Source: Octopus sinensis
Taxonomy: Eukaryota
Assembly: GCF_006345805.1 (NCBI RefSeq)
Contig: NC_043005.1
Location: forward strand, 91,698,001 to 91,762,000
Length of the DNA stretch: 64,000 nt
Direction: 5' to 3'
In this document: piece after piece, positions 1-64,000 of the stretch
Layout of the letters: each line of letters starts with the position of its first letter
How positions within the stretch are numbered: position 1 is the first letter of the stretch
Notes under the pieces: generated by a model
Database searches by the model: none
Told to the model about the DNA's origin: nothing
Seen by the model: only the letters and a program-made list of their open reading frames with translations
Made by a program: the position numbers and the translations under genes

Positions 1-1568
1 ATTTAGAACAAATCATTGAAGGCATTCTTGATTAGATTGTTCCGTGAAACTTTATTTTTCCGTGTATTACCTTGGCATTACATACTACTTGACAAATAAG
101 GCTATGGGTTTTGCCATTTTTGTATTTAAATCATTTGCGAAAAGAAGAAAATAAGTTGTTTACTCAATTATTCATTTTGTTTTAAGTAGAATTTCATTAT
201 TAAGTTAAAGACTTTGAATCATCTCTAATTTCCAGACTACATTTTGTCTTACAGTTTTACTGAAGAGTTCAACATTTTATTACTAATACACTGCCATTAT
301 TGTGAAATGTAAGTAACTTTGTCTTTACAAATATTCTCAATCTAAAGAATATCTACAACTTGGTGTAAATTTTTAATAGAAATCAGTATCTAAAATCTAC
401 CAAAGACCTGTATGAGAATGATTATTTTTGTTCATATTTTCATGTCTTGTCTCCTAAGAAAATATTTTTGACTTAAATCTAGTTAGACTTAGTTTGTATT
501 GTGTTTTTATGTTCTTTAATTAAAGAAAAAATGTGGTTTTTGTGCTGCTCCTGTTCAGAAACACAGACATGTATATATGTGTTGTGTTGTAAAAGTATTT
601 ATCTGTTTCAAACAACAAAGGTTGTGTATTGAGTATTGAACTCTTAACCTACCAAAAAAGTTAATCTAGTGCTTCATTTCTTCTGAGAAAGTTTCTTTAT
701 TCTATTTGGCTGATTGAAAATAACATTTGAGTGGCTATCGTTAGAGACTAAAGGAATTTGTGTAAACACCTGTGCCAACATTTCATGCAAATATTGAAAC
801 GATCACCTATTGATAAATCTTTTTGTGTTCTGGTAATTTACCTGTAGTGTTTGACTAACCTTGAAAGTAATATTTAACACTTCACAAAAGAAACCTACAC
901 AAACATATGAGTTTGATCATAAGTAGCAGCTAAGATGTCACCTTAATTACCTAATAATATTCTATAGAACAGACACCACTGAATAGTTATGAAACATTGG
1001 TATTAATTGGTGACATTGACTCATGTGTAGTTGACTTGTTATACATATTTTAAATTAACCTTTTCATGTTTATATCATTCAGAACTATTATTCTTAAATT
1101 CCTGCAGGAAATCTAGAAATACTGTTCACATATATAATTATTTGTTCTCTGTATAATCCAGATGGTGTGCTTGAAGTACTGGAATTGCTTAGAAGTTTGT
1201 TGAAGTGCTAGATGTCGTAGTTGAAACTTTGTGTTAAAGTTATTTATTTTATTCAATAACCAAGCACATTTCTATCAATGGCTTCATCAGTATGACTTAA
1301 AAGAAGTTTGTAGTTGATTGATTGGCATTAGAACTTGCATCCAAAAATTCATATAAATATCTGGATACACCTGGTCATTCTAAACCTTGCTCAAGTTACA
1401 GGTAGTAAACAAACTAATTGTTGTGCAATATTTTAAACTTTCAGAAATTTATGTTAAATCTAGAAAGGTCAATAAAAAAAAAAGTGCTTTCATGGAATGA
1501 AAATAAATAAACTTGGTAATGCAAAAAGAGATCATTCTAAACATACTTTGTATTTAATATATGGCTAG

Positions 1569-1712
1569 GTACAGATGGTGTGTGGTTAAGAAGTTTGCTT
1601 CAGACGGTTTCAGGTTCCGTTCCATTGCATGTAGTCCTACTAGGGTAAGGGTCTTCTATACCAAAGCCTTGTGAGTGGATTTAGTAGATGGAAACTGAAA
1701 GAAGCTTATCAT
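1569..1712 (+). mobile_element. tRNA-derived SINE (family B), degraded 5' part
   Basis: Head ...gtgtggttaagaagtttgct...caggttccgttcc, then the family core ccaaagccttgtgagtggattt.gtagatggaaactgaaagaagc seen in many copies in the window. Confidence 0.7.
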
Positions 1713-3080
1713 CACACACATACACAATATATATAATATGTATATATATGTATATATATATGTATATAGATGACTTTGATAGACTTAAAATTCCATGTGA
1801 AATGCATTTGGATTCAGAAAAATAGTCACAATGTTTTTATATTTACTATATATATACTATATTGACTTATATGCTAGAAAATACAGTATTGATATTAATA
1901 AGTGTCATGTTGTAAAGCTGTGGTGATATTAAAAACTTCTAGAAATGTACAACTCATATAAGGAATACCAAAAGTAAAATAAACTCTAAAATGAACAACA
2001 AAATTCTAAAACCGAACCGATTATTGTATGGGAAGGTTCCTAACACCAAGTCATGTTGCCAAGCAACAAGAGTTTACTTGCATGTTATCTGTGATAATTT
2101 CAACTAATTATCTAATGTTGTCAAATGTAGTTTGATTGAATCAGGTTATGTTTACAGCTTAGCCCCTCCCCCCACCTACTTTAATTTTTCTAGTATTTAT
2201 ATTTAACCTAATTTGAGTGTTAACACCATTTTCGTCATCTATTACTTAGAATGCTTAATGGTGCTAGTGCAAAACATTTTTGTAGTATTGCTTTACACAG
2301 TGTTCACTAATTATTTCTCCAGTTTACTAACGTGTTGCTAAGTTACAATTTTAAACAATACTTGTAAAAGGAGTTCCAATCATTCATAAATTCTTTGCTG
2401 TGACATTCCTCAAGTTGTTTGGGGGTTATGTTTTGCTGCAATTACTACCTGTAGCTTCCTGGTTAGACTTCAATCAAAACTTCTTGAGGTCACTTGACAG
2501 ATTAGAGGAACAGCTATTAGTTGTATTTTTAGATGGTGTCTGTCTTCTTTAATTCAAAAGTCAAATTTTGTGTTCAGGTAACTTTCAGTCTCAAGGAATA
2601 TTTGATTCAAATGCCTGCTACTTTTCTATCATAAAACTAGAATTTGTGCTATACAGTATCCTATATGACAGAGTTAATATTTTCCAACAATAAAATTCTC
2701 AAAATGAAATAGTTATCACAGTGTATTTTAAATTTTTTTGGTGTATTTTTGTGTGTGAATGTGAAAAGAAAACCCATCAGGATATTTAATTCAAATATTT
2801 TGTCTATCGTTGTCGTCATCATCCACTTTTCCATGCCCCCATGGGTTGGACAGAATTTGTTTTACAGCTGGTTGCCCTTCCTGTCATCAACTCTCATATG
2901 TTATCAAGTAAGTTAATATTTCCCCATGATGGCATGTTTTCACATAATATTAGACATGAAGGAGACCAGTTGTTTGACAGTGAAACTCATTTGCAACTAT
3001 CATTCATTTACAACTTTCAAGTCATGGAGATAATAACACACATGCATATACACACACTAATTATATATATATATATATAT

Positions 3081-3178
3081 CACCATGACCAACCAGGCTA
3101 TCAGATGTTGCTACACATCGCTGGTCACAATGCGCTTCGCATTGTTTTAGCCTTCAAATGACGCTACCCTGCTGGCTG
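3081..3178 (-). mobile_element. 3' fragment of tRNA-derived SINE (family D)
   Basis: Matches the 3' part of the full copy at 42806-43118 (gttgctacacatcgctggtcacaatgc..cattgttttagccttcaa). Confidence 0.7.
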
Positions 3179-3210
<32 letters not shown>

Positions 3211-3219
3211 ATATATATA

Positions 3220-3625
3220 ACAGACCTTTCAGTTTCTGTTTACCAAAGCCACTCACAAGGCTTTGATTGCTCAGGGCTATGCTAGAAGACCCTTGCCTAA
3301 GTTTCCATGTAGTGGAACAGAACCTGGAACCATTTGTTTGGGAAGCAAACCTCTTATCTCATGGCCACCACTAGAAAAAAAAAAGCAGGCATGCCTGCAT
3401 GGTTAAGAAGCTCCCTTTGCCACTGCTTGGTTTCAAGGGTTCAAACCTACTGTGCAGCACCTTGGGTAAATGTTTTCTGTTAAAGCCCTGAGCTACCAAT
3501 GCTTTGTGAATGAATTTGTTAAATGGAAACTGTGTGGAAGCCTGGCGTGTGTTTGTATTTGTTCCCACCACCACCATCACTCAGCAGTGGGTGTTGGTTT
3601 GTTTACATCCCTCTAACTTTGTGGT
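3220..3625. mobile_element. Head-to-head pair of family-B SINEs (about 3220-3370 minus, 3385-3625 plus)
   Basis: Reverse-complement core ctttcagttt..accaaa..cactcacaaggc, followed by a forward copy with tRNA head (tggttaagaagc..gggttcaaacc) and core gaatttgttaaatggaaactg. Confidence 0.7.
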
Positions 3626-4404
3626 TTGGCCAAAAGAGTCTGATAGAATAAGGAACAGGCTGGAAAATAAATTATTACATGCTAGGTAATCTTTTTTAGT
3701 TTGAGCAATTTCTTTGTGGAAATGTTAACTTTGCCACATGGGACCCTATTCTTGATGTTATAGCTATGGCACACAAGTAATAGGCCATTGATAAAGTTCT
3801 GTTCTAATTCACATCTTCTAGTTGGTGCTTTGTAGCAGGTTTTTTTTATGGTGAATACATAATCAACCTTTTGTTTCAGTTTGTCAAATATGATTTCTTT
3901 CTTTCTTTTTCTTCTTTTCAAACCAGCATTAATAAATGTTTGAATGGATTTCATCACAGTACTGTGATATAGGCATTACAGGTGAGTGAGTTGCTAGGCC
4001 ATCAATAATGGTGTTGTTTACATGACTGTGACAGTTAACACTTTATCGTCCAGTTCACTTCGAAGAAGTGCTGTGGGGTCATAAGACTGACCATCTTAAG
4101 GAAAGGCATCCCTAGTCAATAGATGTAGGTTTCATTAACTTGTGGATTGTTTGCTGAGAGATTGAGAGAGAAATCACATCTAATGATATAACTTACCCTA
4201 GATTAATGCTTCTAGATACCTAGATTAATGGTTCTATGACTTATGGGTTATAGGATTCAAGCACTACTTCATGTTGATCCATGGATTAAAAAATAACACA
4301 GGCCAACAAAAAAAAATTTTTCTCTGTTGTCAAAGATTTTGGTTCTGATCTAGTGATTTTTTTTCTTTGATGTACTGAATCTGAAAATGAGATCCGTTTA
4401 TTTT

Positions 4405-4659
4405 CATCATGACTGGCTTCCGTGCCGGTGGCATGTAAAAAGCACCAACCGTTTGTGGCCGTTACCAGCCTTGCCTGGCACCAGTGCCGGTGGTACGTAA
4501 AAAGCACCCACTGCACTCATGGAGTGGTTGGTGTTAGGAAGGGCATCCAGCTGTAGAAACTCTGCCAGATCAGACTGGAACCTGGTGCAGCCTTCTGGCT
4601 TCCCAGACCCTGTCGAACCCATGCTAGCATGGAAAACGGACGTTAAATGATGATGATGT
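4405..4659 (+). mobile_element. 5'-truncated RTE LINE 3' UTR with (GAT)n tail
   Basis: gtgccggtggca..aaaaagcacc repeat units, ttaggaagggcatccagctgtagaaac, ends cggacgttaaatgatgatgatg. The same sequence is contiguous with the RTE ORF end at 39045-39705. Confidence 0.8.
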
Positions 4660-4974
4660 CAAGGTATTAAGATGCTGGATCCATAGAATTTCATTGTTTT
4701 TTCAATAAAACAACTTGTGGGGAACAATGCATAACATACAAACATAAATAGAAATTGTTTTTTTTTTCAAACCTTGAATGTTTTCTTAAAATTCTACTGA
4801 AAAACTAGTAAAAATTTAAAAATTTCTACAAACAAATTACATCATAGTTTATGCCTGATTTTCCATAAATCTGCATTTGAATGATTTTTTTTGAGTGTTG
4901 GACCTCAGGAAGATCATGAGCCAAGTTCCAGCAATAGTCTACCATCATCTGCAAGCCCCATCTGCTTTGATGCC

Positions 4975-5529
4975 TTTGTTCCAAAGGCTGAGCTCCATCG
5001 AAGGAAGTTGTGTATATGGTGGGATCACTGCAGTATCATTCATTTTGAGTTTTTAGACCGCAGTCAAACACCAAATGCTGACTTATATTCTGCACAGCTG
5101 CAACATCTGCTTGAAAATCTTTTAAGAAAATACCCTGCACTCGTCAGTAGGAGAAATATTGTGCTTCTCCACAATAACACAAGACCACATTCAGCAAGAA
5201 TCAAGCCGGATAAAATATTGGATCTGGGCTGGTCTGTTCTACCCCATCCACCATATTAACCAGACATTACATCAAGTGATTTCCATCTTTTTCACTCTCT
5301 ACAAAATGCTCTGATGAAGAAAGAATTTCCCTAAGAAGGTCAGGTGAAAATGTATGTTGAAGCCAGGTGAATTTTACTTGAGAGAAATCAAAAAGTTACA
5401 TGATAAATGGTAAGAGGTCATTCAAAACAATGACAAATATAATAATAATTGAAAATAATTCTTTATAAAATTCTTTCATGAGTAAAAGTGTTTCACAAAA
5501 TTGGAAATTGTTTAAGACTCAACCTAATA
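4975..5529 (+). mobile_element. Mariner (Tc1/mariner) transposase relic, 3' half with right TIR
   Basis: Translation CIWWDHCSIIHFEFL...LLHNNTRPHSA...WSVLPHPPY*PDITSSDFHLF matches mariner catalytic-domain motifs (WWD, HDNARPH, HPPYSPDLAPSDYHLF). Ends in caacctaata, a mariner TIR-like terminus. Contains stops and frameshifts. Confidence 0.88.
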
Positions 5530-8500
5530 TATAAATGTGTGTGTGTGTGTTGAGCATGGGCAGAAACAAGCCACATGAGACATGGCTTATCATCATGTGG
5601 TATGCACTAATAATAAAAAAATTGAAGTAGAGTTCTAGGGAGGCCTGCCATTCAGAATGTCCCCACAGGCTGATGTGTAAACATATATTCTTATTGGCTG
5701 GGACTTCAAATCTTACCTGAAAGGTGATTCAACCAGTAAAGAAAATTATCTTGATGTTGATGTAAGAAAGCTTCACTGATGGAAGTAGATGCCGAAATAC
5801 TAAATTACAGTTGTAGTTAAAAATCTGAATAACAGTTTTTATTGGTTGCAAAAATTTGATAAGTGAATTTGTGTGTGTGTATGTACTATAACTATGATTG
5901 CTATACTGCGTGGCCTTATTTAACTCTGTATACACACTTTCCAATCAAATCATACTTAAATATAGTGGCAAATGTGTTTAATTAATTATTACTTAAATTA
6001 TCAACATATTATCATGTATAATCCAGGTGAGTGCACTATATACCTCTATTTAATTTATTAAAGTACAGAGCTGTAAATGTTTTGTATAAATCTATATATT
6101 GACATATATGTTATACTATATCAATACTCAAGGTTGCCTGTTGGTAAATTAATTAACATTAATTAAATACACCTGCCAACATATTTAACTATGTGTCAAT
6201 TTGAAAACATGTATACTATGTATAGATATTTAAAATGAGGCCATGAAAAATTTACATAATATAAATAGCATAGTATAAATATAGATGTGTGTATGAAGAC
6301 ACACACACACTAAAAAAATAAAAAATAGATGCACATGCATACATGACGCTAATACTTGCAGATATATACATCCACACGCACACACACATATGTAGTTTCT
6401 GTCAACACATTTTTCATTTACAAGGCTTGTGTTGACATGAGGACTTACATTATTATTGTTCTTATGTTCAGATCATTACACATGATTGAAAATTTTGTAT
6501 GCATTTTGCTTTCAATTTAGTTTCTTTAAAATAATGTCTTGGAGTGTAGCTGTGGGAGTGCTCAGTGTTTATGGTGACTGTTTTACAAATATTGTTGACA
6601 ACAATCTGAAGGTTGTTTGCCACCCTATGAACATTCCAGCACCCAGTTCTGAATAATGGTCTTTTGCTCTTTCTGTTGACGTTGTTGTGTAGTGTGTTTA
6701 TGACTGTTCACTTATCAGGAAGTGTCCTATTTTCCCACCACGACACTCAAACACTCAGTAAAGCAAGTGAACAGTGTCAGGACACCACCTTACTGGTTGA
6801 ACACCGTTTGGTTTGAAGTCATCAGTGTATGGTAATGAAGATAGTTAATAACCTCTCCCACCATCAGCAACAACTCCAAATGTTTGTAACTGGTAACTGT
6901 TGTTCTCAAAGTATTTGTAAGTGAAATTTTCTCTCTGGGGAATGAACTTGGGCAAAAATCTAGAGAATTTGGGTTACCCAAATGTTAGAATTTCCATTAT
7001 GGCTTTCTTGATAATATCTAAAGGAAAGGTAGAACCAGTGTGTTTGGTATCAGGTTGACTGCAGTAACTACTTGAGCAATGTCACTATTTCACCCAGAGC
7101 TGGGAGTTTGCTGATGGATGTTTTCACACATTGGTGGGTTCACATGCTGTATCTTATATCTGAGTCCTTTATAAGTATGGCCTAGATCGAAAGGAGCTCA
7201 CTCACCATGTGTTACCACAAGAGATTATTATCTGAAGCTTGTAACTAGAAAGTCTGTATTGACAATGAAAAACTCATTCAACTGCTAGCCACCAGTAAAA
7301 AGCTGAAAGCAGGAAAGTGAGCAGCTTACAGCTTACCCTGCTAATCTACCAGATACATCACAACAACCACTTTGATACACTACTTTGTTTGTGTATGTGA
7401 GTGTGTGTGTGTGTGATCATTATCATCATCATCATTTGAGTGTCTGTGTTCCATGCTGGCATGGGCTGGACAGTTTGACAGGATTTGATGGGGGTCAAGG
7501 ACTGCTTTATGCTCCAGTTTCTACACCTGGAAGACTTTCCTAACACTAACCACAGTGCAGTATGTACTGGGTGCTTTTTTGGGGGCGGGGGGGGGGACCA
7601 GCACTAGTGAGGTCACCATGCAGCTTGCAAGACTATGAGCCCTGGAGAGGCTTTATTCTAGGAGATGGTGGGTATGAGAGAAGGGTCTGGAGCAGATCCA
7701 GTCTCTTACTGTGGAGGAGTTCCATGACTATTCACATTTAGAAGAGAGGGTGGGAGTGATCAATTGGAGTTGGAAAGAGCTGAAATGGTGGTGATAAGAT
7801 GTCAAAGCATGAGGTGAGTAGAAGGGAGTGAGGACAAAGGAAGCAGGAGTGGGAGGGTGCAAGTGTGTGTGAGGGAGTGAAAGATGGGGGAATAGGTGAG
7901 AGGAGGGATGGTAAGTAACTATGGTAAAGATTAGGTTGGGGGTGAAGACTGTCACACCAAGTCTCTCTGTTTACTTATCTCTTTTTCTTTTTTTTAGGAA
8001 CGTTATCTATTGTTTACTTTTAAAATGTCAGTGTCATTAAAAAAAAAACACACATTATTTTGATTGTGGTAATTAAAAGAAAAATATATTTTTGTTTTGA
8101 TTTGGCAGAAAATATTTCAACTTAACTTTTTGTTTGATCTGTCAGTGTGTATGAAGATACTTTAACAATATTCTTGTAGCTTCATTTATCAAACCTTTAG
8201 ATTGCTTATCTGATCATACAAGATCCAATTAAACAAATTTCTATGGATTTTAGCAAGATAAATTTCTGTTCTCATTTATGGAAAAAAAAAGTGCTATTTT
8301 ATTACTTTTTTAGACATTTTTACTTTTATATCTCAGCTGAACATTTCAGTAATTTTTTTTGTTTTTTTGTTTTGTATATTGAACCTTTGATAAAAATTGG
8401 TTTTTCGATAGTCAGTGTTTGTCTGGTAATTGACTTTCCTGTTTTATTGTTTAAATCTCATCTGCTGTTTTGGCTTCTCTTGTTCAGAATTGCCTTTCAG

Positions 8501-8923
8501 TGAGCTAAAAGGAGTCTGTTGTGTAACTTGATAAAATATCAACTTCTAATGCCTCCTTTCACTTCACTAGCTAAAAAAAGAAAACAGCTTGAAAATATCA
8601 AATCACATCACACTACCATCTCTATCATCAATACTATAATTTACAACAATACTCAAAGATATCTGAATTTCGAACTGTTTTGAGAGGGTTGGCTCTAATA
8701 TCACCCATTGTTTTAATCTTTTGTTAAAATATTGAATATCAGAATTGAGGTTGCTGTCTTAGGTGAACAGTGCAGTTTTCATTTCTGCTAGAGTGAACTG
8801 GAGAGATGATGTCACATTTAACTCCAAACTTGACATTTATCTCTAATGTCATCACATTTTACGACTGCTGAATATTGGTACAATTGAGCTAATTTCCATT
8901 CAAATGGTTTTTACCCATCTCAC

Positions 8924-8925
<2 letters not shown>

Positions 8926-8980
<55 letters not shown>
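8926..8980 (+). repeat. (TG)n microsatellite
   Basis: Uninterrupted TG run. Confidence 0.95.
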
Positions 8981-8983
<3 letters not shown>

Positions 8984-9806
8984 CACAAATATGTGCGTGT
9001 GACACACTTCTCTTAATTCTTCTCTTTTCAGGAAAAATATTTTAAATGTACAATATTTGTGTTTTTATTAAATTTATTATTATTATTATTATTATTATCA
9101 TTATTATTACCATCATCATCATTATTATTATTAATATTGTTGTAAAGATTTCCTGTGTCTAAACCGAATAGAAGTTCTGTCTTGCTTTTGACCCTGGGAA
9201 TATTTAAATCACTGGCTAAAATCACACATTTAATGTTGGTTTCAATGTATGATATTAGCTTTATTTGAAATACATCCACCCACAAAATAGCTCTTTCAAA
9301 TCCTGTTGCAAATATCCACAGGATGCACTTCCTAACAGTGATAACAGCAATTATGAAGAAAAACTGAAACAGGGAGAAAATTATCAAGTTTTGATTTCGC
9401 ATTACCATTTTCATTTTTAAACAAGGCAAAAAAGATTGTATGTGTTAGATTTTTGTCAGTTTAATAGAGGGGGCATCTGATGATAAACAGGCAATTTTCT
9501 CTTTTAAAATGGAAGTTATCCAGTAGCTAAAGTATTTTCAGAGGAGATGGCCATCACAGAAAGAACATTTAATAGTTTCTTGTATCTAGCTAAAATCAGA
9601 AATTACTGACATTTATGCATTTCCCATGGGTTTTAGTAATGTAAATAAATTGGTAATAACATGGGAATTCAACTAAGAGGCTGAGAATTTACTACTACAA
9701 ATCAGTATCATGAGAATTACACCAAAAGTTTATGACAACATATGAATACCTAGCACTTCATTTACAAATAAATTGTATATTAGATGTTCATTAACACACA
9801 ACCAAT

Positions 9807-9847
<41 letters not shown>

Positions 9848-11059
9848 ATATACATAAAATGTATATACATAAAAGAGACCAAAATTGTGCTAATATATGT
9901 GGTCAAGCAAGCAAAGTACACATACATTGTTATGCAGTAATGTCTAAAGAGCATTTTGAAAACCAAATAGAATTTTGTGAAGATTCAAGTATCAAGACAG
10001 TATCAAGTTGTGAAGAGGAATTAATTTATGGATATTGATGATTTAGATAAGACTTATTAAAGTACACTGATGATTTATCAAGAATCTGTATCATCATCAT
10101 TGTCATCATTATTATTCTGTATTACCTTTTCCTTACTGCCATGAGTTGGATAGGTGCTCTAAGGAAATATTTTGTTTGTCCAGATGCCATTCCTATAGCC
10201 AACCTTTTTAATCATATGATATGCAAGGATACACTGTACTTATTCTTAAACCAGAATATATGTGGTAAAGAGAGTCCATATAACTTGGAGATAATTTTAT
10301 TATTTAACAGGTGTATAAGGCAAAGCAAAACTCTTATCTGTTTTATTTCAAAATTTGTTGTTGTGAATAGATGTAAGTTTATTTCACATGATATTTTTGT
10401 TTTTAATTTGTTTCTAAGATGAAGTATCATAACATTGAATAGCATAGGAAGAGTTTAGTATGCTAAAGAGATGAACAAAATAAGGACCAGTTTTAAAAAA
10501 GAAAAAGTACCAGGAGCAATTGTTTTCTTTTGATTAAATTTTTCAATGCGGTGTCCTAGCATGATCATAGTCCAATAACTGAAACAAGTATAAGCTGTGT
10601 GTGTGTGTGTGTGTTTGTGTGTATGCAGGAAACCTAAAAGCTGGTTATAGCATTTTCAGGTTTCTAGTACCAAATAGCCCATGCCATACTTTTTCATTTA
10701 GCCATGCCCAACAATTGGTGATTTACTTCTACAATTCTACAAGATTATCAACATGAAACTATTAAGTAACTCTCTTTTTCAGTTCACGAGACCTTATTAA
10801 ACCTTATTAATTGGTAAACAAATTGGAGCATTGGAGAGCATGCTATGTGCTGTTTCTCCAATGTACATTGTTGTCCTGTTTCTGCACCAGACAGCATGTA
10901 GTATAGGTGAACACTGGCAGGTGTTCAAGGAGGTGAAAAGCTTGTCAGTGCTCTACCAACATGCTCAGTTAGCACATAAAGGCCCAATGCTCGAAAGGTG
11001 GTCTTTACGTGCCACCGGCATGGGTGCCAGTTACATGGCACCAGTGTCAGTCATGACTA

Positions 11060-12310
11060 TGATCTCACTCTGCTTCTCAAGCACAGAATATCGCCAAAGT
11101 TCTTGGTCGCTAATCATTGCATCTGTGAAGCTCAAAGTTCAAAGATCATGCTTCATTACTTCATCCCACATCTTCCTGGGTCTGCCTTTACTACAGGTTC
11201 CCTCCACAGTTACAGACCAGCACTTGTTTATACAGCTGTCCTTATAGATACGCATCACATGACCATACCAGTACAGTCATCTCTCTTATACACCACATCT
11301 GATGCCTCTTATGCTTAACCATTCTCTCAAGATGCTTACACTCTGTCGAACATGCACACTGACATTGCGCCTCTAGTGAAGCATACTGGCTTCATTTATT
11401 TCAAGCCTGTGCATGCCCTCAACTGTCACAGCCCATGTTTCACTGCCATGTAGCATAGCTGTTTGCATACAGGCATCATAAAATCTGCCTTTCACTCTGA
11501 GTAAGAGGCCCTTTGTTGCCAGCAGAGGTAAGAGCTCTCTGAACTTCGCATAGCCTAATCTTATTCTCACAGCCATGCTCTCAGAGCATCCATCTCCACT
11601 TCTGACTTGGTCACTTAGGTAATGGAAGCTATCTACTACCTCTAGCTTGACCCCCACCCCTCCAGCAGTTGATGGAGTCTATTTTCTGCACATTTTCAGT
11701 GTTTATTGTACCTGTGCATCTTCCACATACAAAAGCTAGTTTCCCTGTTAACCTTCCCCTGATATTGCTCACCTTTTATGTGTCCAAAGCTTACATTGGG
11801 TACATCTTATGGAGTTTCTACATATACCTTTTCTACAGATTGAGCAGGGCCATCTGCCTGAAGGGATTTGTGATTTGTCTGCCTTTATACTTACTAAGAC
11901 TTTGGTTTTTGCTGGGTTAATTGTAAGGGCCTTCAATTCTAGACCTTAATTCCATACCTGGAACTTCTCTAGTTCTTGTGATTCAGCAATAAGAGCAAGG
12001 TCATCAGCATAGAGGAGCTCCCAGGGGCAGCATGTTTTAAATTCTTCTGTTATTGCCTGGAGGACTTTGATGAACAAGAGGGGGCTGGGCACCGATCCTT
12101 GGTGAACCCTTGCTTGTACCCTGAATTCTTCGCTGTACTCATTGCCAATCCTCATCTCAATGGTAGCATCCCTGTACATCTCTTACCAACCACTAGTTTC
12201 CACATTGACTAGCAGATAAGGGGTCAGGGGGACCCTGTCAAAGGCTTTCTCCAAGTCAACAAAGGCCAAGTACAGAGGTTTATCTTTGGCTATGTATTTC
12301 TCTTGCAGTA
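11060..12310 (-). mobile_element. RTE-clade LINE reverse-transcriptase fragment, degraded with internal deletions
   Basis: VHQGSVPSPLLF...WELLYADDLAL (RT domains 4-5) and KLEVVDSFHYL...TAMLHGSETWAVT, typical RTE C-terminal motifs. Confidence 0.92.
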
Positions 12311-12797
12311 TTTTCATTAAGTATTTCATTTTTTTCTTTACATAAATTGCAATAATTTGATTAGTGATCTATTTTATCTGTATTCTCATTGAAAACTATC
12401 TCTCAAAACTTGTCAATATTATTTATATGTTGATTTGATTTAACAATGTCTCTCTTTTTTATTCCAGCCTTTTAATAACCTCATACATTTCAATATGAAC
12501 CAGTGGTTTCTTGCCTTAGCCACCAACTTGCCTCAACATCTTTGTGCATTCTTTACTTGAACATATCACTTGTGAAAGAATTTTATATTTGGAGATTATT
12601 TACATATCCCAGTGCCCAAGGATTACTGTTAAGGGATTCTCATGGATGCTCAACTGCTTTGAATTTTTATGGAACTTTGACATACAATATCGGTTAAATC
12701 TCCCTTGAAGGTACTTGACACCAAATTCTTTTTTACATAGAACAAAATAAGAAACCAAAAGGAAAATCCAAGTAATGTCATTGCTGAATATTAGATC

Positions 12798-12907
12798 ATG
12801 GAATTAAGCTTAAGTGTGGATAATCTTTCTACTGCGGAACAGCACCAGATCTGGGAAGTTCTTCAAAGAGACCAAGCACTTCAAAACAAACAGTACAGCA
12901 AAATCAA
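12798..12907 (+). CDS. First coding exon of a synaptotagmin-like protein (Slp homology/Rab-binding domain, SHD1 helix)
   Basis: ATG at 12798 opens 36 codons MELSLSVDNLSTAEQHQIWEVLQRDQALQNKQYSKI plus 2 nt (AA), then a consensus donor GTAAGT at 12908. The LSxxEQxxIxEVLQRD pattern matches the Slp/Slac2/rabphilin N-terminal helix. Phase 2 matches the exon at 55851. Possible acceptor AG at 12793-12794. Confidence 0.88.
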
Positions 12908-14439
12908 GTAAGTTTGCCTTTTGTTTTTTTGTGCTTGCGCATGTGTGCGTGCACACACACACACACACACACAATCCTTTGATCAGATCTTGTTATTTCA
13001 AACATATAATTTTCAGTAAAGAGTCAGAGTGAATGCCAGGTAGAAGCAAGACAAACATTATGTGAGTCATATATTTTGATGTCTTAAGAGGAATATTCTA
13101 ATAAAATCAAATATCGTCTGTCAAAACTAGCTTTGAATCTACTTAATTGTTTTCAAATAATACATCTTGTTAGGTTTCATCATTAGATCTGCTTTCAGTG
13201 CTTCAATTATGGGAAAGAAAGTATCCTAGAAGATCTATAGTAGTGATCTACAGATATTATTTTCTTAGTAAATGGAATTGATCTAATCACCATCAGTAAA
13301 AATAAAAATATAAAAGATTGTTTAAAATCTGCCATTCCTGCTCTGCCAACATAGATACATGGCTGCAATCCTATTTAAGAAAAGCAAACCAACAAGAACA
13401 TTACCTTAGTCTTCAGCCTCCCACAGCAGAAATAATTCCACTATGTATAAAGAAATACATTCCCTCTTGGTTTGGTATTTTCTAAGACCTGTCTGCTGAA
13501 ATCTTGTTTCTCTGTAGGGAGAATAACACTTGCACGGATAACTGGCCGGAAATGATACTTGTATTAAGTCAATTAGAAATTGTCATAACTTTGACTCCAG
13601 TTCAAATGAAAGAAAAGAAGGAAAGAATATCATATTACAAACAAATTGCTTAGGAATGATATTCTACAGAACACATTTAAAAAAAATTCTTTACTGGTTT
13701 TAGTTACTGGAATATCGAGGCACAACCTCCAAGTGTTTTAGTCAGCCATATTAAACCTTGTACCTATTTCAATGAACTCTGTTTAGTGAAGTGCTAAGTT
13801 ATACTTTTGACAAGAGATAAATTTCAGACAAAAGATATGGATGCAGAAATACTCACATGCATATTCAATGGGCTTTCATGTACCTTCCATGTATTGAAGT
13901 CTACTCACAAAACATTTGTCAGTTAGAGGTTACAGTTGAAAAAAACTTACCCAATATGCCATGGCCCAGTATGCCATGGAATAGTGTTGGGAAACACTTT
14001 TTAGCCACAGGACATGTTTTAGCCTGCACCACATAGATAAGCCTATTTGGGAAAACATTGATGAAAAGTAAGCATTAAAGGTACAATAGAGGATACACAG
14101 GTTCTTAAATTTATATATTACACCTTTCTGGGATGAGAGTGAGAAGATGGCTATTTCTTCTCAACAATCCTTAAGAAAAGCATTGCATTGAAGACATTAA
14201 AATTGTTAAAATATAAGTACCTGAATATAATTCTGTATGTACTTTAGTGTGGATGCAGCATGGCCAATGGTAGGTCGTCTCCGTATATGGGATGTGGGAG
14301 TGAAGCTAAGCAGGCAGTAATAGTGTCTTCATGTACATTATGCTTTTCAGGTTCCCATATGGTTTGTACCAGTGCACACTGTACATTTGTTGTTAAAATG
14401 CTTGTCAACCTGTTAAGAAGTGGGAGCTTTTTTTTTCTG

Positions 14440-14842
14440 TCACATCCTGCACATAAAACTGTGCCGGTGGCACATAAAAAGCACCAACCGTTTGTGGCTG
14501 TTGCCAGCCTACCCTGGTACCTGTGCAGGTGGCACCTAAAAAGCACCATCCATATGTGGCTGATGCCAGCGCTGCCTTCACTGGCTTCCATGCCGGTGGC
14601 ACGTAAAAAACACCAACCGATTGTGGTCATTGCCAGCTCCCTCTGGCCCGTGCTGGTGGCACATAAAAAGCACCCACTACACTCACGGAGTGGTTGGCAT
14701 TAGGAAGGGCATCCAGCTGTAGAAACACTGCCAGATCAGATTGGAGCCTGGTGCAGCCTCCTGGTTTCCCAGATCCCAGTTGAACTGTCCAACCCATGCT
14801 AGCATGGAAAGCAGACGTTAAACGATGATGATGATGATGATG
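14440..14842 (+). mobile_element. RTE 3' UTR fragment with ~4 tandem ~60-bp units and (GAT)n tail
   Basis: Repeated gtgccggtggcac.taaaaagcacc units, then the conserved UTR end and gatgatgatg. Confidence 0.8.
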
Positions 14843-15519
14843 AATATACATAATTTCTCATCTCTTAAATATAGAATGTAGTATGCAATGAATAAGTAAA
14901 TAAACCTTCAAGATTGAATATTTATTGGCATGTATATTTTCTTAGTGATATATTCATCACAACACAAGTACAATAAGTTATGCTTTGCTGAGGTCAGAAT
15001 AATACAAAACTATGTCTAGATTTGTCTCTCCATACTTTTTTTAAAAATGAAAATAACAGGAGTCCTTGATAAATATTAAATTTTTTTTCTTATTACTCGT
15101 CACATATTTATTTCTTGGTAGATATTGATATATCTTGATAGCAATTCTAAATAATTTCATTCAATGAGGAAAATTACATACAGACAATCAAATTAGAAAA
15201 TGTAGAGTCAGCCTAATTTTAGAAATGAGTTCTCTGAGCAGATATAGTGTTATTTTACTTTTTTTTAAATGTCCTAATTAAGAGTATGAGCCTCACCAAT
15301 GTTGTTGGAGACTCTCCAAGATTGCTAAAATTGATTTGGTTAAAAATCTGCTGGGAAAACATAAGCAGAAAATAACTTTTATAGGTTTAGCATTCTGGGT
15401 TCAGAGAAAAATTTTAAAGCTGGTGCTTATTTCTGATTTCAAGAGGTGAAATCTCTTTCTCCTTTTGAATAGGATGTTAATCTATCACAGGTTGCATCCC
15501 CAACACAGGTTGTATATGT

Positions 15520-16860
15520 GTGTGTGTATCTTTTACTTGTTTCAGTCATTAGACTGTGGCCATGCTGGGGCATCACCTTGAATTTTTAGTCAAATGAATA
15601 GACCTCAGTACTTATATTTTCTAAGCCTAGTACTTATTCTATTGCTGTCTTTTGCTGAGCTGTCAAGTTATGGAGACATAAACACATTAACACCGGTTGT
15701 GAAGCACTGGTGGAGGACGGGGACACACACACACACACATATAAGTTTCCATCTACCAAATCCTTTGACAAGGCTTTGATATATATCACCATCATCATCA
15801 TTTGAAGGCCACTTTTCATATTGGCATGGGTTGGATAGTTTGACAGGGTCTGGTGAGCACCAAGACCATATCAGACTCTAAAGTCTACTTTGGCATGATT
15901 TCAATGGTTGGATAAAATCTTCAGGTGCTATGCCCACAGGTTTCAGCAGCCATGCCAAATTCTGAGGATTCATTAATTTTCTTGGGAAGAATACAGCAGT
16001 AGTTTTGTTTTGCTCTACTGAAAGTTTGTTTATTTACAGTTTTCTGTGCCAGCCTTTTGTCCTCCTCAACTTATCCTTGAGAAATTATTCTTTTATTCTT
16101 TTACTTATTTCCGTCATTTCACTGCTACCATGCTGGAACACCACCTTAAAGGGTTATAGTTAAAGATGTCAACACCAGGACTTATTCTTTATAAGCCTTG
16201 TACTTATTCTATTGGTCTCTTTTGCTGAACCACTAAGTTACAAGGATATAAACACACCAGCATCAGTTGCCAAGAAATGGTGGGGTGACAAACACAGATG
16301 CACACACACTTAAATATATACATACATATATATTTGCGTGTGTATATATACACACACAACAGGCTTCTTTCAGTTTCCATCTACCAAATCCACTCAAGGC
16401 TTTGGTCAGCCCAAGCCACTTGCCCAAAGTGTCACCCAGTGGGACTGAACTCAGAACCATGTGGTTGGGAAGCTAGCTTCTTACCACACAGCCATGCCTG
16501 CACCCATCTAACCCTTAGGCTGTGGAGACATCAAGGTATATCCACATATGTATATGTGCCTAGGAGCTCATCCTTCTATGAGTCCTGTGTGCCTTAGCTA
16601 CGGGAACATCTGCTAGTTGACCTAAAATTGTGGACCTTCATAGGTGATACCAGCTGCAGCCTATTGTCATACCCAACATGAACACTGACACAAAGACATA
16701 CATACATACACATACACACGTATATATACAACAAGCTTCTTTCAGTTTCCATCTCACTAGGTTTTGGTTGGCCTGAGACGATAGTAGACGACACTTTCCC
16801 AAGGTGTCATGCAGTAGGAAGCAAACATTTTACCATTCTGCTACACTTCCACACCTGGGT
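15520..16860 (-). mobile_element. Cluster of three family-B SINE copies (about 15520-15790, 16085-16500, 16720-16860)
   Basis: Recurrent cagtttccatctaccaaatcc core and tgtggccatgctggggca tail in reverse orientation. B-box-like gggactgaactc at ~16441. Confidence 0.7.
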
Positions 16861-17220
16861 GATATCAGAATTCTGAAGCAACTTCTCTTTGGTCAATTCT
16901 CAACAGGAAGGTCAGTTGGAAGGCCACTCTTGCACTTCAAAGACAAACTAAAAACAATCTGAAGCAATGCAACATTACCTTTTCTTCCTGCGAAGACAAA
17001 GCATCATAAGAGAGGACTTGATGCCAGTCCTGCTTCTCTTCAGTTCAAAGATTTGAGCAAAGTTGATTCCAACATTGGGACCAACTTCATGCAAACAAAG
17101 AAGGCATGCTGGCAAAACACTGCTTCTCTAAATAAAGGCCTTACCTGACATTGTGGTTTTGTGGCAAAAGCAAAGCAGGCCTTGATGTCTACTCAAGAAA
17201 ACACAAAGTAAATGATCCAC
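16860..17220 (+). mobile_element. Degraded C-terminal fragment of a second RTE/BovB-like LINE
   Basis: Reads RILKQLLFGQFSTGRSVGRPLLHFKDKLKNNLKQCNI, similar to the RTE/BovB PKxLLYGEL..GRPxxRFKD motif. Many disablements. Confidence 0.6.
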
Positions 17221-17472
17221 AAAGTAAACTGAGTCCTCAACTTGTTCCATTTGTTAAAAGGTTTGCAAGGCACCAGCAGGCCCCTCATGATACACATTTG
17301 TGTCCATAGAACTTGAGTACCACTTTATTATGCTGAGCCCTCATTTGTTGTTCATGACAAGAAAATCACTCACATACACTAAGAATAAGGATTAGAAGAA
17401 TGAAACAGAGCTTACTGTGCACTCAGCTATGCTTTTACTTCTCTTATCTGGTCAATATATATATATCATTTA

Positions 17473-17703
17473 TATTTCTTTATTACCCACAAGGGGCTAA
17501 ACATAGAGGGGACAAAGAAGGACAGGTAAAGGGATCAAGTCGATTACATCAACCCCAGTGCGCAACTGGTACTTTATTTATCGACCCCGAAAGAATGAAA
17601 TGCAAAGTCGACCTCGGCAGAATTTGAACCCAGAATGTAACGGCAAACGAAATACGGCTACGCATTTCGCCTGGTGTGCTAACGTTTCTGCCAGCTCACC
17701 GCC
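17473..17703 (-). mobile_element. tRNA-derived SINE (family C), full length
   Basis: Reverse complement of ggcggtgagctggcagaaacgttagc...ctgggttcaaattctgccgaggtcgactttgc...taaagaaata. Flanked by near-identical tcaatatatatatat(c/a)attta direct repeats (TSD-like). Confidence 0.85.
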
Positions 17704-18289
17704 CTCAATATATATATATAATTTAATGTAAATAGTATTGAAATAACAGCTACCAATAGTTTCATGCCATAGAAGCACTGTAATTCAACCCATTTATAAC
17801 ACACCTTGTATCTCCAAGCAATCTTTTAGGCTTCGTGCACCTGGTTAGGTGTCCTATTTGAAAATCTACTTTCTGTGTTGATCTTATAACAGAACAGAAA
17901 GCTATAAACAGCCATGTGAACTAAGGCAACGCATGTAGAATTAAGTACACTAAACATATACACAGCAAAGTACCTGATATTAATATTTTGCATATACATC
18001 TATGATGTGGTATTATGTTCACTCAGATATTTCACTTCTGCACACAGTTATAGATTCATTGTTACTCAAATAATTTCAAAATGTTACAGTGTTTCTTCAC
18101 TGATACTATATTGTTTCTTTCCTTCTTTTTTTTTGTTAAAAAAAAAGAAAACAAACAAAACCTTCAACAACTGCACTGTAGTGGTAAAACTTAGTATTTA
18201 CATTTCAAATAATTTTCTGGCTCAGTCCTCTCCATTTCTCCTATTATTTCAATCTTTTCCTCTTTGCATATTTCTACAGAACTCTATTT

Positions 18290-18720
18290 CTGTCATTTTC
18301 TCTTCTTCCTTAGATATTCTCTTTCTTTACCTTTCTCCTCCCCTTCTCTCTCTCTCTCTCTCACTGTAAATGTTCTCTTTTACTCTTTCTTTTTGATACT
18401 TATACCCTTTCTTACCCATTCTCCTATTGCTCTCTACCGCTCTGAGTTTTTTGTCATTTTTCTTCTTCACCTGCCTAATTTACCTCACTGCTCTCTTCTT
18501 TCTCTTTTTACTTTTTCCTTTCTCTCTCTCTCTCCTTTTTTCTTTCTCTTCTCTCTGTCTCCTTTCTTTCCCTAACTCCTTTCCTTCTCTCTCCTCTCTC
18601 TCTCTTTCTGTCTCCTTACTCTCTTACACTCTGCACTCTCCACACTGTCTCCATTTTCTGATCTCTCTCTCTCTACTCTCCCCATCTCCTTGCTCTTTAT
18701 ATCTACCTTTTTACCTTCTT
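18290..18720 (+). repeat. Polypyrimidine (CT-rich) low-complexity tract
   Basis: About 430 bp almost entirely C/T, with (CT)n runs. Confidence 0.85.
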
Positions 18721-19075
18721 ATTTAATTTTGTTACTGTTATCTTGGATTACAGTAATCTCAGACTGCTCTGTCTACATTATAGTTTTATCTGTGAAGTTT
18801 TATTTTATTTCTTTTAATTCAGTTGCTCATCTATAAAAATGTTATATTTCTACTTCATTGCAAGATGGGGGCCATGGGTTTCTTTTATTTTACTTTTTTT
18901 AAAAACATCTTTCTTTATATTTGATAAACAACTTTGCAGTCTTCACTACATGTTGGAAATGCTACTTATTAAAACATTTGATATTTAAAAAAAAATAACT
19001 AGCTGATATTATTGCATGTAACTCTGCACAGAATGTAAACTTTATAGAAATTAGTATTGTAGTCCCAATACTAAC

Positions 19076-19431
19076 CTCTCTTTATATAAAGCTGAAGTTG
19101 TCTGTGTATGGCAGGTTTTGTAGCCTTCAACTAACACTATCTCCTCCGAGACCCTGCGGCGCAAGTTGACCAAAATTGAGAGTATGATAGAAGAAGGCTT
19201 GTTCTTCCTTCTGTAGAAGAAAAAATTCAAATTGGACCATGTTAACACCAAGAATTATTTACATAAAAAAGGTGCTTTTTTTCTATGAAAATCCTGCTTT
19301 GTCATTTTTCGGTGCATTTCAACCAGAAAAATGTTCACTTACAGAGAACAACAAGCTACATAATGCAAAATTTTTACTTTTCAAAAATTCCAATTCTAAA
19401 GGGTCGAAACAAAACTGAGCAACACTGCTAG
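19076..19431 (+). mobile_element. Possible non-autonomous Helitron/Helentron-like element
   Basis: Starts ctctctttatataaagctgaagttgtctgtgt and ends ...gagcaacactgCTAG|t, resembling Helitron-derived elements. The subterminal hairpin is not clearly intact. Confidence 0.4.
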
Positions 19432-20487
19432 TAGAAAATAAAAATAAATAAAATATAAAAAAAAGTGATGGTAGTAGAGGAAGTTGATTACTTCAGTAAT
19501 ATCTAATCAAGTACCATTAAAAGTCTGGGAATTGAACTCCTGATCATACAGTTGTGATTGCAACACCCTAACCACTAGACCATATGCCTTCACACACACA
19601 CACACACCTGTATGTATACATGTGAATGTATGCATGTGTGTCTGTGTACATTTGCTGCTTGCTTATTCAGGTCGCAACATTCACTGGTATTTCTGTTGCC
19701 CTTTCTCCTGTTAATACAGTGTCTGCTTAGTTTGTGGATCCAGCTGTTAAACAATGCTTCCGTAACATATTTGTCTAACTCATGCTAGCATGGAATAACT
19801 GATGTAAAATGAAAAAAATGATGAGTGATGCTTCCTTGTGATTTCATCTCATAATTCTCTTACATTTTTATCTTTTATCAAATGACACTTTCAGTTCAAT
19901 ATCTGTGAAGTTGTATTTAGTGAGTAAATGTTCCTTAAAATGCTGTTGAACACTTTTCCACTTGAGTATCCTTTTGTTAAACACACATTTTTTTTTACCT
20001 CTAATTTGCTGCAGTTTTGAATTTTCCTTATACTTTACATATAAATAATATGCATGATTGCAGGTTTCATCATAACGAATGAACTCCAAACCAAGTAGAT
20101 TGAAAAGAATGTTGATTTTGGTGTTTTAGCAGCTGATGAACCAGAACCAGTGAAATTTATCAGTTTTGATTGCAAAAATTTAGAATTGTTTGGTTTTGCT
20201 AGACATAGCTGAAATTATTGAATAATCTTACAAAACAGGTTTTCAAATAAAGCAAGGCATTTTTTCAGTTGATGCTTGATGACATTTTACATGATTTCAT
20301 TATCCTGACAAATATAGTTCAGAACTATATTGCATATGCACATTCAAGCATCTGATGTTGTGAGTATAGATCTGACAGCTGGGTAATAACACAGTTTTCT
20401 ACACCTGTGGCAAAAGCACACAAGTCTCGTATTTCCCCTCCACTAGGTTCATGATCAGAACAACAACTGGCAGTCCATGATCAAAAC

Positions 20488-20710
20488 AGCTGGCAGAAGT
20501 GTTAGCATGCCAAGCAAAATGCTTTGCATTATTTCGTCTGCCACTACTTTCTGAGTTCAAATTCCGCCAAGGTCGACTTTGCCTTTCATCCTTTTGGTCG
20601 ATAAATTAATTACCAATTATGCACTGGGGTCAATGTAATCAACTTAATCCGTTTGTGTGTCCTTGTTTGTCCCCTCTGTGTTTAGCCCCTTGTGGGTAGT
20701 AAAGAAATAG
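20488..20710 (+). mobile_element. Family-C SINE
   Basis: agctggcagaagtgttagc...gagttcaaattccgccaaggtcgactttgcc...taaagaaatag. Confidence 0.85.
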
Positions 20711-21356
20711 ATCTATTGAGCAGAACCATCTGTAATTAAGATTTACGAGAAGTCATATTCCCTATCACTTGTAGTTTGATATGTCATGTAAAAAGCTATA
20801 AAAGTTATTCTTGAAATGATCATTTTGCAAAATTCTGACTTCAGTGTACATTTTTGTATGTGATTGTATTATGCTGTTATTATCAATTCAGATCATGAAA
20901 ACATTTTTTTTTCCATATAAAAAAATAATTCAGATTTGAAAGGATTAAGTGATAAATAAAATTAGAAATAAAAATTAATAATTAAATTTTTTATTTAATT
21001 TCCTGCTTTGTATAATAGAAATATCTGAGAAAGCTAGTGATGTTCTTTGACAGAAAAAAGTAAACTCTGTAATAATTAGCTGGAATGGTATATTGAATGT
21101 GTTAATTTTTTATTTTATTTCAAGGCTATGAAAATGTCAGCTTTAGCATTGTTTTTTTTCTTAAACTTGCATATTGATCTTGTTTCCTTTCCTGGTTTCT
21201 CTTCTCTGCTATGAGTTCTTGGCTGACAAGTAGTGTTGATTTATAAATCACATCTATGTATAAATGAAGAATTTGTTATTTGTGACTACTCATAGTTTAG
21301 GAAATATAATTGTTCTTTTGCACAAATAATTTCAAAGAACGAATAGAAAAAAAGAG

Positions 21357-21391
<35 letters not shown>

Positions 21392-21684
21392 ATTAATGCA
21401 TGTATATTTGTGTGTGTATGTTTGAGTGCATGTCTATATTAAGTCCACCTCACAATGAGATTAATAATTCCTTTGACGTATTCCAATTCATAACTGACAC
21501 AGACTTTTTGTTCAACTCACACAAAATCTGTTTCTGTCACATCATTTCTTTCCTTGTCTATGAACCATCTGACTGAAAGTTATATTTATCTTACTATCCT
21601 GCACCTTTCTTACACACACACACACACACATGTTTACAGTGAAATACTGTTTATTTTCTGGAGAATAAAATTATTTCGGAATTA

Positions 21685-21913
21685 TGGAGATGTACTTGCA
21701 CAGCAAGTAACCTAATCTGAGATCATGTGCTGGAACGAAAACAATTGCAGCGTGGAAGGTGTTTATAATGATGCAGCATGGAATTTTGTCAGTGAACAGG
21801 TAACGGTCTCAGAGCAATGAAAATATTTTGACAAATTAAATTTAAATGTTGAAGTGAATCTAACAGTTTTTGTGTGTTTCTTAAATGGCTTATAAACACC
21901 TTTCATGCTGCAA
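21685..21913. mobile_element. MITE/foldback-like repeat with 24-bp inverted arms
   Basis: ttgcagcgtggaaggtgtttataa (21745-21768) is complementary at 22/24 positions to ttataaacacctttcatgctgcaa (21890-21913). A truncated second copy of the left part lies at ~29950-30022. Confidence 0.6.
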
Positions 21914-24639
21914 AATTATTTCCTTATCTTTCAATACATCTCAACACTTCTAAAGCAAACTTCGTTTACTGTCATCGTAATTTGAATTTAATATATATAT
22001 ACATATGTATATATAAGTTCAGCAAAATTTAGATTCAGATGAATATGTACTTAAGTTAAAAGCACCAGAATTTGGTATGGTATTATCCATATAAATCAAA
22101 TAAGAAGATTAGAAATCTCTAGAGCATTAGAAGTTCTCTATTCTCCCTACTCCACTAGCTTCAGCCTACTTACTTTAGCTAAAATACATTCAAATGTGCC
22201 AAAGTTAAATTCCTCATAATAGGGTTGGGTTTATGGCTTTGACATTTGTACTACTCCTTCCTCTATCTATAAATAGAAAAAATTCTTGTTTGTCTCCAAT
22301 GAACTAAATGAAAAACCCCTCCCCATTGATAAATCTAAATAACAAAATGAACTCAGTGATAAAAAATCTGTCTATGGAGAAGGACCTTCTACTACCATGT
22401 TCTTCATGATGAAATTAACCTCTCTATCTATATATCTACCCTCTTTGTAATGTTGGCAAATGGAATAAGTATAAAAATGAACATTGTCAATTTAATTTTA
22501 AAAAATTCTATATGTGGCTGAAGAGTGCTTTACATTTTAAAACTGATGTAATACTTACATTGTTTAATTAAATGATGTAGCATGAAACGATTGTACTACA
22601 CTACCTTGGATATCCTTGTTGCTTATTTTGATTATGTCATCATCATCATCATCATCATCGGTTAACGTCCGCTTTCCATGCTAGCATGGGTTGGACATAT
22701 ATAAACATCATGTACCTGCTTATATGTACTGGTGATTGATTACCTATAGTTTGTTGTTAAGAACTGTGCTGGAGGAAAAACAGTTTGAGTAAAAGACTTG
22801 AGATCAGTTAGGAAGGGAGGTGGTGGTTAAGTGTGCAAGAGAAGAGAAGAGTAGAGGTTAAAAGAGCTTATTATCTTGTTGATGGACTGTGCACAGGGAG
22901 ACCTTACATCTATGGTTGTGAAGGTCTAAGAGGGGAGGAAAATAAAGTGAGATTGATCAAAAGCATGGTTAATATCTTTGATATGTGAGAGTTGGCTAAC
23001 AACCTGCAGCATATCAATTATCTACTTATTTTCCCCTAGTATTTGTAGTGTTGTAACCTGAATGTTTTCTTTTTCTCCCTTCTTAGCTGAGTCTGGAAGA
23101 AGAAAGGAGCAGTGCTTATGATTTTTATAAGCCCTCCTCGACCAGTGAGATTGATGTTATTAATGTTCTTTCTTAATAAGTAGACATTTATAGGAAAGAT
23201 GTGAGCATAGAAGGAATTCCAGATTGTCAATGTACTGGGCAATAATGATTAGTGTGGGGCTCTTAGAAGAGGCAGCTGTTGGCCCTCAAGAAGAGTGATG
23301 ATAGAAAGAAAGGCGAGTGAGGTGGGAATGCATGAAAGGAGGTGGCATAAGCTGAGCCACCTTTGAAGATCAGCTATCATTATAATAACAGTAGAGAAGG
23401 CAGAGAGAGGAAGCAGCAGATTTCACTTCCGTCCTCTAACTCCACCATAGACCAACATGGATGACTGCTATATTTAAACATTGCTAATCACTGAATATTT
23501 CCCCCCATGTTGGTGTCAGTCACTACTGCCCATATATCGTTCTCTAATCCATGCAGTGTCCTAAGTCAAGTTACCTTACAAAATATTTCTCAACTGTACG
23601 TGACTGAGTTTGGGTTGGGATCTGTAACATTTGAGTCCTTTTAATCCCTCCTCAATACTGCAATCTCTTTTAATTGCAAGTCATAAGGTGTCTTGGTTAA
23701 TAGCCTTGCTGGGTGTGCTAAACACAGGTACTCAGTAGGTCATATATAAAAGAAAAGAAGAATTGGGAAACAGTTTTGTTAATGATTCAGATTCTAAAAT
23801 TATTGCTGTTCAGCTATTGAAATTGAATTCTCTGTGATCTTACTGGTTTTAAGATCTTTTAGAGAAGCCAGGTGGGTATATTGAGGTGTTTTCTTAAGGC
23901 CCACATCAGGCCATTGAAGGAGTTGGATTTATGACTGTAAGTTAATGTAATACCTGTTAGTAATTCTGTGTTCCTGTTGTCTTCTATGAAAAACTATATC
24001 TGCACGGTGTAACCTTTTCTAACTAGGTAGATAGAGGTAGTAAGTGTTAAAGTACTTTGATCATAGGTGCAGACATTGTTGTGTGGTAAAGAAGTTTGTT
24101 TTGTAACCACAGAGTTTTAAGTGTAGTCCCACTACATGGTATCTTGGGTAAGTGTCTTCCTGTATATGGCTTTGAGCTAATCAATTCCTTGGGAATGAAA
24201 TTGAAACACAGATACTGTGCAGAAGCCCATTGAGTGTGTTTGTGTGCTTTTGCCGACCTGTATATTTATGTTTCTGTTTACATATCTGGTTTTGTTGACA
24301 ATGCTTGGGTAAAAAAAAAATATTGGCATGTAATTACGTCCTGTAACTCAGCAGCTCGACTTATCAATGAGATAAATAACAGACTTAGAAATACCAGACT
24401 AAGAAAAAGATGTACTGTGATCAGTGTGATTCCCTAAAACCTTTCAGGGTGGGGTGCTGCATAGCTGCAATCTTATGACTAAATCAAGTAAAAAAATAGA
24501 AATGTAAAAAGAATAAAGTCCTAATAGAAAGATATGAACTTTATGTTTATTTAGCTCACTGCCTGATATTAAAGTTCAAATGCTGAAAATTAGCAGCTTC
24601 ATAGCAATGCAAGTCTACATTAGTTATTTAGAACTAGTT

Positions 24640-24830
24640 AATCCCTTCTATATTTAAGAGATGAGGAATTATGTACATTGTTTACATTCGACAGATATTT
24701 TTCCTCATCTTGTTTGTTGCTAACACAACATTTCGGCTGATATACCCTCCAGCCTTCATCAGGTGTCTTGGGGAAATTTCGAACACGGGTTCTCATTCCT
24801 AAGGTATTTTTCGATGTTATTATTTATTAT
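24640..24830 (-). mobile_element. Solo Penelope-like pLTR fragment containing a minimal hammerhead motif
   Basis: Minus strand gacac-CTGATGA-a-ggctg(gagggtatat)cagcc-GAAA-t-gtt-gtgtt at 24722-24767. Confidence 0.65.
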
Positions 24831-24833
24831 TAT

Positions 24834-25295
24834 TGAGTGACAGAGCAGTGCATGCCATCAAAGTGACACTGGGGTAAAATATACAAAGCCCAGTATACCC
24901 ATCATGACTACCCGTCTGATAAGGGTATATTAGGCACATGCATCACAACCATATGTGCGCGACATGGTGATCTCATATCAAGATAAACAGCGCATGACTT
25001 TGCAGGTGGGGCCTAGTTAGAATTTTCTTCTGGTTGAGTAACCCATCCCGCTCAAAAGGTCCCTGAATAAGGGTCGTTTAAGGATGCTGAATGAAACACC
25101 CATGTTTCCAGAGGTGAATTATTCAAACCCCAAAGAATCCCTCTCAACACACAGCTATGATGCTCCCCCACTACTTCTGTTCATGATCAGAGATGTACAT
25201 ATCATCAGCCAGTAAGGGACATGCTCAACTGGTTAAGGTCAAACAACTGACAAGCAAATCTGTGGTATTGAGCAGAATATTTGCTGTAGCCCAAG
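24834..25295. repeat. Unclassified interspersed repeat flanked by (ATT)n
   Basis: Higher-GC ~460-bp block with (ATT)n at both ends and no ORF. Only one copy in the window, so repeat status is inferred. Confidence 0.4.
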
Positions 25296-26394
25296 ATTAT
25301 TATTATTATTATTATTAGTTAATCCCTTATACTGTAGATCTGTGGTCAAAGGCATGCCAGGCTTGACCATCATGTCTTTTTAGATGTATCTGTGTCTACA
25401 CTGTCTAATGTGTAGACATTAAGAAAATAGGATGTGTTTTGAAAGAGATTTGGCTGCTATTTTGTAGCTGGCTGAACAACCCCATGAAAACTCTATACAG
25501 TATGGTGCCCTCAATTATTTTTGCTTTAATTTTATGCATTTGAATCAAGGATATAGAACCCTTTGGCTAAAATATATATTTTTTGTGTTTAATAACATTT
25601 TTTTAGTGTCTGGCTAGAAAAGCAATAAAGTTTGAATACTTGGCTCATAAAAATAAAATTATAAACAAGAGATATTAAATAACAAAAGTATTTCCTTTTT
25701 CTGATATGCTTTTGTAAAAATTTGAGTTATATGATAGAAATGTTGCTTGTCATACTTGGATGTGACAGACTTAACCGAGAAACCAAAGGTAGATTAGTCT
25801 ATCAAATAATATTACTTGCCTGACCTCAATTTTATTTTGGTCTTTCCTTTTAGTGACACAAACAACATTCTTTAACTAGAAATACGAAAGGTATTTCTTT
25901 CTATAATATTGTTTTTGTTTTAAAAAAATTTTTTTTTGTTTCAGTTTTTAATTCGTTAGAATCCATCAAACTTGTAGTTACTACTTTTAAAAAAATTTAA
26001 GTTTTAAGAATATTTCTTCAGGAAATATGCTTGTGAATGCATGTGTGTGTGTGTGTGTATGAGAGAGAGAGTGAGTGTAATGGAGAATAATGAACACATC
26101 CTCTCTCACTGTCTCTCTCCTCACCTCTAACACATTCACTATCAGTTTGAGGCTTGAACACAGCAAATATTTTGTTGTTATTGTTATTCAAATTTAGTTA
26201 CATTTAGCAAAGTAATACAACAGCCTGGTTTGTCCAGTTTTATGTGAATATACTTGCTTTCTGCAAAGGTTTATGACATATAAACAAAATGATCGAGAGT
26301 TCTTTTCAAACCTACTTGAATTGTTAAGCACGGTTAAGATTCTTCTTCTTTTTTTTTTGTACTTATTGAAAAATAGTTATGATAAAGAGTGTTT

Positions 26395-27290
26395 GGGTGT
26401 GGCTGTGTGGTAATAAATTTGTTTCAAACCATGTGGTTATTTCACCCAGTGGTACTAAGGGCAAGTGGCTTCTATTATAACCCTGGGCTGACCAAAGCTT
26501 GTGAGTGGACCTCATCATCATCATCATCATCATCATTTAGCATCCGCTTTCCATGCTAGCATGGGTTGGACGGTTCAACTGGGGTCTGTGAAGCTGGAAG
26601 GCTTCGTCAGGCCCAGTCAGATCTGGCAGTGTTTCTACGGCTGGATGCCCTTCCTAACGCCAACCACTCCGTGAGTGTAGTGGGTGTTTTTTACGTGCCA
26701 CCTGCACAGGTGCCAGACAGAGCTGGCAAACAGCCACGAACGGATGGTGCTTTTATGTGTCACCGGCACGGGGCCAGGCGATGCTGGCAACGGACATGAA
26801 CGGATGGTGCTTTTACGTGCCACCGACACGGGGCCAGACAGAGCTGGCAAACGGCCACGAACGGATGGTGCTTTTACGTATCACCGGCACGGGGCCCAGG
26901 CGAGGCTGGCAACGGACACGAATGGATGGTGCTTTTATGTGCCACCGACACGGGGCCAGACAGAGCTGGCAAACGACCACGAACGGATGGTGCTTTTACG
27001 TGTCACCGGCACGGGGGCGAGGCTGGCAACGGACATAGATGATAAACTGAAAGAAGCCTCTGCATATGTGTGTGCATGTTTGTGTGTGTGTATGTGTGTC
27101 CTTGTGTTGTGTTTGTTCCACACCGCTGCTTGACAACTTGTGATGGTTTTTTTTTACAAAAGAGGCTGGTAGAATAAGTACTAGGCTTGAAAAGTAAGTG
27201 CTGGGGTCAATCTGTTTGACAAAACCCTTCACGGTGGTGCCTCAGCAAAGCCCAATGACTGAAAAAAATAAAAGAGAAATGATAAAAGAT
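26395..27290 (+). mobile_element. Family-B SINE split by the RTE 3' UTR insertion at 26514-27036
   Basis: The 5' half ends ...aagcttgtgagtggac and the 3' half resumes ...aaactgaaagaagcc. These are adjacent in uninterrupted copies (e.g. 43143-43527). Confidence 0.75.
26514..27036 (-). mobile_element. Young RTE 3' UTR fragment with six tandem ~60-bp units
   Basis: (CAT)n tail at 26514-26534, CpG-rich, units at 26683-27036. Confidence 0.85.
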
Positions 27291-27879
27291 CCACCTTATA
27301 TGCATCACATAAAATAATCACAAGATTCAAATAAAACTAGATACTTTCATATGATTATGGTAAGGTCCCACATATGTATTATAAGTTGAAAAGAACTTTA
27401 ACGGAAATTATTCATTAAAAAAAGCTAGGAAGAGAGATAATTTCAGTAAGCTCAATTAACTGAACAGTTTGGAAAATTCAGAATGAGAATGGTACACATT
27501 TTTTTTTCTAGATAACAGCTTCTTGCAAATAAGTAGAATATGGCTGGTTTTCTGATTTGTTATTGATATTCCATTAGCAAGGCTCAGTATTGTCCCAATT
27601 CAATAATCAAACATGAACCATGTTCCTTTTTTTTTGACTGATTATCCATAGCTTACTTAAGATTTGCTTTCTTATCAACTTTCAGCGCAATCAGTATTGC
27701 CACTCTCAGCAACTTCTTTCTTAGGAAATCTTTGTTCCTCTGATTACATTGTGTAACATGATTTCTGTCCTTGGTAGCAGCTGTTATTTCCTATTTGCTT
27801 ACCCCTAGAAAGTATGAAAAATGGCAAATATTTCCTTCAAATTTTGCTTATGTTACATTTATTCAACTTTGCCCAGGTT

Positions 27880-29580
27880 ATCCTTATTCTAGCAGCTATG
27901 CTCTCAGAGCATCCACTCCCACTACTGACTTGGTCACCTTGGTAATGGAAGCTATAAAACTACATCTAGTTTTCCCCCCTGGCATGTGATGGAATCTGTT
28001 TTCTGAAGATCTTCAGTGTTTATTGCCCCTGTGTATCTACCGCATACAAAAACTATCATCCCAGTTAATCTTCCTTTGATATTGCTGCACCTCTTATGTG
28101 TCCATTGCTTACACTGGGTACATCCTATGGAGTTTCTACCTATGCCTTTTCTATAGATCAAGCAGGGCTTGAAGGGATTTGTGATTTGTCTGCCTTTCTC
28201 CTTATTAAGACTTTGGTTTTTACTAGATTGACTCTAAGGCCCTTTGATTCTAGACCTTGCTTCTACATCTGAAACTTCTCTAGTTCTGGTAGTGACTCAG
28301 CTATTAGAGCAAGGTCATCAGCATAAAGGAGCTCCCAGGGGGCAGCCTGTCTTGAATTCCTCAGTTATTGCCTGAAGGACTATGATGAATAAGAGGGGGC
28401 TGAGGACTGATCCTTGGTGGAGCCCTACTTCTACCTGGAATTCTTCACTATACTCATTGCCAACCCTCACCTTACTGACAGCATCCCTGTACATAGCTTG
28501 TACAGTTCTCACCAACCACTCATCTATCCTTAGTTCCACATTGACTGCCAAATAAAAGATCGGGGGTCTCTGTCAAAGGCTTTCTCCATGTCAGTGAAAG
28601 CCAAGTACAGAGGTTTATCTTTGGCTTGGAATTTCTCCAGCAGCTGTCTTACCGGAAATATAGCATCAGTGGTGCTTCTCCCTGGCACAAACCCAAACTG
28701 CATCATGTCTAAATTAACTCTCTCCCTAATTAGTTGGGCTGTGACCATTTCTGTGATTTTCATCACCTGATCCAACAACTTGATACCTCTGTAATTATTT
28801 CTGTGTAATGTGTCATCTTTACTTTTGTAGTAGTTGACTATGGTGCTGCTACACCAGTCATTGGGTACGACTTCTTCATGTATCACCTGGTTGACTCTTT
28901 GGGTGACTAGACTATAGCCTACACTCCCAGATAGTTTAAGCATCTCAGCAGTGATTCCTGATGGGCTGTGGGCTTTCCCTCTCTTCATACCCTTAATTGC
29001 TTTATCTGCCAAGGTACTGTCAATTTGAATAGCTGGTCCCTATGCTGGGTCAACATTTGGCAGACTCTCTTTCTCCCATTCATTCTCTTCATTTAGTAAC
29101 CTTTCATAGTGGCATCTCCAAGTCTCTCTTTGCAGCATCATTAAATGCAAGTGAGCCATCATCCATGCAGATACATTTCTCTCTGATGACATCATAATTT
29201 TCTCTCATACACTGTCTGGCAATATGGAACACTTCAAGTTTCTGGTCCTCATGATGCAGAACATTGGCAAATGTTTTCTAACCTGCTTCCCCTCTTACTA
29301 TGTAAACCTGTCTCCTAGCTTCCCTTCTGGCAATCTGATACAATTCCTTACTACCACCACACTTCCAGTCTTTCCATGCCTGTTTCTCTACTCTAATGGC
29401 TCTGTCAACTACATTGTTCCACCACCATGTTACCTTAGGTCGAAAGGGGACTTTGCACCAGACACAGATCTGGTCAGTACCTCTTAACAGCTTGTCCCAT
29501 ATGAACCTACAGTTGTCCTCCACATTATGTATGCTATTTCCTCCTCTTTTTTTGTGAAAAGCTCCAAGTAACATGTCTCT
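27880..29580 (-). mobile_element. RTE LINE ORF2 fragment (endonuclease-RT linker through RT)
   Basis: VTWWWNNVVDRAIR; KAHSPSGITAEMLK; NNYRGIKLLDQVMK; QFGFVPGRSTTDAIF; AFTDMEKAFDR; GLHQGSVLSPLLF; LLYADDL. Frameshifted. Confidence 0.95.
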
Positions 29581-30589
29581 AAATCTCTGTCTATTCAGAA
29601 GATCCTTAAGCTTCTAGCCCCTTCTTTTCCATGCTGGTCATATGGGCAGCTATTTAGCCCCAATTCTGAAGTCGCTAACTACTAACCTATGTTGTGGGGT
29701 GCATTCTTCACCTGGGAAAGCTTTGGCATTTATAAGTAGCCATCTTCCCCGTTTCCTGGCCAGCCCCAAGGAAAAACTAAGCTACGAGCATTAGATTTCT
29801 TGGAAAAAGGATTGAATGTATACAAAACAAGGACAGAAAAACAGACAATCTTACACGAATATAAATACAAAAAATAATACGAATATATTTACAAAAAACA
29901 ATAATAATAATAATAATAATAATAACAGGACAAAACAACATATATATATATGGAGATGTACTTGCATAGCAAGTGACCTGACCTGAGATTGTGTGCTGGA
30001 ATGAAAACAATTGCAGCGTGGAAACACACACACACACATATATATAAATTCAAATAAAGGTTACACATCTCATTAAGGGATAATAAAATCCAAAGAATAT
30101 ACTGATTTATTACCTATAACAAGAAATATTGAATATTACAATTAATATTCAACTAGAAGGTAACTGGATTGTCCAGGATTTATATTTTTAAGAAAATAAG
30201 AAAATAGAGAGATAATTAAGTTAATAATTATTTATTAATTATAAAATAGGACATCATCTCTGATTCAAGACTTTTAGAAATTAATTATATTAATTAAAAA
30301 CATTTAAAAGCCGAATCTCATTGGAAGTGGCTAATGACATGCTATTACATTTTCATGTTCCATTTGTTGAATGTATGGCTCCAAACAGTTAACTGGTAAA
30401 TGTTATGTAGAAAGAACATGGTAGGAACTGTACAAAGGGGAGGAAGGTAGTATCTCTATCAAAGTTATTATGAAAAAGAAATAGAAATAAAGAATAGGAT
30501 ATGATATTAAAACAATATATCTCTCTAGAGTATTGAATAAAAGAAATTGTGAAAGTGGATATAACAATGTAACAGCAGTATATTCTTCC

Positions 30590-30780
30590 TGGACATCTTC
30601 CTGTTGAGAGTCCCAAATGAACCTACCTCACGGCAAGAGGTGCAAATGAGGGTAGCTATATCAAACTCCATTCTTCACCAAGTGCCATATATTAGAGAAG
30701 GCTCTTAGTAATAACAGTGTAGCGCAAAACGGCGGTGCATCGCCATGGCTGCAGCTCTGAGCTGAAACTAGAGAAAGCAA
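30590..30780 (+). mobile_element. 3' terminus of a CR1/L2-type LINE
   Basis: Reads ...FLLRVPNEPTSRQEVQMRVAISNSILHQ, like CR1/L2-group ORF2 C-termini (FLxxVPDxP...AASNSLxHQ). Followed by the tail ggcggtgcatcgccatggctgcagctctgagctgaaactag. Confidence 0.6.
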
Positions 30781-30804
30781 AAATATATATATATCTTTTT
30801 ATAT

Positions 30805-30848
<44 letters not shown>

Positions 30849-30865
30849 TATATATTATATATATA

Positions 30866-30995
30866 TGGAGTTTAAAGCAGGTATAATTCAAATACTTTTA
30901 CTTCCGACATGCTTCGAAGATTTCCTTAATATTATCCCAAAGGAATAAAATGGTGTAAAACAATGTAATCTTCTCTTCAGAGAAGTGAAGAAATG
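30866..30995 (-). mobile_element. Solo Penelope-like pLTR next to (TA)n
   Basis: Homologous to the 3' end of the PLE at 37681-37810 (both end ...aactccat). Contains the hammerhead at 30900-30986. Confidence 0.75.
30900..30986 (-). ncRNA. Type I minimal hammerhead ribozyme (A15.1->G variant)
   Basis: acttct-CTGAAGA-gaagatt[44 nt]aatcttc-GAAG-c-at-GTC-ggaagt: 6-bp stem I (one G.U), 7-bp stem II, short self-complementary stem III, GUC cleavage triplet. Confidence 0.7.
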
Positions 30996-31950
30996 TTAAC
31001 AGCATTAAACTGCATATTATTATCCTCAGCCCATCTGTAAATTGAGTCCAACTCCTGCTGCAGGTGTGCAACATCGCTGGGGTTTTGTATTTTCTGCAGG
31101 ACTTTCGTATCATCTGCATAGCTTGTGAGGGTGGCTATCCTGGCATTTGAGGGCATATCTGCGAGAGCCACTATAAAAAGCAGTGGTCCCAAGACAGTGC
31201 CCTGTGGAACACCGCTCACTATTTGTGTGTTCATAGAGGTGGCTCCATTAGCCACTACTGCCTGACTCCTATCTTTCAGAAAGTCATGTAACCACTCTCC
31301 AAGTTTTCCAACTATGCCAAAGTTATACAGTTTGTGGCTTATCATACCATGATCCACTTTGTTAAAAGCTTTTGCAAAATCAAGGTATATTAAGTCCACT
31401 TTTGATTTGTTGAGTAACTGCCTCAACACGCAGTTATAATGTTGTAAGAGCTTGGTCAGGCAGCTCCTACCTGGTCGAAAACCATGTCGGGTATCACAAT
31501 ATAGTTATTTTTTTTCAAGGAATGCAATTAGTTTCCCTCTGACTATCCGTTCCATGACTTTGCTGATGCGTGAAGTCAGAGAGATAGGCCTATAGTTTTT
31601 GGCATCTGCTCTACTTCCCCCTTTATGTATTGGGCATATTATTCCCTCCTTCACCTTGCTTGGCAGTTTGCCATTTGTAAGAAAGCTCTGGAAGAGAATC
31701 TGGAGGGGTTTTGCCAGGGCATGCTTACACGATTTGAGGAGGATTGCTGGGAAACCATCAGGACCAGCAATTGAGTTTGTGTCCACTTCATCTATGGCTA
31801 GTAGTATATCTTTTTCACTAATGTCAATGTATTCCATTGTAACTGCCTCACTGGTTATAGGTGAGGCGGCAAAGAAGTCCACTGGTTTGTTCACTTGTCT
31901 GTCTTCCAATGGGGTGGTAAAGACACTTTTGAACTGGTCATTCAGTATCT
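30996..31950 (-). mobile_element. CR1-clade LINE RT fragment
   Basis: AGPDGFPAILLK; PIHKGGSRADAKNYRPISLTS; IYLDFAKAFNKVDHG; SGVPQGTVLGPLLF; SYADDTKV. Confidence 0.95.
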
Positions 31951-31979
31951 CACTGAATATATATATATATATTATACAT

Positions 31980-31985
31980 ATATAA

Positions 31986-32053
<68 letters not shown>
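31980..32053 (+). repeat. (TA)n microsatellite
   Basis: Long TA run at a TE junction. Similar runs at 9809-9840, 30780-30865, 33727-33767 and 38981-39044. Confidence 0.95.
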
Positions 32054-32054
<1 letters not shown>

Positions 32055-32057
<3 letters not shown>

Positions 32058-32157
32058 CCTGCTCGCTTAGCCAGCGGGGTGGCGTCATTTGAAGGCTAAA
32101 ACAATGCGAAGTGCATTGTGACCAGCAATGTGTAGCAACATTTGATAGCCTGGTCAG
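32055..32157 (+). mobile_element. 3' fragment of family-D SINE
   Basis: ttggcctgctcgcttagccagcggggtggcgtcatttgaaggctaaaacaatgcg matches the copy at 42806-43118. Confidence 0.7.
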
Positions 32158-32187
32158 AAAAAAAAATATATATATTTATATATATAT

Positions 32188-32220
<33 letters not shown>

Positions 32221-32239
32221 ATAAACACTAAACACTGAA

Positions 32240-32745
32240 AATGTGCAGAGAACAACTTCCGCCACATTCCAGGGAGAAAAACTAGAAGTAGTTGATAGCT
32301 TCTGTTACCTAGGTGACCAAGTCAGTAGCGGGGTAGGGTGCGCTGAAAGTTTAGTTGCTAGAATAAGAATAGCCTGGGCAAAGTTCAGAGAGCTCTTACC
32401 TCTGCTAGTGACAAAGGGCCTCTTGCTCAGAGTAAAAGGCAGACTGTATGACGCATGTGTACGAACAGCCATGCTACATGGCAGTGAAACATGGGCCGTG
32501 ACTGCTGAGGATATGCGTAAGCTCGCAAGGAATGAAGCCAGTAAGCTCCACTGGATGTGTAATGTCAGTGTTCATACTCGGCAGAGTGTAAGTACCTTGA
32601 GAGAAAAGTTGGGCCTAAGAAGCATCAGTTGTGGTGTGCAAGAGAGATGACTGCGCTGGTATGGTCATGTGGCAAGAATGGACGAGGATAGCTGTGTGAA
32701 AAAGTGTCACACCCTAGTGGTTGAGGGAATTTGTGGAAGAGATTT
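32240..32745 (+). mobile_element. RTE LINE ORF2 C-terminal fragment
   Basis: FQGEKLEVVDSFCYLGDQVSSG...TAMLHGSETWAVT...LRWYGHVARMDED. Same family as 11060-12310. Confidence 0.92.
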
Positions 32746-33723
32746 TTTTTTTCAAATATTGTAGTTATTTTTGTGGTTTTACATTTATTAAATGTAAGAT
32801 TGGAAGTGAAAGATGATGTTCCCAGGTTTATATCAGAGCACATTTACTTTTCTGTTCTTTGGACTAACCTATAAAAGCATGAAAATATAAACGAGAGCAG
32901 CTTGTTATTCTTATTTAACATTTATGTGATTAATAGGAAGGTTGGCATACAATATCCAAATTTGCAAGATCCATGCCATCCATCTCAAGCTGGAATAGAA
33001 TAGAATTAAAAAGGAACAAAACAAAACAAAAAGAAAAGAAATAAGCTGCTTGCCATTCTTTTATCCTTTGTTTAGCTTCTGGATAGCTTTTGTGTTTTTG
33101 TTAATTATATTCAATATGCTGCCGAGTGCTGTTCTGTTTCTAATTTTGTTTCTTAAGACATCTAGTAAGATAGAATACAACCAAACAATTGCTAAAAGTT
33201 CCCCATGTTCTTTTTTCTATGAATAGTATTACAACCACAATCCTTTTTTAATTATTTTTTTTGCAGTAATTCTTTATAGATATGCACATGACATTCAATT
33301 AGAATTTTTGTTTAAATATCCCACCATTGCTTCTCTTAGTTTAGGATTAATTTTCTCCTAAGAACGTGACTAATTACTCAATCAATACATGTGTTGTATT
33401 CTTGTCATTTTGTCTGTCAAACTATGATACAGGAAATGTTACACAGGTAATGTGGGAAGCATTCGGTTGAATTAAGGAGAATTAGAGTTGTTGTAAGGGC
33501 TGCTGACAACTGAAAAGTTTCAGGTGGTAATTAAATGAAATCTTTTGTGCATCATTGAAGTTATAGCTTATACAGGCTGATTAGCTTGACACATTTCTCT
33601 TACCTTCCATTAAATTTTAGAAAAATATATCCAGTCCCTAAAGAATTGATGTTTGTTTAATAGAATGAACATTTCAGAAACATTAACTAAAAGTTCATAT
33701 TCTCTCTCTCTCCTTCTCTCTCT

Positions 33724-33775
<52 letters not shown>

Positions 33776-33894
33776 TTAGAGATAAAACCATTATTATGCA
33801 ACTCAGTGGTTTTATCTCTAATTTATATTTATACTGTGAAATTTGATTTAATACTAAATTGAATTTTTCCCTGTAAGTTTGGAGTTATACTCCC

Positions 33895-33949
<55 letters not shown>

Positions 33950-34316
33950 GTATCATCATCCTCTTCATTGTTTAATGTCCTCCTTCCTTGCTGGCATGGG
34001 TTGGGCAGTTTGACTGGAGCTGGCCAGGCAGGAGTCTATGCCATGCTTCTGTGTTTGTTTTGATATGGCTTTATAGCTGGATGCTCTTCCACTCTGCAAA
34101 GTGGTTGGTGTTAAATGTATGTATGCATGCATGCATGAGTTTTGTTGCTCTAGTAACTGCATCTTTCCAGATGGCGAGTTTTAACCTAGTCAACACTCTG
34201 CCTCATCACGCCTTCTATGCCTGTGTCAATTTTCAGCTTGATCCGAACACTGGTCTGGCCGCCAACCTCTGACGTAGCAAAATGTGCACGCAATTTTGAC
34301 CCAAAGCCTCTTATAT

Positions 34317-34364
34317 GATTGATTGATTGATTGATTCTAGTTTCAGCTCATGAGCTGTGGCCAT
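34317..34364 (-). mobile_element. Short CR1-type 3' terminus with (AATC)n tail
   Basis: Minus strand atggccacagctcatgagctgaaactag-aatcaatcaatcaatcaatc, homologous to the LINE tail at 30750-30772. Confidence 0.6.
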
Positions 34365-35114
34365 AATGACAATACTTTTGCGAAATGATCATATATTATT
34401 CTTATTTTTTTTGTAATATTAAATTTATTATCATCAATAATTGATTTAAATTTTACCTTATTTTTATTTTTTATTCCATTATTAAATGTATGATTCATAT
34501 TATCATAATACATATTATTATTAAGACCATAGTTACCTAAATAAAACTCATCATAATTCAGAAAATTAGGTTTATTATTATAAAAATCATTTATGTTATA
34601 ATCCTTTAAATTATAATTATATTTACAAATATTAAAGAAGTTAATATTATTATTATATCCTGCCTCATGCAGAGCTTTATTATTATAAATAAATAAAATC
34701 AAAAAAATTTAAATTGATATCTTTCAGTTATACAAATAAAAATATACTAGCAATACTTTGACCACCAAAATCAATATCTAATATTTATAATTATACTTTC
34801 TACATCTCACATATTGAATGCAGGATAAGGTACGGGTTACACAAAATTATCATGGATTACTGCGGTGAACTTACCAATCTGAAAACTTAAAAATATTCAT
34901 ACCAATGTCTATGTACCTAAATCAAAGGCAGTAACTTTTAATTTATTTTTCAAAGACACCCTTTCATATATTTTTTCAGATTTTTAAAATAACATTCAAT
35001 CTATTATACAAACTTCTACTTTTCCATCTCTGATGAGCAGAAGTATTGCCTATCAATGTGTATCAATTATGGATTCCCTTATAATGACAATACTTTTGCG
35101 AAATGATCATATAT
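34363..35114. other. 718-bp AT-rich unit with 34-bp terminal direct repeat (candidate retro-captured circular/tandem RNA)
   Basis: ataatgacaatacttttgcgaaatgatcatatat occurs exactly at 34363-34396 and 35081-35114. About 16% GC over 34381-34680 (hand count 49/300). Contains a hammerhead-like core and an antisense ORF. Confidence 0.7.
35030..35111 (+). ncRNA. Hammerhead-like core, stem I not found
   Basis: CTGATGA (35030-35036), 12-bp stem II gcagaagtattg/caatacttttgc (one G.U; canonical G10.1-C11.1), GAAA (35100-35103), palindromic ATGATCAT, then AUA. Confidence 0.45.
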
Positions 35115-35225
35115 ATACATTTATATTTATATTAATACATACAGATATATATATGTAAATACATTTATATATATATATATTAATATATACAGATGTATAT
35201 ATATATATATATATATATATAGTAG

Positions 35226-35450
35226 TGTGAATTCGATACGTCCTGTCGCTTCCTCGTCTATGCTCGAACTATCCCTTCGTCGATGACCACACGTGCGTCC
35301 TGCTTGACCTCTTCCGCTTCCTGCGACGCATGCACCCTGCAGTCTTACGCCAGCCCCTGCAAGCCCTACTTCCGCCCGCCTCATCTGTCATCCTCTCCAC
35401 CAACACCACATAGCTCATCACATCCCACAACACTGACTGCCAACACCACA
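35226..35450 (-). mobile_element. 3' LTR (225 bp) of an LTR retrotransposon
   Basis: TGTG...CACA termini. Polypurine tract ggggggggggcg (reverse complement of 35451-35462) immediately upstream on the minus strand. Confidence 0.85.
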
Positions 35451-35462
35451 CGCCCCCCCCCC

Positions 35463-37676
35463 GATCTACAGATCACTAAACCGGCTTTCCCACTCACTTC
35501 CCGCTCCCGAACTCATGCTTTAACTGGTTTCCTAATCAGCCAACCAGGGAGGAGGGTGCCATTCCCTCTGTGGTCACAGTGCAACCCTAGGACTGGTTCC
35601 TGGCATGTTGCTGCTGGCTTCATCATCTTGTCTACTGATGTTGTCTTCATCTTCTTGCCTACTGTTGTTTTTATGTTCTTGCCTACTGTTGTCTTCATCT
35701 TCTTGCCCACTGCTGGTGGTTCCATCCTCTGAGGCATGGACAATCTTCCATATATCCAAACGTGGCATGGCATACCATCGACAGAGATGTTGTTCTTCGA
35801 ATTTATAGAGGTTATTGTTCCCTTTCCCCATTGTGATGTACACCGTGTGTTTGGGGGTTTTACCCAAACTTCTTCCCCGACCTGCACGAAGGCATGCTCT
35901 TCCTCTGCCCTGGGTCGCATTGATGCAGTACACGGATGCCTCCACTCGTACCTAAATATTGCCCTGTGTGGCACCGACTCCTCAGCCTGTCCTGATCTGG
36001 GCGACATATTATACCAAAATACAGCCTCGATTGGTGAAATGTGACCCCTCTCTGCCATGGTCTTGATGGTACGATGATGCCTTTCCACCACCCCATTTCC
36101 ACTTGGCCAGTATGCCGCCCTGAAGAAGCGGTTGACCTTCCACCCAGCAAGCATTTCTTTCAGCACCTCCGAGCGAAATGCAGTGCCATTATCCAGAAGC
36201 AGTTCATCCACGGGGCTTCGTTCCAGGAATATCTCATTGAATACTTTCACAATTTCCTCTGCGGTCCCCGTCTTCATCTCCCTCCATATGGCCAACCGCC
36301 CCGGTCCGCAGTCAACCATTGAGAGGTATGTCCCCTGCCAGCAGTGTGTTATGTCCACCACCAGTTGTGGTCCACTGGAATACTTCCTGCCTCATGTATG
36401 CCCAGAGCAGGGTTGATGGACTGGCACCTGTCACAGCTGCTAACCACTCTCTGCACATTCCGTCTTGTTACATTGGAGTCAACTTTTCTGGCTAGGAACA
36501 ATATCCTTTCCATCCCCATGTGATGCATGGTATGCAATCTCTGCAACTCCGAGTCACTCAGACGGCATACTGCAGCTACAGCCTGCTTCGCATCCTCTGG
36601 CACCTGCAACCAGGCTCGCTTTACCCTGGTCAGGACATCTGCCCTGTTCTTCTCGGAAGGCACAAAGATCACACTCAGCTTCAGATTGAACTCAGTGGTT
36701 ATTTCACGCAGTATCCCCAAACGACGCTTTACCAGCATCTCTGCAGCCCCTTTGGTCCGCACCCTCCACACATTGGTGATGACTGCTGTCACCCAACCAA
36801 GTACAGTGGCTGGCTGAATCAGTCCTGATTTCTATGGTGTGCAACCCCCACTTCAAGGCTAGGTTCACCCCCCCTTCAACACAGCATCCAACTCCGCCAT
36901 ATTGATATGATTGCAGTCATCCATCTTCCTGAGCCAGGCTGCATCTTCCACCATGACACTTCCCACTTCTAAGATAATCCCTGTTGCGATGCTACTGGTG
37001 TCACACCATACAATCCCGCTCTTTGATTTGGAAACATACCAACTGCCCCTCACTGGGTCCTCTGCTCTTACTCTGACCAAGACTTCCTGTATCATGTCAG
37101 TCATCTTCTCCCCCACTCTATCGTTCCACTTCACTCCTTCGGCTTGTCTCTTGATGAAGCTACATGCTGTCCAGAGCCATCCTGCAATCGGGTAGTGTCC
37201 CACCAGCTTCCCACACACAAAGAACAGTTCCCGTCTACTCATGCTGGCACCCAGTTCGGGGATCTCATTCCCTCGCCGGAACACCAACGTGCCGGCCTTG
37301 TCTCTCTCCATAGCTTGAGGCCCAGTGCAGCACCTCCCTCCATTGCCTCTGGTGGCTTGGCGATCAGTCCAAAACTCTTCAGGTGGCCTATGACCTCCGT
37401 TGCTGGCATTACGGTTTCATCCATCAGAATATCATCAGTGTATGAATTGGTGGCCTTTTTTACTCTGTCCACCTTTCCCAGGATGGCCTTGAGAATTGTT
37501 GCCATAATCTTTGGTGCTGAATTCAGCCCGAACCCCAACCTGGTCAGACAGTACGTCTGGCCCTTATACCTGACAAGCTGGTACTTCTACAGTTTCTCAG
37601 CCACATGCACCTGTAGGTATGCCGACTTCAAATCAATGATCGTGGAGGCCCCTGTCATCTGCCTCCACTCCAGTAA
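35463..37676 (-). mobile_element. LTR retrotransposon internal region (RT-RNase H-integrase, Ty3/Gypsy-type order), 5'-truncated and frameshifted
   Basis: RT: IDLKSAYLQV, GFGLNSAP, SYTDDIL. RNase H: WCDTSS, HINMAELDAV, VPSEKNRADVLTR. Integrase: HHCC finger (HTMHHMG...CDRC), LLDNGTAF, PSGNGVVERHHRTIK. No gag or 5' LTR seen. Confidence 0.93.
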
Positions 37677-37680
37677 ATAA

Positions 37681-38978
37681 ATGGAGTTGAGCGCAGGTGT
37701 TATTCAAATTCTTTTACTTTCGAGATATGTTTTGAAGACAACACTGGTTTTATTCCAAAGGAATGAACGGTGTAAAATAACGTAATCTTCTCACGAGGAA
37801 AGAAAGAGAACCTATCTCAACAACAAGACATTATAACTATTCTCTAAGGTGATTCTCTAAGTATCACCTTGTTAACATACTTATAGAGCGACCTTACAAA
37901 CGTAAGCACTGGTAGAAACATACCTTTAGCTCATATTTATACCTGTCTGTATAGTCTGTATAGTTTGAACATTTAGTTCACCTTGCAAGCCTTTGAACAT
38001 TTTGTCAACCAATATATCCCTCTTTATTGCTCTCTATTTATTATTTCTTTACCCCTTCTCTTCCTATGGTCTGCCTTTGATGTCAGATCTGTGAGTTTTG
38101 ATAGTAAAGAGAGAGCTTTTGCTTATTCGAGGCTGCTACAATAGATTCAAAGTTAGGTGAGTTTGAATAAGATAGTTTCAGGGTGGATCTATTAAAGATA
38201 GAATGATATTTATGTTGTCGAGTAAGTTAGAGTCTAGTATTCTAAAGAATGATTTAGCTAAGTGTGGTAAGCGAGACCTGTTATTGTTAGTTGTTTTATT
38301 TGTTTTAGTTTTTGACCTATTGTTAAATGAATGTGTGTGGGTTCTACATTATCTGGGTGCAATGGCTTCCATGGTCTCATCAACTGTATGTTGGGAGAAG
38401 CCGCTAGCAGTGAGTGCTTTATTATAATATGGTACGTGATTATTGAAGATTTCTTCAGTGGAAGAGAGGTCAGATATGCGGGTTGAGATTCCTTTGATTA
38501 TATTATTAAAAGTGGATTTGTGGTGATTGGAATGGATGTTAAGGCATTTAAGGTATTGGTTAGGTTTGTGTTAAGGGGAGTATTGGGATGTTGATAAGTT
38601 TAGGGTTGCTTTCAGAAAGTTAGCAGTTTTGTGGGTGTTTTCGAATGTGATAGATAGGTTTAGGTTAGAAAAGAATTTATGTAGGTCCTTTCTGGTTCTT
38701 TCTAAGTAATTAGTAATTAATAAAGTGTCATCCCTATATAGGTCTCCCTTGATATTAGGGAAGCGCTTGTGGAGCTGGTGTAGTATATAAAGTCCAACTA
38801 AGTCAGTGACCTGAGCTGAATCCGAGGATCCCATGGTTATGTCGAAGAGGTTGCTACGGTTGATGCTATGGTTATTGGCCCGGCACTATAGTTTGCTATC
38901 AAAAGAAATAAGGGTATTGTGGGCATTAAGTATAATGTTAATTTCTAGTGGAGTTAGGTTAGTAAAGTTTCTAGCAAG

Positions 38979-38980
<2 letters not shown>
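37681..38980 (-). mobile_element. Penelope-like element (RT, linker, degenerate pLTR)
   Basis: MGSSDSAQVTDLVGLYIL...DLYRDDTL (PLE RT core); NIHSNHHKS..IIKGISTRISDLSS; FNRSTLKLSYSNSPN. No GIY-YIG domain recognised. Confidence 0.88.
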
Positions 38981-39044
<64 letters not shown>

Positions 39045-39046
<2 letters not shown>

Positions 39047-39705
39047 TCATCGTTTAGCGTCTGCTTTCCATGCTAGCATGGGTTGGACGGTTCAATTGGG
39101 ATCTGGGAAGCCAGAAGACTGCACCAGGCCCAGTCTGATCTGGCAATGTTTCTACGGCTGGATGCCCTTCCTAACGCCAACCACTCCATGAGTGTAGTGG
39201 GTGCTTTTATGTGCCAGACGAGGCTGGCAAATGGCCATGATTGGATGGTGCTTTTTACGTTCCACTGGCACGAGCCCAGTTGGGGTGGCGCTGGCAACGG
39301 CCACGTTCAGATGGTTATCTTACATACCACCAGCATTGGTATCACAGCTGCAATTTCCATTGATGTTGATCGATTTTGATTTTGATTTTGATTTTCATTT
39401 GCCTCAACAGGTCTTCACAAGTAGAGTTTTATGTCCCAAGAAGGAAAGGTATGCATAAGTGGACTGGCTACATCCCAGGTAGAGGCCACAGGTTATAGTC
39501 TCACTTGTCCTGCCGGGTCTTCTCACGCACAGCATACTTCCAAAGGTCTCGGTCTCTAGTCATTTCCTCGGTGAGACCTACAGTAAGAAGGTCGTGCTTC
39601 ACCACCTCGTCCCAGGTTTTCCTGGGCCTGCCTCTTCCACAGGTTCCCTCAACCGCTAGGGTGTGGCACTTTTTCACACAATTATCTTCATCCATTCTTG
39701 CCATC
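39045..39705 (-). mobile_element. RTE LINE 3' end: ORF2 terminus, 3' UTR and (GAT)n tail
   Basis: ...GRGRPRKTWDEVVKHDL...REKTRQDK* runs straight into the UTR with the 60-bp units and the tail, which ties that repeat to the RTE. Confidence 0.9.
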
Positions 39706-39744
39706 CATATATATATATGTTAACGTATATTAAAATACATTTGG

Positions 39745-39904
39745 GTGCGGGAGTGGCTGCGTGGTAAGCAACTTGCTTACCAACCACATGGTCCGGGTTC
39801 ATTACCACTGCGTGACACCTTGGGAAGTGTCTAACCAAGACCTTGTGAGTGGATTTGGTAGATGGAAACTGAAAGGTATATATATATATATATACCTTTC
39901 ACAT

Positions 39905-39935
<31 letters not shown>

Positions 39936-40098
39936 CGATGGGCGTCTTTCAGTTTCCATCTACCAAATCCACTCACAAGGCTTTGGTCAGCCTGAGTCTA
40001 TAGTAGAAGACACTTGCCCAAAGTGCCATGCAGTGGGATTGAACCCGGAACCATGTGGTTCGTAAGCAAGCTACTAACGACACAGTCACTCCTACGCC
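39745..40098. mobile_element. Tail-to-tail inverted pair of family-B SINEs
   Basis: Forward copy about 39745-39875 and reverse copy about 39935-40098. Perfect 35-bp complementarity 39841-39875 / 39946-39980. Confidence 0.85.
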
Positions 40099-40109
40099 TA
40101 TATATATAT

Positions 40110-40560
40110 ATACATTAATAAATATAATATGGGACAATTATTCGGTAGCCATGATAAAACTCCATGTTTCAGATGTCAGGGCGGAAACCCACATTGGCAT
40201 CTGTTCAGTTATTGGGCCATCGAAAAAGTTCTAGGAAAATGACCATGAAACAAAGAGGAAGTACTGTGTGATTGACTGTTATTAAGTCAAAAGAGCTATT
40301 AGAATGATTGCTAATTAAGGGGAGAGAGTAAAGGGAGGGGAGGTAAGATGTTCATAGTAATCGTGGAAGCGTGCATGTCCATACACACACATGCATGCCT
40401 GCACACCCACGTACATGCGCCTATATATATATACTTATTCACCCTCACTTGAAACACATACATGCTCACCCACACATTCACCAAAAAAATATATGCATAC
40501 CTGCATACAGGCTCGCGCGCACACACACACACAAAAAAAGGTTCATAAACGCGTTTATAT
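40110..40560. repeat. Unclassified dispersed repeat (second copy ~51060-51500)
   Basis: Shared blocks such as gacaatta.tcggt.gccat.ataaaactc...gtttc.gatgtc.gg and aaaagagctattagaatga.tg, followed by (CA/TA)-rich sequence. Confidence 0.7.
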
Positions 40561-40572
40561 ATGCATATGCAT

Positions 40573-40930
40573 GAGAAAAAACAGGGCTAAAGGCAAAATA
40601 CTGAAAAATATGTTAAAAAAAGTGTAAAAAATAAGCAATAAGAGTAAAACATGTCTATATATGCACATACTCGCATGCACGCACACACATGTCTATATAT
40701 GCACATGCCCACAGACGTCTATATATGCACACACACATGCACAAAAATGTTTCATACACATGTCTATATACGCACATGCACAAGAAAAAAACAGGGCTAA
40801 AGGTAAAATACAGAAACATGTAAAAAAAAAGTGTAAAAAATAAGCAATAAGATTAAAACACATCTATATATGCACATACATGCATGCACACACACGTCTA
40901 TATATGAACATACCACACACATGCACACAT
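40573..40930 (+). repeat. Local tandem duplication of a ~210-bp unit
   Basis: gaaaaaacagggctaaagg.aaaatac...aaagtgtaaaaaataagcaataaga at ~40573 and ~40783. Confidence 0.8.
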
Positions 40931-40959
40931 CCATACGTGCACATGTCAGAACAAGAGAG

Positions 40960-42140
40960 GAGAGGTGGGTGGGAGTGAAGGGGGGTAATAGGTGTGAGTG
41001 GAAGAGAGGAGAGGGGGTTAGATGAAGAGGGTAGGGGAGTTGAGCCATGTAGGAGCAAAGAAAGAAGATCAATTCCTGTTCATGGCGAAGCCGGGAATCC
41101 AGATGGCCCTGTGCAAGGACAGTCCAAACACAGACAGGTGTTGTAAAGAGTGACTGGTAGAGCAGAAATGGTGTGAGACCGGGGTATTGTTGCCATGTCT
41201 GATGTCTCGAAGGTGTTCCACGGACCAATCAGCCAAGCGGTGTCCCGTTTGACCAATGTACAGAGAAGGACAGAGAGACTAGGAGATGCAGTTGTTGACG
41301 TTGCTAGAAGTGCAGGTTAAGGAGTCAGTGATATGATAGATTCGATGATGGGTGCCAGTGAGGATGGTGTTGTTGGAGAGGTAAGGGCAAGTGCAGCAGC
41401 ATGAGCGGGAGCAGGGGAATGAGCCGGGTTGGGAGGTTGGGTTAGGGAAGAAACTGTGGACCAGGAGGTTGCATAGATTGTGGGCTAGTTTGAAGGAGAG
41501 AAGGGGTCAGTTAGGGAAGATGTGTCAAGTGGAGGGGTTGGACTGTAGTCGCCGGAAGGCTCGGAGAATGTTGCGTTGGGGAGATAGGGTGGAGGGGTGG
41601 TATGTGAGGGGAAACGAGTGATGGTGGGGCGGGTGCAGGGGAGAGAGCATGGTCCACAGAATGTGCTCTGCCAAGGACAGTGTAGATAGTGGTGAGGGGA
41701 TATCCATGTAGGATGAAGTGGTGAGCCATGAGTTGAGACAGTCTCAAAGTCGTGGTTGTCACTGCAGAGCCTGTACAGACATAGGAATTGGGAATAGGAG
41801 ATGGAGAGCTTGGTGTGTTTAGGGTGGAAGGAGTAGAAGTTGAGGTATGAGTGTGAGTCTTTGTGAGAGTGGAGTGATGAATGCAGACCGAAATGTCGAG
41901 AAAGGTGATGGAAGTGTTGGAAATAGTGCAGGAGAAGTGGAGGGCAGGATGGAAAGATTGGACAAAAGAGAGGAAAGAGTCTATTTGTTTGCGGGAGAGT
42001 GAGGTTGCACCGATACAGTCATCAATATAACGACCATATAGTTCGGGAGTGGGACCAGTGAAACTTGAGAATATTTGGGCCTCAATGTAGTCAACGAGCA
42101 GGTTCGCATAGTTGGGGCCCATTCTCGTTCCCATGGCCAA
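40960..42140 (-). mobile_element. Penelope-like element (RT + GIY-YIG), degraded
   Basis: MGTRMGPNYANL...YGRYIDDCIG...ITFLDISV; endonuclease CPSLYIGQTGHRLAD..EHLRDI at ~41180-41270. Confidence 0.9.
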
Positions 42141-42610
42141 ATATATATACATTTATATATAGATATATATTTATGAAAAAGAAGAACGAAAACGCTATTT
42201 TTATGAAAAATTGGGTACATTTTAATTTTCTTTATATAAATACATTAAAAGAAGAATGTTTTGGTTTTGTTTGACATGTTTCGGTTTTTGAAAAAGAGCT
42301 ATTAATAAACTTAAATCAAAATTAAAATAAGCATTCATAGTTTAATTTCCTTTCTTCTTCAAATGTAGATAGTAGTAATTTCCCATTACAGACAGTACCT
42401 AAAGAGACCCAGAATGGGTCGAAACATGTGTTGTGCCCAATAAAGTCTGTTGCACATTTCATCTATTTTATTTATACTGTTACCCCCCCCCCTGCCACGA
42501 TGAAGTTCATGCAATAAATCTACGGATAACAACAGGTAATTGAAACTGTGCTGTTGCTTTACTCATTGTCTATTTATACATTTTGTATAATTTCTCCATT
42601 ATATATATAT

Positions 42611-42795
42611 GGCACGTAAAAAGCACCCACTACACTCACGGAGTGGTTGGCGTTAGGAAGGGCATCCAGCTGTAGAAACATTGCCAGATTAGACTGGAGC
42701 CTGGTGCAGCTTTCTGGCTTACCAGAACCCCGGTTGAACCGTCCAACCCATGCTAGCATGGAGAACGGACGTTAAACGATGATGATGATGATGCT
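42611..42795 (+). mobile_element. RTE 3' UTR fragment
   Basis: ggcacgtaaaaagcacccactacactcacggagtgg...ggacgttaaacgatgatgatg. Confidence 0.85.
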
Positions 42796-42805
42796 GATGA
42801 TATAT

Positions 42806-43118
42806 ATCACTGTGATCACCATGACTGATTAGGCTATGAAATGTTGCTACACATCGCTGGTCACAATGCACTTTGCATTGTTTTAGCCTTCAAACGATGC
42901 CACCCCGCTGGCCAAGTGAGCAGGCCAACAGAAGAAAGAATGAGAGAAAGTTGCGGCAAAAGAGTACAGCAGGGATCGCCACCATCCCCTGCCGGAGCCT
43001 TGTGGAGCTTTAGGTGTTTTTGCTCAATAAACACTCACAAGACCCGGTCTAGGAATTGAAACTGCGATCCTATGGCCGCGAGTCTGCTGCCCTAACCACT
43101 GGGCCATTGCGCCTCCAC
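42806..43118 (-). mobile_element. Full-length tRNA-derived SINE (family D)
   Basis: Minus strand head gaggcgcaatggcccagtggttagggcagcagactcg...gtttcaattcc (A/B-box-like), then a non-tRNA body. Confidence 0.8.
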
Positions 43119-43142
43119 TTATATATATATATATATATATAT

Positions 43143-43527
43143 ATGCACAGGAGTAGCTGTGTGGTAATTAGTTTGCTTACCAACCACATGGCTCTGGGTT
43201 CAGTCCCACTGTGTGGCACCTTGAGCAAGTGTCTTCTACAACCTTGGGTTGATCAAAACCTTGTGAGTGGATTTGGTAGACAGAAACTGAAGAAGCCCAT
43301 CGTGTATATATATATATATATGTGTGTATGTTTGTTTGTGTTTGTCGCCCCACCACTGCTTGACAACCAATGTGTTTACATCCCCATAACTTTGCCTGTT
43401 TGGCAAAAGAGACTGATAGAATAAGTACTAAGCTTACAAAGAATAAATCCTGGAGTTGATTTGTTCGACTAAAGGCGGTGCTCCAGCATGGTCACAGTCA
43501 AATGACTGAAACAAATAAAAGAATATA
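43143..43527 (+). mobile_element. Full-length family-B SINE
   Basis: Head tagctgtgtggtaattag...gggttcagtcccac, core ccttgagcaagtgtcttcta, internal microsatellite, tail ggcggtgctccagcatggtcacagtcaaatgactgaaac. Confidence 0.85.
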
Positions 43528-43539
43528 TATAGGTGTATA

Positions 43540-43980
43540 TGACCTGTTGAGGCAAGTGAAATCAAAATCAAATTTGATGACTGGCATCTGTGCTAGTGGA
43601 GCACTAAGAGCACCATCCGAGCATGATTGTTGCAAGAGCAGCTAACTGGCGTCCATACCGCTGGCATGTAAAAAGCACCATTCAAGTGTGATCGTTACTA
43701 GTGTTGCCTTACTGGCACTTGTGCCGGTGTGCAGGTGGCACATAAAAAAAAAAACTTTTGAGCGTGGCTGTTGCCAGTACCACCTGACTGCCCATCGTAC
43801 TGGTGGCATGTAAAAGCACCCACTACACTCTCAGAGTGGTTGGCGTTAGGAAGGGCATCCAGCTGTAGAAACTCTACCAGATTAAGATTGGAGCCTGGTG
43901 CAGCCATCTGGTTCGCCAGTCCTCAGTCAAATCGTCCAACCCATGCTAGCATGGAAAGCGGACGTTAAATGATGATGATA
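43540..43980 (+). mobile_element. RTE 3' UTR fragment with diverged tandem units
   Basis: gacctgttgaggcaagtgaaatcaaaatc (matches 39385-39415 reversed), then the units and a (GAT)n tail. Confidence 0.8.
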
Positions 43981-43983
43981 TCA

Positions 43984-44280
43984 ACTGGCACTCCATCTGT
44001 TATGATGTTGAGGGTTCCAGTTGATCTGATCTATGGAACAGTCTGCCCAGGAAATTAATGTGCAAGTAGCTGATCACTCCACAGATATGTGTACCCGTAA
44101 TGTAGTTCTCAGGGTGATTCAGTGTGACACAGAATATAAGACTGGCCCTTTGAAATACAGGTACTACTCAATTTTGCCAGCTGAGTGGACTGAAGCAACG
44201 TGAAATAAAATGTCTTGCGCATGGGCACAATGTGTTACTGGAAATACCCTAACCACCTGCTAGAAATTGAACTCATGACC
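43984..44280 (-). mobile_element. SINE family E (second copy 57855-58208)
   Basis: Shared ggccctttgaaatacagg...ccagctgagt.gactg.a.caa.gtgaaataaa.tgtcttg. tRNA-like head on the minus strand (gaattgaactca.gacc). Confidence 0.7.
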
Positions 44281-44429
44281 TGCTGGTGCTAAAGTAATTC
44301 TGTAATCTTTTTTTTTCTCTCATGTGCTTGTCTAACAAGTTCCGCAGATACATCATGCATAGTTGAGTTGTTACCATTATTTAAGGGTATCACTCTGTAA
44401 ATTCACTTGCTCCATCAAGTAAAAATTTA

Positions 44430-44636
44430 GCAGAATCGTTAGTACACCGGGCGAAATGCTTAGCAGTATTTTGTCTGCCGTTACGTTCTGAGTTAATATT
44501 CCGCCGAGGTCGACTTTGCCTTTCATGCTTTCGGGGTTGATAAATTAAGTACCAGTTACGCACTAGGGTCGATATAATTGACTTAATCCGTTTGTCCTCT
44601 CTGTGTTTAGCCCCTTGTGGGTAGTAAAGAAATAGG
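44430..44636 (+). mobile_element. Family-C SINE
   Basis: gcagaatcgttag...ccgccgaggtcgactttgcc...aaagaaatagg. Confidence 0.85.
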
Positions 44637-45784
44637 TTTTCAAAAACTATGGCACTTATGCTAGAATTGAGAAAATGTAATACAATTAAAAAAAAAAAAC
44701 CCCAAAAGACCAATTATGAATAATCGAAATATATTAATCCTTTAGTGTTTAATTTTCATTCTACAATTAATTAAGGTTAAATAACAAGAAAAATAAACTG
44801 TATGAATGGAAAATGTAATAAAAATGTGATTGTATTCCTGAAAAGTTATTGATATATGAATAATAATTAAAATTGAAACAAATTCTCTGTATTGTATAAT
44901 TTTCTTTCCCCTTTGAATACCTGTGCATTAATGAGTTAAACGAAAGAGCAGGTGAAAGTTTTCATTCATTGCTCTGTAAGTCTGCGAGATATTATTACAT
45001 TATTCAACTTTTTGTCATTCCGATAAGTATTATTTCCCTGATTCTGTTTGACAACTAATTAAATATTTATAAAAATCAAGTTTTAATTTTCTTTCTTCAT
45101 AAAAAAAAAAATTCATCAAGAGAATAAAAAAAAGCAATTAAGCATTCAATAAATGGAATCATTTTCGTTTTTTAAATGCATTTCTATATTTCCTTTGTGA
45201 GGTAAATGTTGGTACACTTTCTCAATAAATTTCCAAGTGTGAGGTAGGAAAAATATTCAGATTGTTGCCTTTTAAATGACAACTATTACTTATTGAAATC
45301 TGAAAGTAACACACACACAAGTTGTTGTTACTGTTGTTATTGGATGCTTGTGGTCAGTTCTGATCAAGAAGTCTAGACAATGTGATAGTTAAATAGAAGT
45401 GTGCTTACTTTTTACTCCTTTCTTTTTATCAGCTTTCTTTATTATTTCCATTAAAACCATTGTTCTGCAAAAGCTATATTCAGTGTACCATAATGTAGGT
45501 TAGCTTGAAAATATAACTGCTTATTCTGTATTTCATGACTTGTGGGGTTGTTTGGCATTTGAGATTGGCTCCTTCATACCTTGCTTGAATGGTTAGGTGG
45601 CAGTAGTGGTAGTTGTACTAGTAGGCTAATGCAAAATTGACTTGGTTAATGTTAGAATGTATCATAGGTTCTACTTCTGTACAGAATTGGGGCATAGAAT
45701 GCATTTACTTTAGCATCTAAAAGTATTTTGAGTTTGTGTAAGAGAAGGAGAGAGAGAGAGAGAGAGAGAGATTTTAATGTCTCT

Positions 45785-45820
<36 letters not shown>

Positions 45821-46279
45821 ATGAGCAGTTATTGAATTTGTATTTGAAGATATTATATGGGCTGAAATAAACAATAACTTCTTATACAACTAGTCAATGG
45901 CAGAGACACAAAGTGGAACATCAAAAAGCTTTCATGAAATACAATGTGATAATGTGTTTTTTTTTTAATAATTTTTACATGTTTTTTTCTTTTTCTCAAC
46001 CTTCATGCTTATATATACTTGATGGTTTAAGAAATTTAGAAATACGGGTTTCTGTAGACTTTCTCTTATGGTTGGATGCTTGCATGTATGCCAATCATTG
46101 GAACATGAAATGTGAGCAGAATGCATACATGTATATGTTTGTATGTAACCCTTCTTAATTTCTCCATGATGGACCAATTTTCAGGGAGCATGCAAAAAGG
46201 AAAAGAAAAAAACTTGGTCAAGAAATGATAAGTAAATATATAATGGATTGAATAAAGAGACAGCTGTAGGTAAGGAAAC

Positions 46280-46500
46280 TCATCATCATCATCATCATTT
46301 AACGTCTGCTTTCCATGCTAGCATGGGTTGGACGATTTGTCTGAGGGCTGGTGAACCAGACTCCAATCTGATCTGGCAGAGTTTCTACAGCTGGATGCCC
46401 TTCTTAATGCCAACCACTCCGAGTGTAGTGAGTGCTTTTACGTGCCACTGGCACGAGGGCCAGTCTGGTGGTACTGGCAACGGCCACGCCCAGTCTAAAT
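46280..46500 (-). mobile_element. RTE 3' UTR fragment
   Basis: (CAT)n then ttaacgtctgctttccatgctagcatgggttggacg...ggatgcccttc. Confidence 0.8.
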
Positions 46501-46574
46501 ATAGCCAAGGCACTTATTTTCGAACTGCAATGGATTTAGGTTTGATTTTACTGTATGGTAAGTGCCATCTACTA

Positions 46575-46905
46575 TCCTGTTGCATGTTTTAGTCATTTGA
46601 CTGTGGCCATGTTGGAGCACTACCTTAAAGGGTTTTAGTCAATGAAATTGACTCCAGGACTTATTCTTTATAAGCTCAGTACTTATTCTATTGGTCTCTT
46701 TTTGCCGAACCACTAAGTTATGGGGGCATAAACACACCAGCATCGGTTGTCAAGTGATGGTGGGGGTACAAACATAGACACACATACACAAGCATAAATA
46801 CACACACACACACACATGATGGGTTTCTTTCAGTTTCCATCTACCAAATCTACTCACATGGCTTTGGTTGGCCCGAGGCTATAGAAGACACTTGCCCAAG
46901 CTTCT
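46575..46905 (-). mobile_element. Family-B SINE
   Basis: Reverse tail actgtggccatgttggagcac and core cagtttccatctaccaaatc. Confidence 0.75.
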
Positions 46906-47548
46906 TACCAGACAACCACACCTGCAGAAATACCAGTCAAACCTCTTCAAAACTACAAGCTTTATTAACTCGAAAAAAGTGGGACACAATGAAGTATCCC
47001 TAAATATCTGGAGAAAGGATTTGATGGTAACAGCTGGAATGTCTTTGGTATAAGGTCTGCTTAATCAGGGCTGAATATGAACTGAACATGTTGAGTGTGA
47101 ACAACTCACACACACACACACACACACAGATATTAGTAGACATTCCACACACAGTCTCTATGCTAAACATACAGATACCAACATACACATTCAGTTATTG
47201 TTTCACACTCACACACACACTCTCACTATCTCATACAGTTACACACACACAACAGCAAACAATCAGCGTCATATTTTCCATTTATTATTTATTGGAACGT
47301 TAAAATCTTTGTGGGGCTTGTCGGGGGAGGAGGAGGAGGAGGGTGACTATAATGACCATAGCAGACTGACATGTCAGTCTTACCAAACCAATTTTATTAA
47401 TATAAATATGGAAGCGAGGGTTGGTGACAGGAAGTGCATCTGATCATAGAAAATCTGCCTCAACAAATTGTCTGATACCATGCAGGCATGGAGAATTGGA
47501 CATTAAATGATGAGATCTTAAATGCTGATGGTAATTTGTGACGTAAAA

Positions 47549-47780
47549 GGTGGTGAGCTGGCAGAAATGTTAGCACGCCAGGCGAAATGTTTAGCAGTAT
47601 TTCGTCTGCTGCTACCTTCTGAGTTCAAATTCCGGCGAGGTAGACTTAGCCTTTCATCCTTTCGGGGTCGATAAATTAAGTACCAGTTAGGCACTGGAGT
47701 CGATATAATCGACTTAATCCCTTTGTCTGTCCTTGTTTGTCCCCTCTATGTTTAGCCCCTTATGGGCAATAAAGAAATAG
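47549..47780 (+). mobile_element. Family-C SINE with 18-bp target-site duplication
   Basis: gtaatttgtgacgtaaaa at 47531-47548 and 47781-47798. Confidence 0.92.
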
Positions 47781-47885
47781 GTAATTTGTGACGTAAAATG
47801 CCTCGTGATACTTGTTTTGATTCTCTGGAAGTCTGAGTTCATATCTGGCTGAAGTTAACTTTGTCTTTCATGGCTTTGAGGTATT

Positions 47886-47918
<33 letters not shown>

Positions 47919-48394
47919 AAAATACCAATCAAGGGTTGTAGATTGGTGATACTATGAGAATGCTGGAGTATTTGTTTCAGTTTTTTGTGTGTCTGAATTC
48001 AAATCCTTCTATGGCCTATTTGGCAGGATTTCAACTCAGAATATTTCTTCAGCTGGAATAGATATTGCATCCAATGCTCTCACAATTCTTGCAATCCGCC
48101 ATCCTAGACTGGTATCTTTTATCAATAATGAAAGCATGAAATGTTAAGTTGACGTGAGTGCAATTTTGACTCAGAATGCAGAGAACTAGAACAAATAATA
48201 AAAAGCATTCAAGCTAATTTTCTAACGCCTCTGCCATTTTACTACCACAAAATTAGATGGGGAATGTAAAGACCTGCTAAAAATAAATGCCAGCTATAAA
48301 GTTACTATCAGTGTTCTAGACCCCTATTTTACATTAAAATGGCTCCAAAATGCATGTCTTTCACCGTTTTCTTGTTTCAGTTATTGAACTGTGG

Positions 48395-48800
48395 CCATGC
48401 TGGGGCACTGCTTCGGCAACTCTTAGCGTAAAAATATGTTTCCAAAAGTCATGGGAGCTGTGCTGTTTTCTGACTTTGTAAACATGTCCACGGGTGTTAG
48501 ACGGGTGGAGTTTGAAAAGGTGCTCAGAGTTATTGTTTGTAAGATGGTTAATAATTTTATGGGTGTCTGCCAAGTCAGCTGCCAGACGTCGGAGTTTCAA
48601 TGTGTCCATGCCCAGGGAAGTAAGGCGTTCAGAATATGGCAAATGCCTGATGGAGGGTATTCTCTTGGTTGCACATCGCTGAACGGCTTCCAGACGATTA
48701 ATATCCTGGGCAAGATAGGGGTTCCAGACTATTAACTGCAGTTTAAAGGATGTGGATAACATGTGGTTTATTAGTTGTGTGGGGTACACAATGAGACATA
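48395..48800 (-). mobile_element. CR1-clade LINE ORF2 C-terminal fragment
   Basis: VWNPYLAQDINRLEAVQRCATKRIP...YSERL..LGMDTLKLRR...TRGH.YK...FTLRV. Confidence 0.92.
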
Positions 48801-49099
48801 AGAGGATCTGCTGATTAGATACTCAATCCTGAACAAGACCCAATATATAACGAAACACCCAACACAGGAGCAAAAGAGAAGTTGGAAAACAATCAAGGTC
48901 GTTACCAAATTGAGAAAACACCCAAGTAAGCTAGAAACTGATGGTGTGATGATAGTGCGAGTAATTGATGTGCACGCTCATAGAGTCCATAACTTATGAA
49001 ATAGATATTGTAGTTAAAGACATACTCTATCTACTACTCTTGCCTTTGGTTTTCGTGAATAAACTACTCTTTTGCTGGGACACTGAAGGATTTTTTCTA

Positions 49100-50150
49100 T
49101 GAAATTGAACCCAGTATGTATATATATATTAACAACAGTAACATCGTCCTTTATAAGACTGCTACATTCTGTTGCCATATAAACTTTACTATTACGTACT
49201 GTTACTATATATTTCTCGCCAGAGATTTAAAACTAATATTTATCATTCTCTTTTTACCAAACGGCGAAGTTAACAGGATGTTAACAAGCCAATACCAATT
49301 ATCAAACGGCGACACACACATGATGATTTGTATACACACAGACACACTCTTTTTTGGAACAGTGAATCTAGAAGCAGATAAAGCTATAAATAATGATGTA
49401 TGAAAACTGAATTAAAAAAATAGTTTGAACAGGAAAAGGTCGAAGTATGGAAGTCAAACTCCATCTCCTTAATTTGCGAGGTTAAAAATTTTACTAAATC
49501 AATTAGCTTTTACTTCTTTTCAAATTATAAATGGCTGAATTTTGAATTCGACGCACTTATACTCTTGGAAAAGAAAAGTCTGTTTTCGGAATTAGGATAT
49601 TGAAAATTTCTTTCAAAATATTTCTACTTGAAAAAAAAAAAATGTTTTAGTTACTCCAGAAATAATTTTCTTTTCCACGAGGTATGAGGCGCCTAACCTG
49701 AAACTTCGCCAATTAAGAATGAAATTCTATAGAAAATATCTAAAGAAATGTTATCTAAGGGAAATAACTCATCATCTCTATTACGTCCCTTGTATAAACG
49801 TTGTGCAGTTGAAAGTGTTTGTCATCTGGTTTTAATTCCCTTTAATTCACTTATGTCTGTAAAGCTTTTTAATGCAACCTAAATGTCACAATACCTGTTT
49901 TCACCCCTCTCGAATATAAATTTTGTTCACCTAGTCTAGTTTATGTTTGTACGCACGCACATACAATAACACAAACATCATACTCCAAACAACCAACAAA
50001 TTACACGCCCAATGCTCAACCTCTACGCCTTCCTCTCTTCGCTCTTTCTCACGCGCAAGTACGCGATACTACGCCAAGAAAACTTTCTATGGGAAAGAAG
50101 AAAAGGTATTAATCCTTTATTACAGGTGGCGCAAAGCGTAGAGGTATATT
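49100..50150 (+). promoter_or_regulatory. CpG-retaining, TE-poor island; candidate internal promoter
   Basis: Dense CG dinucleotides (e.g. cacgcgcaagtacgcgatactacgcc, aacggcgaag, ttcgacgcac) in non-repeat sequence, whereas most non-TE DNA in the window is visibly CpG-depleted. Pyrimidine-rich initiator-like stretch at ~50025-50050. Confidence 0.45.
50089..50105 (+). CDS. Candidate alternative first coding exon (MGKKK-), in phase with exon 55851
   Basis: ATG GGA AAG AAG AAA AG|GTATTA is phase 2, and AG+T gives Ser-ELKNE. The donor is only moderate and the Kozak context weak. Confidence 0.25.
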
Positions 50151-52299
50151 TTTAACTACAGAATCAGTCATTGTCAGGAATATCTGCATAGTTCAGCCAA
50201 ATTCCCCACAAATCGCATCGTTACATCTTAGAAAGGGACACGTTGAAAATTGTGGTCTGTGATTCCCTGCACATAAGAAAAAGATGGGATGGTCATGGCA
50301 AGAACGCTTTTGATTATAATCTCATCAAATAGGGCTGATCTGGAACTGCTACAGCTTGTCCACCTCTTGACTGCAGTAGATCTTTCTAAACAAGTCTTTT
50401 AGTCCATTTGAAACAGCTTCATGTATGCCATTATTTTGTTTTTATGTTTGAAAAAGAATGAACATTACTACATCTCACCTCTAATCATTATTAAATTCTG
50501 AGGCCGAGCCTACTTATTTTAAATTCATGATATAACATCCTCTACTCTTGTTTGTTGCCCTTTCTGTGTGTGCGTGTATATAGATAGATAGATAGATAAA
50601 ACTTACTTGGAAAAGGATGCGTGGCGTTCGATCATGTATGCATATATGTACATACTTACATATATATGTCTATATACATGCATCTATGAGTTACCTTTGA
50701 AAAGCTGAGTAGATAAAACAGGGGACAACTGATGAAGGGAATGTTCTTTATGTTGCATTTCTCATTTCTCTGTTTTTTCGATGCTTGAAAAAAAGTTCGT
50801 TTTCTATGTTTTTGTTTTTATGTTCTCGTTTTTCATTTTGTCTCCTTTTTTTTTTTTTGATGTCCTGTACCCATATATGCAGGTATATATACATATATAT
50901 ATGTAGGGATGTACATATATGTATGTATATTTATGCATGTATTTATATATTATTTATATTATATTATATTATATATATATATATATTAATATTAATAGTA
51001 ATGGTAAAACAACAAAAGAATGAAAGAGACCTCGATATTATTTAAATAGAGGAATTTATCTCTAATATACTATGTGACAATTAATCGGTTGCCATAATAA
51101 AACTCTGAGTTTCGGATGTCGGGCCCGGAATCCTGCATCAGTATCTCTTCAGTTATCAAGGCAATCAAAGTATGCTATGAAAATGACTGTTGAACAAAGG
51201 GAAATTACTATGTAATTAACCGTCATTAAGACAAAAGAGCTATTAGAATGACTGTTAAATAAGGGGGAACAAAACCGAAGGGAAGGAAAAAGTAAAGGAG
51301 TAAAAATGCTCATAGCGATTGCATATGTGCGTATGTACATACATACACATGTGTGCATGCACACCCACATACATGTGCCTATATGCATATGCTCACTCGC
51401 ATGAAGCACACATGCACCCCCCACAATGCACCAATAGATGCATGTACATGTATACATATCCACACACACACTCACGTGCGTGTGCGTGCATGCGGGTGTG
51501 TGCCTATACTAGAAAGGATTACTATCTTTAGTGTTGAACTGGCAGAATTGTTAGAGCTTTAGGAAAATGCTTTGCGATATTTGTTTCAATTTTCAGTTCA
51601 AATTCCTCTGTGGTTGACTTTGCTTTTTGTCCTTCTGGGGTTGATAAAATAAGTACTAATCAAGTAGACATAATCGACTTGTCACCCTCCCCGTCAAAAA
51701 ACTTACTGACTTTGGGCCAAAATTTGAAAGAATTCCTTTTTTTATTGCTTTGTTCGGAAGGAGGTGCAATGTTCATAACTTTTTATAGGGCCTCTGAGAC
51801 TACAGATTCTGACAGAGGAAGTTACTTCAAACTAGAGACCCAATTGACCTGAATGCTTGCCATAGAGTAGGCTCCACTAAAGGCATTCAAGGACCAGGTG
51901 GTGATGCTAAAATGGATGACAGATTAAGTCAACAGCTCAATTAGGCCACAGCAAGATTTGATCATAGAATTCAAAGAGCCAAAAGAAATACTGTAAGAAA
52001 TCTCTTTCACTGTAATAATAATTTCACTTGTCTTTTGACTGGTACTTTATCAAACTCAGAAGGACAAAAGGCAAAGTTGACTTTTGAACAGAATTTGAAC
52101 TCAGAACCCGAGAAGCCAGCCTAGATACTGCAAGCAATTTTTCTGATGCTTTAATGACTGCCAATTTGCTGACACTGCTACTTGAAACTGGTCCCTTGCC
52201 TTTGAGAACCACAGTGACATTGATGGTGTTGCATTTGATATAAGGCATGTTGTCTGACCATATTTGGTGTGAGAACCTTTTGCTTTTCAATTGCTTCTT

Positions 52300-52710
52300 T
52301 CTAAGTTATAAACAACATCAAAGCCCAGAGCACACCAATGTGCTAGACATTAAAATCCCTAACGGTGTTTCATGGTGACCACATGTCCCTTCTCACATTG
52401 ACAAAACTGCATCCAATATGCTTGGTTTTCTCGTTAGGGACCAGAAATACTTTAGCTGCTGATCCTATACAAAGTTCATTAGAATATTGTTCTCATATTT
52501 GAATGTGGAAGTATCCAGCTGATAAAACACAAACATGTAGATCACATTTCAAGCATAAATATAATAAAGAAAACGAAATCTATCCATCAGCTGGTTGGAA
52601 GAATTTAACCTTCAACAGGCTGCAACCTCTAGATAGCAACACTGCTGCTTTCTCTTTCGGTCTCTTCTACAATGGATCCTGCTCTTCTGAATTGTACACT
52701 TTAGCAATGG
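52300..52710 (+). mobile_element. Heavily degraded LINE RT C-terminal fragment
   Basis: Pieces ...KTASNMLGFL...LEYCSHI...LFYNGSCSSELY resemble CR1/L2/Jockey-group C-termini. Confidence 0.5.
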
Positions 52711-53434
52711 GCAGGCACACTCATACATATGTGTGCGTGTCTGTGTGTATTATATAAAAAAATGGGGAGGGTTGGTTTATGGGATTACCTTGGGTTTCCT
52801 GTCCATAAAGGGTTTAGCTTTATGGCATATCATCAGATCTGAAAACATATTGGCCCATGACCTCTTAAAAATATGCACGGGAAACCTATAGTCATCCCAT
52901 AAACTGGCCTTCCCTATTTTAAATTGCTCTACAACTTATAGTGTGCTTCTTCTTTTGGATTTTATCATGAAATACATTTTGTAATGGTTAGTACTGGCTT
53001 CAGTCTTTTCAACTTTTTCAACTAAGAGTAAAGCAAAGGTGGATATTAATTAAGAAAAACAATTGAAGAAAAAATCAAATGAAATTTTTTGTAAATATTT
53101 CCATAGTCTTCAAATAGGTAGGAGATTTTCCTTCTTTCTGTCTCTCTCGTTTCCTTTGTGAAAGCTGAAAAAATAGTGTTTATGGGTGCAGAGAAATATT
53201 AGTTTTTGAAGTTTGATGGCTTAAGCAGCAGCAGCAGCTAACGAAGGAGAAGGCGAAGAAGAAGGAGTGGAAGAAGAAAAAGAAAAAGATGGGTGTGCTA
53301 TGACTCAGTAGTAGTGATTGACCTAAAAGCAACCTGTTGTGGTTGTAGCCATAGTGGTAGAAACTGTTCTAAATGAATTCATGGGTAGTGACTGTTCTTA
53401 ATATATCTATTGTTTTTATTATTTGCCTGGATAT

Positions 53435-53757
53435 TATGGCACGTAAAAAGCACTATCCGAACGTGGCTGCTGCCAGCGCCGCCTGACTGGCGTCCGTGTT
53501 GGTGATACGTAAAAAGTACCAATGGATTGTGGCTGTTTGCCAGCCTCCTCTGGCCCCTGTGCCAGTGGCATGTAAAAAGCACCCACTACACTCATGGAGT
53601 GGTTGGTTTTAGGAAGGGCATCCAGCTGTAGAAACACTGCCAGATCAGACTGGAGCCTGGTGCAGCCTCCTGGCTTCCCAGACCCCGGTTGAACCATCCA
53701 ACCCATGCTAGCATGGAAAACGGATGTTAAACGATGATGATGATAATGATGATGATC
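53435..53757 (+). mobile_element. RTE 3' UTR fragment
   Basis: Three diverged units, the conserved UTR end and a (GAT)n tail. Confidence 0.82.
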
Positions 53758-53829
53758 CTTGCTGTAGTGTCATCTGTGGTGGAAGCATTCAAAAGAGGTT
53801 TATATTTTGTGATAAAATATCATTCTTTG

Positions 53830-55500
53830 CTAATGTTTCATTATAGGTTGCATTGTCCCTAAATTTATAGAGGGGGAAATATTCTAAAGTTGAGTTGTCT
53901 ATTACTGGCGCAAATGTTGATGTTTTCACTTAATGGTATTTTTCTGTGCCCCCATATTTTAATCTGGGATCTATGTATGGGTCATCCTCTGGCATAGACT
54001 GTTTTCAGTTTGACCAGTGTATTATTCTCGACACCCTAAGCAAGTTAACATATATATATCAGGTTTTCCGTAGCACATGTAAAGTTGGTTTTCACTGTAA
54101 AATGTTGACCCTGTTTGAAGAAGAACTCCAATCTCTCAATTAGGTTGACGCATATACCACAGTTAGGTCTTCTGCATTTTTTACTGTTGGTGTCAATGTT
54201 GTTGACGAGTGGACTTGGGCTTCTGTTAGAATACTATTCATTGACTTGGGCTGTCTTTTTCTCTTTATAACGGTGTGCGTTTGGAGGATTTGATTCATTC
54301 TATGGTCCCTTTTTAGTAAAGGAATGTCCTGAAGGATGGTGTTGAAAGCCTTATTGTTTAGGGGGTTGTGTGTGGATATTTATGGTAGGGCATTTGGTTG
54401 TAATTCATTCTTTAGTTTGGAAAGTCTGAGCTCGTGGATGTTGAGTTGTAGGGCAGGTTTGAAAGCCTATATCAATTGGTGATGGTAGGTAGTTGCTGCT
54501 GATGAGTGTATCCTTTAGCTCATGTAGTCATGTGTCCCTTGTATCAGGTACTATAGTGCAAATCCTTTTTGCCAGGTTGAAAGGGATATTCATTCTAGTG
54601 TGTCTGAGGTGGTATGAGTTGAATGGTAGATATTGCTTGGAGTTTGTGGGTTTATAGTATGTGTCTGTTTCTATTTTGCTGTTGGATTTCTTAATGAGGA
54701 TGTCAAGGAATGGAAGTTGTTGATGGTTATATTTCATCGTAAATTGAATGTTAATATCAAGTCCATTTAGAAGTGCCTGAAATTCTTTAAGTCTCTCTAT
54801 ATGTTCATGCCAAAGAATGAAGCAGTCATCTAGAAGTCTCTTCCAATTATTTTCTATGTAAAGGAGAATGGATTTCCATATTTTTCTAGTACCTTATGAT
54901 AAAAAGAGTGATTTCTAGGTACCCCGTAACTAGGTTAGCAAAGGAGGGACCATTCTTGTACCCATTGCAGTCCCCAATTTCTGTTGATAGAAGTTGTCAT
55001 TGAATATGAAGAAGTTATTCTCCAAGATGAATTTTAAGCCCTTCTGTCATGAATTCTCTTTTGATGCAGTGTGGGAGTTCATTGGAGTAATTCTCTAGCC
55101 AGAATTGCATTGCCTCTATTCCTAGGTTGTGGGGTATATTAGAATACAGGTTGACTACATCAAAGGTTACTAGTAGGGTTGTTCCTTTTATTGTTTCAGG
55201 GAGGTGGTCGAGCATATTTAGGTTGTCCCTTATGTAACTTTTGATCTGCATGGGAAGTGGGTTTAAAAGGGTCTCTAAAAAGTTGCTGTGGCAGAGAGTT
55301 TCGCATGCGGGGTCTGCTATTATAGGTCTTAATTTGAACTCATTAGGTGGCAGTACCTTGACTATTATGTCTGTAGTTCCCCTGCATGCATTACTTGTTT
55401 TTTTCACTTTTGTGTATCTTAGGAATACCATACAATTGACTGGATTTACTTTTGAAGTTAGTCATATTCCTTGTCAGCCCCTTTCTGTATAGGTTTATCA
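53830..55500 (-). mobile_element. Penelope-like element (RT + GIY-YIG), degraded
   Basis: KLRPIIADPAC; LVTFDVVNLYSNIPH; MGTRMVP; FLDILI...TYYKPTNSKQYL...NIPFNLAKRICTIV; endonuclease relic LTCLGC..YTGQT at ~53990-54050. Confidence 0.9.
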
Positions 55501-55850
55501 GAGTTTATAGACTTCTCATTATTTTCTGCTGACTGTAGGTTTGGGCCTTTTCATAGAATGTTGTGTCTTCTAATATGGATAGCGCTAGAGTTATATAATA
55601 TACTGGGTCCATTAAGACAACTGTACTCCCTTTATCAACCTCCTTGATAGTTATTGTTTTATCATCCTTTATTTTGACTTTATTTTAATGGACTCCTGTA
55701 AAAGTTATTTCTAGTGCCAACCATTTTCTTTTTCAGGAAATAATTTTTTTATGTGTTACTTATCATTTATGATAAAGATGTTCAAAGAAATATATTTTTC
55801 AATTGTTTCCCAAATCTAATTTTTACTTTCGTCTCTGCTCCTTTTTCTAG

Positions 55851-56063
55851 TGAGCTGAAAAATGAAATCCAGGACATTCGCATGAAAGGAATTCTACGAG
55901 ATGGAGACGATTCATCTCGATTGTGTGCCCGTTGTCATTCTCCGCTGGGCGTTATTTTTAACAAGGGTGAAGTATGCCCAAACTGTCGTTTCAAGATGTG
56001 CAAAAACTGCCGTGTTGCTCTCTTCAGTGGTGGCTGGACATGTATTTTCTGCTTCAAAAATAT
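55851..56063 (+). CDS. Second coding exon: FYVE-related Cys8 zinc finger of a synaptotagmin-like protein 4/5-type Rab effector
   Basis: Acceptor ttttctAG at 55849-55850 and donor GTAAGC at 56064; 213 nt, phase 2-2. Translates ELKNEIQDIRMKGILRDGDDSSRLCARCHSPLGVIFNKGEVCPNCRFKMCKNCRVALFSGGWTCIFCFKN(M), with four CxxC pairs and a WxC motif. Resembles the SYTL4/5 LKNE...CARC...WxCxxC region. Orthology within Slp/Slac2/rabphilin needs downstream exons. Confidence 0.92.
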
Positions 56064-57854
56064 GTAAGCATAATTTTATTTTTTTCATTTCCTGATGGTG
56101 ATGGCCCTCTTTCTCAAAGACATGGGGAACTAGACATTTCATTTCAATAATTGTACATTTAATTGAATAACTTGCTTTTCCCTCTACAGACACAAGTGTT
56201 TTTAACCTAGGACTTCTGATTTTAATGTCACTACTGCCCACAGTAGTTTGTTTGTATCAGTATCAATTTAAATTTTTCCAAGTGATTGTAGAGGGAGGGA
56301 GACTGTGAAAGCGTTGGGTGTAATCTCTTGCAGCATCAGTTCTGGCGCTTTGCCATTTGACTGTGACAACAGTTGTGCCAGTTGTATTGGACCTTCTCTT
56401 TCCCTTGGACAATGTCAGTGGCAAAGGAAATAGGAAACTTGCATGCAGGGACAACTGGTTGTCTTCTTCAAAATAATTTCTATTCTTTTTTCTCTTCTCA
56501 TCACTTTTTATCTCAGCTTGCTTTTGGGATGACCATAGAAAATGACAACACAATAAGACTTGTATAAACAGAAAACTGGTAAAAGATGGCAAACAATCAG
56601 TTGACTATAATGTGATATATATGAATAATAAATATTTTATGGGAAGCTTGTATTCATGTGAGTTAAAATGTCACTTGAGAATTAGAACAATAGCTGTTAC
56701 TTATGAATGAGAAGATGCATGCAAAATGGAGTAATGAAAATTTATAAAGTCTGATTTACTTGCCTACGAAGAGGATAATGATTGTTTCTAGTCCAATACA
56801 TTTTATAGGTGGAAGTATTATAGATGGAACTATTTTTTTTATTTGTTAGTTTAAATCTATAAGTGTAGACAAACTGCTTACAATGTACAAATAATATTCA
56901 AACAATTAATTATAAGTCACCTAGGTACAAGGGTAATTTAAGTGCAAAGGAGTTAACTAAAAAGATGAGGGGGAACAAGATGTTCCCTTTCAATAACTTT
57001 TCATTTAATTAAACAACTTGCCTCTCCTTTTGTATAGACACCAGTGTTTTTAACGAAGGCCTTGTGATTTTAATGTCACCACTGCCCAATTGGTCTCTAG
57101 TAACATCAATTTAAATCTTTCCAAGTGGAACATTGATAAATGTGTTTAGTATTGATGCCTTGTATTGATCCTCATATCGATTGGGCCACGAGAAATGTAG
57201 CTTTAATCTTTTGATGTTGAAAACCATTGGAAAAAGGTTTGTACTGTTGATACATTAAAAACAGCCAGAGATGTTTTATTGTTTATTCAGTCTGGCTATT
57301 TGTATTTAATGCTTTGCCAAATAATAGTTACAACCTGCATGAATTGTCCCATCCCTTCTATTGACATACAGAATGAAGAAATATGACAAACTATCTTTTG
57401 ATATCAGCAGAAGAAAAACAAAAAAAATCTAACACTATTAGTAAAGCAATAAGATTAAGATAGATTAACTGAATTGGTCTTCAAACAATACAAGCTGCAA
57501 TTTAGACAATGTACACATTTGTAATTTGTGTGCTTCTGTAATGATTTGGCAGTTGTGAGAATGTTGAATAAAGACAGCCTTGTTGTACTGGTCCTGACTG
57601 TCTGTGCTTCAAGTTCAAATCTTGCTGAGATCAACATTGTCTTTCATTCCTTCTGGGGCTGGTAAAATAAATCCAGAGCAGTGAATGGTGTATTGTTAGA
57701 TTTTTGTTGAGCTGAATGCATTATAGTATCTGTTCTCACTCTCAGTACTCTGACAGCAATGACACTAGTGTCAAGGGGTATAGGCCCTCATTTTGCCATT
57801 TCTGTGGAGAGAAGAGGCTTGTATGCATAGGTAGTTGCTAGTTTTCCTCAAAAT

Positions 57855-58208
57855 GAAAACCTTGCCTGCACATGCCCTGGCTCTCTGTCAGTTATGACGA
57901 TAGCTGTTCCTGTTGACTTGATTAATGGAACAGCCTACTTGTGAAATCAATGGAACAGCCTATTTGTGCAAGTGGCTGAGCACTCCACAGACATGCATAC
58001 CCATAACATAATTCTCAGGGAGATTCAGCATGACAGAATGTGACAAGACTGGCCCTTTGAAATACAGGCATTACTCATTTTTACCAGCTGAGTAGACTGG
58101 AACAATGTGAAATAAAGTGTCTTGCTCAAGGAGACAATGTGCCCGCAGGAATTGAACTCACGACCTCATGATCGTGAACCAAACACCCTAAACACTAAGC
58201 CACACACC
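57855..58208 (-). mobile_element. SINE family E
   Basis: Minus strand tRNA-like head gtggcttagtgtttagggtg...gtgagttcaattcc, then ttgtctccttgagcaagacactttatttcac. Confidence 0.75.
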
Positions 58209-59454
58209 TGCACATACAAGTGTAGATACATAGTTAACCCTAACTGATTTAATGTGCTTCACTTGAGTTTAAACAAGTAGTAGTTCAGTTTAATTTTGCT
58301 AGGCCAAGTGTCAGGACAAATTGATTGTGAAGCTTGCCAAGTTAAAAATAAAGGAATCAAATGCCAGTTTTACTTTGAAAAAGGAATTGTTCTGGAACTG
58401 ATTTTGCTTTTTTAAAGAGCAAGAAAAAAATGGTTTAAAGAGATTTTTAATTGTTCAGTAAAAGGACAAACAGTGGAGAGTAGAAAATCAGAAAATTTCA
58501 AGATTAATAAAAATTAAGTTAAAAATCTGTGCTGAGATGAGATGACCAACTGGATAAACTTATCATCAAAGGATGTTGAGTTTAAATTCCCTGTTTGTAT
58601 TTTGTTGTTTCTAGACACAACACAATATTACCTCAGTTCATTGAGCTTAGGAACACATACGAAATCTGCTGTCTTATTCAAAGAGAGATCTATCTCTTAT
58701 CTCCATGCTATGACATCATATCTAAGGGCTGTTTCTCAAGCTTCTCTTTACTGAAGAGAGCTTGAGAGATATTTAGTTGTTAACCAATCTATAAACAGAA
58801 AAAACAGAAAAAAAACAATGTAATTCATGAAGTGATTTAAGGTAAATATTATATAGTCTACTTTGGCAAAATTTCTATATAATTTACCCACAGTTCAATT
58901 TTTTTCAAAGCTGTGAAATGCTCTTCTTTAACCTACTTCTATAAAATTTAAAATGAATCTTTTAGATAGCTTTTGTTAACCTTTCTATAATGATATTTAT
59001 TATCTGTATATCAGCTGTGTTCACTGGACATTAATTTATTAATAACAGTTTCTGCTCCAGTGCACATTGCAAGTTTTTGTTATATCAGGTGATGACTGGG
59101 TGGTCGATCGGTTTAGTCATTAGTGTGTGTCAGGTGGAATGTCTTGCAATACTTATTCTGGTTCCTTCTGCTCTGAGTTCAAATCTTGCTGAGATAAACT
59201 TGGCTGTTCATTCTTTTGGGGTCAACAAATATAGTACCATCCTGACTGTTCTACTGGATCAAAGGGCAGGAGGTGGTCAAGAAGATATCTAAAGCCATTA
59301 ATGAAAGTAGGATACATGCTGGTGGTAAATTTTCCTTAATTGCTAGTAATGAATGTTACATATATACATACATACACATGCATGCATGGTAATTGTTCCA
59401 TCTTCACAGATGGTAGCCATCTCTGTTTTGCTTCCTTGTGGTATTATTGACTTT

Positions 59455-59689
59455 AAAGGTGGCGAGCTGGCAGAAACGTTAGCACGTCGGGTGAAATGCT
59501 GAGCAGTATTTCGTCTGCTGCTACGTTCTGAGTTCAAATTCTGCCAAGGTCGACTTTGCCTTTCATTCCTTCGGGGTCAATTAAATAAGTACCAGTTATG
59601 CACTGGGGTTGATATAATCGACTTAATCCGTCTGTCTGTCCTTGTTTGCCTCCTCTGTGTTTAGCTCGTTGTGGGTAGTAAAGAAATAG
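59455..59689 (+). mobile_element. Family-C SINE with ~15-bp TSD
   Basis: ggtattattgacttt (59440-59454) versus ggtattactgacttt (59689-59703). Confidence 0.88.
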
Positions 59690-62600
59690 GTATTACTGAC
59701 TTTCTTTGACCTCTCAGATAACCATTCTGTCCCACTGCATAACTGTATGTTTCCAGCTGGATAATCTACACTTGTTGCCACTATTCCGTTATCATAAGAC
59801 TTTCAGTAGACCGAATGACGAATGAGGTCACAGTAAAGAGACCTCTGTACATCATAGGATTATAATGATCAACACTTGTACAACACAAGTACCACTTGCT
59901 GAGTCTCTGTGATTAGTACCTAGTGACAGGCTTGTTACATACATGCAAACATATCATGTATGCATACATACACATACCATGTCATACGTATACCATGTCA
60001 TACATATCGTATCTTATGTCATTGGTCTCAGAGTCTAGACTTACTTGCTTGCAGGGGTCAAATGAGACTAAGTTGGGGCAGTATTTTCTATAGTCAGATG
60101 TCCTTCCTGGTGCTTACCCTTATCTCTTTCCAAACAAGGTAATAGTCCCCCAGTCTAGAAAAAATTAAGCAGCCTGGATATGGTTACCTGGAGAGAAATG
60201 AAAACAATCAATGCTGTTTGAATGGACCTTTTTGTCTACAAAGATTACAAAACATGTCAAGACTTGTGAAGAAGCCAGGATACGCTTTTAGTGGTGGACT
60301 GCAAGAGAACAACACAGCTTTATTAATAATGATGCTTTTGTTTATAAACAGTGGACACAAATGAAAAGAAGCAGTATTACAAACTTGCTTGCACACACAC
60401 ATATGCACGCACACACACATTGGATTGTTCATTTGTTTTACATTGTTTTTTAAAATTCACGTTCTTGTACCTTGAGGGCACACTTGGACACTTGATCCTT
60501 ACCATCTTCACCTCTCTTCCCATCCCCCACTCTAATTACTCTCATACACACTTATTACATGAAATAACCATGTATCTTCTCTACAGCAAGGAATTTGTTC
60601 CTACCCTTCCTTTCATAGTTTAACCTTTCAGCACATAAAGCTCCCTTTCTTTCTATTGTACTCTTGTTTGGTTGGGACAGACCTTTAGTCTTTTAAATTA
60701 CATGGCTTCTCCACTGCTGCTGGCACCACAAAATAGTGCCTAGTACACTCTATAAAGTGTGCTTGTTTGATTTTATGAAGAGCATCCGGTCATAGAAACG
60801 TTGCCAAAAAAATACATGATGCACTTCTCTGGCTCATTAGATCCAGTCAAACCCTCCAACCCATGCCAGCATGGAAGACAGATGTTAAACAGTGATGATA
60901 GTAATAATGATTTTCTATGCTTGCGTGTGTTGTTTGACTATGTTATTATGTTAGGCATTGTCTTACAGACGGATGCTCTTCCTGATGCTAACCTTTACCT
61001 GCTTTTCATGTAAGAGATCTCTTATTCCCCTTGGCTGTGATGGCATGAAGTGACGAGATGATTTGTTGACAGGAGGACTGAAAACTGCAGCACTGCTCAC
61101 CATAACTATAACTGTTACGAAAAGATTACACACTCACACATTCATATTTGTACATACATACATGCATGCGTGACAGTCTTCCAGTTTCTATGAACCACAT
61201 TCACTTACAACACTTTGGTCCATCTGGGGCCATAGCAGAATATTTTTGCCCCCTTTTTACATTTGCTTTTTCCATTCTGGCATGGGTTGGATATTGAATG
61301 GAACTCCTGCAGCTGGACGTTTTTCATGCCATCGGCCATTACTTGCTTTTCATATAAGGTATTTTTTGATCTACTGGTCATTAGACTACTGGGACCACTG
61401 AGTCACAGGACATATTGGAGTTGCTCAGAGATGCAGCCAAGGAACCACAGGTCATATCGAAGATGTTTACAATTGCAGTCAAATGTGACGATACAATGTG
61501 CAGGCACATGCATGCATGCGCACATGCACACGCACACACGTTTCTTGTAGAGTTTCCATCTACCAGATTTTACTCACAAGACATTGGTCAGTGCATGGCT
61601 ATAGTAGGAGAAAGTACTACACACAGTGGAATGGAGTCTGAGATCATGTGATTGGGAAGTGAGTTTTGAAACAACACAGCCATGTTTGTTGTACCTACGC
61701 AGCAACATTTCATTGGCATATGGACTTAAGTAAACCCCTTAAACATTTGCATTCTTGCTCTGTGAATAATTCATTCACTAACAACAAAGAAATTCTATTC
61801 CCTCACTCTCTATTGATTTTCTTCTTCTGCTGCTGCTACATGAATGCAATTTCCTAGTTTTGATTGTGCATGTCTTATAAAAATGGTACCAATAGAATAA
61901 ACAGTGTCTATTTCTTCCTGTCTGTCACAATAGTACTTAATAAGATAAACAGAGAATTGGTAGTAAGGTGTTTGACCAACAACACTTCCCACTTCTGTCC
62001 TAGAACTATTGAAACGACTACATTTCACTCGATTATAATTAATTAGTCAGCTTAATTGCTAATGGTGATTTGTGACCAAGAACTGGTTTTTAACTCGATT
62101 TATTTTATTTTACTTTTTGATGTAATATTCGATCAATAAAGGAGGTACAGGCCCCATAACTATTTCTTATTAAAGTTTTTTTTCTTTGATTCTTATTTGT
62201 GAGGAGGTTATTTTTTAAATATCTAACCTAATGGTATGAAGTTGTCTTATCAACTATATGGTTCTGGGCTCAATCCCTACTGTGTGATACCCTGGACTAT
62301 TATAGCCTCAAGACAAGCAATGTCTTATGAGTGGAACTGGGTGATGGAAAATGAGAAGAAGTTTGTTGTTTGTGTGAGTGTGTATGTAAATGTTATTCCA
62401 CACATCCTCATTAACACTGTCTGGGTAAAAACAGTGTCTTTGTTTACATTTTCCAAATTATTAAATGTCTTATAGTTTCAGCCTTCAATGGTTGAGGACC
62501 AGTAGAATGAAAATATACCTTACATAGAAAACAGTTGAGGGTTGACCCAAGTCTTGTGAGTAAAACTAGAAGTCTGTCAGATGGATTATTCTTGTTACTG

Positions 62601-62794
62601 AACAGTCTGGCCTCGTCACACATTGTGTCACTAATTCTGTCTGAGAATTACTATAAGGGAACATGTATGGAATAAATCAGTAACATAATAAATTACTTTA
62701 ACAAATAAGTAAGTCTGTTGATTGAACTAATTAATGCTCATCATTGTCGCCAACACTGGATCCACCACCATCAATGCTGTAACTGTGGGCCAAT

Positions 62795-63140
62795 GATCAT
62801 CATCGTTTAATGTCCGCTTGGACGATTTTGACTGAGGGCTGGCGAATCAGATGGCTGCACCAGGCTCCAATCTTGATCTGGCAGAGTTTCTACAGCTGGA
62901 TGCCCTTCCTAACGCCAACCACTCCGAGAGTGTAGTGGGTGCTTTATATGTGCCACCAGCATGGGGGCCAGTCAGGTGGTACTGGCAATGACCTCACTCA
63001 AATCTTTTTACACATGCCACCGGCACAGGTGCCAGTAAGGCAACATTGGTGACGATCACGCTCGAATGGTGCCCTTTTATGTGCCACCGGCATGGAAACC
63101 TGTTGGCTGCTCTGGCAATAATCACGCTCGGATGGTGCTC
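62795..63140 (-). mobile_element. RTE 3' UTR fragment with three units
   Basis: catcatcgtttaatgtccgc...ggatgcccttcctaacgcc...gtgccacc.gca units. Confidence 0.8.
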
Positions 63141-64000
63141 GAGGAAGTCTTTTCATAGTCACTCAACTTGTGAGAAATAATAACTAAATCTTCCTCAAAC
63201 AACATCCTCCCATCTTAAAACTAGCAGGACTCGTTGAATAATGTAGTTCTAGATACACACTATCAGGATAAAAGACTGGTTGGTCACAGCTGCAATGTCT
63301 TTGAACATAGAGCTGCTTGACCTAAGGGTAACAATAATGACATGAAATTAAAGGGGTCTTAACTAGTAAACAAAACCATCTCATGGGTCAATTGGATCTC
63401 GTTAAATTGATTCGCAAAATCAGCCTCCTTTAATTTTGCTCAGATTGCTTTCAATTTTAGTGTATTGATGCAACTCTGAATTTTGATTACTAAAGTAACC
63501 AATTACTTTATCTCATAAACTAAAGAATCTGATGTTATTTGGAATTAAAGCTGGGAAAATTTGGGTAATTTTAGCCAATTAACAGACAGTGAGGCATTAA
63601 CAGCTTGTTACCATGACAACTGCATATTGTGTTGTGTTTCACTTCACACTACGAGATTTACTTCACCTGCATGTTTTGTTTTAATAAAAATTTATATTTG
63701 TCATTAGAATTTTATTGTAAATATTTTTCATCAATTGTCTTAATATCATAAATATTTTTCATATATTTTTCATCTATATTTTACATATATTTTGTGAAGT
63801 TTTCTATTCGTTGCAATGAATGTCTTTCAGTTTAACCCCAGGCCAGGCCAGAATGAGCCATTCTGTATTTTTATCGAAGATGTTGGACAGCATTATTTAA
63901 TGTGTCCTTCATTTTTGGGATCTTTTCCTTTTGAACGGCAGTTTTCAACACAATTTCTAGTTAACTAAACACTTTTAAACTTCGTATACTGGTAGAATGT

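What the first reader, a model, noticed from the sequence alone, without database searches (positions are those of the whole stretch)
34363..35114. 718-bp unit with exact 34-bp terminal redundancy: possible fossil of a circular or tandem RNA
Seen: the 34-mer at 34363-34396 recurs exactly at 35081-35114, so the insert is one 718-nt unit plus a short overrun. The repeat belongs to the insert rather than being a host TSD, because it forms half of an internal stem and lies inside the insert's ORF. The left half is about 16% GC and the unit resembles nothing else in the window. Known: reverse transcription around a circular RNA, or along a self-cleaving multimer (retrozymes, PLE tandem inserts, viroid-like RNAs), gives slightly-more-than-unit copies. 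Inference: this is an endogenised ribozyme-bearing circular RNA, either a new retrozyme/non-autonomous PLE family or a foreign viroid-like or parasite-derived minicircle.
Basis: partly seen in the sequence, partly recalled or inferred. Interest (0 to 1): 0.85.

Follow-up and report, generated by a model that had tools for sequence, protein, structure and literature searches.

The report
Hammerhead-bearing Penelope-type retroelement insertion
A 718-base mobile-element copy sits next to a TA repeat in an invertebrate (probably cephalopod) genome; it carries the core of a self-cutting "hammerhead" RNA and the 34-base end overrun typical of Penelope-like retroelements, so it is most likely a new family of a known kind, not a foreign viroid or parasite circle.

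Summary
An exact 34-mer lies at 34363-34396 and 35081-35114, 718 nt apart. The left half has 15% GC, and nothing else in the window resembles the insert.

The new finding is a hammerhead ribozyme core on the + strand:
- CUGAUGA at 35030-35036
- a perfect 12-bp helix II, 35037-35048 with 35088-35099
- GAAA at 35100-35103
- an 8-nt palindrome, 35103-35110
- a predicted cut site after 35111, 3 nt from the end of the repeat

No shuffle or decoy control reached a 12-bp helix II. Half of the motif lies inside the 34-mer, so the repeat belongs to the element and is not a target-site duplication.

A unit plus a 30-40-bp "tail", insertion at (TA)n and no visible duplication form the published signature of Penelope-like elements.

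Against a working ribozyme: helix I is absent and no Rfam hammerhead model matches. Against a viroid-like RNA: the unit folds no better than shuffled sequence. The Asn-rich minus-strand ORF has no homologue in two very large protein searches and no early ATG.

No relative was found in any reachable collection, so family membership and circular RNA remain untested. Verdict: a non-autonomous Penelope-type or retrozyme-like insertion; moderate interest.

The parts
34363..34396 (+). Left copy of the 34-mer. It is the 3' part only of the hammerhead-like motif (helix II 3' strand, GAAA, palindrome, would-be cut site after 34393). Read as the 34-nt overrun or 'tail' of a more-than-unit copy.
34397..34740 (.). 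Extremely AT-rich half of the unit (about 15% GC) with period-3 base autocorrelation. It is the lowest-GC stretch of the window.
34343..34702 (-). Open frame of 119 codons. It is Asn-rich (27 Asn), has a TTG 'start' and its first ATG at codon 64, and ends 20 nt outside the unit. No homologues; probably not a gene.
34741..35029 (+). Less AT-rich half of the unit (about 28% GC). No ORF, no RNA family, no tRNA, and no similarity to the rest of the window.
35030..35036 (+). Hammerhead 5' core box CUGAUGA (positions C3-A9).
35037..35099 (+). Helix II: 12 contiguous pairs (35037-35048 with 35088-35099, one G-U, closing G10.1-C11.1) around a 39-nt loop.
35100..35111 (+). Hammerhead 3' core box GAAA (35100-35103), then the palindrome ATGATCAT (35103-35110, a minimal helix III that can pair only between two copies), then A35111 as would-be H17. 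The predicted cut lies between 35111 and 35112.
35081..35114 (+). Right copy of the 34-mer, forming the 3' end of the full unit. Its last 3 nt (TAT) could equally come from the TA-rich target.
35109..35221 (.). Imperfect (TA)n microsatellite that directly abuts the right end: the presumed AT-rich target.

Best explanation
This is one insertion of a non-autonomous retroelement of the Penelope-like (PLE) or 'non-LTR retrozyme' kind, in + orientation.

Proposed mechanism (inferred):
1. The element RNA carries a hammerhead-derived motif at its unit boundary.
2. A PLE-type reverse transcriptase/endonuclease, supplied in trans, nicked an AT-rich (TA)n target.
3. It began copying at or next to the hammerhead cut site (35111-35114).
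4. It copied one full 718-nt unit from a longer-than-unit template, either a tandem transcript or a circle.
5. It ran 34 nt into the preceding unit before ending at 34363. This produced the 'unit + 34-nt tail' with no separate target-site duplication.

The assembled copy holds only one complete hammerhead-like motif, and that motif lacks helix I. The copy is therefore most likely an inert fossil. The minus-strand Asn-rich ORF is most likely a by-product of AAT-rich, period-3 simple sequence.

Shown directly: the repeat, the motif and its statistics, the missing helix I, the flanking microsatellite, and the absence of relatives. Inferred: the RNA intermediate, the PLE enzyme, and the template form.
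For: Repeat:
- The 34-mer is exact and unique to these two sites.

Hammerhead core:
- The core with a 12-bp helix II and a G10.1-C11.1 closing pair reads directly.
- Core boxes with a stem of 12 bp or more appeared in 0 of 400 whole-window shuffles and 0 of 20000 local shuffles. A stem of 8 bp or more appeared in 1 of 20000 local shuffles.
- With 400 decoy box permutations on the real window, the largest stem was 9 bp. Decoys averaged 0.58 hits per window against 6 for the true boxes.
- Helix II is kept in the local fold and in the circular whole-unit fold.
- The 8-nt palindrome forms an intermolecular helix in a dimer cofold.
- Long helix II, a G10.1-C11.1 pair and a palindromic helix III that works between two copies are the features described for PLE minimal hammerheads (PMC4209133).

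Link between motif and repeat:
- The 3' half of the motif lies inside the 34-mer, and the predicted cut site is 3 nt from the repeat's end. By my estimate this has about a 2% chance for a random position.

PLE signature in the literature:
- An optional 30-40-bp 'tail' is a signature shared by and unique to PLEs (PMC11167929; PMC8557442; a 31-bp case in PMC3846280).
- PLEs prefer AT-rich or (TA)n targets, often without a visible duplication (PMC8557442; PMC11167929).
- Here the right end abuts a TA microsatellite, and no further duplication flanks the feature.
Against: - Helix I is absent, both in the right-flank context and in the internal-junction context. No run of 3 or more pairs was found, and duplex energies equal those of shuffles.
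- No Rfam hammerhead model matches, even on 136 nt at E<=10.
- No PLE-type RT or GIY-YIG ORF was found among the window's ORFs that were scanned. The two RT fragments look LINE-like.
- There is no second copy or relative of the unit in the window or in any reachable collection. Family, covariation and the 'tail' identity are therefore untested.
- The 718-nt unit is longer than the tandem units cited for animal retrozymes, about 330-350 bp in axolotl (PMC7229834).
- The ORF is longer than in all 2000 local shuffles. A coding origin for the AT-rich half is therefore not excluded.
Confidence: 0.55

Rival explanations
1. The locus is really a tandem array (satellite) of 718-bp hammerhead-bearing units, and the assembler collapsed it to about 1.05 units. 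The 34-nt overrun only reflects where the array starts and ends. This keeps the retrozyme/PLE nature of the unit but changes the structure of the locus.
For: Tandem arrays are the usual genomic form of animal retrozymes, and PLE partial tandems are known to upset assemblies (PMC7229834; PMC8557442). 'One unit plus a short overlap' is what a collapsed repeat looks like (my knowledge of assemblers). A minimal hammerhead with a palindromic helix III needs a second copy nearby, which an array would provide (PMC4209133).
Against: The window has no N and no visible join. A start-to-end phase difference as small as 34 of 718 nt would be a roughly 5% coincidence. Nothing here measures read depth.
Confidence: 0.15
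2. The 34-mer is a long target-site duplication. A 684-nt unrelated AT-rich sequence (34397-35080) was inserted, either as a minus-strand RNA copied by one of the host's LINEs or as DNA captured at a staggered break. The hammerhead-like core is then a chance chimera of insert and target.
For: LINE-type RT fragments lie in the window. The minus strand of the insert ends in A8 followed by 8 mixed A/T-rich bases, directly before the left 34-mer. The right 34-mer runs smoothly into the host TA repeat. No other duplication flanks the feature.
Against: It requires 12 nt of perfect complementarity plus GAAA in the 'target', placed exactly next to CUGAUGA plus the other strand in the 'insert'. This occurred in 0 of 20000 local shuffles, and no decoy exceeded 9 bp. 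The 3' end is not a poly(A) tail. The open frame runs to the very end of the insert without a stop, unlike an mRNA retrocopy. I recall 34 bp as long for LINE duplications; this was not checked here.
Confidence: 0.12
3. This is an endogenised copy of a foreign, autonomously replicating circular RNA (viroid-like, obelisk- or delta-like), or of a parasite or symbiont minicircle from a very AT-rich organism. The minus-strand ORF would be its protein.
For: The composition is far from the host's: 15% GC, the window minimum. The open frame has period 3 and is longer than in all 2000 local shuffles. In tandem or circular reading the frame would stop exactly at the unit junction. A hammerhead-type core is present.
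Against: The circular fold is no more stable than shuffles in either polarity. No Rfam ribozyme matches on either strand. The ORF has no homologue among 5.8 billion clusters or 1.84 billion representatives, and no Pfam family. It has no ATG before codon 64, and AAT makes up 24 of its 120 codons. No DNA match was found in viral, metagenome, prokaryote, plasmid or phage collections.
Confidence: 0.05
4. This is a local DNA-level rearrangement of host sequence (replication slippage or microhomology-mediated duplication) with no mobile element involved.
For: The region is full of microsatellites, with TA, TAT and TGAT runs on both sides.
Against: The 684 nt between the repeats resemble nothing nearby. 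They are a compositional outlier and carry the hammerhead core.
Confidence: 0.04

Closest known systems
Penelope-like elements (PLEs): partial-tandem insertions with pseudo-LTRs, the optional 30-40-bp 'tail', and non-autonomous derivatives
   Same: A more-than-unit copy with a 34-nt extension inside the published 30-40-bp range. Insertion beside a (TA)n microsatellite with no discernible target duplication. A hammerhead-type motif sits in the repeated end (PMC11167929, PMC8557442, PMC3846280, PMC4209133).
   Different: No RT/GIY-YIG ORF, so it is non-autonomous at best. The repeat is only the 34-nt tail, not a pLTR of the roughly 180-220 bp reported for rotifer PLEs in PMC3846280. No inverted 5' copy. 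No sequence link to any PLE could be tested. Naiads, which the paper reports in cephalopods, are said to lack canonical hammerheads.
Minimal hammerhead ribozymes of metazoan PLEs (Cervera and de la Pena 2014)
   Same: Complete core boxes, a G10.1-C11.1 pair, a longer-than-usual helix II, and a palindromic helix III able to pair only between two copies.
   Different: Helix II is 12 bp with a 39-nt loop, against 6-8 bp in the published motifs. There is no unpaired base after A9. Helix I, 2-5 bp in the published motifs, is absent.
Animal non-LTR retrozymes (small tandem repeats with type I hammerheads that give circular RNAs)
   Same: Non-coding or orphan, low GC, hammerhead at the unit boundary, more-than-unit genomic copies, and proposed dependence on PLEs (PMC7229834; bioRxiv 10.64898/2026.07.22.740005).
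   Different: The unit is 718 nt, against the roughly 330-350-bp tandem units cited for axolotl. It is assembled as 1.05 units, not an array. The hammerhead is incomplete. Circular RNA is untested. The retrozyme and PLE-hammerhead papers whose text I searched for the terms do not mention cephalopods, and a literature search found no paper on octopus hammerheads.
Plant LTR retrozymes and viroid-like circular RNAs
   Same: Unit size (600-1000 nt) and the idea of a hammerhead-processed RNA.
   Different: Those carry type III hammerheads. I recall them as compact, highly paired folds, with LTRs of a few hundred bp. Retrozymes also have a PBS, a PPT and 4-bp duplications (PMC7229834). Here the fold equals shuffles, the repeat is 34 nt, and the motif topology is type I/minimal.
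LINE-mediated retrocopies and SINEs flanked by target-site duplications
   Same: A direct repeat flanks an insert in a LINE-containing genome.
   Different: The repeat carries half of a structured motif whose other half is inside the insert. There is no poly(A) or simple-repeat tail.

Membership tests
Hammerhead ribozyme (type I / minimal PLE type) | Conserved core: CUGANGA, G10.1-C11.1, GAAA | tested here: met
   35030-35036, 35037/35099 and 35100-35103. 0 of 400 and 0 of 20000 shuffles match; decoys reach 9 bp at most.
Hammerhead ribozyme (type I / minimal PLE type) | Helix II directly between the two boxes | tested here: met
   12 contiguous pairs, kept in the local and circular MFE folds.
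Hammerhead ribozyme (type I / minimal PLE type) | Helix III with A15.1-U16.1 and a non-G at position 17 (short or palindromic in the minimal type) | tested here: met
   Palindrome 35103-35110 followed by A35111. An intermolecular 8-bp helix forms in the dimer cofold.
Hammerhead ribozyme (type I / minimal PLE type) | Helix I formed by the bases just 5' of C3 and just 3' of the cut site | tested here: not met
   No run of 3 or more pairs at any offset in either context. Duplex energies equal those of shuffles.
Hammerhead ribozyme (type I / minimal PLE type) | Match to a curated hammerhead covariance model | tested here: not met
   No Rfam hammerhead at E<=10, even on 136 nt. Whether PLE-type minimal motifs are represented in Rfam was not checked.
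Hammerhead ribozyme (type I / minimal PLE type) | Self-cleavage | not testable with these tools
   No RNA data are available.
Penelope-like element insertion (non-autonomous) | ORF with telomerase-like RT and GIY-YIG endonuclease | tested here: not met
   The only long frame in the unit is an orphan with no Pfam hit. The element could only be non-autonomous.
Penelope-like element insertion (non-autonomous) | More-than-unit (partial tandem) copy giving direct terminal repeats | tested here: met
   718-nt unit plus 34 nt.
Penelope-like element insertion (non-autonomous) | Optional 30-40-bp 'tail' extension | tested here: inconclusive
   The length of 34 nt fits (PMC11167929, PMC8557442). Showing that it is a family-wide optional extension needs other copies.
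Penelope-like element insertion (non-autonomous) | AT-rich or microsatellite target, with a short or indiscernible target duplication | tested here: met
   The right end abuts the TA repeat at 35109-35221. The 40-nt flanks share no 4-mer or longer.
Penelope-like element insertion (non-autonomous) | Sequence shared with an autonomous PLE of the same genome | not testable with these tools
Nothing similar lies in the window, and the window's RT fragments look LINE-like.
Animal non-LTR retrozyme | Tandem array of small units, each with a complete type I hammerhead | tested here: not met
   1.05 units of 718 nt as assembled, with one complete core that lacks helix I.
Animal non-LTR retrozyme | Expressed as circular RNA | not testable with these tools
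   No transcriptome is available.
Viroid-like / autonomous circular RNA | Unusually stable, highly paired circular fold, and ribozymes recognisable in one or both polarities | tested here: not met
   z = -0.1 (+) and +0.3 (-) against 40 shuffles. No Rfam ribozyme matches.
LINE-mediated retrocopy | Target-site duplication plus a 3' poly(A) or simple-repeat tail | tested here: inconclusive
   The 34-mer could formally be a duplication. The minus-strand end is A8 plus 8 mixed bases, which is not a tail. The motif statistics argue against this reading.

The most novel reading that the evidence does not exclude
The insert is a DNA fossil of a roughly 718-nt circular, hammerhead-processed RNA replicon from outside the host genome. 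It would have come from a very AT-rich symbiont or parasite, or be a free viroid/obelisk-like agent of an invertebrate. Its antisense Asn-rich frame would be a real protein that ends exactly at the circle junction.
Probability: 0.05. Interest if true: 0.8.

Novelty: new member of a known kind. Interest (0 to 1): 0.38.

Why it matters
If the reading is right, this genome, probably a cephalopod's, holds a hammerhead-associated, Penelope-mobilised non-autonomous family. The papers I searched describe no such family for this group.

The family would have unusual traits: a 718-nt unit, a 15%-GC half, and a very long helix II with no helix I. The copy also shows the PLE 'tail' overlapping the predicted ribozyme cut site, with the tail's end 3 nt past the cut. 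That bears on the open question of how hammerhead position, internal initiation of reverse transcription and more-than-unit copying are linked in PLEs.

On its own, as a single inert copy, it is an annotation-level result.

Tried and rejected
- Homology of the 119-aa ORF: none in 5.8 billion clusters, 1.84 billion representatives or Pfam. The exact sequence is not on record.
- DNA and ORF relatives: none in metagenome contigs, viral contigs, prokaryote genomes, plasmids or phages.
- Empty-site or other-assembly look-up through flank ORFs: not on record.
- Rfam at four scales: no ribozyme.
- tRNA/SINE head: none.
- Second internal copy of the 34-mer region (the 82% 17-mer at 34743): alignment score is below the shuffle mean, so it is chance.
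- Terminal inverted repeats (a MITE): none beyond helix II.
- Type III hammerhead topology: by eye, only 4 pairs for helix I and a poor helix III. Rejected.
- PLE partner in the window: the RT fragments are nearest to L1 and R2 structures, and no GIY-YIG domain was found.
- Mitochondrial or parasite-minicircle origin: no support. The only long open frame in the unit has no Pfam family.
- Bacterial promoter and terminator scan: at background level and not relevant to a eukaryote.

Full report
**Observation.** The exact 34-mer is present at 34363-34396 and 35081-35114 and nowhere else in the window, even at 3 mismatches. None of 100 shuffles gave a match. The spacing is 718 nt, and the 6 nt outside each copy differ, so the edges are sharp. 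GC is 15% in 34397-34700, 27% in 34701-35080 and 23.5% in the 34-mer. The left flank has 46% and the sequence beyond the right-hand TA repeat has 57%. The left half is the lowest-GC 300-nt stretch in the 64 kb. Apart from TA-microsatellite matches, the feature resembles nothing else in the window on either strand. The window has no N.

**The key feature.** Reading the + strand shows a hammerhead ribozyme core.
- CUGAUGA lies at 35030-35036.
- It is followed at once by a 12-pair helix (35037-35048 with 35088-35099, one G-U, closed by G-C at the core) around a 39-nt loop.
- GAAA follows at once at 35100-35103.
- Next comes the 8-nt palindrome ATGATCAT (35103-35110), then A35111.
- In hammerhead numbering this gives C3-A9, G10.1-C11.1, G12-A15.1, a self-complementary 15.x/16.x segment ending in U16.1, and H17 = A. 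The predicted cut lies between 35111 and 35112.

**Statistics for the core.** A descriptor (box, 0-1 nt, stem, box) finds this motif with a 12-bp stem.
- In 400 dinucleotide-preserving shuffles of the whole window, no motif had a stem of 10 bp or more.
- In 20000 shuffles of the 752-nt feature, none reached 12 bp and one reached 8 bp.
- Real sequence has more hairpins than shuffles, so I also ran 400 decoy permutations of the two boxes on the real window. The largest stem was 9 bp.
- Decoys averaged 0.58 hits per window, against 6 (five loci) for the true boxes. No decoy reached 6.
- Hammerhead-type cores are therefore about ten-fold enriched in this window, and the one at 35030 lies far outside the null.
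- Helix II is retained in the local MFE fold and in the circular fold of the whole unit, 12 of 12 pairs.
- Two copies of 35020-35114 cofold with the palindrome as an intermolecular 8-bp helix.

**What this means for the repeat.** The 3' strand of helix II, the GAAA box, the palindrome and the predicted cut site all lie inside the 34-mer. The CUGAUGA box and the 5' strand lie 33-51 nt upstream, in unique insert sequence. If the 34-mer were duplicated host target, the motif would be a chance chimera, and the controls make that very unlikely. The left copy is a 5'-truncated motif. The predicted cut site is 3 nt from the right edge of the repeat, and those 3 nt (TAT) could equally come from the TA-rich target. 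By my estimate, a random position would fall that close to a repeat edge about 2% of the time.

**What is missing.**
- Helix I is absent. The 20 nt before CUGAUGA do not pair with the bases after the cut site, either in the right-flank context or in the internal-junction context after the left copy. No run of 3 or more pairs appears at offsets 0-3 or with up to 40 nt between A15.1 and U16.1. Duplex energies equal those of shuffles.
- No Rfam hammerhead model, and no other ribozyme, matches at E<=1 on 3.5 kb, at E<=10 on 951 nt, at E<=10 on 136 nt, or at gathering score on the whole window.
- The 718-nt unit (34394-35111, a contiguous stretch folded as a circle) is no more stable than 40 dinucleotide shuffles: z = -0.1 for the + strand and +0.3 for the - strand. 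It does not look like a viroid-like RNA.

I therefore call the motif a hammerhead-like core and do not file it as a working ribozyme.

**The ORF.** The minus-strand frame 34343-34702 has 119 codons.
- It is longer than in all 2000 local shuffles, though shuffles already average 46 open codons in this composition.
- The AT-rich half shows period-3 autocorrelation, and AAT makes up 24 of 120 codons.
- It has a TTG 'start' and its first ATG is at codon 64.
- It reads through the left 34-mer and 20 nt into the flank. In the right-copy context the same reading stops immediately after the 34-mer.
- It has no homologue in the 5.8-billion-cluster search or the exhaustive search of 1.84 billion representatives. 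It has no Pfam family, and the exact sequence is not on record.

I read it as a by-product of AAT-rich simple sequence. A captured or real coding fragment is not excluded.

**Relatives.** None was found in metagenome contigs, viral contigs, prokaryote genomes, plasmids or phages. Flank ORFs are not on record either. The host assembly is evidently not in the reachable collections, so no empty-site or copy-number test was possible.

**Context.**
- The left flank holds a copy of a SINE-like interspersed repeat that also occurs at about 39040 and 46285. A short (TGAT)5 run follows at 34316-34335.
- The right end abuts an imperfect (TA)n microsatellite, 35109-35221.
- Beyond that lie minus-strand fragments of an LTR-retrotransposon integrase (rve, Integrase_H2C2, DUF7047). 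Its named relatives, at 55-68% identity, include Octopus sinensis, a cuttlefish, sea slugs and crustaceans. This is consistent with a cephalopod host but does not prove it.
- Two RT fragments at 28318-29012 and 30977-31429 (minus strand) are nearest to L1 and R2 structures and look LINE-type.
- No GIY-YIG domain was found among the ORFs scanned.

**Comparison with what is known.**
- PLE insertions are typically 5'-truncated partial tandems. An optional 30-40-bp extension, the 'tail', is described as shared by and unique to PLEs. It has been traced to two internal start sites of reverse transcription (PMC11167929; PMC8557442; a 31-bp example in PMC3846280).
- PLE endonucleases prefer AT-rich DNA. 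Naiad PLEs, which the paper reports in Octopus and other cephalopods, target (TA)n, so that duplications are often indiscernible (PMC8557442).
- Rotifer PLE duplications, where reported, are 8-10 bp or absent.
- PLE pseudo-LTRs carry minimal hammerheads with a long helix II, a conserved G10.1-C11.1 pair, a short helix I and a palindromic helix III that works between two copies (PMC4209133).
- Animal retrozymes are small low-GC tandem units with type I hammerheads (axolotl units are about 330-350 bp), and a 2026 preprint argues they are non-autonomous PLE derivatives (PMC7229834; bioRxiv 10.64898/2026.07.22.740005).

The feature matches the unit-plus-tail architecture, the target type, the lack of a separate duplication, and most of the minimal-hammerhead description. 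It differs in unit length, in the very long helix II and its loop, in lacking helix I, and in having no demonstrable PLE partner.

**Mechanism proposed, mostly inferred.**
1. A + strand element RNA of more than unit length, either a tandem transcript or a circle, was the template.
2. A PLE-type enzyme acting in trans copied it at a nick in the TA repeat.
3. Copying started at or beside the cut-site position (35111-35114).
4. It ran through one unit and a further 34 nt.

The data cannot tell a tandem template from a circular one. The assembled copy has one complete core and no helix I, so it is most likely inert.

**Rivals.**
- A collapsed tandem array: same kind of element, different locus structure.
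- A 34-bp target duplication around an unrelated insert, which the motif statistics contradict.
- A foreign circular RNA or parasite minicircle: the composition and open frame fit, but the fold, the ribozyme searches and all homology searches are negative.
- A local rearrangement.

**Novelty and interest.** This is most likely a new family of a known kind. The papers I searched for the terms, and the literature search, yielded no report of hammerhead or retrozyme elements in cephalopods. A single inert copy with no family data is of moderate interest. The overlap of the tail with the predicted cut site is the point worth following up.

Noticed in passing
window 24720-24770, minus strand: A compact minimal-hammerhead-like motif. 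It has CUGAUGA at 24762, one unpaired base, a 6-bp helix II with an 8-nt loop, GAAA at 24734, two bases, then U and U as position 17, and a 5-bp helix I. It fits the published PLE minimal type better than the motif under study. Rfam does not report it.
   Followed up: partly
whole window, both strands: Hammerhead core boxes flanking a stem of 4 bp or more occur 6 times at five loci (22518+, 24762-, 28016-, 35030+, 37438-). Decoy boxes give 0.58 and shuffles 0.64. This genome seems rich in hammerhead-type relics.
   Followed up: partly
window 35283-37311, minus strand: Fragments of an LTR-retrotransposon pol gene in separate ORFs: an integrase core, an H2C2 zinc-binding domain and DUF7047. Relatives at 55-68% identity occur in Octopus sinensis, a cuttlefish, sea slugs and crustaceans. 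A 24-nt tandem repeat (35611-35712) lies inside the integrase ORF.
   Followed up: partly
window 28318-29012 and 30977-31429, minus strand: Two reverse-transcriptase fragments nearest to L1 ORF2p and R2 structures, that is, degenerate LINE copies. A PHD-like zinc-finger ORF lies at 27952-28161.
   Followed up: partly
window 33945-34060, 39040-39150, 46285-46395: Three copies of a SINE-like interspersed repeat, each preceded by a microsatellite (TA or ATC runs). Other repeat families pair 39726-39791 with 43126-43191 and 42619-42691 with 43812-43884.
   Followed up: partly
window 18001-19000 and 41001-42000: Strong strand-composition anomalies: GC skew -0.51 with AT skew -0.38 in the first, and GC skew +0.55 in the second. 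Not examined.
   Followed up: no
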